A stretch of 32,000 nucleotides of DNA from the NCBI RefSeq assembly GCF_000009965.1, contig NC_006624.1:1140001-1172000 (forward strand). The letters run 5' to 3'. Source of the DNA: Thermococcus kodakarensis KOD1. GTDB taxonomy: Archaea > Methanobacteriota_B > Thermococci > Thermococcales > Thermococcaceae. The notes beneath the pieces are model-generated. The model worked only from the letters and a program-made list of their open reading frames with translations. It did no database searches and was not told the DNA's origin. Shown here one piece after another: positions 1 through 32,000 of the stretch (within the stretch, counting starts at the first letter, position 1; each line of letters opens with the position of its first letter). The position numbers and the translations under genes are program-made.

Positions 1-1
1 G

Positions 2-2431
2 CAGTATGCTTATGGGGTAAGCTTTCCATTCGATGCGGTCAATATCTTTGACAGCGCGGATGAGATACTGCAGGCCCTTGATTACTGGGCAAGTTACGTC
101 GCCACTGCGACGAACAACGAGACCTATTATCAGTGGGTCAACGAGACATATTTGAGCAACGAGACCTTCATACAGGGTCTGAAGCAGACCTTTATGCCCT
201 ACACTGAGACCAAAGCGTTTTATGACTTCACCAAGGAAACCGGCTGGTGGGAAGTTTGGTCCAAGTACATTGAGGTCAAGTATGGAAGGACATATTCGTT
301 AATTAAAGGTGGCCACGCTGTAACCATCGTGGGCTACGATGACAGAGTCAAAACCGCAGACGGATATGGCGTTGTTAGGATAGCGAACTCTTGGGGCCAG
401 AACTGGGGAGATGGGGGATACTTCTACATGAGCTACGAGGACATTCGGTTTGGAGAGGAATCGTTCCAACTGGCATGGGTATACGTTCCTAAGGCGGCCA
501 ACTACCAGCCGAAGCTCATGAGCGTCGTCGGCATAGCTCACCCCTTAAGAGGAGAGGTCATTGATGGGACCTACGATCCAAGCACGTATATGCCAGTTCA
601 CGAAGCTGGTATCCCGATAGTTGCAGAAGTAAATGGAACTCCAGTGTGGGGCATGAACTTTTTGGACTTCTACCATGATTACCTCCCTGAAAACGTCATT
701 CCGTACCTTGCCAACAACCGTACTCTCCTTTATCGGAAACTTCCACAGGCTCACCCGTTCCCGAACAGCCCGATGGCATTCGACGTAAGTGGGCTTGGTG
801 AAGGGTTAGCTTATTACATGGAAGAAACGGGTGATGCGCCAACTTACATGACTATCTACACAAACGTAAGCGATATAATCCCAGACAACATAACAGGTGA
901 AATCTACAATTTCACACTTCTCTACCAGGGCCCGACCGGCGACTACATGCTTCTCGCCTCGGCTGATATAACCAATGGAACCATTCCCGACGGCGGATGG
1001 AAAGTTATCCCCATCGAGGTTCCGATAGTGCAGTACGGAAGCCTCACACTTTCAAATAGCTCAACAATAAACTTCGGCAACTTCAGCGTTGACGTGCTCA
1101 GCCTCGTCCCGCTCAAGGGCGCCTACGTCAGCATTGACGGAAAGGAGTACCAGCTCAGCGAGGAGAACGGTGGCTACTACTTCTACGGTACGGAAATAGA
1201 CCAGAAGCTTAAGCTCCCTGCTGGAACATACAACTACACAGTCGTCGTCGTTTACCCGAATGGTAAGGAGGTCGCTCTTCCGACCAGAACAGTTACCATC
1301 GAAGGCCCAACGGTTGACATCCTATCCCCAGTTAACACAGTTTACAACACCTCAACCGTTGAGGTAGTTGTTAACGTTACCGACCCGTACGCCACCGTGA
1401 CAAACGTTAAGGCCTACCTCAATGGGAAGCCCCTGAACCTGACGGCAAGCGGATCACTCTACGTTGCTACCCTCACTAACCTAACCAATGGAGAGTACAA
1501 ACTAACTGTGATTGCAAACGACACGACTGGGGCATATGGAATTGCCACCAGGTTATTCGTCGTCCACACAAGCGCCAAGGTAACCGAGGTTATCGTAAAC
1601 AACGAGACCAACGTTACCATCGGCGTCGTCGGCGGAAGCGCCAACGTGACGGCCGAGAACAACACCATCGTTGCTAACGTTTCCACCTCCTCCGGCGAGT
1701 TCACCGTTGAGATCCCAGTTGTGAACAACATACCCGCAGTCGTTGTGAACGCCTCCTCCGTTGACACCGTTGTAGCCGGAGGCAGCAACGCCACCCTGGT
1801 TGCCGGCTGGAACGCAACGTTGACTGAAGTTTCGACGAAGACAACCCCTGTAGATACCAAAGGCAACAAGAAGGTATACTCCGTGACCATAACAGCAAAC
1901 GTTAGCATTGGCGAGAACGGTGTGGCAGTGGTGGCTCTCAGGGATGTCAACATAAGCAAGGTCTATGTTATAAAGAACGGGCAGAAGGTTCAGCTTACCA
2001 CAAACAAGAGCAACTCACTCGGTTACTATTACAAGGAGGGCAATGTTATATTCGTAGTACTCAAAGAGGACCCGATCATTGTGGCGCAGGGAACAAAGGA
2101 AGTAACTGTACCATCAGAGAGCGGCATCTCCATCACGACCCTCAACTTCCTCGGCTACCGCTGGTACAACATATACCACGAGGAGTTCAACGAGACCTAC
2201 CAGAAGGCCCTCGAACTCGGTGTGGACAACGAAACCCTCCAGAAGGCCCTAGAGCTCCACAAGGAGGCCGAGAAGTACTACGAAGAGGCCATTGAGATCA
2301 CCGACGGCAACATACTCGCGTACCTCAGCGACCCGAGACTCATAAGGCCACTGCGCCTGGCGTACCTCAACGAGATGAAGGCAGTGAAGCTGCTCCTTGA
2401 AGCCATCGAGGAGCTTGAGGCCCAGGGCTGA
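2..2431 (+). CDS. Papain-like (C1 family) cysteine peptidase, 5'-truncated by the window edge, with a long sequon-rich beta-type C-terminal region and a helical tail
   Basis: The reading frame is open from nt 2, with no stop before the TTG at 152 that the ORF track uses, so the gene starts off-window. GGHAVTIVGYDD (catalytic His block) and NSWGQNWGDGGYFYMSY (Asn-Ser-Trp block) form the C-terminal half of a C1 peptidase fold. About 600 further residues are rich in N-x-S/T sequons and V/T. The tail is helical and contains a duplicated QKALEL motif. Confidence 0.8.
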   Translation, partial: QYAYGVSFPFDAVNIFDSADEILQALDYWASYVATATNNETYYQWVNETYLSNETFIQGLKQTFMPYTETKAFYDFTKETGWWEVWSKYIEVKYGRTYSLIKGGHAVTIVGYDDRVKTADGYGVVRIANSWGQNWGDGGYFYMSYEDIRFGEESFQLAWVYVPKAANYQPKLMSVVGIAHPLRGEVIDGTYDPSTYMPVHEAGIPIVAEVNGTPVWGMNFLDFYHDYLPENVIPYLANNRTLLYRKLPQAHPFPNSPMAFDVSGLGEGLAYYMEETGDAPTYMTIYTNVSDIIPDNITGEIYNFTLLYQGPTGDYMLLASADITNGTIPDGGWKVIPIEVPIVQYGSLTLSNSSTINFGNFSVDVLSLVPLKGAYVSIDGKEYQLSEENGGYYFYGTEIDQKLKLPAGTYNYTVVVVYPNGKEVALPTRTVTIEGPTVDILSPVNTVYNTSTVEVVVNVTDPYATVTNVKAYLNGKPLNLTASGSLYVATLTNLTNGEYKLTVIANDTTGAYGIATRLFVVHTSAKVTEVIVNNETNVTIGVVGGSANVTAENNTIVANVSTSSGEFTVEIPVVNNIPAVVVNASSVDTVVAGGSNATLVAGWNATLTEVSTKTTPVDTKGNKKVYSVTITANVSIGENGVAVVALRDVNISKVYVIKNGQKVQLTTNKSNSLGYYYKEGNVIFVVLKEDPIIVAQGTKEVTVPSESGISITTLNFLGYRWYNIYHEEFNETYQKALELGVDNETLQKALELHKEAEKYYEEAIEITDGNILAYLSDPRLIRPLRLAYLNEMKAVKLLLEAIEELEAQG

Positions 2432-2435
2432 AACC

Positions 2436-2461
2436 TTTTTAACCTCTTTTCTTCCTTTTCT
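2436..2461 (+). terminator. Oligo-T archaeal terminator region after the peptidase gene
   Basis: The sequence cctttttaacctcttttcttccttttc follows the TGA at 2429-2431 directly. The TTTTTAA inside it probably also serves as the TATA box for the next gene. Confidence 0.45.
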
Positions 2462-2473
2462 CCCGGTGGTCAA

Positions 2474-2773
2474 ATGATATATGTGAAGGTCTATCGCGTT
2501 CAGGGGGAGGTTCTTCTCGCCGCTTGCGATGAGGAGCTGCTTGGGAAGACATTCAGGGAGGGGGAGTTGAAGCTTGAGGTCAAGGAGCGCTTTTATAGGG
2601 GCGAACTCGTCGAGGAAGATCGCTTGAAAGAGCTTTTGGACGAGGCAACGATAGCAAACCTTACCGGCGAACGCTGCGTCTCGAAGGCGATAGAGCTCGG
2701 GTATGTCGATCCTGAAAGAGTCCTGAGAATCCAGGGTGTCCCGCATGCCCAGATGGCGAGGCTCTTCTTCTGA
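2474..2773 (+). CDS. DUF424 family protein (small conserved archaeal protein)
   Basis: The 99-aa product starts MIYVKVYRVQGEVLLAACDEELLGK, which I recognise as the DUF424 pattern of Thermococcales. A GGTGG ribosome-binding site lies 4 nt before the ATG. Confidence 0.7.
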   Translation: MIYVKVYRVQGEVLLAACDEELLGKTFREGELKLEVKERFYRGELVEEDRLKELLDEATIANLTGERCVSKAIELGYVDPERVLRIQGVPHAQMARLFF

Positions 2774-2809
2774 GTTAGGTTTTTAACTTCTCGTCTGGCA
2801 CTCTCTCCG

Positions 2810-3991
2810 GTGAGAGCTGTGAGCGAGCGCTTTTGTTATAGATGTGGGATAAGCGAGAGAGAAGGTGGGCCCCTCATTGAGGGTCTCTGTCAGGTGTGCT
2901 ACCGGAAGGAAAATCCCGTCCTTCTTATCGAGAACGAAATAAACACGGAGCTCTGCCAGAACTGCGGGAGCTACAAGAAGAGAGGAGTGTGGGTTGATCC
3001 CCACAGCTACGAACTTGAGGAGCTCATCTTTGAGGTTGCCGAAAACGCCCTGCTTGAAGCCCTTGAGGATTCCTTCAGCGACAAAATCCGCGAGTACGAG
3101 GTCGTATCACCTGAGGAGCTTGAAGAAACGGAGGAAATCCCCGTCGGCAGAGCAATCGTTTCATTTGAGCCCGTGGATTACCATATAGAGTACTTCCCGG
3201 CGATAATAACGTACGAAGTTCGTGTTAAGGCCAGAACCCACGAGCTTCAGCGAGAGCTACACGACGAGCGGAAGAAAGTTACAGTATACGTTCGCCAGAC
3301 CGTCTGCCCGCGCTGTCAGAAGTTCCTCGGTGGTTATTTCGAGGCGATACTTCAGGTCAGGGCAGAGGACAGACCTCTAACGGAGGAAGAAAGAAAGGCC
3401 ATCGGGAAGCTCGTCGAGGAGAAAGTGGATGAGATAATGCGCAAGGACAGGATGGGCTTCATACAGGACACGATAGAGAAGGAGGAAGGACTGGACTTCT
3501 ATATGGGATCAACCAGCGCCGCGAGGAAGCTGGCCCAGGCCATAAAGGAGCGCTTCGGTGGAAAGATAAGCGAGGCCTACGAGCTAGTGGGCATGGACAG
3601 GCAGACGAGCAGAGAGGTTTACAGGACGAGCGTCAGCGTCAGAATACCCAAGTTCCAGAGAGGAGATATAGTCACGGACAAGCGGGGAACCGTTTACGAA
3701 GTCGAGAGGGTTGACGGCAAGGGCATGACCCTGCGCAATCTCTCCACGGGGGAGAGCGAGCACAAGGACTGGAAGACCCTCAGCAGGGAGGGAGTTGATA
3801 CAGTCGAGCACGAGGAGAGCGAGGCGATGGTTACGAGCATAGGGAGGGACGAAGTCCAGCTCATGGATATGGAGAGCTATGAGACCTACGAAATTGAAAA
3901 GCCAGGAGTTGAGCTTACCGAGGGCGATGTTTACAGAGTTGTCTCTGTAAAGGGGAAGCGCTACATCCGTGGAAGAAAGGAGGGGGAGTAA
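2810..3991 (+). CDS. nmd3: NMD3 family protein (archaeal homolog of the 60S subunit export/biogenesis adaptor)
   Basis: Four Cys pairs are present: CYRCG...CQVC, CQNCG and CPRCQ. The C-terminal SH3/OB-like part contains VQLMDMESYETYEI, which resembles the aIF5A OB domain. The start is ambiguous: GTG at 2810 would be leaderless, while GTG at 2819 lies 5 nt after a GGTGA. Confidence 0.85.
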   Translation: MRAVSERFCYRCGISEREGGPLIEGLCQVCYRKENPVLLIENEINTELCQNCGSYKKRGVWVDPHSYELEELIFEVAENALLEALEDSFSDKIREYEVVSPEELEETEEIPVGRAIVSFEPVDYHIEYFPAIITYEVRVKARTHELQRELHDERKKVTVYVRQTVCPRCQKFLGGYFEAILQVRAEDRPLTEEERKAIGKLVEEKVDEIMRKDRMGFIQDTIEKEEGLDFYMGSTSAARKLAQAIKERFGGKISEAYELVGMDRQTSREVYRTSVSVRIPKFQRGDIVTDKRGTVYEVERVDGKGMTLRNLSTGESEHKDWKTLSREGVDTVEHEESEAMVTSIGRDEVQLMDMESYETYEIEKPGVELTEGDVYRVVSVKGKRYIRGRKEGE

Positions 3992-5058
3992 TGAGGGTTA
4001 TAGGCGTCGACCCCGGAACCAAGAGCTTCGACGTGATAGGGCTTGAAGATGGGAGGATAAAGCTCGACCTCAGCTATCCGAGCGAGGTCGTTGCAGAGGA
4101 TCCTGGAAGGATAGTGAAAGCCATTGAGGAGTTCAACGCGGACATAATCATCGGGCCGAGCGGCTACGGCGTCCCGCTCAAGCACATAAGCGAGCTCACC
4201 GATAGAGACCGCTTTGAGATGACCCTAGTTAGGGAGGAGGAGATGAAGGAAATACCCGTCCTCATCGGCCTCCAGGAGATGGTAAGCCAGATGGCCGAGA
4301 AGGGCATGAACGTCTGGTTCATCCCTGGCGTTATACACCTCCCAACGGTGCCAGAGTGGAGGAAGTACAACAAGATTGACATGGGAACAGCCGACAAGAT
4401 GGCCATAACTGTCCTTGGAATCCACGACCAGGCAAAGAGGCTCGGTATCGATTACGCCGATGTCTCCTTCGTTCTTCTTGAGGTCGGCTTTGGCTACAAC
4501 TACGCTGGAGCTGTTAAGGGCGGAAAGATAGTGGACGGCATTGGTGGTACAATTTTCCCGGGGCCGGCCTATGTGAACAGTGGAGCCCTCGACGGCGAGG
4601 TTGCCTATCTGATGGGCAGCATAAAGAAGTGGCATCTCTTCTGGGGCGGGGCGAGCGTAATAGCGGCCGAAAAGATACTCCCTCCAGAAGAGTTCGCCAA
4701 GAGGCTTGATGAAGAGCCCTTTGCGAAGGCCTGGGAGGCCATGAAGGACGGCTTTGTAAAGGCGGTTGCAAGCGAGCTGGCGGTCGTTGGAGATGCGAGG
4801 GAAATAATCCTCTCCGGCAGGCTGATGCGCATAGACGAGCTTAGAAAAGACGTTGAAGACCTCTTCGAGGAGCACTTTGACCTCCCAGTGGTCAAGCAGA
4901 GGGGCCTTGAGGGCAAGGCGAAGGAGGCCGCCCAGGGAAGCGCGATAATCGGAGACGGTCTGGCAGGGGGCCAGTTCAAGGAACTCGTTGAGCACGTTGA
5001 GATAAAGAAGAGCTATGGAAGCGTTCTAGACTGGGTGAAGCTCCCTCTGGCCCTTTAA
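3991..5058 (+). CDS. DUF1464 family protein (ASKHA/acetate-sugar kinase-like fold)
   Basis: The N-terminal [11 protein letters not shown] resembles an ASKHA phosphate-1 motif, and the 355-aa size fits. The ATG overlaps the NMD3 stop codon by 1 nt (TAATG), which suggests translational coupling. Confidence 0.6.
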
Positions 5059-5083
5059 GGTTTCTCTTTTCTGTCCACCAACA

Positions 5084-5090
5084 TTTTTAA
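5084..5090 (+). promoter_or_regulatory. TATA box (TTTTTAA) of the CoADR/NSR gene
   Basis: The element lies 24-30 nt upstream of the GTG/ATG cluster at 5114-5125, which implies a very short or absent leader. Confidence 0.5.
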
Positions 5091-5105
5091 CCAAAGGTTT
5101 TGAAC
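5089..5105 (+). promoter_or_regulatory. SurR-type operator, AACcaaagGTTttgAAC (reverse complement of GTTn3AACn5GTT)
   Basis: This is an exact match to the extended SurR consensus. It overlaps the 3' edge of the TATA box and extends toward the start of the CoADR/NSR gene, which is repressor-type geometry. Confidence 0.55.
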
Positions 5106-5113
5106 CTTTCCCG

Positions 5114-6451
5114 GTGATGGTGATGGAGAGAAAGACGGTCGTTGTTATAGGTGGTGGAGCCGCTGGAATGAGTACCGCCTCGCGCGTCAAGAGGTTGAAG
5201 CCCGAATGGGACGTCAAGGTCTTCGAGGCAACGGAGTGGGTGAGCCACGCCCCATGCGGTATTCCCTACGTTGTTGAGGGCATCTCGCCCAAGGAGAAGC
5301 TCATGCACTATCCCCCCGAGGTCTTCATCAAGAAGCGCGGCATAGACCTTCACCTGAAGGCCGAGGTAATCGAGGTCGAGCAGGGCAGAGTTAGGGTGAG
5401 GGAGGAGGATGGTGAGAAGACCTATGAGTGGGACTACCTCGTCTTCGCCAACGGCGCTTCACCGCAGGTTCCCGCAATTGAGGGCATCGACCTGCCTGGA
5501 GTCTTCACGGCAGACCTGCCGCCAGATGCCGTTGCAATAACCGAGTACCTTGAGAAAAACCCCGTCGAAAACGTCGTCGTTATTGGAACCGGTTACATAG
5601 CCATTGAGATGGCCGAGGCCTTCGTCGAGAGGGGCAAGAACGTTACACTCATCGGGAGGAGCGAGAGAGTCCTCAGGAAGACCTTCGACAAGGAGATAAC
5701 AGATATAGTTGAGGAAAAGCTCAGAAACCACCTCAACCTCCGCCTTGAAGAGGTCACGCTCAGGATTGAAGGAAAGGAAAGGGTTGAGAGGGTTGTTACC
5801 GATGCCGGCGAGTATCCAGCCGACCTCGTGATAGTGGCGACGGGAATAAAGCCCAACACCGAACTTGCCAGAGGGCTCGGCGTCAGAATAGGTGAGACCG
5901 GTGCCATATGGACAAATGACAGGATGCAGACGAGCGTCGAGAACGTCTATGCCGCTGGAGACGTTGCCGAGACGAAGCACCTGATAACGGGGAGGCGCGT
6001 ATGGATGCCCCTCGCTCCAGCAGGAAACAAGATGGGCTACGTGGCTGGAAGCAACATCGCTGGAAAGGAGATTCACTTCCCAGGAGTTCTTGGCACAAGC
6101 ATAACCAAGTTCCTCGACCTTGAGATTGGAAAGACTGGTCTCACCGAGGCGGAGGCAATGAAGGAGGGCTACGACGTCAGGACGGCCTTTATAAAGGCGG
6201 GAACGAGGCCCCACTACTATCCTGGCTCAAAGACTATATGGCTCAAGGGTGTCGTTGACAACGAAACCAACAGGCTCCTTGGAGTTCAGGCAGTTGGAGG
6301 AGATATTCTTCCGAGAATTGATACAGCGGCGGCAATGATTACGGCGGGCTTCACTACTAAGGACGTCTTCTTCACGGATTTAGCGTACGCACCGCCCTTT
6401 GCGCCGGTCTGGGACCCGCTTATAGTCCTTGCCAGGGTCCTCAAGTTCTGA
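5114..6451 (+). CDS. CoA-disulfide reductase / NAD(P)H:sulfur oxidoreductase (NSR) family flavoprotein
   Basis: The product has the FAD motif [12 protein letters not shown], the single redox Cys motif SHAPCGIPY, a second dinucleotide fold [15 protein letters not shown], and the GD motif AAGDVAE. The true start may be the ATG at 5117 or 5123. Confidence 0.85.
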
Positions 6452-6452
6452 C

Positions 6453-6474
6453 TTTCTTTTTTGCTCTTCTTTTG
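6453..6474 (+). terminator. Oligo-T terminator after the CoADR gene
   Basis: The sequence ctttcttttttgctcttctttt begins 2 nt after the TGA. Confidence 0.5.
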
Positions 6475-6496
6475 TACGGTGATATTGAAGTGGAAA

Positions 6497-6506
6497 GCTT
6501 TAAAGC
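6497..6506 (+). promoter_or_regulatory. BRE/TATA element (AGCTTTAAAG) of the channel gene
   Basis: The TTTAAA core is centred about 27 nt upstream of the ATG at 6529. This argues for a leaderless mRNA and against the TTG start at 6472 used in the ORF track. Confidence 0.5.
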
Positions 6507-6528
6507 GAGTGGTGTCGGTTTTTCTGTG

Positions 6529-7977
6529 ATGTGCGAGTATACCTATGAGAACGGGAAAAAGTGCAGGCTGAAACCGCTGGAAGGCTCAAAGTACTGTGCC
6601 CTCCACATCCCTAGGGAAGAGGGAGAGGCCGTATACGGTGAGAGACTGAAAGAGATCAAGAAAGAGGCCTTTGAGAAAAGGTTGAAAGTTGGCCAGACAT
6701 ATTTTGAGGGCGTTGATCTCTACGATGTAGCGATAAGGGACTTCACAACTGAAAAAGTTCTTGTTTTCAAAAACTCGCGGGTTACAAACCTTATCATGGA
6801 TGCTTCCTCGGTTAGGGGTCTTATCCTGATTAACTCAAAAGTTGAGAGAGTTGTTATTTTCGAAAGCACCCTTGAGACGATTCTTGTAAAAAATTCCACG
6901 GTTTTCGGTCTCAACATTCTTAGGACGGAGTTTTCAAGTCACATCTCAATAAGAGACTCGGAAGTTAGGTACCTTATGATAAACTCGACGCGCTACACGC
7001 CCAAGGGGGAAGTCGGTGAAGAGAAAGCCTATGGGGAGACCGAGAGGATTGTCGGCAACATAGAGATTTCAAACCTTACAGGCGTTAGGAGGATAGGAAT
7101 AAACACCCGCTACCCGCTCCTCAGGGAGATCCTTAAGGAACACGGGATAAACGTATCAGAAAGCAAGGAGCGGAGCGTTAGGGCGCGGAATCTGATAATA
7201 AGGGATGTCTCCTTTGACGTGTCCCCTCGCTATAAGAGAAGGGTGAGGCTTACCGTTGCAGGTTTTCATGGCAGGCTGCACCTTGAGAACCTCGAGGTTT
7301 TTGGCCACATTGAAATCCGGAAGAGCTACCTGGTCTCCCCGGAGTTCGTCCACGTCAAAGTTGAGAGTAACCTAGTGCTAAGGGGCACCTCGATCCACAC
7401 CGACTCTACTTGGGGCATGACAGTTCTTCCCAACCTTCCGATAGAGCTTGAAGTGGGTGGTTTCATTATAGTAGAGGACTGTAGGTTCAACAATCCCCGT
7501 GCGGAGGAACTTTTCTACCGTCTCGCGAGGACGAGCTGGGAAAAGAGTGGAGACTTTGACAGGGCTGACGAGTACTACTACCTTGAGATGCTGGCGAAGA
7601 GAAAGGCCAAGCTCCAGTCGAGGAAAAAGGGGTTGAAAAGGATCATCAACACAGCAGAGGTTTGGTTTGAATGGCTCTTCGCAGATCTAACCTGCAAATA
7701 TGGAACGGACTGGAAAAGACCTATTCTCCTCTGGCTGGGAGCCGTTAACGTCATTTTTCCCCTACTGTTCTGGGCGACGAAGAGTGTTGAGGGTCTCTCA
7801 AGCTCTCTCAGCTTCCTCGACTACGAGTACTTCAGCATCGTTACTGCCACAACCCTCGGCTACGGCGACTACCATCCCTTCGGCGTTGGCAGGATTATAG
7901 CGTCGGTCGAGGCACTCTTTGGAATGTTCATGTGGGCCGTCTTCCTCACAGTCTTCGCTAGGAAGTACATGAGGTAG
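6529..7977 (+). CDS. Two-TM potassium channel pore domain fused to a large N-terminal cytoplasmic repeat (beta-helix/pentapeptide-like) domain
   Basis: The C-terminus carries the K+ selectivity filter TATTLGYGD between two hydrophobic helices (ILLWLGAVNVIFPLLFW and ALFGMFMWAVFLTVF). The N-terminus has a Cys/His cluster (CEYTYENGKKCRLKPLEGSKYCALH). This is followed by about 300 aa of degenerate 20-25-aa repeats such as NSRVTNLIMDASSVRGLILINSKVERVVIFESTLETILVKNSTV. Confidence 0.75.
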   Translation: MCEYTYENGKKCRLKPLEGSKYCALHIPREEGEAVYGERLKEIKKEAFEKRLKVGQTYFEGVDLYDVAIRDFTTEKVLVFKNSRVTNLIMDASSVRGLILINSKVERVVIFESTLETILVKNSTVFGLNILRTEFSSHISIRDSEVRYLMINSTRYTPKGEVGEEKAYGETERIVGNIEISNLTGVRRIGINTRYPLLREILKEHGINVSESKERSVRARNLIIRDVSFDVSPRYKRRVRLTVAGFHGRLHLENLEVFGHIEIRKSYLVSPEFVHVKVESNLVLRGTSIHTDSTWGMTVLPNLPIELEVGGFIIVEDCRFNNPRAEELFYRLARTSWEKSGDFDRADEYYYLEMLAKRKAKLQSRKKGLKRIINTAEVWFEWLFADLTCKYGTDWKRPILLWLGAVNVIFPLLFWATKSVEGLSSSLSFLDYEYFSIVTATTLGYGDYHPFGVGRIIASVEALFGMFMWAVFLTVFARKYMR

Positions 7978-8022
7978 GGCAAGCTTTAAGCACACATCCC
8001 TCTACCTTTATCGGGGGTAGAA

Positions 8023-9168
8023 ATGAGGAAGCTCAGAGTTGGGTTCATAGTCAATCCGATAGCCGGAATGGGCGGTAGAGTAGCGCTGAAGGGGACCGAT
8101 GGTGTTGTTGATGAGGCGATAAGGAGGGGGGCGAGGCCAGTAGCTCCTGAAGTTGCCCGCCTGTTCCTGAGTGAGCTGAAGCACTACAAGGAGGCTGAGA
8201 GTTTTGAATTTCTAACAGGGCCCGGCCCTCTTGGGGAGGACTACCTTAGAGAGTTTGGGTTCGTCTTTGATGTAATCAGGCACAGGGAGATTGGCTACCG
8301 TGAGATTGAAGGAGTGAAAATCCCGGACACCACTTCGGAAGACACGAAAATCCTCGCCCGTGAAATGCTCGAAAAAGTTGATATAATAGTCTTCGCCGGC
8401 GGTGACGGCACTGCGAGGGACGTTCATTCCGTCCTTGGCAAAAAAGTCCCAATCCTAGGCGTGCCCACTGGCGTGAAGATGTTCTCCGGTGTTTTCGCGG
8501 CCTCGCCTGAAAGTGCCGCCAGAGTTCTCGTAGAATTTGCCAGCGGGAGGGCCAGACTGGAAGAGAGGGACGTCATGGACCTCGACGAAGACGCATATAG
8601 GAGGGATGAGGTCAGGCCAAAGCACTACGGGAAGGCCCTGACGCCCGTCGTTGAGCTGCTTGTCCAGGGGGCAAAGGAGCCGCAGAAAGTCGATGAGAGC
8701 GAGACCCTTGAGGCCATAGCCGATGCGGTGGCTGAGGAGATTTTGAGCGGGGACGGAATCTACTTTCTTGGGGCAGGTTCGACAATAAAAAGAATAAAGG
8801 ACAGGCTGGGGGTAAACGGGACGTTGCTCGGGGTTGACGTTGTGGAAGTAAAGGACGGAAAGGCCAGGCTCCTCGTGAAGGACGCGGCTGAAAAAGACCT
8901 CCTACGCTTTGTCGATAAAAACCCGAGGATAGTCGTTACGGTGATAGGCGGTCTTAACTTCCTCTTCGGCAGGGGAAACCAGCAGTTCTCCGCTGAGGTT
9001 TTGAGAAGGATTCCGAAGGAGAACATCATCGTCGTTGCTACTCCATCGAAGGTGGAAAACGGAGTTATCCGTGTGTACACGGGAGATAAAGAGGTTGATG
9101 AAAAACTCAGGGGCTACATCAGGGTCAGGGTCTCTCCCTGGATGGAGAAGATGGTAAAGGTTATCTGA
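8023..9168 (+). CDS. ATP-NAD kinase family protein (COG3199-type predicted polyphosphate/ATP-NAD kinase)
   Basis: The N-terminal FIVNPIAGMGGRVALKGTDG and the diacylglycerol/NAD-kinase signature FAGGDGTARD are present. A TATA element (AAGCTTTAAG) lies at 7981-7990 and a GGGGGT ribosome-binding site precedes the ATG. Confidence 0.75.
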   Translation: MRKLRVGFIVNPIAGMGGRVALKGTDGVVDEAIRRGARPVAPEVARLFLSELKHYKEAESFEFLTGPGPLGEDYLREFGFVFDVIRHREIGYREIEGVKIPDTTSEDTKILAREMLEKVDIIVFAGGDGTARDVHSVLGKKVPILGVPTGVKMFSGVFAASPESAARVLVEFASGRARLEERDVMDLDEDAYRRDEVRPKHYGKALTPVVELLVQGAKEPQKVDESETLEAIADAVAEEILSGDGIYFLGAGSTIKRIKDRLGVNGTLLGVDVVEVKDGKARLLVKDAAEKDLLRFVDKNPRIVVTVIGGLNFLFGRGNQQFSAEVLRRIPKENIIVVATPSKVENGVIRVYTGDKEVDEKLRGYIRVRVSPWMEKMVKVI

Positions 9169-9271
9169 CCTTTTAATTTTCTTGCTGGAATGTGTTTGAG
9201 AATATGAGTCCCTCTTGATTAAAATTCTCACGAAAACATTTTAAAGCACTTCTTATCGAAAGTTTTACCGG

Positions 9272-9895
9272 GTGGTAAATGTGGTTTACTTCGAACATGC
9301 AACTGACCCGGTGACATTTGGCCTCTTCATGGTGCTCTACTACGCATCGATTCCCCTTGCGATCATCGTGTGGGCCTTTAAGTACTACCCGTATATACAG
9401 AAAAGAGAATACCATCTCAAAGAGCTTGGAGCTTTCCTCCTCCTTGCCTTTATGGTGACGTCTTTCTCCGGGTACTCTCTCCTTAACCAGTACCTATACC
9501 TCCACTCGCCTTTCGATTCAATATCCTGCTACACCTCCTCATGTGTACTGTCATCCGCACTAACTAGTGAGTACGGCTTCTCTGAGGAGGAGCTCAAAAG
9601 CTACGGCCTCCCCTCAGTGGGAGTGATGACTGTCTTCAGGATATCTGACGTTGTAGTCAGCAAAAGTTTGCTTAAGCCCAAGAGATTAAACAACATTGTA
9701 ATTACGAGGGCATGGCTCATACTGCCGGTCGTTGATGTTTACGTGTACCACGTGTCGACTGGTCCCACCAAGAGAATAGTGGGAAAAGAGAGGTTTTACT
9801 TTGTGTGGCCATTATCTCCAGGGTCTTTCCTGAGCGAGAAATTTGACGCGGACTTCACCGTTTTGATCACAGGAAATAGTGGAGCCGGGGCATGA
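9272..9895 (+). CDS. Hypothetical membrane protein
   Basis: Two N-terminal hydrophobic helices are present (VTFGLFMVLYYASIPLAIIVWAF and LGAFLLLAFMVTSFSGYSLL). A TATA-like ATTTTAAAG at 9238-9246 lies about 27 nt before the GTG start. I recognise no family, and the local sequence is AT-richer. Confidence 0.45.
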   Translation: MVNVVYFEHATDPVTFGLFMVLYYASIPLAIIVWAFKYYPYIQKREYHLKELGAFLLLAFMVTSFSGYSLLNQYLYLHSPFDSISCYTSSCVLSSALTSEYGFSEEELKSYGLPSVGVMTVFRISDVVVSKSLLKPKRLNNIVITRAWLILPVVDVYVYHVSTGPTKRIVGKERFYFVWPLSPGSFLSEKFDADFTVLITGNSGAGA

Positions 9896-10142
9896 CTGCT
9901 TTTGTCTCTTTTCTCTGCATCATCTTTGTCCCCCTCAGCTCTTTTACCAGTTCTTCCATAACGCCCAGGAACGTCTCTACTTCTTCGATGCTGTTGTAGA
10001 CGTGGAAGGATCCCTCAACCTGAAAATCCGTGCCCCCGCACAGGGAACACCTAAGCTGCCTTCTCTCCATGAGAATCACCGATGTTACCATCTGCTTGGA
10101 GTATAAATATGTTGCGCCTGGTAAAATGATCGAAGTTGCCAT
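9867..10142 (-). pseudogene. Probable C-terminal remnant of a class V aminotransferase / SufS-type cysteine desulfurase
   Basis: The ORF contains LMERRQL...EGSFHVYNSIEEVETFLGVMEELVKELRG. This resembles the conserved C-terminus of SufS/CsdA enzymes (PLMERLG...RASFyvYNTeEEvDrfv..l). The preceding roughly 330 aa of such an enzyme are absent. The ORF has no convincing ribosome-binding site or promoter, and it overlaps the 3' end of the convergent gene by 29 nt. Confidence 0.3.
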
Positions 10143-10209
10143 ACAGTCCGGACTTGTTTTTAAGCAAAATTTAAAAATCTCGTTTATTACTCTTATTGGT
10201 GATGGGGTT

Positions 10210-11031
10210 ATGGTGAAAAGAGTATCAAAGCTAAAACGTATTGATGGAATAACTCACGGGAGCCATATAGACACGGTTTATCCCGACCCTGCTGTGGCTC
10301 TGAACTTGCTGATGGAGGGAATTAAAGATAATGAGCCTCGGATTGCGACTGTGGAGTTAAATGTTGGTAAAATCCTGCCCCGCAAAAAGACCGTCAATGT
10401 GTGGATATACGACGTGTCCTTTGGCGACGATGTGTTCATGAGATCACTTCTGATTGAGGATTCCAAGAAGAAGATCCTCCAGTTTGCAACGGCTTTTCCC
10501 GTTCTCAACTCGGAAACGAGTGTTGAGTTTGAGGTGAACGAGATTCTCGAGTGGGCTAACAGGCTGGAAGCGAACGTCTCGGGTAAGGTCATCGGAGAGG
10601 AGACTCCCTATGTGAGCTTCTTTGCAGTTGATTACATCGAGAGAAAAGCCGACTACCTGGAGCTTGACACTGCCAGGGCAAAGCTGGCCTTCCTCGCTTA
10701 CTGGGCCAAGGTTGGGCCGATAGGGGATAAAATCTCCGTCAGCCCGCAGAATGGAGAGCCTGTGCAGATTAACTTGGAAGATGCCGAGCTGCTCCTCCCA
10801 GCCTCGTTCAAGGGCGCATTCATGGACGACTACGCCATAACCGGCAGGGTGCTGAGGGTCAAGCCCAGCAGGACGTTATACGGCGATGGATACCTTATAA
10901 GACTGAAGAGTCTCCCCTTGGGCGAGATAGACCTCTTCGTTCTCAGAGAACACCTGAAAGGAGAGAACAAGGAGATAAAAGAAGGGGAAATGCTTACCGC
11001 CGTTGGATGGCTCCAGGGAGGGCTCGTTTAG
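10210..11031 (+). CDS. Hypothetical protein (273 aa, soluble, no recognised family)
   Basis: The ATG at 10210 has a GGTGA 8 nt upstream and an AT-rich TATA-like AAATTTAAAAA at about 10168-10178. The longer ORF-track start at 10030 would run through that promoter. The stop codon overlaps the stop of the convergent aIF5B gene (TTTAG/TAA). Confidence 0.6.
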   Translation: MVKRVSKLKRIDGITHGSHIDTVYPDPAVALNLLMEGIKDNEPRIATVELNVGKILPRKKTVNVWIYDVSFGDDVFMRSLLIEDSKKKILQFATAFPVLNSETSVEFEVNEILEWANRLEANVSGKVIGEETPYVSFFAVDYIERKADYLELDTARAKLAFLAYWAKVGPIGDKISVSPQNGEPVQINLEDAELLLPASFKGAFMDDYAITGRVLRVKPSRTLYGDGYLIRLKSLPLGEIDLFVLREHLKGENKEIKEGEMLTAVGWLQGGLV

Positions 11032-14000
11032 ACCGCCCTCCAGAACGGGTCTTCTTTCGCCTTTACCTTTGCCGTCATCTTGAGGGCCTTTATGTCTGTC
11101 TCTTCAAGCTCGTCCTTGAGCTGCTTGGCGAGAATTATGACGTCGTTCTTGCTGAGGTCAACGTAGAGGGTCTCCCCGGGGTGTATGTGCCTGCCGACTA
11201 TCGCGCCCTCGATGGCTATTGCCACCGCGTCCCCCTTCTTCGCCTCCTGGACGAAGTCGTTCTTGTTCTTTATCGACTTGATGACGCCGACCTTCTCGCC
11301 GGTCTCCTTGATCAGAGTCACACCCGGCCTTATCCTGCCCTCGAGGACTTCGACGCCGACTATGGCCGGCTTGCTCCTTCTGAAGACGTAGCGCTCGTCC
11401 GGGTAGAGCCTGATAACGCCTGGGAAGGTGACGTTCTTGAGGAGCTCGCGCTTCCTCTTCTCCTCCTCTTCCTTCACCCAGGCCTCGTAGTCCTCGATGA
11501 GCTTGTAGATAATGTTGCCAACGAAGATTGGGACGCCCTTTGCGTTCGCAACCTCTTCTGCATCTTCGTTGACCTTGACGTTAAAGCCGAGGACGACCCC
11601 GTACTTCGGCTCCTCCTCCTTAACGCTCAGGGCCTCCATAACGTCGGTCTTGCTGATGTTGCCAACATCTGCCTTTCTGATGGGGATTCCCTTCTCCTGG
11701 AGCTCCTTGCTGAGGGCCTCAAGGCTTCCAAGTGTGTCGGCCTTGACTATGACACCGATCTTGCCGGTGTTTATGACGACGCTCTGAATCTGGCTGAGTA
11801 TCTCCTGCTTTGCCTTTTCAATCTCCTCCTCGGAGCGCGCCGCTATGACTGGTGAACCAGCTAACGCCTCCTCAAGGCCCGGAGCCGCTATCTTGACACC
11901 CGCCGCCGCTGTTACCTCATCAACCTGGTCGAAGCGGAACCTCGGGTCCCTGATCTCGTCGAGGGGTTTTGGCTTCAGGAGCGCGCGGATTTTGGTAACT
12001 ATCGCCTTGTCCTTTCCGCCAACCACTATCGTGTCGTCCTTTCTCAGAGTTCCATCGTAGATGATGACGTCGATGGTTGTCCCGAGGCCAACCTCTTCTC
12101 TGACCTCGAGGATGGTACCGCGTGCGGGGCCTTCAACCTCTATCTTCAGCTTCTCCTCAAGGTACTTCTGGGAGAGGCCTGCTATGAGGACGAGAAGTTC
12201 TGGAATGCCTATGCCGTACTTGGCTGAGATTGGGACGATCGCAAGCTCCCTGGTGAAGTCCTGAACGCGGTCGAAGCGGTTGGCGTTGAATCCCATCTCG
12301 TAGAACTTTCCTATCAGTTCCCAGAGCTTGGTTTCCAGCTCCTGTATTGCTCTCTGATCCTGCTTCTTAATGTTGACGAGGAAAGGCTCGTCCTCCTCGA
12401 TGACCCAGCCCTTTATCCTGTCTATCTTGTTGGCGGCAACTATAAAGGGCGTTCTATACCGCCTCAGGATTTCGATGCTCTCTATCGTCTGCGGCTGGAA
12501 GCCCTCGTTTATGTCAACAACGAGGACCGCCAAATCGGCGAGGCTTCCTCCCCTAGCCCTGAGGCTCGTAAAGGCCTCGTGGCCGGGAGTGTCGATGAAG
12601 AGCAGTCCGGGGAGCTTTATCTCGCCCTTCCAGAGCTTGATGAGCGGGCCGGCGAGCTGTTTGACAACATCTATCGGAACCTCAGTTGCACCTATGTGCT
12701 GGGTTATTCCCCCCGCTTCCTTTCCAGCCACGTTCGTGTGCCTGATGCGGTCGAGGAGGGTGGTGTTGTGGACGAGGATGCCGTTGGCCACGAAGTTGTG
12801 GGTCTCAGTTGTGACATCATAGACGTAACCCTCGTATTCGAACTCTTCTATGTCCTCAACCGGAATGAACACGAGGTTTTCAGCGAGGTTCCTGATGTAG
12901 TCAACGTCACTTGAGTCAAACTCCCTGTTGCGCCAGACTTCGAGGAGCTCTCTTCCAAGCTCTGTGAGCTTTCCGTCCTTTATCAGCCCATCCTTTTCGA
13001 AGGCTTTAATGTAGTTGTGATCCCTTATCCTACCCTCGAGGACGGCGATTTTTTTGTCGAGGTTAATTGAGCCTTTCTCGATGGCGTCGAGAATTCTCAT
13101 TAGAGTCTCGTAGCTCGGGGCTTCTTCGGATTCGTATTTTCCGTAGAACGGAACGTTTGAGTTAAGCTCCGTCCTTGTGAAGCCGAAGAGGAGCCTCAGG
13201 CGCTTCAGTTCCTCGAAAATCGGATAGCTTTCGCTCCTCCTGCTCTTTTTAATTGCCTTTTCAAGAGCCTCCGCCTTGTTCTTCACCGAGAAACCTATGT
13301 ACCTTCTGAATAGGTCGAGGTTTCTCCTGCCAGATATAACGAGGGTCGTGTAGTCCGAGCGGTAGATCTTTGAGACTATTCCAAAGCGGAGAAGGAGCAA
13401 TGAAAGGTCCTCAAGGAACTCCTGGGATGCGCTCGTCACTTCAATCCTCGCGTCCTTAAGGCTGACGTGCCCGTCGGCATCAAAGTACCCCCTGAGGAAG
13501 CGGGAGACGTACTTTCTGGGGGCAATGAAGAGTATCCTTGGGACTCTAATGCTCTTCGCCTTCTGTCTCTCGGGGTATTCAAACAGGACTCTGAGAAGCC
13601 TCAGCAGGGCGTTTTTGCCGTTGGTGAGTTCAATCTCGTAAGATGTGGTGCGCTCCACTCTCTTCACTGCCACCCCGAGGACTGAAAGCTTCTTCAGCTC
13701 CTCGTAGACCTCAACATCGTTGTTGGCTATCTTGTCCTGGCTTCCGTCTCCGAACATAACGCCCGCGAAGTAGAAGAACGCCTCCCATTCCTCCGGAGAG
13801 CGCGGAAGCTTTACGTAGTGGAGCGGCTTCCCTGAGCGGTGCATCCTTGGGGTGAAGGCCACCCTTTCCACTTCGTCCCACAGGTTGAGCCTCTCTATGT
13901 CCTCCCACCTGAAAACGTTCCTCTCAACTTTGTACGCCCTGTCGCCCTTAAACTCGCTGGAGATTTTGCTGAGTACTTCTCCCCTGAGCTTTGCGATTAG

Positions 14001-14471
14001 CTCATCGTTCTTGAGCTTCTCATAAACGAAGGAGACGAATCTCTCATCACTCTCGTTCCCGTGGATTACCCTCGGAACGGCGACGTAGTCCCCCGGCTTG
14101 AGCTGGTCTGCGCGTACCCATCCCCTCGTTGTCAGGAAAGGATGTTCTGGCGTAACCGAAACCGAGTGCCAGTTCTTGAGCTTGACTCTGAGCATTTTGC
14201 CCCTATGCCTCACCTTCCAGACGTACGGGCTTTCGAGAACTCTTAACCTTCCATCTTCGCCCACTATTGTGAGTTTCGCTCCGAGCTTTCTGATTTCCTT
14301 CTCGTTGTCAGCGACTACGGTTTCTTTAGCTAAATCGAACAGTCCCTTAAGTGTTATCGGGCCGTGCTCGGGCAGTATCACTTTCTCATCTGGCAACAGG
14401 CACTTGCCGTGGTCAACGTGGCCGAGAACCGCGATGATTGGCTGTCTAATTCTCTTCGTCATTTTTCTCAC
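11028..14471 (-). CDS. infB: Translation initiation factor aIF5B (IF2-type GTPase) precursor containing one intein
   Basis: The extein reads IIAVLGHVDHGK|...|TTLLDRIRHTNV (G1 motif), then DTPGHEAF (G3) and NKID (G4), followed by beta-barrel and C-terminal domains typical of aIF5B. Of the 1147 aa, 546 are intein. A GGTGA ribosome-binding site lies 5 nt before the ATG. Confidence 0.95.
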   Translation of the reverse strand: MRKMTKRIRQPIIAVLGHVDHGKCLLPDEKVILPEHGPITLKGLFDLAKETVVADNEKEIRKLGAKLTIVGEDGRLRVLESPYVWKVRHRGKMLRVKLKNWHSVSVTPEHPFLTTRGWVRADQLKPGDYVAVPRVIHGNESDERFVSFVYEKLKNDELIAKLRGEVLSKISSEFKGDRAYKVERNVFRWEDIERLNLWDEVERVAFTPRMHRSGKPLHYVKLPRSPEEWEAFFYFAGVMFGDGSQDKIANNDVEVYEELKKLSVLGVAVKRVERTTSYEIELTNGKNALLRLLRVLFEYPERQKAKSIRVPRILFIAPRKYVSRFLRGYFDADGHVSLKDARIEVTSASQEFLEDLSLLLLRFGIVSKIYRSDYTTLVISGRRNLDLFRRYIGFSVKNKAEALEKAIKKSRRSESYPIFEELKRLRLLFGFTRTELNSNVPFYGKYESEEAPSYETLMRILDAIEKGSINLDKKIAVLEGRIRDHNYIKAFEKDGLIKDGKLTELGRELLEVWRNREFDSSDVDYIRNLAENLVFIPVEDIEEFEYEGYVYDVTTETHNFVANGILVHNTTLLDRIRHTNVAGKEAGGITQHIGATEVPIDVVKQLAGPLIKLWKGEIKLPGLLFIDTPGHEAFTSLRARGGSLADLAVLVVDINEGFQPQTIESIEILRRYRTPFIVAANKIDRIKGWVIEEDEPFLVNIKKQDQRAIQELETKLWELIGKFYEMGFNANRFDRVQDFTRELAIVPISAKYGIGIPELLVLIAGLSQKYLEEKLKIEVEGPARGTILEVREEVGLGTTIDVIIYDGTLRKDDTIVVGGKDKAIVTKIRALLKPKPLDEIRDPRFRFDQVDEVTAAAGVKIAAPGLEEALAGSPVIAARSEEEIEKAKQEILSQIQSVVINTGKIGVIVKADTLGSLEALSKELQEKGIPIRKADVGNISKTDVMEALSVKEEEPKYGVVLGFNVKVNEDAEEVANAKGVPIFVGNIIYKLIEDYEAWVKEEEEKRKRELLKNVTFPGVIRLYPDERYVFRRSKPAIVGVEVLEGRIRPGVTLIKETGEKVGVIKSIKNKNDFVQEAKKGDAVAIAIEGAIVGRHIHPGETLYVDLSKNDVIILAKQLKDELEETDIKALKMTAKVKAKEDPFWRAV
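12765..14402 (-). mobile_element. Intein (546 aa) with a LAGLIDADG homing endonuclease, inserted in the aIF5B P-loop
   Basis: The first residue is Cys (codon at 14402-14400, directly after GHVDHGK). The last residues are His-Asn (12770-12765), followed by the +1 Thr. Two LAGLIDADG blocks are present, FFYFAGVMFGDGS and RFLRGYFDADGHV. Removing the intein restores GHVDHGKTTLLD. Confidence 0.9.
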
Positions 14472-14555
14472 CTGAGCTAAAGTCCGGCGTGGGCTTTTAA
14501 AGGTTAGCCGGGGGAAGGATTAAAAATCCATGCAGTAAATCCTGACGGTGGTGAG

Positions 14556-15401
14556 ATGATAGGACTTGTGGTTGGAACTCTACTCGGCATTCTATTGGCT
14601 CTCATCGCGGGCAGACTGAGGGGAAGGGGTAGCGAGATCTTCATGTCGCTGCTGGGAATACCGGTCTTTACCTACGCATTCTCGGTTCCGTTTGCGGAGA
14701 CTTGGCCGCGGAATACCTACATCTGCGCTGGAACGTGCCTCACTCCTACCCAATGGGCGGGGGTATGGGTGTTTTTGTCGTTTCTGGTTGCGGTTGTCTA
14801 TTCCTACTTCCGGGCGAGGGAGAGCCTGAGCATTGACGAGTACGTTCAGGTCTCGTACCTGGCGTTGGGGATATTTGCGGGGGCGGTCGTACTTTCGTCA
14901 ACACTGCTTCCCGCTTTGATCGTTCCGGGCATTCTGGCCTACGCCCTCCTTGTCTGGCCGAGGGAAGAAAGTTCTATAAAGTTCCTTAAAGTTGAAAGGA
15001 CGGACTTCCTTGAAGGAGCTGAGGTTTACACCGACGAGAATAGCATGATGGCCTTTAAGAATGGTAGAACGCTCTTCATCGGGGGAGCAGTCCTCAAAGA
15101 ATTTCCTCGCTCCAGGGAGCTTGCGGAATGCACTTTGAAGGCTCCAAATCCAAGTCCAGGGATGAAGCTTGCGATTTTAATCGTTGGGTTCCTCCCGGCA
15201 ACGCTTCTCTTCCTTGTTCCAAGGGGTGTTCTTGCAATAGCCGCCTACGGTATCGTTGTCTTGATGACCTTCCTGCTACTCGGAAAGGTTGCAGTCAGCA
15301 GAACGAATAAAAGGCTTCCCGAGGAATGTCGCGAGGTTCTGAAGGAGTACTCGGACTTCATAAGGAAAAAGAAGGGGAAGCTCGACATTGTAATAGACTA
15401 A
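14556..15401 (+). CDS. Hypothetical multi-pass membrane protein
   Basis: The 281-aa product has at least 6 hydrophobic segments and a central soluble insert. A GGTGGTGA ribosome-binding site lies immediately upstream of the ATG. The gene is encoded opposite to its flanking conserved neighbours. Confidence 0.6.
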   Translation: MIGLVVGTLLGILLALIAGRLRGRGSEIFMSLLGIPVFTYAFSVPFAETWPRNTYICAGTCLTPTQWAGVWVFLSFLVAVVYSYFRARESLSIDEYVQVSYLALGIFAGAVVLSSTLLPALIVPGILAYALLVWPREESSIKFLKVERTDFLEGAEVYTDENSMMAFKNGRTLFIGGAVLKEFPRSRELAECTLKAPNPSPGMKLAILIVGFLPATLLFLVPRGVLAIAAYGIVVLMTFLLLGKVAVSRTNKRLPEECREVLKEYSDFIRKKKGKLDIVID

Positions 15402-15402
15402 A

Positions 15403-15927
15403 TCAGCGCTCCAGACAGTCCATGCTGTCCAGGTATTCCTTCTTTGACCTCGCGTGGGTGTGGTAGAACCAGTCTGCGGCCTTGCAGTACTCGAAGAGTT
15501 CCTCGGGCTTGAAGTAGAGGTTTATCTCCCTCTCGGCGCTCTCCGGGCTGTCGCTGGCGTGGATCACGTTGTAGATTGCATCTCCAACGTCGAGGCCGTA
15601 GTCGCCCCTTATACTCCCTGGCTCGGCGTCCTTCGGGTCGGTGGCTCCTGCCATCTTCCTGACGACGCTTATGGCGTATCTTCCCTCAACGACCATAACG
15701 ACGCTCGGAGCCTTGGTTATGTAGTCGATGAGCGGCTCGAAGAAGGGCTTACCCTTGTGCTCCGCGTAGTGCTTCTCGGCAAGCTTCCTGTCAATCCATA
15801 TCATCTTCATTCCGACGATCTTGAGACCGCGCTTCTCAAAACGGCTGATGATTTCCCCCATGAGGCCCCTAACGACGGCGTCGGGCTTCAAAATAATGAG
15901 GGTTCTTTCAATCTGTTTGTCTGCCAT
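15403..15927 (-). CDS. ndk: Nucleoside diphosphate kinase
   Basis: Recognised motifs are [17 protein letters not shown] and [16 protein letters not shown] (active-site His). The ATG at 15927 has a GGTG 7 nt upstream. The ORF-track GTG at 15936 is the alternative start. Confidence 0.9.
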
Positions 15928-15986
15928 TGGCAACACCGAAGTTGATACTCGGGGGGGTTAATAGGTTTTGTGTAATGGTGGATGGG

Positions 15987-15999
15987 AATAAAAAATATT
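15987..15999 (-). terminator. Oligo-T terminator (minus strand AATATTTTTTATT) after the secreted-protein gene
   Basis: A run of six T, flanked by further T residues, lies about 20-30 nt downstream of the stop at 16018. Confidence 0.5.
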
Positions 16000-16017
16000 G
16001 AGAAACAGCACAAACCA

Positions 16018-17226
16018 TCAGCCGACTTTTACATACCAGGTGACGGCCCCCCAGGTATCGTGTTTGTACGGGGTGGATGACCATTCTATATGAGGCCCTG
16101 AATATGAGTAAGTGCCCCCTCCCACGTCATAGTACTTGAATGTCGCTTGGAACTTTACATTTACTATGGCATGCCATTGTCCATCGTGGAGTGCATTTTC
16201 ATTCACGTGTCCTTCGGATGCAACGTTGGTTTTAAACGAATACTTAGCGTCCTCAGAGTACATGTTGAAATCCAAGAGCCATGTGGCTGTTTCAGTTGAT
16301 CTGTCAACGGCAGGAAGTATTTTCGAATCTGGTATTGTCACGGTAAACGTAACAGCAGGTGGATAACCCACGGTGACTTGAGTGGTTGTATGACCACCTA
16401 AAGACCCCACGGGATCGGCTCTATCCAACTGTGGATCAAGATTGGGTTCGAGGTTCCAATTGTGGATTATCTTAGAGGAATCAGCCACATAACGCTTGTA
16501 GTTTTTATTTCCCTCAACTTCCAAAAGCCCATATCCTGGATCTATTTCGTATCGTCCCTCCCCGTTTTCATCAGGAGCAACTAGAAAGTACTCCCTGCTG
16601 GGGTCATCGTCATTCCAGAGACCGTATGCATAGAATTTTGCATAGATGTTTCCGTATGGGGGATCGTTGACTTCAATAGTTAAGGCGCCGAAGTTGTGCC
16701 AGTATGGCGAGCTCTCACCACTGTAAACCTTCACATTGCCGTTGCTGTCCACTGCTTTAACTTTCCATCCTTCTGGAACGCCAATCTTCTCTTTGGGGAT
16801 TATGTCTGGCTTGAACTTTGGTGCCTTTTTGCTCCACTGCAGAAGCTCGTCCTTAATTTTGTCAGATAGTATTGGAGCTCCACTTCTTGTTGCAGTGATA
16901 AGAATATCTACTCTCCCCTCTTCGGTTACCTTTATCCCATAACCGGTTATGACTAAGCTTTTTGGCAGTTCTGGAACCGCGTAGACGTGCCACTTGGCGT
17001 TTGGAGCGCTCTCTTCGACAAGCGTCTGGACAGTGCTTTTGAGAACATCACTGTCCAGTGGAAAACTGTTCTCGCTATAAAGGAGGTATGCAGTGTAGTT
17101 GCTTTCTGTGATCTTCTGTATCGCTGGGATACTGTACTGGACGCTCTCGTTCGTTGGGTATGCCGAAGCAACAAACAGACTCCCAACCAAAACTCCAAGT
17201 AGGAACCATACCATCTTCTGTCGCAT
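16018..17226 (-). CDS. Secreted hypothetical protein (orphan, beta-rich, W/Y-rich)
   Basis: The N-terminal signal-like peptide is MRQKMVWFLLGVLVGSLFVASAYP. I recognise no family. By hand count, several 60-nt lines here give about 43-47% G+C, against roughly 55-60% in flanking genes. Confidence 0.7.
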   Translation of the reverse strand: MRQKMVWFLLGVLVGSLFVASAYPTNESVQYSIPAIQKITESNYTAYLLYSENSFPLDSDVLKSTVQTLVEESAPNAKWHVYAVPELPKSLVITGYGIKVTEEGRVDILITATRSGAPILSDKIKDELLQWSKKAPKFKPDIIPKEKIGVPEGWKVKAVDSNGNVKVYSGESSPYWHNFGALTIEVNDPPYGNIYAKFYAYGLWNDDDPSREYFLVAPDENGEGRYEIDPGYGLLEVEGNKNYKRYVADSSKIIHNWNLEPNLDPQLDRADPVGSLGGHTTTQVTVGYPPAVTFTVTIPDSKILPAVDRSTETATWLLDFNMYSEDAKYSFKTNVASEGHVNENALHDGQWHAIVNVKFQATFKYYDVGGGTYSYSGPHIEWSSTPYKHDTWGAVTWYVKVG

Positions 17227-17337
17227 CTGAGCCCCCCAACGGGGTTGTCAATTAAGAAAACGCATTCATGACATTTAACTGTTTCGCTCTCCCAAAATTA
17301 GAGATTGTCAAGGAATAGCATTGAACCAAAATTACTA

Positions 17338-17352
17338 AAGAAAAATGGAAAA
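17338..17352 (-). terminator. Oligo-T terminator after the L24e gene
   Basis: The minus strand reads CTTTTCCATTTTTCTTT directly after the L24e stop codon. Confidence 0.45.
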
Positions 17353-17354
17353 GT

Positions 17355-17558
17355 TCACTTCCTCTTGGCCCTCTGGAGCCTGGCCTCCTGGAAGGCCTTG
17401 GTCCACTTGAGCTTTCTGGGATTTCTACCCATGAAGTAGTACTTCTCGCACTTGCTTGAGCAGAAGAACAGGACTCTGCCATCGTTCCTGACGAACATCT
17501 TGCCCGTTCCCGGCTCGAACTCCCTTCCGCAGTAGGAGCAGACGTTCCAGCGGGCCAT
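17355..17558 (-). CDS. rpl24e: 50S ribosomal protein L24e
   Basis: [41 protein letters not shown] is the L24e zinc-ribbon signature. The alternative ATG at 17564 (MKMARW) overlaps the S28e stop (ATGA). The GGAGGAGGAG ribosome-binding site abuts that first ATG, so the second ATG has better spacing. Confidence 0.9.
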
Positions 17559-17560
17559 CT

Positions 17561-17773
17561 TCATCTCCTCCTCCTGATCTCTCTGGCCTCACGCTCGGTT
17601 TCTCTGAGTATGACTATGTCACCGACGCGGACCGGCCCCTTAACGTTCCTCCTTATGACCCTACCCTTGTCGCGGCCTTCGAGGATTCTGACCTTGACCT
17701 GGGTAACGCCACCGGTAACGCCGGTCCTGCCGACGATCTCAATAACCTCAGCAGGGTATCCTTCGTCGCTCAT
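17561..17773 (-). CDS. rps28e: 30S ribosomal protein S28e
   Basis: The 70-aa product reads [57 protein letters not shown], the canonical S28e sequence. Confidence 0.95.
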
Positions 17774-17852
17774 ACCTCACACCCCTAAATCTAAAATCCC
17801 CTCGCAGAGATGACCTTAAACATTTCGTGAATGTTAAGGAAGGAAAAGGAGC

Positions 17853-18224
17853 TCACTTCATGAGCTCCTTGACCTTCATGGCGATGTCCTCAACGAGCTC
17901 GCGGGCCTTGCCCGGCTCGATGATAGCAACGCTGGCAGCTGGGACTTCAAGGCCAGCGGCCGCTCCAAGCTCCTTCTTGCTCGGGACGTAGACGTACGGG
18001 ATCTCCTTCTCCTCGCAGAGCGGCGGGAGGTGGGCAACGATCTCTTCAGGGTCAACGTCCTCGGCTATGATAACGAGCTTGGCCTGGCCCCTCTCGACGG
18101 CCTTGGTGGTCTCGTTGGTGCCCTTCCTTATCCTTCCGGTGTCCCTTGCGATCTCAACGGCCTCAAGGGCCTTCTCGGCAAGCTCCTGTGGAACCTCAAA
18201 CTTCACGTAGCTCGGCTTCGCCAT
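17853..18224 (-). CDS. rpl7ae: 50S ribosomal protein L7Ae (K-turn binding protein)
   Basis: [63 protein letters not shown] is nearly identical to the 123-aa Pyrococcus/Thermococcus L7Ae as I remember it. The second ATG is chosen because GGAGGG lies 6 nt upstream of it. Confidence 0.95.
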
Positions 18225-18297
18225 CTTCATCCCTCCGAAACCTCATCGTTCATCTGTTTGCACCACCGACTCGGGCTGACCGCTTAAAAGGGTTTCG

Positions 18298-19482
18298 CTA
18301 CTCAACTGGCCAGAACACAAACTCGCAGTGATCTGCGCCCATGGCCTCGCACTTGGTTTCCTTGCCCTCCCATCTCTTTCCCGTGAACTCCGTTAGGAAC
18401 TGGGCTATTGAACCCGCGTAGTGGACATGATATGGCAGGGATGAACCCTTCCCTCCTGGAAAGAGGTTTTTGCCCGTTATCAATATTAGGTCGTCTTTGA
18501 TGTCCACGATCTCCAGGGTGCCGCCCCCACTGGAGCGCGTTAGGAGCGCTATTTCTTCGAGTGCGGCCCTCAGGCTGTCGGTGCGCATTCTCGCGTCTTT
18601 TCCGAGCCCAATAAACTGCTTCTTGCCCCAGAGATAAAGGAACTCTTTGCCCTTCTCAGGCCCTAGGAACTCATAAGCAGTCTCTATAGTAGCCCTTTCG
18701 CTGTCTTCGGTGATTATTTCCACCCTATCCCAGTCAAGCCACAGAGTTCCATCGGATTCTGCTCTAAGCCTCTTTTTGATACCTTCCAAGGTAGCGTATT
18801 CTTCAAGTACGAGTTTTATCCCCTCTGAAGACCTTACGTATGGAAAGATCAGGTTTGCAGTCTTTAGTGGCTGAATGGAGCGTGCTATGTGAATCCTTCC
18901 ACGGGACACTTCAAAGACATAGTCAAATGGTATCAAAGTAGCAGCTAGATCAACTTTCTCAAACACATTCCCGCAGAGAGCGGCCATGGCGGTTACTCCA
19001 GTTGACTTCACGGAGTTTATCAGACGTACCAGCGTTTTTATGTAGCCCTTTGGATTGGGCTGGAGGGTGTACTGGGCCGTTAAATCATCCACAACAAGAA
19101 CGTCAAAATCTCCTTTTGAGAGGCGATCCCTAATTACGGCCGTTGTGATTCCTATATCGAGGGGGTTGGAGAGGATGTTCTCACCCTGCTTCTGGTCGGG
19201 AGCGTAGAGGTTGGTGTACCCGTCCAGGATAACCAGAGAACCGTTCTCTATGAAGGGGAGGTAGTTGATCCCATTGTGCTCAGCTTCTTTGATGAGAGTG
19301 TCAGGTGCTTCTCTAAACGCTACTAGAAGGACTTTTTTCCCGTCTTTAAGAGCGTTTAGAGCGACCTGATGCATGAGAATTATGTTGTCGTATTCGAGTG
19401 AACCAACGAAGGCAACGGCGGAACTCTCTATTATGCCGCCGTCAAGGGCATCGTCAACCTGCCTTATTCCCGTCTTTAGCAT
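18298..19482 (-). CDS. KaiC/RecA-superfamily-like domain lacking a Walker A motif, fused to a C-terminal V4R domain
   Basis: The N-terminus GIRQVDDALDGGIIESSAVAFVGSLEYDNI aligns with the KaiC-like pattern GIxxLDxxLxGGxxxGxxxLxxGxPGxGKT. The P-loop GxGKT is replaced by LEYDN, while a Walker-B-like DVLVVDD is retained. The C-terminus ends ...YHVHYAGSIAQFLTEFTGKRWEGKETKCEAMGADHCEFVF, the V4R-type C-x5-C signature. The ATG at 19482 has a GGTGA 5 nt upstream. Confidence 0.65.
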   Translation of the reverse strand: MLKTGIRQVDDALDGGIIESSAVAFVGSLEYDNIILMHQVALNALKDGKKVLLVAFREAPDTLIKEAEHNGINYLPFIENGSLVILDGYTNLYAPDQKQGENILSNPLDIGITTAVIRDRLSKGDFDVLVVDDLTAQYTLQPNPKGYIKTLVRLINSVKSTGVTAMAALCGNVFEKVDLAATLIPFDYVFEVSRGRIHIARSIQPLKTANLIFPYVRSSEGIKLVLEEYATLEGIKKRLRAESDGTLWLDWDRVEIITEDSERATIETAYEFLGPEKGKEFLYLWGKKQFIGLGKDARMRTDSLRAALEEIALLTRSSGGGTLEIVDIKDDLILITGKNLFPGGKGSSLPYHVHYAGSIAQFLTEFTGKRWEGKETKCEAMGADHCEFVFWPVE

Positions 19483-19585
19483 TTTTCTCACCCTCGCGGA
19501 GTTTGTTTGTAGAACTTATAATCTTTTGGTTAACGCTTGAGACATTTTGGGAAAACTATCAAATTAAATTGGATAAAAAATTTCA

Positions 19586-19644
19586 AAGCTCAGGAGCGGC
19601 CAAGCTCATCATCCAACTCAGGTTAAGACTCCTCATCATAGCCC
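19586..19644 (-). ncRNA. C/D-box sRNA (2'-O-methylation guide) overlapping the 3' end of the Zn-ribbon CDS
   Basis: The minus strand reads ggggcu-AUGAUGA(19639-19633)-GGAGUCUUAAC(11 nt)-CUGA(19621-19618)-guugg-AUGAUGA(19612-19606)-GCUUGGCCGCUC(12 nt)-CUGA(19593-19590)-gcuu. All four boxes are perfect consensus and the spacings are canonical. A short terminal stem (GGGC/GCUU, comprising 2 Watson-Crick and 2 G-U pairs) leaves a 3-nt bulge. Confidence 0.75.
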
Positions 19645-20234
19645 CGATATATCTCGAGGCTCCTTCTGGCTCTCGCCTTCGGAATCTGGTGGCCCATTAT
19701 GGCCACGATTTCATCTGCCCTGGCCTTCCCGTGGTGGAGCATTTTTCTTTCCGTCTTTATCTTCTCCACCCTGAAGGTGTAGCCCCCGACCTCGATGACT
19801 TCCCCAACGACGAACTCCTCGCTCCTTGGTACCTTCACCTTAAAGGCCTGGGTGATGCCCTTTGGAAGGTAGATAGAGACCTTTATGACCTTCGGGTAAG
19901 TTAAGCTCTCGCCCCAGAGGGTCTTGACTTCTTCCACCTTAGCCTTGTTGACCCTCTTGTCCCCCTCCAGCTCTATCCCTGTTATTCTGACCTCATCGTC
20001 CTCCGTCTCGACGATGTCCCCCACTTTTATTTCTTCACCCTCCGGAAGCTCGGCTTCGCTCTTGAAGCTCCTCTCGTGCTTGCTGACAATGAGAGGAACC
20101 TTCCTGAACTTCGGAAGGGTAACGTGCCAGACGTGGCCGCAGTCGTTACAGCGAAGGGTAAGCTCTCTCCCCCTCTCCCTGATGACCTCAACGTTCTCGC
20201 TACCACATTCAGGACATACGAACAGCTCTTCCAT
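19623..20234 (-). CDS. Uncharacterised archaeal Zn-ribbon protein (COG1326-like)
   Basis: An N-terminal CPECG...CNDCG zinc ribbon is followed by two beta-rich domains. The ATG at 20234 has a GGTGA 5 nt upstream. The last six codons (GYDEES) are shared with the C box and first guide of the sRNA. Confidence 0.7.
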   Translation of the reverse strand: MEELFVCPECGSENVEVIRERGRELTLRCNDCGHVWHVTLPKFRKVPLIVSKHERSFKSEAELPEGEEIKVGDIVETEDDEVRITGIELEGDKRVNKAKVEEVKTLWGESLTYPKVIKVSIYLPKGITQAFKVKVPRSEEFVVGEVIEVGGYTFRVEKIKTERKMLHHGKARADEIVAIMGHQIPKARARRSLEIYRGYDEES

Positions 20235-20267
20235 TTCTCTCACCGGAATGGGAGAAGGGAAAACGGT

Positions 20268-21572
20268 TTATAAACCTGCCCCAAGGAGCCACTTCCAAAG
20301 GGGTATGAATTCAATATTCTTTCCATCAACGGTTTCCGCGGCCTCGTAATCCCACGTGATCGCCTTTAGATTCCCGCATCTAAGATGCCTGGAAGCAGAG
20401 ATCAGAGCCTTTACTTCACGTCTCATCGTCTCTGGGTCGTCAACGCTCCAGCTGACCTGGATCAGCTCAGAAACCTTTGGCCCCCTCGAAACCACGAAGT
20501 CAACTTCTCCTTCACGTCCTTCCCAGTAATGAACCTCGATTAATGGGTCGGAGTAGTGCTTTCTCCTCAAGAGCTCAACAGCAACGATGTTCTCCAATCT
20601 GAAGCCGAAGTCCTCCACACCCAGAGCCTCCGCGAATCCAATATCAGCCAGATAGAGCTTTGGAGCGCTCCGAAGGGATTCAACGGTGTTGCCATGATAC
20701 TTCCGAACGGGAACGACGAACCCGACGTCCTCAAGGTAGGAGAAGTACTCGTAGACGGTCGGCTTACTTAGTTTAACCCCCATGGATGACAGAAATCCGT
20801 GGAGCTTTCTAACCGAGGTTTTCCTGGCGAAGTTCCTTGTTATGACCCGTATTAGGGCCTTCATAGCGGAGCTTTTTTCAACACCATATCTCTCGATCAA
20901 GTCCTTGTAGACTATCAGGTCGAGGTACTCCTGGAGCGTTCTGATCTTGAGGAGGGGAGGGTAGTCCACTATTCCTGGGAAACCTCCGTATCTGACGTAT
21001 TCGTCGAGGAAAGCAAAAAGCCGGCCCCTTCTGGCTTCGGTTAACGGAGAGGTCAGCTTAAACTCCTTGAACTCCAGGAATTCTCTAAAAGACAGTGGAA
21101 AGAGCTGAAACGACAGCGTTCTTCCCCTAAGGGAAGTTGCAATCTCCTTCGAGAGTAGTTTTGAAGAGGAGCCCGTTAGAAAAACTCTGGCGTTTCCCCT
21201 CTCCACCATCCGTCTCACGAATTTTTCCCATCCCTCTACAGCCTGCACCTCGTCAAGGAAAAGGTAGAGAACCCTGGCTCCGGGGTTGTGCTTATGATAG
21301 AGCTCAACTATGCTGGAGAGATCTTTGGCCGTCATTCCAACAAGCCTCTCGTCCTCGAAGTTAACGTAAAAAAGCCTTCTGAAGGGGAGCCCAGAACCCA
21401 TGAGTCTCTTCATCGTCGCATAGAGGAAGTGAGTTTTGCCAACCCTCCTGAGGCCAAAGATAGAGAGGGCAGTGTCAAGGTTCGTGGGCAGGGCGAGCTC
21501 CCTCTCCTTCACCTCTGGGAGTCCAAGCTCCCAAAACTCTGCTATGACCTCTTCGAGCACCTCTCTCATCAT
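20268..21572 (-). CDS. AAA+ superfamily ATPase with C-terminal DUF4143-type domain (COG1373)
   Basis: Walker A is GLRRVGKT and Walker B is LFLDEVQ. The C-terminal block reads YWEGREGEVDFVV...ELIQVSW. The 434-aa size is typical of this family. Confidence 0.85.
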   Translation of the reverse strand: MMREVLEEVIAEFWELGLPEVKERELALPTNLDTALSIFGLRRVGKTHFLYATMKRLMGSGLPFRRLFYVNFEDERLVGMTAKDLSSIVELYHKHNPGARVLYLFLDEVQAVEGWEKFVRRMVERGNARVFLTGSSSKLLSKEIATSLRGRTLSFQLFPLSFREFLEFKEFKLTSPLTEARRGRLFAFLDEYVRYGGFPGIVDYPPLLKIRTLQEYLDLIVYKDLIERYGVEKSSAMKALIRVITRNFARKTSVRKLHGFLSSMGVKLSKPTVYEYFSYLEDVGFVVPVRKYHGNTVESLRSAPKLYLADIGFAEALGVEDFGFRLENIVAVELLRRKHYSDPLIEVHYWEGREGEVDFVVSRGPKVSELIQVSWSVDDPETMRREVKALISASRHLRCGNLKAITWDYEAAETVDGKNIEFIPLWKWLLGAGL

Positions 21573-21574
21573 AT

Positions 21575-21627
21575 GTACAACTCAATTTTACCATATTTAA
21601 GTGTTTTTGTCAAACTCAACTTTACCA
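21575..21627 (-). promoter_or_regulatory. Pair of 19-nt direct repeats bracketing the TATA box of the AAA+ ATPase gene (candidate operator)
   Basis: On the plus strand the repeats are GTACAACTCAATTTTACCA (21575-21593) and GTCAAACTCAACTTTACCA (21609-21627), 16/19 identical and 34 nt apart. The TATA-like CACTTAAATA (minus strand) sits between them. The proximal repeat ends 2 nt before the ATG. Confidence 0.5.
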
Positions 21628-23523
21628 TCAGAGCTGGCTACCCTCCTCGGGGTTCTTGATCTTCAACAGCGGGCAGACGTCCATGCACTCGCGACAGTGG
21701 ACGCAGGAGTCCCAGTCAACGACTATCTTCTTGCTCCTTTCGTCGATGCTCAGCGCGTTCTCTGGGCATTTGCCGACGCAGAACCCGCAGCCAAAGCACT
21801 CGTAGGCCCTCTTGACGAGGTAGTAGGCGCTCCAGGCCTCTTCCTCATTCGGAGCTCTGGCGGTTCTTGTGCCGGTTAGGAACTCAACCTGCCCCGCCTT
21901 GATAACGTCGCCATCGACTTCTACCTCACCGAGGATTGGGGCCACCTCAAGGAGCCTCTTCTTGTTGAGGACGGTGTTGAAGGTCAGCTCGTAGCCATCG
22001 TCGGTCTCTTCAATCTGGACTTTTACCGGCTCCCATGAGCGCTCCTCTGGAATATCAACACCCAGCTTCCGCGCTATTGACTTTTCACCCTTGCTGAGCT
22101 TCTTCCAGCGCCAGAAGCCGTAGGTTACCCACTCCTCTGGAAGGTCAAAGCGCTCCCTCCAGTACTCCAGCGCCTTCTTCCACTTCTCCCAGAGTTCGGG
22201 CTTCTCCCTCTTCAGCCTCTCGAACTCAGCCAGAGAAGCGCTTGGACAGAGGAAACAGCCTATTCTATCAAAACCGCGAGCGTAGAGCGGGTTGTACTTC
22301 AGCTTCCTGCTGAATATGTAGAGCCAGACCTCTATGGCCCTCCAGTGGAAGATTGGCGATGCGCCTATCTCGTTCGGCACCCACTCGTTCCTCCACACGC
22401 GCGGCTGCTTGAACCTCTTTATGCTCTCGTACTTCCTCTGGCCGACGAACATCAGGACGCCCTTTGGGTAGTTCTCCTTTATGGCCATCGTAATCGGCCC
22501 GAGCTTCGTTACCTTACAGCACCAGCGGTAGTCCCTCCCCGGCGGTGAGAAGACATACAAAGCCCTCCAGAAGGCGTCGCCGGCGTCGGCCACTATGAAC
22601 CTGACTCCCTTAGGCTCAAGCTCCTTTCTCAGCTCTTCAACGTATTGAACCGTTTCAGGGAACTCGATGCCCGTGTTGTTGAAGAAGACCGTAAAGTCAG
22701 TTCCAAACTCCTCCAGCGCCAGACCGAGAACCGCCAAACTGTCCTTTCCGCCCGAGAAAGCGACCGCCTTCGGAAGGTCTGAGTACTTGTTAGCTACTCT
22801 CCTCATGAACTCCCTGCTCTTCACGACCTTCTCTTCAAGCGCTATACTGTTCGCCCGCAGAACATCCTCCATGGTGGCCTTCTTGCCCTCGCGGTAGTTT
22901 ACTGCCTTCTGCCTCTTCGGCTTTACGCCGGTTCCCCTTTCGCCCCTCATCAGGGCATCGTAGTCCTTCTTTGCTATCCCAGTGGCGAAAACCTCTCCGT
23001 CTTCGGTAACGAGTATGACCTCATCCCCAACCCTTATGCTCGGATCCGCTTCGAGGACGCCAACTGCCATCAGGTTTGCGCCCTTCTTTATCGGCCCTAC
23101 AGCTCCCTTGTCAACGACTATCCATTTCTTCATCTTCTTTCCGAAGCGCTTCCAGAGGGCGATGGCCCCCTCAACTTTCAGTCCGGCGTGCCACTTCAGC
23201 TCGAGCGGGTTGTACTTGACGTAGCCGAAGACGTAGCCGTCGAGGATTATCTCGTAGGCATCATCCTCGCTCGGGAGCTTGTTGAGGAGGACGATTTTTC
23301 CCTCCAAAATTTCGCCGATGTCAACGCCGTAGTGCTCCATGAACACTGAGCGGATGAACTCAATGTCCTTCTCAAAGGCGAAGCGCAGGTCTCCCGGCGG
23401 AGTGATGTTTAGCCTGAACACTCCTTCCTTTCCGTGAACTGCGCAGGAGTCGCCGATGAGCGGGACGTTGCACTTCTCGCACCAGTTTATGTAAGCCTTT
23501 CCAAGGAAGACGGGTCTTCCCAT
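21628..23523 (-). CDS. PAPS-reductase-family (PP-loop ATP pyrophosphatase) protein with N-terminal Zn-ribbon and PUA-like region and C-terminal 2x[4Fe-4S] ferredoxin domain
   Basis: The PP-loop is AFSGGKDSLAVLGLA. An N-terminal Cys cluster CEKCNVP...C is present. The C-terminal CFGCGFCVGKCP and CVHCRECMDVCP are two ferredoxin-type clusters. The ATG at 23523 has an AGGTGG 6 nt upstream, and the ORF-track start at 23544 lies in the leader. Confidence 0.8.
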   Translation of the reverse strand: MGRPVFLGKAYINWCEKCNVPLIGDSCAVHGKEGVFRLNITPPGDLRFAFEKDIEFIRSVFMEHYGVDIGEILEGKIVLLNKLPSEDDAYEIILDGYVFGYVKYNPLELKWHAGLKVEGAIALWKRFGKKMKKWIVVDKGAVGPIKKGANLMAVGVLEADPSIRVGDEVILVTEDGEVFATGIAKKDYDALMRGERGTGVKPKRQKAVNYREGKKATMEDVLRANSIALEEKVVKSREFMRRVANKYSDLPKAVAFSGGKDSLAVLGLALEEFGTDFTVFFNNTGIEFPETVQYVEELRKELEPKGVRFIVADAGDAFWRALYVFSPPGRDYRWCCKVTKLGPITMAIKENYPKGVLMFVGQRKYESIKRFKQPRVWRNEWVPNEIGASPIFHWRAIEVWLYIFSRKLKYNPLYARGFDRIGCFLCPSASLAEFERLKREKPELWEKWKKALEYWRERFDLPEEWVTYGFWRWKKLSKGEKSIARKLGVDIPEERSWEPVKVQIEETDDGYELTFNTVLNKKRLLEVAPILGEVEVDGDVIKAGQVEFLTGTRTARAPNEEEAWSAYYLVKRAYECFGCGFCVGKCPENALSIDERSKKIVVDWDSCVHCRECMDVCPLLKIKNPEEGSQL

Positions 23524-23640
23524 TTTTCCCACCTGCTCACACATACGCTCGGGGTTTAAAAAGTAGACCCCACAAACCTGAGAAAGGCTTATAAGGAACT
23601 CAACATAGAAGAAGTCTAGAAATTTCGGGAGGTAGTAGTA

Positions 23641-24594
23641 ATGGCTGGCTTTGCCGCCTTTGTAATATTCGTCCTGGGTCTGTTCTTACTCCTGCTGTTG
23701 CTACTGGGCGTCAAGATAATCCGGCCCTACGAGAAAGGTCTGGTGGAGAGGCTCGGAAAGTTCAACAGAATCCTCGACCCCGGTGTACACTTCATAATCC
23801 CTTTCATGGAGCACGTCAAAAAGGTCGACATGAGGGAGCACGTCATTGATGTCCCCCCTCAGGAAGTCATCTGTAAGGACAACGTCGTCGTAACCGTTGA
23901 CGCCGTGGTGTATTATCAGATAATCGACCCGATAAAGGCCGTCTACAACGTGAGCAACTTCCTGATGGCCATCGTCAAGCTCGCCCAAACCAACCTGCGT
24001 GCCATAATCGGTGAGATGGAGCTCGATGAGACTCTCTCTGGTAGGGACATAATCAACGCCCGCCTGAGGGAAGAACTGGACAAGATAACCGACCGCTGGG
24101 GCGTTAAGATAACCCGCGTCGAGATACAGAGGATAGACCCGCCGAAGGACATCCAGGAGGCGATGGCCAAGCAGATGACGGCGGAGAGGGAGAAGAGGGC
24201 CATGATACTCCTGGCGGAAGGTAAGAAGGAGAGCGCCATAAGGGAGGCCGAGGGCCAGAAGCAGGCGGCCATTCTGAAGGCCGAAGGTGAGAAGCAGAGG
24301 CAGATACTCATCGCTGAGGGCCAGGCAGAGGCAATCAGGAAGGTGCTTGAGGCCCTCAGGATGGCGGACGAGAAGTACCTCACGCTCCAGTACATCGAGA
24401 AGCTTCCCGACCTTGCCAAGTACGGCAACCTCATAGTCCCGTACGACACAGAGGCTCTCATCGGCCTGCTGAGAATCCTCCAGAAGGTCAAGGACATGCC
24501 GCTCCCTCAGCCGCCGAAGAACGAGAAGGAAGAGCCCCAGGGAAGTGGTGAGAACAGCGAAGAGCTTGAAAAGCCTAAAGACATGACGGAGTGA
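23641..24594 (+). CDS. SPFH/band-7 (stomatin/prohibitin-like) membrane protein
   Basis: An N-terminal TM helix is followed by an SPFH core (IIRPYEKGLVERLGKFNRILDPGVHFIIPF...). Next comes an AEGxKQ coiled-coil repeat region (AEGKKES..AEGQKQA..AEGEKQR..AEGQAEA). Confidence 0.9.
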   Translation: MAGFAAFVIFVLGLFLLLLLLLGVKIIRPYEKGLVERLGKFNRILDPGVHFIIPFMEHVKKVDMREHVIDVPPQEVICKDNVVVTVDAVVYYQIIDPIKAVYNVSNFLMAIVKLAQTNLRAIIGEMELDETLSGRDIINARLREELDKITDRWGVKITRVEIQRIDPPKDIQEAMAKQMTAEREKRAMILLAEGKKESAIREAEGQKQAAILKAEGEKQRQILIAEGQAEAIRKVLEALRMADEKYLTLQYIEKLPDLAKYGNLIVPYDTEALIGLLRILQKVKDMPLPQPPKNEKEEPQGSGENSEELEKPKDMTE

Positions 24595-24600
24595 GGGGCC

Positions 24601-25020
24601 ATGGACCCCTTCCCGATTTTTCTCCTCATCCTTGGACTGCTCATAATCCTGCTCGACATGATGGTTACGGCATTCATAACACCCATAGGGGTTACCTTTG
24701 CCGTTCTTGGGATTCTCTTAGGCTTCGGCTGGAACTTCACGGAGAGCTTTGTCGTTGCGTTGATCTTCGGCGTCCTCGCCTACATCCTCGTCGGCAGGTA
24801 CATCAGAAAGGACGTCGTGGACATTGGAGAAAAGGAGAAGAAGTACACCTTCGAGCTGGTAGGGAAGAGGGGGAGAGTCGTTAAAGTAGCGGAAGACCAC
24901 TACCTCGTTGAGCTTGAGGGGGACAACTGGATAGCGCTCAGTGATGATAAGCTCGAAGTCGGGGACACGGTTGAAGTGGTCAAGGTTGATGGGGTCAAGC
25001 TGATCGTGAAGAAAGTCTGA
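24601..25020 (+). CDS. NfeD family membrane protein (short form, C-terminal OB-fold)
   Basis: Three N-terminal hydrophobic helices are followed by [50 protein letters not shown]. The gene lies 6 nt downstream of the stomatin gene, the classical stomatin-NfeD operon arrangement. Confidence 0.8.
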
Positions 25021-25067
25021 GCCCAAACCGTTTTAACCCTTCTTTTTCACCTTCCTCGGTGAAACCG

Positions 25068-25652
25068 ATGCACCCGGGCGGTTTTCTTGAGGTCATAACT
25101 GGCCCAATGTTTGCCGGAAAGACTACCGAGCTGATCAAAAGGGTCGAGAGACAGATTTTCGCCAAGAGAAAGGCAGCCTTATTCAAACCGGCCATAGACA
25201 ATCGCTATTCCGAAAGGGAAGTCGTTGCACACAACGGGCTCAGGTACGAGGCCTTCGTAGTGCCGACCACAGAAAAAGGAGTTGAAAGGATAAAGGAGAT
25301 AACGCTCAATGAGGGCTACGAGGTCATTGGAATAGACGAAGTTCAGTTCTTTCCGATGTCAGTTGTGGAGGCCTTAAACGAGCTCGCCGATCAGGGAATT
25401 TACGTCATAGCCAGCGGGCTCAACCTCGACTTCAAGGGCGACCCGTTCCCTGTGACGAAAGAACTCCTCGTGAGGGCGGACAACATCGTCTATCTGACGG
25501 CGGTCTGTACGGTCTGCGGAAAGCCCGCGACGAGGAGTCAGAGATTGATAGACGGGAAGCCCGCTCCAAGGAATTCGCCGGTCATCCTCGTTGGGGGAAG
25601 GGAAAGCTACGAAGCAAGATGCAGGGAGCATCACCTGGTTCCCGACGAATGA
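25068..25652 (+). CDS. tdk: Thymidine kinase
   Basis: The P-loop is GPMFAGKTTELI and the DEVQFF block is present. The C-terminal Zn-binding motifs are CTVCG...and...CREHH. The ATG at 25068 lies 6 nt after a GGTGA, and the ORF-track GTG at 25059 overlaps that ribosome-binding site. Confidence 0.9.
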   Translation: MHPGGFLEVITGPMFAGKTTELIKRVERQIFAKRKAALFKPAIDNRYSEREVVAHNGLRYEAFVVPTTEKGVERIKEITLNEGYEVIGIDEVQFFPMSVVEALNELADQGIYVIASGLNLDFKGDPFPVTKELLVRADNIVYLTAVCTVCGKPATRSQRLIDGKPAPRNSPVILVGGRESYEARCREHHLVPDE

Positions 25653-25730
25653 GATATTTAAATGGTAAACACAAAAAAGCTTAAAAACGAATTTCCAAAG
25701 CATGAACAGGCAAAAGGAGGGGGTGTAACT

Positions 25731-25886
25731 ATGGCCAGGAACAAGCCGTTTGCGAAGAAGCTCAGGCTCGCCAAGGCTGCAAAGCAGAACAGGCGCGTCC
25801 CTGTTTGGGTTATTGTGAAGACCAACAGGAAAGTTATCACTCACCCGAAGAGGAGACACTGGAGGAGGACAAAGCTTAAGGAGTGA
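25731..25886 (+). CDS. rpl39e: 50S ribosomal protein L39e
   Basis: The 51-aa product is [62 protein letters not shown] ribosome-binding site precedes it. The ORF-track extension to 25662 lies in the promoter/leader. Confidence 0.9.
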
Positions 25887-25896
25887 GGTGATGTAA

Positions 25897-26169
25897 ATGC
25901 CGATCAAGCCCGGTGAAGAGGTCATATTCGTCGTCCCGATAAACAAGATCAAGAAGAGGGTTCCCCGCTGGAAGAGGGCACCGAGGGCTGCCCGCTTCGT
26001 CCGCGAGTGGATAGCCAGGCACGCCAAGGCTGACGAGGTCATAATAGGCACCGACGTCAACGAGAAGATCTGGGAGCGCGGCGCTGAGAAGCCGCCAGGA
26101 AAGCTCCGCGTCAAGGTTGTCGTTGAGGAGAGCGAGGGGAAGAGGATAGCAAGGGTCTCCCTCGCCTGA
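25897..26169 (+). CDS. rpl31e: 50S ribosomal protein L31e
   Basis: ...[54 protein letters not shown] is the L31e signature. A GAGGTGA ribosome-binding site precedes the gene. Confidence 0.9.
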
Positions 26170-26196
26170 TTTTAACCACTTTTTAGAGGTGACGAG

Positions 26197-26886
26197 ATGC
26201 ACATAGAGAGACTCGATTTTGAGAACTCCCCATATCTCGGTGTTTACGGGCGCGCAACTGACAGGGTTCTTCTCCTGAGAGAGGGACTGGGTGAGAAGAA
26301 GCTGGAAGTCCTGAGAGAAGTTCTCAAAGTCCCGATCATCGAAACCAGCATCATGAAGTCGAGGATAGTTGGAATATTCGCCGCCGGCAACTCCAACGCA
26401 ATCATCGTCCCTTGGTACATCTGGGACGCTGAGCTTGAGAGAATCAAAACTGCTCTCAACGAGTTCGGTATTGACATGGACGTTGTCCCCTTTAAGAGCA
26501 GGCTCACAGCCCTTGGCAACCTCATCCTGACCAACGATAAGGCCGCCCTCGTCAGCAAGGAGTTCACGAGGGAGGAGGCAAACGCGATAGGCGAGATACT
26601 GGGCGTTGATGAGGTCGAGAGGGGAATGATAGCCAGCTACCGCTCAGTCGGCAGCGTTGGCGTCGTCACGAACAAGGGCGGGCTCGTCCATCCCGAGGCA
26701 ACTGACGAGGAGCTTGAGTGGCTGAGCGACCTCTTTGGCGTTGATATCTACGTCGGCACAGCCAACATGGGCGTTCCATTCGTTGGCTCTTGCATGCTGG
26801 CCAACTCGTATGGTGTCGTTGTCGGGCACCTGACGACTGGTCCTGAGATAGTGAAGATCGAGGAAGCCCTCGGCTTCCTTGGTTGA
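26197..26886 (+). CDS. eif6: Translation initiation factor 6 (aIF6)
   Basis: The 229-aa pentein-repeat protein starts MHIERLDFENSPYLGVYGRATDRVLLL and contains ...GNLILTNDKAALVS...VGSVGVVTNKGGLVHPEAT. Confidence 0.95.
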   Translation: MHIERLDFENSPYLGVYGRATDRVLLLREGLGEKKLEVLREVLKVPIIETSIMKSRIVGIFAAGNSNAIIVPWYIWDAELERIKTALNEFGIDMDVVPFKSRLTALGNLILTNDKAALVSKEFTREEANAIGEILGVDEVERGMIASYRSVGSVGVVTNKGGLVHPEATDEELEWLSDLFGVDIYVGTANMGVPFVGSCMLANSYGVVVGHLTTGPEIVKIEEALGFLG

Positions 26887-26938
26887 AGCAAAGCTTAAAA
26901 AATGGCCTGAGTAGTGGCGGAGGAAGGAGGTGTGAAAA

Positions 26939-27172
26939 ATGGAGGTCAAGGTTTTCCGCGTCAAGGGTACCTTTGAGAGGCTCGGAAAGAAGCAGCCTTT
27001 CACCAAGGAGTACAGGGCCCTCAAGGAGGAGCACGTAAGGGAGCTCGTTTACTCTGACATCGGGAGCAAGCACAGGGTTCCGAGAACAAAGATATGGATT
27101 GAGAGCATCGAGGAGATAAAGCCAGAAGAGGCCGAGGACCCGGTCGTCAGAAGGCTCAGCCTCGAGCTTTGA
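26939..27172 (+). CDS. rplX: 50S ribosomal protein LX (L18Ae/L20A family)
   Basis: [60 protein letters not shown] is the canonical LX sequence. GGAGG-type ribosome-binding sites lie upstream. Confidence 0.85.
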
Positions 27173-27186
27173 CCTTTTCTCTTTAA
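27173..27186 (+). terminator. Oligo-T terminator after the L39e-L31e-aIF6-LX string
   Basis: The sequence ccttttctctttaa begins directly after the TGA at 27170-27172. Confidence 0.45.
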
Positions 27187-27250
27187 GAATAGGCCATCAT
27201 TTTAAAGGGACTGTTCATTGGATAAAGCTTGGGCTCGAGACTTCAGAAAA

Positions 27251-27268
27251 TTCGAAGAAATCTTCGAA
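27251..27268. repeat. Perfect 7-bp palindrome/hairpin TTCGAAG-aaat-CTTCGAA between convergent transcription units
   Basis: Read directly from the sequence. It lies between the LX terminator (plus strand) and the T-rich tail of the distal sRNA (minus strand). Confidence 0.85.
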
Positions 27269-27279
27269 GGGAAAGAAGT

Positions 27280-27338
27280 GAGCTCGGCTCTTTTTCTTCA
27301 TCATTATCAATCAGATACCCTAGAGCTCGTCATCGCTC
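27280..27338 (-). ncRNA. C/D-box-like sRNA, distal copy of a tandem pair (variant C box AUGACGA, D box CCGA)
   Basis: The minus strand reads GAGC-g-AUGACGA(27333-27327)-GCUCUAGGGUAU(12 nt)-CUGA(27314-27311)-uugaua-AUGAUGA(27304-27298)-AGAAAAAGAG(10 nt)-CCGA(27287-27284)-GCUC. The 4-bp terminal stem leaves a 3-nt bulge (GAU). A TATA-like CCTTTTAA (27368-27361) is centred about 26 nt upstream of the first stem nucleotide, and a T-rich tract follows. Confidence 0.55.
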
Positions 27339-27360
27339 GTTTTACTCTCCAAACCGAAAG

Positions 27361-27368
27361 TTAAAAGG
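27361..27368 (-). promoter_or_regulatory. TATA-like element (minus CCTTTTAA) for the distal sRNA
   Basis: It is centred about 26 nt upstream of position 27338, the first nucleotide of the sRNA terminal stem. Confidence 0.4.
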
Positions 27369-27371
27369 ATA

Positions 27372-27431
27372 GCGGCTCGGCCAGTATGCCCCTCATCACC
27401 CTTCAGCTATCGTGAGGTTCGTCATCGCCGC
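27372..27431 (-). ncRNA. C/D-box-like sRNA, proximal copy of a tandem pair (variant C box AUGACGA, D box CCGA)
   Basis: The minus strand reads GCGGC-g-AUGACGA(27425-27419)-ACCUCACGAUAG(12 nt)-CUGA(27406-27403)-agg-GUGAUGA(27399-27393)-GGGGCAUACUGG(12 nt)-CCGA(27380-27377)-GCCGC. The perfect 5-bp terminal stem leaves a 3-nt bulge. It starts 9 nt after the GT4 stop codon. A TATA-like GTTTTAAG (27458-27451) lies about 26 nt upstream, inside the CDS end. Confidence 0.6.
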
Positions 27432-27440
27432 GTTGCCTGC

Positions 27441-28595
27441 CTACAACTCGCTTAAAACCTCTTCGTACACTTTTTCTATCTCGCCCGCAACAACCTTCCA
27501 GGAGTAGCACGTTTCAACGGCTTTTCTCCCGGCTTCTCCAAACTTTTTGGCAAGCCCTTTGTCGGAGAGGAGCTTTAAGACTGCCTCGGCAAGTGCCGCT
27601 TCGTCGCCAGGGGGGACGAGTATGCCGCTTTCACTTTCTTTAACGACTTCAGGGATCCCACCAACCGTTGTCGTGACAACTGGAATTCCAGAGGCCATCG
27701 CCTCAAGCACTACTATCCCAAAGGCCTCTGCCGTTGTTGATGACAGGACAAAAACATCTGCGGAAGCATAGAGCTTCGGAAGAAGTCCATCAGGGACATA
27801 GCCCATAAACCTCACGTGGTCTTCAATGCCCAGGAATTTTGCCTGCGCTTTCAGGAAGGGAAGCATCTCGCCAGAGCCGACCATAACAAGTGTGACATCT
27901 TCCTTTTCCCTTGCTATGTTCTGGAAGGCGTTGAGGAGCACGTGGGGCCCTTTCCTGAAGGACATCCTGCTAACGTAGAGAATTAAGTCTCCGTTTATTC
28001 CAAGCTCTTCTCTCACCAGTTCTCTCTCTTTATTGCTCAGTGGTCTGAAGCGCTCGTCATCGACGCCGTTCGGAATAACTCTAACTGGAGAATCCGTGAA
28101 GTGTTCTACGAACGCCTTCGCAGCCTTGCTAACGGCTATTATTTCATGGGGGTATTTTAGATAGTGGTTGAGGAGTGGAAAAGTCAACCCAAGGGCCTTC
28201 CATAGGGAAGACTCGTGGGAGAAGGATATGCTGTGGGTTGTGAGGAGTGTTGCCTTTTCGAGAGTTCTCCCGGCCTTAACCGCCTTCAGCGAGAGTGGAG
28301 TGAAGGCGTGGTGGGCGTGGACAACATCAAAATCCACGAGAAACTCGCCTAGTTCTCTGTTCGACTTCAGCCCGTAGGTTATGTTTATCCCGAGCACCGG
28401 ACTGATGACACCCGGGACTTTAACCAATCCTACCCCCAGCTCTTCAAGCTCTTTTTCCTTTCCCGTTTTTAGATCATTAGTCACTATTGAAACGTCGTGG
28501 CCGAGCTTTTTCAGATAGATTGCAAGCTGGTGCATATGAGTGGCGACGCCGCCGATCTTTGGGTAGTACCAGTCGCTGACGAGGGCTATTTTCAT
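27441..28595 (-). CDS. GT4-family (GT-B fold) glycosyltransferase, PIG-A/PimA-like N-terminus
   Basis: The N-terminus is MKIALVSDWYYPKIGGVATHMHQLAIYLKKLGHDV. The C-terminal nucleotide-sugar motif is EAFGIVVLEAMASGIPVVTTTVGGIPEVV (E-x7-E). Confidence 0.85.
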   Translation of the reverse strand: MKIALVSDWYYPKIGGVATHMHQLAIYLKKLGHDVSIVTNDLKTGKEKELEELGVGLVKVPGVISPVLGINITYGLKSNRELGEFLVDFDVVHAHHAFTPLSLKAVKAGRTLEKATLLTTHSISFSHESSLWKALGLTFPLLNHYLKYPHEIIAVSKAAKAFVEHFTDSPVRVIPNGVDDERFRPLSNKERELVREELGINGDLILYVSRMSFRKGPHVLLNAFQNIAREKEDVTLVMVGSGEMLPFLKAQAKFLGIEDHVRFMGYVPDGLLPKLYASADVFVLSSTTAEAFGIVVLEAMASGIPVVTTTVGGIPEVVKESESGILVPPGDEAALAEAVLKLLSDKGLAKKFGEAGRKAVETCYSWKVVAGEIEKVYEEVLSEL

Positions 28596-28615
28596 TTTCC
28601 TGCACCCCTAAGACA

Positions 28616-29410
28616 TCATCCACCGAGCACCAACCTGGCGGTGTGTGCAACCAATAAAGCCAGCATGAGAGCGTCCAACGTCCGGTAGTTTATCCTAAGC
28701 TTCACTGCCACTGCCCCAAGTGCTCCAAGGGGGGTAAATCCCACCACCAGCAGGACAATTGAGGCCCAAGAGAATACCACAACAAGCGTTTCAGAGGCCT
28801 TTTTTCCAAGCGCTATCGGCGTCGTTTTGAGGCCCGCCTTAAGGTCGCTCTCATAGTCGCCGAGGTGGTTCCTGAGCTCGAGGGCAAAGGAGTAGAGGGT
28901 AACGCTGAGTGCTATAAGCGCCTCGATGCCTGAGATTCTCCCGTCCATTGAAGCGCCGTAGAGGAAGGGAAGCCCGCCGAAAAAGAGGCCATGAGAGAGC
29001 ACATCAACCACCGGCCTCGCCTTCAGCCTCGGCGGTGCGGAGTAGATGGTCGCGAGGAGAGTCATGAGAAGGTAAAAGATGAACATTAGGGTGTTCGTTC
29101 TGGAGGCGATAGCCGTTCCAAGCAGGGCAAGAACCACAGAGATTGCCACGCCTTCCCAAAAACTGAGCTCCCCGCTGGCTATTGGATTCCTCTTAACCTT
29201 ATCTGGGTTCAGTGAGTCGGTGTCCACGTCGAAGCAGTTGTTTATTGAGAATGCGTACCAAACGAAGAACACCCCAGCTATAAAGGCCAGCAACGCCTCA
29301 TCACGACTAACCCACTTTGCATTCATCAGTATCGCCAGACCAATGAGACCGATGTATGCCCGGCCCTCAAGCGGCCGGAAATTCCTTATAACAGCTGAAA
29401 CAGATGCCAT
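28616..29410 (-). CDS. UbiA-superfamily membrane prenyltransferase
   Basis: The first Asp-rich motif is NNCFDVDTDSLNP and the second is RNHLGDYESDLKAG. About 8 hydrophobic helices are present. The ATG at 29410 is preceded by a TATA-like CTTATAAT. The ORF-track start at 29587 would overlap sudA by 74 nt and encodes an R/P/S-rich nonsense leader. The gene ends 20 nt before the GT4 start, so the two probably form an operon. Confidence 0.8.
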   Translation of the reverse strand: MASVSAVIRNFRPLEGRAYIGLIGLAILMNAKWVSRDEALLAFIAGVFFVWYAFSINNCFDVDTDSLNPDKVKRNPIASGELSFWEGVAISVVLALLGTAIASRTNTLMFIFYLLMTLLATIYSAPPRLKARPVVDVLSHGLFFGGLPFLYGASMDGRISGIEALIALSVTLYSFALELRNHLGDYESDLKAGLKTTPIALGKKASETLVVVFSWASIVLLVVGFTPLGALGAVAVKLRINYRTLDALMLALLVAHTARLVLGG

Positions 29411-29513
29411 GGTATCACTCAATAGCTCCCAAAATAGGACATTATAAGTCTTTTCACCGCCAGGTTTTCCAGACATAAAAAGCATACGGTACCACAAAGG
29501 GGAAGAAAAGAAA

Positions 29514-31834
<2,321 letters not shown>

Positions 31835-31895
31835 AATGAACACCTCCGTACATGAGTCCAAACTTGGACATCTAAAGGTTCACAACTTTAAGTGC

Positions 31896-31902
31896 TTATA
31901 AA
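31896..31902 (-). promoter_or_regulatory. Consensus TATA box (minus TTTATAA) of the sudBA operon
   Basis: It lies about 62-68 nt upstream of the sudB ATG, with the ribosome-binding site in the predicted leader. Confidence 0.5.
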
Positions 31903-31905
31903 CCT

Positions 31906-31922
31906 GTTGTTAACCAAAGGTT
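31906..31922 (-). promoter_or_regulatory. SurR-type operator GTTgttAACcaaagGTT (exact extended consensus GTTn3AACn5GTT)
   Basis: Read on the plus strand. The site lies 3 nt distal to the sudB TATA box, in the BRE-proximal upstream position. It shares the 11-nt core AACcaaagGTT with the site at 5089-5105. Confidence 0.55.
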
Positions 31923-32000
31923 TAGGACGGCGAAGGTTTTTCAGCCCGACGGAAGGATAATGGAAGAAACGTTTTTAATTGACCATGAGAAGTGGGCTGG

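Follow-up and report, generated by a model that had tools for sequence, protein, structure and literature searches.

The box elements on the minus strand at the 3' end of TK1313 are, taken as a whole, best explained with high confidence as the known archaeal box C/D methylation-guide sRNA Tko-sR37 of T. kodakarensis KOD1. Unless marked as genome coordinates, positions refer to the window, by which we mean the whole 32,000-nucleotide stretch analyzed here. Liu et al. 2022 list sR37, or Tko-sR37, as a 62-nt RNA at genome positions 1159583-1159644 (PMC9014305, Table 1 and Table S3). The catalogued RNA, also named TKOcandSno39/26 (PMC4247193, PMC9014305), has the same locus, strand, and ends as our element and is the object itself. 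For the wild type, 356,961 small-RNA reads and 44 circular-junction reads were reported, and for a knockout of Rnl (TK1545), 195,173 reads and a single junction read (PMC9014305). The same paper names Pab-sR32 as the P. abyssi counterpart. In supplementary file 8 of Jäger et al. 2014, the entry TTS1159732_- is listed with both TKOcandSno39/26 and Tko-sR37 (PMC4247193). The tables of PMC9014305 and this start-site listing establish that the RNA is already annotated, detected, end-mapped, and circularized. A preliminary description of this DNA, made from the letters, had proposed a genuine C/D box sRNA and anticipated a transcript of about 57 nt. The proposal is supported, and a discrete 62-nt RNA is present in the published small-RNA-seq (PMC9014305); the catalogue entry went unmentioned in that description.

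The boxes were re-read from the letters (Table 1). The perfect C-D'-C'-D set with 11- and 12-nt guides described previously on the minus strand was correct, as were the reverse complements given for both guides. The element shows the features of a box C/D RNA, namely perfect C and D boxes near its ends, D' and C' boxes separated by a 5-nt loop, and spacers of 11 and 12 nt. The window ORF at 19623..20243 (-) comprises 206 codons and terminates in G-Y-D-E-E-S followed by TAA. This C-terminus bears out the earlier statement that the C box is built from the Tyr-Asp-Glu codons of a Zn-ribbon gene, and the position of the TAA agrees with the earlier placement of the stop codon inside the D' guide. 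The strict four-box pattern was found nine times in the 2.09-Mb KOD1 genome, counting both strands, and in none of 15 second-order-Markov simulated genomes.

No Rfam family reached its gathering threshold at the locus, and searches at E-value thresholds returned only sub-threshold C/D matches. The generic Pyrococcus C/D model aligned end to end at 19587-19643 with 25.7 bits (gathering cut-off 45). The sR32 model (RF01119) scored 19.9 bits (cut-off 40) and covered only 19582-19620, indicating that the element is not a full-length sR32. Folding of the 62-mer revealed no structure beyond that of shuffled sequences (z = 0.65), as expected of a guide RNA.

Table 1. Features of the Tko-sR37 locus, in window coordinates.
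Feature	Position	Strand	Basis and remarks
Mature C/D box sRNA Tko-sR37, 62 nt	19583..19644	(-)	Genome 1159583-1159644; PMC9014305, Table 1/S3
TK1313, CPxCG-related zinc-finger protein (PF19769)	19623..20234	(-)	RefSeq 1159623-1160234 (PMC4247193 supplement); Pfam E=5e-46
Published transcription start assigned to Tko-sR37	19732..19732	(-)	Inside TK1313 CDS, 88 nt upstream of mature 5' end; PMC4247193 supplementary file 8
C box AUGAUGA	19639-19633	(-)	Read from letters; codons (U)AU-GAU-GA(G) = Tyr-Asp-Glu of TK1313
D' spacer GGAGUCUUAAC, 11 nt	19632-19622	(-)	Read from letters; holds last TK1313 codons and TAA stop
TK1313 stop TAA, inside D' spacer	19625-19623	(-)	ORF translation
D' box CUGA	19621-19618	(-)	Read from letters
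Loop GUUGG, 5 nt, between D' and C' boxes		(-)	Read from letters
C' box AUGAUGA	19612-19606	(-)	Homologous to C box of Rfam sR32 in other genera
D guide GCUUGGCCGCUC, 12 nt	19605-19594	(-)	Antisense to tRNA-Gln D-loop and D-stem; wholly outside CDS
D box CUGA	19593-19590	(-)	Read from letters
Oligo-T tract T6	19580-19575	(-)	9 nt past D box; likely archaeal terminator of TK1313 and sRNA precursor

The protein gene was assigned as TK1313 because the RefSeq coordinates of TK1312 (1158298-1159482), TK1313 (1159623-1160234), and TK1314 (1160268-1161572) in NC_006624.1, as they appear in the PMC4247193 supplement, coincide with ORFs of the window. Its 3' end overlaps Tko-sR37 by 22 nt. The sequence lying some 26 nt before the mature 5' end contains no TATA-like element, as previously described, and this absence indicates that Tko-sR37 is cut from a longer sense transcript. 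The sequence ATATAT at 19652-19647 was considered as a promoter and rejected, being too near the mature 5' end. The precursor would be either the TK1313 mRNA, whose primary start is given as genome position 1160244 in PMC4247193, or a transcript from the start within the coding sequence. An A-rich, weak TATA-like element, AGAUAAAGA, occupies positions -30..-22 relative to the latter start. It falls in the conserved peptide EKIKTE, so its conservation says little about a promoter. The earlier proposal that the sRNA is processed from the 3' end of the mRNA thus stands in so far as the RNA lacks its own TATA element and is cut from a longer transcript, but the precursor need not be the full mRNA, given the start at 19732 in dRNA-seq. 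Archaeal transcription terminates at oligo-T tracts, and on this basis the T6 tract is likely the terminator common to TK1313 and the sRNA precursor.

Both guides were searched against the KOD1 16S and 23S rRNAs and the 44 tRNAs found by ARAGORN. The D guide, whose target had been left unassigned in the preliminary description, forms contiguous Watson-Crick pairs at 11 of its 12 positions with tRNA-Gln(UUG) and tRNA-Gln(CUG), at linear positions 14-24, and the sole unpaired position is the one adjacent to the box. Only 3 of 300 shuffled D guides reached an 11-bp run. In cloverleaf numbering, the D-loop of tRNA-Gln reads A14 G15 C16 G18 G19 C20 C20a A A, position 17 being absent, and the duplex extends from A14 to C23. 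The fifth guide nucleotide upstream of box D pairs with G18. On the strength of this complementarity, the D guide is predicted to direct 2'-O-methylation at G18 (Gm18) of both tRNA-Gln species. Complementarity of at least 9 bp to rRNA or tRNA in the fifth-nucleotide register was present for the D guide and absent for the D' spacer.

The D guide occurs in one copy in the KOD1 genome. Its core is invariant in 36 Thermococcus species and in the sR32 of other genera. Two species have variant guides, in which all four substitutions are C-to-U changes opposite a G of tRNA-Gln(CUG) and pairing is kept as G·U, fitting a pairing constraint on the D guide. Guide-target covariation among the relatives included no compensatory double change, the variants pairing through G·U wobble.

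For P. furiosus tRNA-Gln, snoRNAdb predicts sR32-guided methylation at C16, as quoted by Wolff et al. 2020 (PMC7668247). The spacer of the Pyrococcus sR32 consensus is 1 nt longer than that of Tko-sR37 and predicts C16 rather than G18. The guide register used here is validated by the agreement between this expectation and the quoted snoRNAdb prediction. The predicted sR32-guided methylation of tRNA-Gln was not detected in P. furiosus (PMC7668247). An argument against tRNA-Gln as the target is that the guide could pair only after opening both the D-stem and the D-loop in a tRNA of high stability, and the duplex includes archaeosine-15; therefore, Tko-sR37 may act only on tRNA-Gln precursors. 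In S. acidocaldarius, a C/D sRNA guides methylation at G18 of tRNA-Gln(UUG), both predicted and observed, which is the same tRNA and the same nucleotide as predicted for Tko-sR37 (PMC7668247). This organism belongs to a different phylum, and the likeness, which lies in the target, may be convergent.

To place the locus among its relatives, we searched 81 genomes of the Thermococcaceae with the locus and with a guide-plus-box pattern, and read the loci individually. Tko-sR37 shares with Rfam sR32 (RF01119) and Pab-sR32 the module AUGAUGA - GCUUGGCCGCU(N) - CYGA and the tRNA-Gln D-loop target, with no sequence difference in the leading box, the guide core, or the closing box. The two RNAs differ in arrangement. 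The sR32 gene stands alone, has a TATA box of its own, and opens with the module (C / D' guide / D'), which is followed by another second guide. In Tko-sR37, the module makes up the closing half (C' / D guide / D), and the half before it consists of TK1313 codons. In the genera g5 and g6 and in a single g2 genome, the RNA that opens with the module is a bona fide sR32, scoring 50-57 bits; a TTATAA-type element lies some 30 nt before it, the second guide is again a different one, and there is no linkage to the zinc-finger gene. We found no copy of the second guide of sR32 with a D box elsewhere in the KOD1 genome. The guide-plus-box pattern, which permits just one nucleotide between guide core and box, was recovered from 1 of the 9 g2 genomes; this low yield probably reflects the longer Pyrococcus spacer, not absence. 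The stand-alone sR32 of g5 and g6 (L051-L063) is divergent from a small ORF about 65 nt upstream on the opposite strand. The product of this ORF has a zinc-ribbon-like start (M-K/D-C-P-F-C), and its sequence is unrelated to TK1313.

In g1, the genus to which the window belongs, the sRNA carries the module as its second half and always lies at the 3' end of the TK1313 ortholog, as seen in the 36 species with a parsable four-box set. Conservation of the boxes at orthologous loci, a check proposed in the preliminary description, was thereby confirmed. The C box is located in Tyr-Asp/Glu-Glu codons in 10 of the 36 species, three with AUGAUGA and a short spacer as in KOD1, five with AUGAGGA, and two with long spacers (20 and 39 nt). 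In three genomes with the C box in the coding sequence (G051, G048, and G034; loci L007, L009, and L011), the ORF crosses the C box, the D' spacer, and the D' box, and its stop is the UGA of the C' box. In the same three genomes, the next gene begins about 25 nt past box D, so that the sRNA is wedged between two ORFs. The remaining 26 of the 36 species have a separate C box, -1 to +29 nt after the stop, and a D' spacer consisting of a 13-30-nt pyrimidine tract. Separate-C-box loci (L030-L032, L035, L037, L041, and similar ones) carry an inverted repeat of the type CCGG-UGAGAACA-CCGG over the stop codon, just 5' of the C box, which could be a processing or termination hairpin.

One genome, G046 (L028), has the sR32-like order with the tRNA-Gln guide first. 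Its ORF runs through the C box and the entire guide and stops at the UGA of the D' box, giving the ortholog tail ...ESNDELGRS. Copies of the sRNA are degenerate or missing in G079, G040, and G062. For G040 (L018) and G062 (L019), no sRNA was present at the TK1313-ortholog locus and no guide pattern was present genome-wide (see also loci L141 and L142). The tRNA-Gln(UUG) of these two species has a C16-to-U change in the target segment. At many Thermococcus loci (e.g., L010, L014, L020, and L022), a conserved ATCGAAATCCTTTTAAAG appears 5-40 nt past box D, followed about 25 nt on by GCACGCAAAAC and GATGAACGATGAGG. This block, absent in KOD1, resembles a promoter followed by a conserved leader, or else a further small RNA.

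The polarity of the layouts was assessed on a nucleotide tree of a single gene, EF-2. G075, which has a separate C box, is placed inside the KOD1 clade with a support of 0.97, and G048, with its C box in the coding sequence, has as its sister G059, in which the C box is separate, at a support of 0.985. These shallow clades are firm, but support along the backbone falls to 0.43-0.59, and no ancestral layout is decided by this tree. The gene-sRNA junction is labile, with at least four layouts in one genus and well-supported sister species that differ.

Codon usage and box pairing across these layouts show a real dual constraint on the C-box nucleotides, which serve both as protein codons and as part of a K-turn. 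All 10 species with the C box in the coding sequence encode this Tyr by UAU, whereas of the 26 species with a separate C box, 5 use UAU and 21 use UAC. For comparison, UAU accounts for 28% of the Tyr codons in long ORFs of the KOD1 genome. In the established geometry of the C/D K-turn, position 5 of the C box faces position 2 of the D box. Across the 36 species, this C5:D2 pair is U:U in 31 and G:C in 5, with no mismatch, consistent with K-turn pairing. A CCGA D box coincides exactly with an AUGAGGA C box, both being confined to the same five species. In this G:C state, Glu (GAG) replaces Asp (GAU) in the protein, and CCGA replaces CUGA 45 nt downstream. The C5/D2 change corresponds to at least one independent event, and as the species are related, the events may be few. 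The equivalent pair of C' and D' is U:U in 16 species, A:U in 13, G:U in 3, G:C in 2, and C:U in 2, that is, pairable or U:U in 34 of 36. The earlier claim that the same nucleotides are constrained by both the protein C-terminus and the RNA therefore stands for the C box, with its invariant UAU and its C5/D2 covariation, but not for the D' guide, which is variable and matches at chance level. Similarly, co-variation of the protein tail with the boxes in orthologs was found for the Asp/Glu codon and the U-to-C change of the D box, but the D' spacer varies with codon choice.

Judged by its variation, the D' spacer is an orphan, codon-shaped structural spacer and not a constrained guide. Against the 16S and 23S rRNAs and the 44 tRNAs, its best contiguous Watson-Crick run was 6, a value reached by 141 of 300 shuffles, and no target beyond chance was found for it. 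Among the closest relatives, the spacer differs at box-proximal positions (GGAGUCUUAAC, GGAGUCUUGAC, and GGAGUCCUGAG) and tracks the choice of the Glu-Ser-stop codons. We also rejected the matches of the pyrimidine-rich D' spacers of other species to the 16S purine tract at about 1219, which include 4-5 G·U pairs, are mutually non-independent, and are unconvincing.

It is improbable that Tko-sR37 is a true dual-guide sRNA, in which the D' spacer also directs methylation, for instance near position 1116 of 23S rRNA or in the anticodon loop of tRNA-Leu(UAA), and in which guide function also constrains the last codons. The best D' match, to 23S 1116-1126, comprises 9 Watson-Crick pairs, 1 G·U pair, and 1 mismatch, and there is a 7-bp match to U33-U39 of tRNA-Leu(UAA); the spacers of relatives match tRNA-Leu(CAA), tRNA-Leu(CAG), or tRNA-Ser(CGA) in the same register. 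However, the chance-level run length and the variable box-proximal positions described above argue against guide function, and seven base pairs including a G·U fall short of the minimum of about 8-9 bp in the literature (PMC6009581). The 7-bp matches of the D' spacers with the C box in the coding sequence (window 19622-19632; L004, L005, L007, and L008) to U33-U39 of tRNA-Leu(UAA/CAA/CAG) or tRNA-Ser(CGA) were rejected as an incidental consequence of the GAR-UCN-URA codon frame. Together with the common U33/G37-A38 loop context, this frame accounts for the pattern, which represents one coincidence, not several. In most Thermococcus species, moreover, the D' spacer is a 13-39-nt pyrimidine tract. 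We likewise see only a slim chance that the box set is chiefly cis-acting, with L7Ae on a 3'-terminal K-turn of the TK1313 mRNA controlling termination, stability, or translation, and with the free sRNA as a by-product. A single ribosome footprint takes in both the C box and the stop codon, which would set translation against K-turn assembly on any given molecule; L7Ae-mRNA interactions have been reported in archaea (PMC5539422), and the sRNA adjoins the TK1313 ortholog in all 36 Thermococcus species. Nevertheless, the free RNA is very abundant and is circularized like other guide sRNAs, and the invariant part is the tRNA-Gln guide, not the mRNA-proximal half. In other genera, the guide module belongs to an independent gene that has a TATA box and is remote from the zinc-finger gene, and reporter tests of 3' overlaps were neutral or showed slight effects (Tripp 2017, as described in the review PMC7994747). 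The idea that box-like words fell together by accident at the end of a gene and yield no RNA has nothing in its favor beyond the shortness of the individual boxes. It can be dismissed almost entirely in view of the nine four-box patterns in the real genome against none in the simulated ones, the persistence of the element across genera, and the 62-nt RNA in published RNA-seq (PMC9014305), which refutes this reading.

With Tko-sR37 taken as a tRNA-Gln methylation guide, we propose the following mechanism. The RNA is excised from a longer sense precursor, which would be the mRNA of TK1313 or an RNA initiated within the coding sequence, and it is trimmed to 62 nt and partly circularized by the ligase Rnl. 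As in C/D sRNPs generally, L7Ae would bind the C/D K-turn and the C'/D' K-loop, followed by Nop5 and fibrillarin. The D guide, outside the coding sequence, would be the sole functional guide and would pair with A14-C23 of both tRNA-Gln species, placing the ribose of G18 in the fibrillarin active site to yield the predicted Gm18. D' would act as a structural spacer, its sequence dictated by the Glu-Glu-Ser-stop codons, while the C box is Tyr-Asp-Glu codons and half of the K-turn at once.

A more far-reaching reading, which we put forward only tentatively and regard as possible rather than probable, joins these elements into a natural evolutionary series at the junction of TK1313 and the sRNA. 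The K-turn C box would have been made from, or absorbed into, the Tyr-Asp/Glu-Glu codons, with the Asp/Glu replacement tied to a U/C change that compensates for it in the D box, 45 nt farther downstream. The tRNA-Gln module would have switched from C/D' (as in sR32) to C'/D. Ribosome termination and sRNP assembly would compete on one transcript, and the overlap might tune TK1313 output or sRNA yield.

Overlaps of this kind have been described. Approximately 25% of the C/D sRNA genes in archaea overlap an ORF at its 3' end and include the stop codon of that ORF (Tripp et al. 2017, according to the review PMC7994747). Most of them have no promoter of their own, and the overlap can pair an orphan guide with a useful one (PMC7994747). 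Lui et al. 2018 defined the sense 3'-overlap category and found 61% of the overlapping guides to be without targets; in their account, sRNAs that target tRNAs are for the most part single guides, and related families may differ by replacement of a guide or by circular permutation (PMC6009581). Tko-sR37 resembles this class in that the stop lies inside the sRNA, no promoter is found at the mature 5' end, the overlapping guide is an orphan, and the other guide targets a tRNA. Its stop is in the D' spacer, as opposed to the C box, which is the commonest place in the class (PMC7994747), and this is no difference in kind. Since every feature falls within published descriptions and the RNA is catalogued, we rate the element as already known.

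As a discovery, the element is therefore minor: the RNA has been catalogued, sequenced, and shown to be circularized, and overlaps of its type have been described as a category. The comparison contributes a target prediction, Gm18 of tRNA-Gln; the available parts of PMC4247193 and PMC9014305 give no target for Tko-sR37 and do not discuss its overlap with TK1313. The comparison also adds an example of dual coding, in which the geometry of the K-turn is linked to one synonymous Tyr codon and to the choice between Asp and Glu in the protein, the half-for-half relation of Tko-sR37 to sR32, and the lability of the gene-sRNA junction. T. kodakarensis is genetically tractable, and one synonymous UAU-to-UAC change would part the protein function from the RNA function.

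By gene numbering, TK1311 (L7Ae) presumably lies two genes downstream of Tko-sR37, at about 17850-18230 (-) in the window. PMC4247193 identifies TK1311 as L7Ae, the K-turn-binding protein of C/D sRNPs. A second C/D sRNA in the window, matched by Rfam sR51 at 71 bits at 27375-27429 (-), is Tko-sR39, whose published start is at genome position 1167431 (PMC4247193). Just downstream of Tko-sR39, 'sR38' is listed at 1167276-1167338 (window 27276-27338, (-); PMC9014305). Tko-sR39 and sR38 look like a tandem pair.

Follow-up and report, generated by a model that had tools for sequence, protein, structure and literature searches.

The minus strand of the stretch of Thermococcus kodakarensis KOD1 DNA analysed here (32,000 nucleotides, positions 1,140,001 to 1,172,000 of NC_006624.1, hereafter referred to as the window) contains two units of box C/D architecture which share the same two departures from the consensus. 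The question raised by this locus is whether the resulting C·C juxtaposition at K-turn position 3b·3n defines a variant K-turn, as suggested in the original prediction, or represents ordinary variation within two sRNA genes. Both units were reproduced exactly by a read-out of the strand and a regular-expression parse of the window. Unit A, spanning 27431..27372 (-), has the sequence (from 5′ to 3′) GCGGC-g-AUGACGA-ACCUCACGAUAG-CUGA-agg-GUGAUGA-GGGGCAUACUGG-CCGA-GCCGC, and unit B, spanning 27338..27280 (-), has the sequence GAGC-g-AUGACGA-GCUCUAGGGUAU-CUGA-uugaua-AUGAUGA-AGAAAAAGAG-CCGA-GCUC. The motif ATGACGA-N12-CTGA occurs twice in the window, compared to 0.00 occurrences expected from 100 dinucleotide-preserving shuffles, and the parse retrieved three matches to the C/D architecture in the entire window, being units A and B and a sequence at 19643..19587(-). 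The boxes of this third match are canonical (AUGAUGA/CUGA).

In each unit the GA dinucleotides and the G6-C1 pair (4b·4n) are intact, C-box position 5 and D-box position 2 alone being off the consensus (RUGAUGA and CUGA), and the terminal stem (GCGGC/GCCGC in unit A, GAGC/GCUC in unit B) is followed by the bulge g-A-U. The C-to-D′ distance is 12 nt in both units, while the C′-to-D distance is 12 nt in unit A and 10 nt in unit B. The predicted architecture, boxes, C-to-D′ spacing and stems thus proved exact, and, as judged from sequence, all elements of a standard K-turn are present (C helix, 3-nt loop, G·A at 1b·1n, A·G at 2b·2n and NC helix).

Comparison with published data established that unit A is the T. 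kodakarensis sR39 (Tko-sR39), a member of the Rfam sR51 family, and that unit B is sR38. The loci are the same as those given for sR39 and sR38 in Supplementary Table S3 of Liu et al. 2022 (PMC9014305) and in the TSS tables of Jaeger et al. 2014 (PMC4247193), with agreement in coordinates, strand, lengths (58 and 63 nt), the 33-nt gap and the 5′-end TSSs, and without any difference in sequence; ORFs, sRNAs and TSSs of the window correspond to published NC_006624 coordinates minus 1,140,000. The window also contains the two halves of the primer published for the circular junction of sR37. The features of the locus are as follows:

27372..27431, minus strand: unit A, sR39 (Tko-sR39), box C/D sRNA of ~58-60 nt (Rfam RF01305 and published coordinates)
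27419..27425, minus strand: C box of unit A, AUGACGA, with C at position 5 (K-turn 3b) (sequence)
27407..27418, minus strand: D′ guide of unit A, ACCUCACGAUAG (alignment and target scans)
27393..27406, minus strand: internal K-loop of unit A, D′ CUGA, spacer agg, C′ GUGAUGA (sequence)
27381..27392, minus strand: D guide of unit A, GGGGCAUACUGG (alignment and 16S match)
27377..27380, minus strand: D box of unit A, CCGA, with C at position 2 (K-turn 3n) (sequence)
27431, minus strand: primary TSS of unit A (published TTS1167431_- minus 1,140,000)
27452..27457, minus strand: TTTTAA, TATA-like element of unit A, at -26..-21 relative to the published TSS (sequence)
27276..27338, minus strand: unit B, sR38, box C/D sRNA of ~60-63 nt (published coordinates and reads; 11 Thermococcus lineages)
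27327..27333, minus strand: C box of unit B, AUGACGA (sequence)
27315..27326, minus strand: D′ guide of unit B, GCUCUAGGGUAU (alignment and target scans)
27298..27314, minus strand: internal K-loop of unit B, D′ CUGA, spacer uugaua, C′ AUGAUGA (sequence)
27288..27297, minus strand: D guide of unit B, AGAAAAAGAG, 10 nt, A/G-rich (alignment)
27284..27287, minus strand: D box of unit B, CCGA (sequence)
27337, minus strand: primary TSS of unit B (published TTS1167337_-)
27361..27366, minus strand: TTTTAA, TATA-like element of unit B, at -29..-24 relative to the published TSS (sequence)
27218..27280, plus strand: remnant of a convergent DUF7132 gene, ~last 20 codons (translation alignment)

sR39 and sR38 each have a TATA-like element of their own, and the published tables show for each a separate mapped primary TSS and an RNA of ~60 nt in small-RNA-seq. 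sR39 (1167372-1167429) is represented by 26,514 small-RNA reads, and sR38 (1167276-1167338) by 11,287 reads and 106 circular reads, the latter number falling to 0 in the rnl knockout, i.e. the circular form is Rnl-dependent (PMC9014305). The dRNA-seq tables of Jaeger et al. (PMC4247193) contain both starts as orphan TSSs, TTS1167431_- being assigned to Tko-sR39 and TTS1167337_- having the conservation label 'Thermococcus'. The published data for this locus therefore contain, within the 50-70 nt range, discrete minus-strand transcripts of 58 nt and 63 nt, along with circular forms for sR38, which bears out the predicted existence of two genuine and independently transcribed C/D sRNA genes. The predicted upstream TTTTAA elements are likewise present (27457-27452 and 27366-27361). 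That of unit A falls within the final codons of the glycosyltransferase gene TK1323, and the same GGTTTTAAGC element was found at the equivalent place upstream of unit A in T. stetteri; that of unit B is located 21-24 nt 5′ of the stem in 10 of 11 orthologues, within an otherwise variable spacer, and is kept in T. celer although unit A is deleted there. The T. kodakarensis literature thus already covers the two genes along with their transcripts and start sites, and the feature is real and already known. The passages of PMC9014305 and PMC4247193 that were available do not discuss the K-turn substitution, cross-species conservation or targets of the pair, and Thermococcales fall outside the coverage of Dennis 2015.

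The sR51 family (Rfam RF01305) is a C/D box sRNA family which we take to be of Pyrococcus origin. Unit A matches its model with 71.3 bits (E = 2e-14, gathering score 38) at 27375-27429, covering model positions 1-56 end to end and sharing the D guide GGGCAUACUGG and the D′/C′ core. It differs in its D′ guide, which is unlike that of the family, and in its boxes, the family consensus having a C box GAUGAuGA and a D box CUGA (U·U) where unit A has AUGACGA and CCGA. Unit B does not match sR51; its best Rfam match is the generic snoPyro_CD model, with 20.2 bits against a gathering score of 45, and unit B constitutes a separate sRNA family restricted to Thermococcus.

The comparison involved 12 further lineages, which provided 10 sequences of unit A and 11 of unit B. 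A contig scan with the pattern CTGANNGGTGANGNNGGGCNTACTG, in which D′ box and D′-C′ spacer were held fixed, had retrieved one true relative only; both of these elements proved variable. In the Rfam scan, seven orthologues matched sR51 at or above the gathering score, while the low-GC contig L022 contains one sR51 with no unit B beside it. One guide per unit is invariant: the D guide core GGGCAUACUGG of unit A is identical in 10/10 orthologues, and the 11-nt D′ guide core CUCUAGGGUAU of unit B is identical in 11/11. The D′ guide of unit A, by comparison, has two or three forms among the lineages in the 10-sequence alignment. The D guide of unit B is probably not a working guide because it is 10 nt long, A/G-rich and variable among orthologues, in line with the predicted possibility of its being non-functional. 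The D′ and C′ boxes of unit B are canonical in all 11 orthologues, with a D′-C′ spacer of 4 to 21 nt. Stem pairing among orthologues amounts to 100% for unit B and to 96.7% for the core stem of unit A. Alignment of orthologous spacers, proposed with the original prediction, therefore confirmed conservation of boxes, stems and one guide per unit, but revealed no compensatory stem change in unit B. The 'covarying terminal stems' inferred from comparing both units are in fact the stems of two different sRNAs, each having its own. Nor is an origin of the units by duplication demonstrable, since they share only GCGAUGACGA...CCGAGC, i.e. boxes and generic G/C closing pairs. Thermodynamic folding of the two units was uninformative (z = -1.45 and -0.62), as expected because these RNAs are protein-dependent.

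By established C/D sRNP mechanism, L7Ae, which is encoded at 17853-18230 of the window, would bind the terminal C/D K-turn and the internal C′/D′ K-loop of each RNA, after which Nop5 and fibrillarin would assemble on the L7Ae-bound RNA; the guide located 5′ of box D or D′ would then pair with a target RNA, and the nucleotide opposite the fifth guide position would become 2′-O-methylated. sR39 is predicted to act in this way through its invariant D guide on 16S rRNA 5′-UCAGU*AUGCCC-3′ in the helix-34 region, roughly at E. coli position 1203. This guide forms 10 Watson-Crick pairs and one G·U pair with KOD1 16S UCAGUAUGCCC, as read from an OCR-degraded text of the published sequence. sR38 would act through its invariant D′ guide CUCUAGGGUAU, which calls for the putative target 5′-AUACCCUAGAG-3′; this target was not found in the KOD1 leader/16S/ITS/tRNA-Ala sequence (OCR), the E. 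coli rRNAs or ~200 kb of Thermococcales DNA. Apart from a match of 6 bp at the 16S 790 loop, fuzzy and wobble-aware scans with the guide returned nothing but the antisense strands of the genes themselves, and a literal string search of the literature returned unrelated primers only. For the other guide of each RNA, i.e. D′ of unit A and D of unit B, which evolve freely and are probably idle, the E. coli rRNAs and the KOD1 OCR sequence contained no perfect match and no complement, respectively. An archaeal 16S string was also compared with viral contigs, without a match.

Considering that the conserved guide of unit B had no target in the KOD1 OCR sequence, the E. coli rRNAs and the Thermococcales DNA scanned, one or both units might mainly be cis elements which only resemble C/D sRNAs, such as convergent terminators or antisense RNAs for the 3′ ends of DUF7132 and rplX, or L7Ae-binding regulatory K-turns. 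Jaeger et al. raise the possibility that some predicted snoRNAs are cis-regulatory K-turns (PMC4247193), and in other Thermococcus genomes the convergent DUF7132 gene runs into unit B at its 3′ end, its stop codon overlapping the 3′ stem of unit B. In KOD1 that gene is reduced to ~20 codons (the window translation ...DFRKFEEIFEGKE aligns to the L001 protein end ...DFKKFEEILEEIEE*), yet unit B is intact. It is likewise kept in T. celer and L042, which have lost unit A, and it carries the hallmarks of a C/D sRNA: four boxes, exact 12-nt spacing, an invariant 11-nt guide beside a hypervariable spacer, and, in the published tables, a separate TSS and a discrete RNA of ~63 nt that also occurs in circular form. 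For unit A, the 16S match (OCR text; one G·U) likewise speaks against a cis element, and we regard this explanation as highly improbable. Other Thermococcus genomes retain an intact GcvH-DUF7132-sRNA synteny, so that GcvH-DUF7132-sR38-sR39 represents a conserved synteny unit that is broken in KOD1.

The terminal K-turns of both units resemble archaeal box C/D K-turns of the canonical type, exemplified by the box C/D RNA of A. fulgidus with L7Ae (PMC5689011, PMC4382518), in their 3-nt bulge, tandem sheared G·A/A·G pairs, G-C at 4b·4n and Watson-Crick terminal stem. They differ from this type at 3b·3n, where they have C·C; U·U is strongly preferred at this position, and the usual archaeal box C/D K-turn combines it with G-C at 4b·4n (PMC5689011). 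Across the 21 orthologous K-turns, 4b·4n is G-C in every case, and every box position other than 3b·3n is invariant in both alignments. At 3b·3n, eight combinations were observed: C·C (12/21), G-C, U·U, A·G, C-G, A-U, C·U and A·C, the share of C·C being 6/10 in unit A and 6/11 in unit B. Independence of the two sides would give ~10.7 C·C instances, close to the 12 observed, and there is accordingly no association beyond marginal frequencies. In unit B, the K-loop has U·U in 11/11 orthologues while 3b·3n of the K-turn occurs in six states, indicating that 3b·3n is not free of constraint in every context. Variation at this position extends to other sRNAs: among those of the 61 T. kodakarensis sRNAs that the available published primers cover, C-box position 5 is U in six, C in three and A in two; an unrelated sRNA family with AUGAGGA/CCGA was found at L039:1351 and L052:193; and position 5 is given as a lower-case 'a' in the sR39 consensus of Rfam. 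Permissive Rfam scans of six 20-kb loci yielded hardly any additional sRNAs, and the background sample is consequently small. A distinct class of 'C·C variant K-turn' was rejected on these counts, given the seven other combinations, and the prediction that C·C is a fixed and defining substitution does not hold, non-U residues at position 5 being common elsewhere. Judged from these alignments, C·C is the most frequent 3b·3n state in the genus, at a weakly constrained position; it is probably also the ancestral state, and it may be under weak selection because it is in the majority and persistent across the genus.

Experiments on other K-turns are consistent with such latitude. Every 3b·3n variant tested in Kt-7 folds with L7Ae (PMC4382518), which makes base contacts to G1b and G2n only and phosphate contacts at 3n/4n and 4n/5n (PMC3884654). 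The Kt-7 3b·3n series and the U4 snRNA K-turn (McPhee et al. 2014, PMC4382518) are ribosomal and spliceosomal K-turns assayed in vitro, and in this respect differ from units A and B, but they resemble them in that many 3b·3n pairs work and that L7Ae-family proteins fold all of them; the U4 K-turn is naturally G-C or G-U, as compared with the G-C found in unit A of T. stetteri, T. barophilus and L020. By analogy, the terminal K-turn of sR39 and sR38 would tolerate almost any 3b·3n pair, L7Ae reading G1b, G2n, the backbone and the loop, and not the 3b·3n bases, while 4b·4n G-C and the G/C-rich terminal stem would hold the motif together.

An adaptive role for C·C, selected in both RNAs as a functionally distinct K-turn variant, has to be weighed against this. 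Such a variant could act in Mg2+ pre-folding at high temperature, or by tuning L7Ae affinity, RNP assembly order, sRNA abundance or circularisation, and it would fit the fact that C·C is in the majority in both families and is present in unit B of the deep-branching T. barophilus. A double switch from U·U to C·C moreover appears at least twice. One is in the sR51 K-turn, which has U·U in L022 and in the Rfam consensus but C·C in Thermococcus, and the other is in the unit A K-loop of T. stetteri and L020. 3b = C favours ion-induced folding in Kt-7 (PMC4382518), and both units have C:G at -1b:-1n, which is found in 39% of archaeal box C/D K-turns, more than any other arrangement, and which favours such folding (PMC5689011). 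However, seven other combinations have replaced C·C in nine of the 21 orthologous K-turns; three of the seven, G-C, C-G and A-U, are Watson-Crick pairs, for which the same rules predict no folding when only ions are present (PMC4382518). The variability of 3b·3n among otherwise invariant box positions, the lack of association between its two sides, and the occurrence of U, C or A alike at position 5 of abundant T. kodakarensis sRNAs, as far as the published primers go, also argue against it, and we consider an adaptive C·C variant unlikely. The same low credence attaches to a more specific proposal, in which 3b·3n of the Thermococcus terminal K-turn was freed from the U·U constraint while the K-loop keeps U·U, C·C being the preferred pyrimidine-pyrimidine replacement which allows Mg2+ pre-folding at 85 °C and alters how or when L7Ae-dependent assembly occurs. 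If this were true, 3b·3n identity could tune sRNP assembly or sRNA abundance in hyperthermophiles. We found no published measurement on C·C within box C/D RNAs.

We therefore favour, with a probability of roughly 85%, the reading that sR39 and sR38 are two adjacent box C/D sRNA genes, each with its own promoter, in which C·C is ordinary tolerated variation. As a discovery the locus carries little weight, considering that genes, transcripts and TSSs are published and that unit A belongs to a curated Rfam family. What is added is that sR38 defines a Thermococcus-specific family with an invariant 11-nt D′ guide, and that K-turn position 3b·3n drifts freely in Thermococcus while its K-loop equivalent does not. 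This drift provides a natural-variation counterpart to the in vitro 3b·3n mutagenesis of the Lilley laboratory, and a warning for sRNA finders that discard candidates having no U at the U·U position.

Minus-strand sequence 27431-27280 was read exactly as in the original prediction, which had described two box C/D sRNA units here, and these two units, A and B, are sR39 and sR38 themselves, both genes being already published for T. kodakarensis. A regular-expression search of the whole window, on both strands, returned only three matches to the four-box C/D architecture:

27431..27372, minus strand: unit A, sR39 (sR51 family), GCGGC-g-AUGACGA-ACCUCACGAUAG-CUGA-agg-GUGAUGA-GGGGCAUACUGG-CCGA-GCCGC
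27338..27280, minus strand: unit B, sR38, GAGC-g-AUGACGA-GCUCUAGGGUAU-CUGA-uugaua-AUGAUGA-AGAAAAAGAG-CCGA-GCUC
19643..19587, minus strand: third sRNA, T. kodakarensis sR37, a Pab-sR32 homologue with canonical AUGAUGA/CUGA boxes

The pattern common to units A and B, ATGACGA-N12-CTGA, was observed twice, compared with an expectation of 0.00 in sequences shuffled so as to preserve dinucleotides. Supplementary Table S3 of Liu et al. (2022, PMC9014305) places the C/D sRNAs sR37, sR38 and sR39 at 1159583-1159644, 1167276-1167338 and 1167372-1167429, respectively, and lists sR39 (alias Tko-sR39) as a Pab-sR51 homologue; following subtraction of 1,140,000 these coordinates agree, to within the ±5 nt tolerance given in the table, with those of the third sRNA, unit B and unit A. 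At the same offset the window ORFs 26197-26886, 26939-27172 and 27441-28595 correspond to TK1321 (1166197-1166886), TK1322 (rplX, 1166939-1167172) and TK1323 (1167441-1168595) as listed by Jaeger et al. (2014, PMC4247193), and GAGCTTTGAA and GGGCTATGAT, which together make up the published primer across the sR37 circular junction, map to the 3' and 5' ends, respectively, of this third gene. The window hence corresponds to about 1,140,001-1,172,000 of T. kodakarensis KOD1 (NC_006624). The TAA stop of a CPxCG zinc-finger ORF upstream of sR37 (19623-20243, minus strand) falls within the sR37 D' guide. The gene for L7Ae, the K-turn-binding protein expected to recognize these motifs (Pfam PF01248, 125 aa; TK1311 in the literature), is located at 17853-18230 on the minus strand, ~9 kb from the sRNA pair.

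Unit A is the sole gathering-threshold Rfam match of the window (RF01305 sR51, 27375-27429, minus strand), being full length and, at 71.3 bits (E = 2e-14), above the gathering score of 38. In the Rfam alignment it shares the D'/C' core and the D guide with the sR51 family, but carries GAUGACGA and CCGA where the family consensus has GAUGAuGA and CUGA. The best score of unit B, to the generic snoPyro_CD model, is 20.2 bits and thus below the gathering score of 45.

That both units are promoter-bearing C/D sRNA genes is borne out by published transcripts and transcription start sites (TSSs). Discrete minus-strand transcripts of 55-65 nt exist for this spacer, sR39 accounting for 26,514 and sR38 for 11,287 of the aligned small-RNA-seq reads of Liu et al. 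(2022), with 106 circular sR38 reads that drop to 0 in an RNA-ligase knockout. The dRNA-seq tables of Jaeger et al. (2014) assign separate orphan primary TSSs at 1167431 and 1167337 on the minus strand, corresponding to window position 27431, the first G of the unit A stem, and 27337, 1 nt inside the unit B stem. Relative to these TSSs the TTTTAA elements previously noted are located at -26..-21 (unit A) and -29..-24 (unit B), and 10 of 11 orthologues of unit B have TTTTAA 21-24 nt before the stem, within an otherwise variable spacer.

In the current work, the locus was retrieved from 12 further lineages through one genome-collection match, several metagenome matches and protein-anchored look-ups, these being T. 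stetteri, T. profundus, T. barophilus, T. thioreducens, T. celer, T. pacificus, a Thermococcaceae MAG, the metagenomic contigs L020, L033, L042 and low-GC L022, and, for context only, P. abyssi. The Thermococcus gene order is GcvH and DUF7132 on the plus strand followed by units B and A on the minus strand, with the DUF7132 stop codon overlapping the 3' stem of unit B. In KOD1, DUF7132 is reduced to its final 20 or so codons (27218-27280, plus strand; compared with L001:6300-6452, L039:5857-6204 and L043:10476-10814), directly after rplX (TK1322) and beside the eIF6-rplX operon, whereas intact GcvH-DUF7132 is present at the equivalent position in six other Thermococcus genomes; the remnant therefore indicates a rearrangement breakpoint inside DUF7132, both sRNA genes having been spared. 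Contig L022 contains one sR51 with canonical boxes and no unit B. A run of N occupies exactly the expected site of the pair downstream of DUF7132 in a JGI contig (L041:~1570-1820). Homologues of DUF7132 with 57-68% identity occur in Aquificota (Persephonella, Hydrogenivirga), Caminibacter and Methanococcales (Methanotorris, Methanothermococcus), a distribution which suggests horizontal transfer among hydrothermal-vent thermophiles. Upstream of unit A, within a divergent promoter region, several Thermococcus lineages carry a perfect palindrome, CCCCAG(A/T)AGTTAACT(T/A)CTGGGG, followed by AGAAGTTATAA (L001:~6640-6665, L020:~10990-11015, L033, L042, L043:~11030-11055 and L048); this palindrome, possibly an operator, is missing in KOD1 and T. 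stetteri, in both of which the glycosyltransferase gene directly adjoins unit A.

Across 11 lineages, unit B is invariant in its C box except position 5, its D' guide CUCUAGGGUAU, its D' and C' boxes, and its D box except position 2, and its stem is invariant or still paired in 100% of stem cells. The D'-C' spacer of unit B ranges from 4 to 21 nt, and its A/G-rich D guide and first guide nucleotide also differ between lineages. Unit A, in 10 lineages, has an invariant D guide GGGCAUACUGG together with a D' guide that takes two or three forms; the T. profundus copy has degenerate internal boxes. Such a pattern is characteristic of single-guide C/D sRNAs, of which unit A would work through its D guide and unit B through its D' guide. 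The comparative data do not support the proposals that the units are duplicated paralogues or that their stems covary. The MFE fold of unit B (27276-27338, minus strand) has an alternative internal pairing in place of the terminal stem, which is not conserved since the first guide nucleotide varies among orthologues.

The K-turn (terminal C/D motif) of both units had been regarded as unusual and doubly substituted, with C·C at 3b·3n, the pair formed by C-box position 5 and D-box position 2. The states observed at this pair were as follows:

Unit A (10 sequences): C·C in six, G-C in three, U·U in one
Unit B (11 sequences): C·C in six; A·G, C-G, A-U, C·U and A·C in one each

The C·C total of 12 is to be compared with about 10.7 expected from marginal frequencies, indicating no association between the two sides, while the flanking 4b·4n G-C pair is invariant (21/21). 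At the equivalent position of the K-loop (internal C'/D' motif) unit B, unlike in its K-turn, has U·U in 11/11, and unit A has U·U in 7/10, both sides having switched from U to C in T. stetteri and L020. AUGAGGA/CCGA boxes occur in an unrelated sRNA family of T. stetteri and T. pacificus, and the Rfam sR39 consensus shows a lower-case 'a' at C-box position 5. According to the junction primers given by Liu et al., six other T. kodakarensis sRNAs have U at this position, three have C (sR28, sR31, sR41) and two have A (sR01, sR42). C·C is accordingly the commonest 3b·3n state in the genus, at a labile position, and is probably ancestral there. The substitution is thus real in sequence, yet ordinary: the position varies, and C·C is a state tolerated there rather than a fixed, defining variant.

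Variability of K-turn pairs has already been compared between Pyrobaculum and Pyrococcus by Lui et al. (2018), who also noted that sRNA models miss genes with unusual box features. U:U at 3b:3n and G:C at 4b:4n are strongly preferred in archaeal box C/D K-turns (Ashraf et al., 2017, PMC5689011). When 3b·3n of Kt-7 was changed to all 16 combinations, Mg2+-only folding differed, being favoured by 3b = C or 3n = G and prevented by Watson-Crick pairs, and even the worst variant still folded once L7Ae was added (McPhee et al., 2014, PMC4382518). The only bases contacted specifically by L7Ae are G1b and G2n; the protein also contacts the 3n/4n and 4n/5n phosphates and covers L1 and L2 (Huang and Lilley, 2013, PMC3884654). 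The 3b·3n bases would then be read directly by nothing, and C·C may be tolerated for this reason.

The unit A D guide has its complement in the published KOD1 16S rRNA (OCR text), UCAGUAUGCCC, with 10 Watson-Crick pairs and one G·U; this match is homologous to E. coli 1199-1210, placing the predicted N+5 target at about E. coli 1203 in helix 34 (numbering approximate). Its D' guide, GCCUCACGAUAG, closely resembles the D' guide GCCUCACGGUACG of T. barophilus sR42 (L045:13525-13582, plus strand), which is perfectly complementary to the 16S segment CGUACCGUGAGGC, a likeness that may reflect guides being shared, or decaying, among sRNA families. Considering that the unit A D' guide has mismatches to CGUACCGUGAGGC beside the target nucleotide and differs between lineages, it is probably idle. 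No target of the invariant unit B D' guide was found in the sequences searched, namely the KOD1 leader, 16S, ITS and tRNA-Ala (OCR text), the E. coli rRNAs and about 200 kb of Thermococcales DNA.

A metagenome contig of GC 0.43 (L025:~1080-1300, plus strand) holds a cluster of several C/D-like sRNAs, one of which carries the same 16S-targeting guide, CGGGCAUACUGG, in the D' position beside a CCGA box and not in the D position, so that another archaeon would address the same target through a different sRNA architecture. Unit A is deleted in T. celer (L050:10355-10470) and decayed in L042 (~610-700), unit B being intact and its TTTTAA retained in both. This loss implies that sR51-guided 16S methylation may be dispensable, or covered by another guide, in some lineages.
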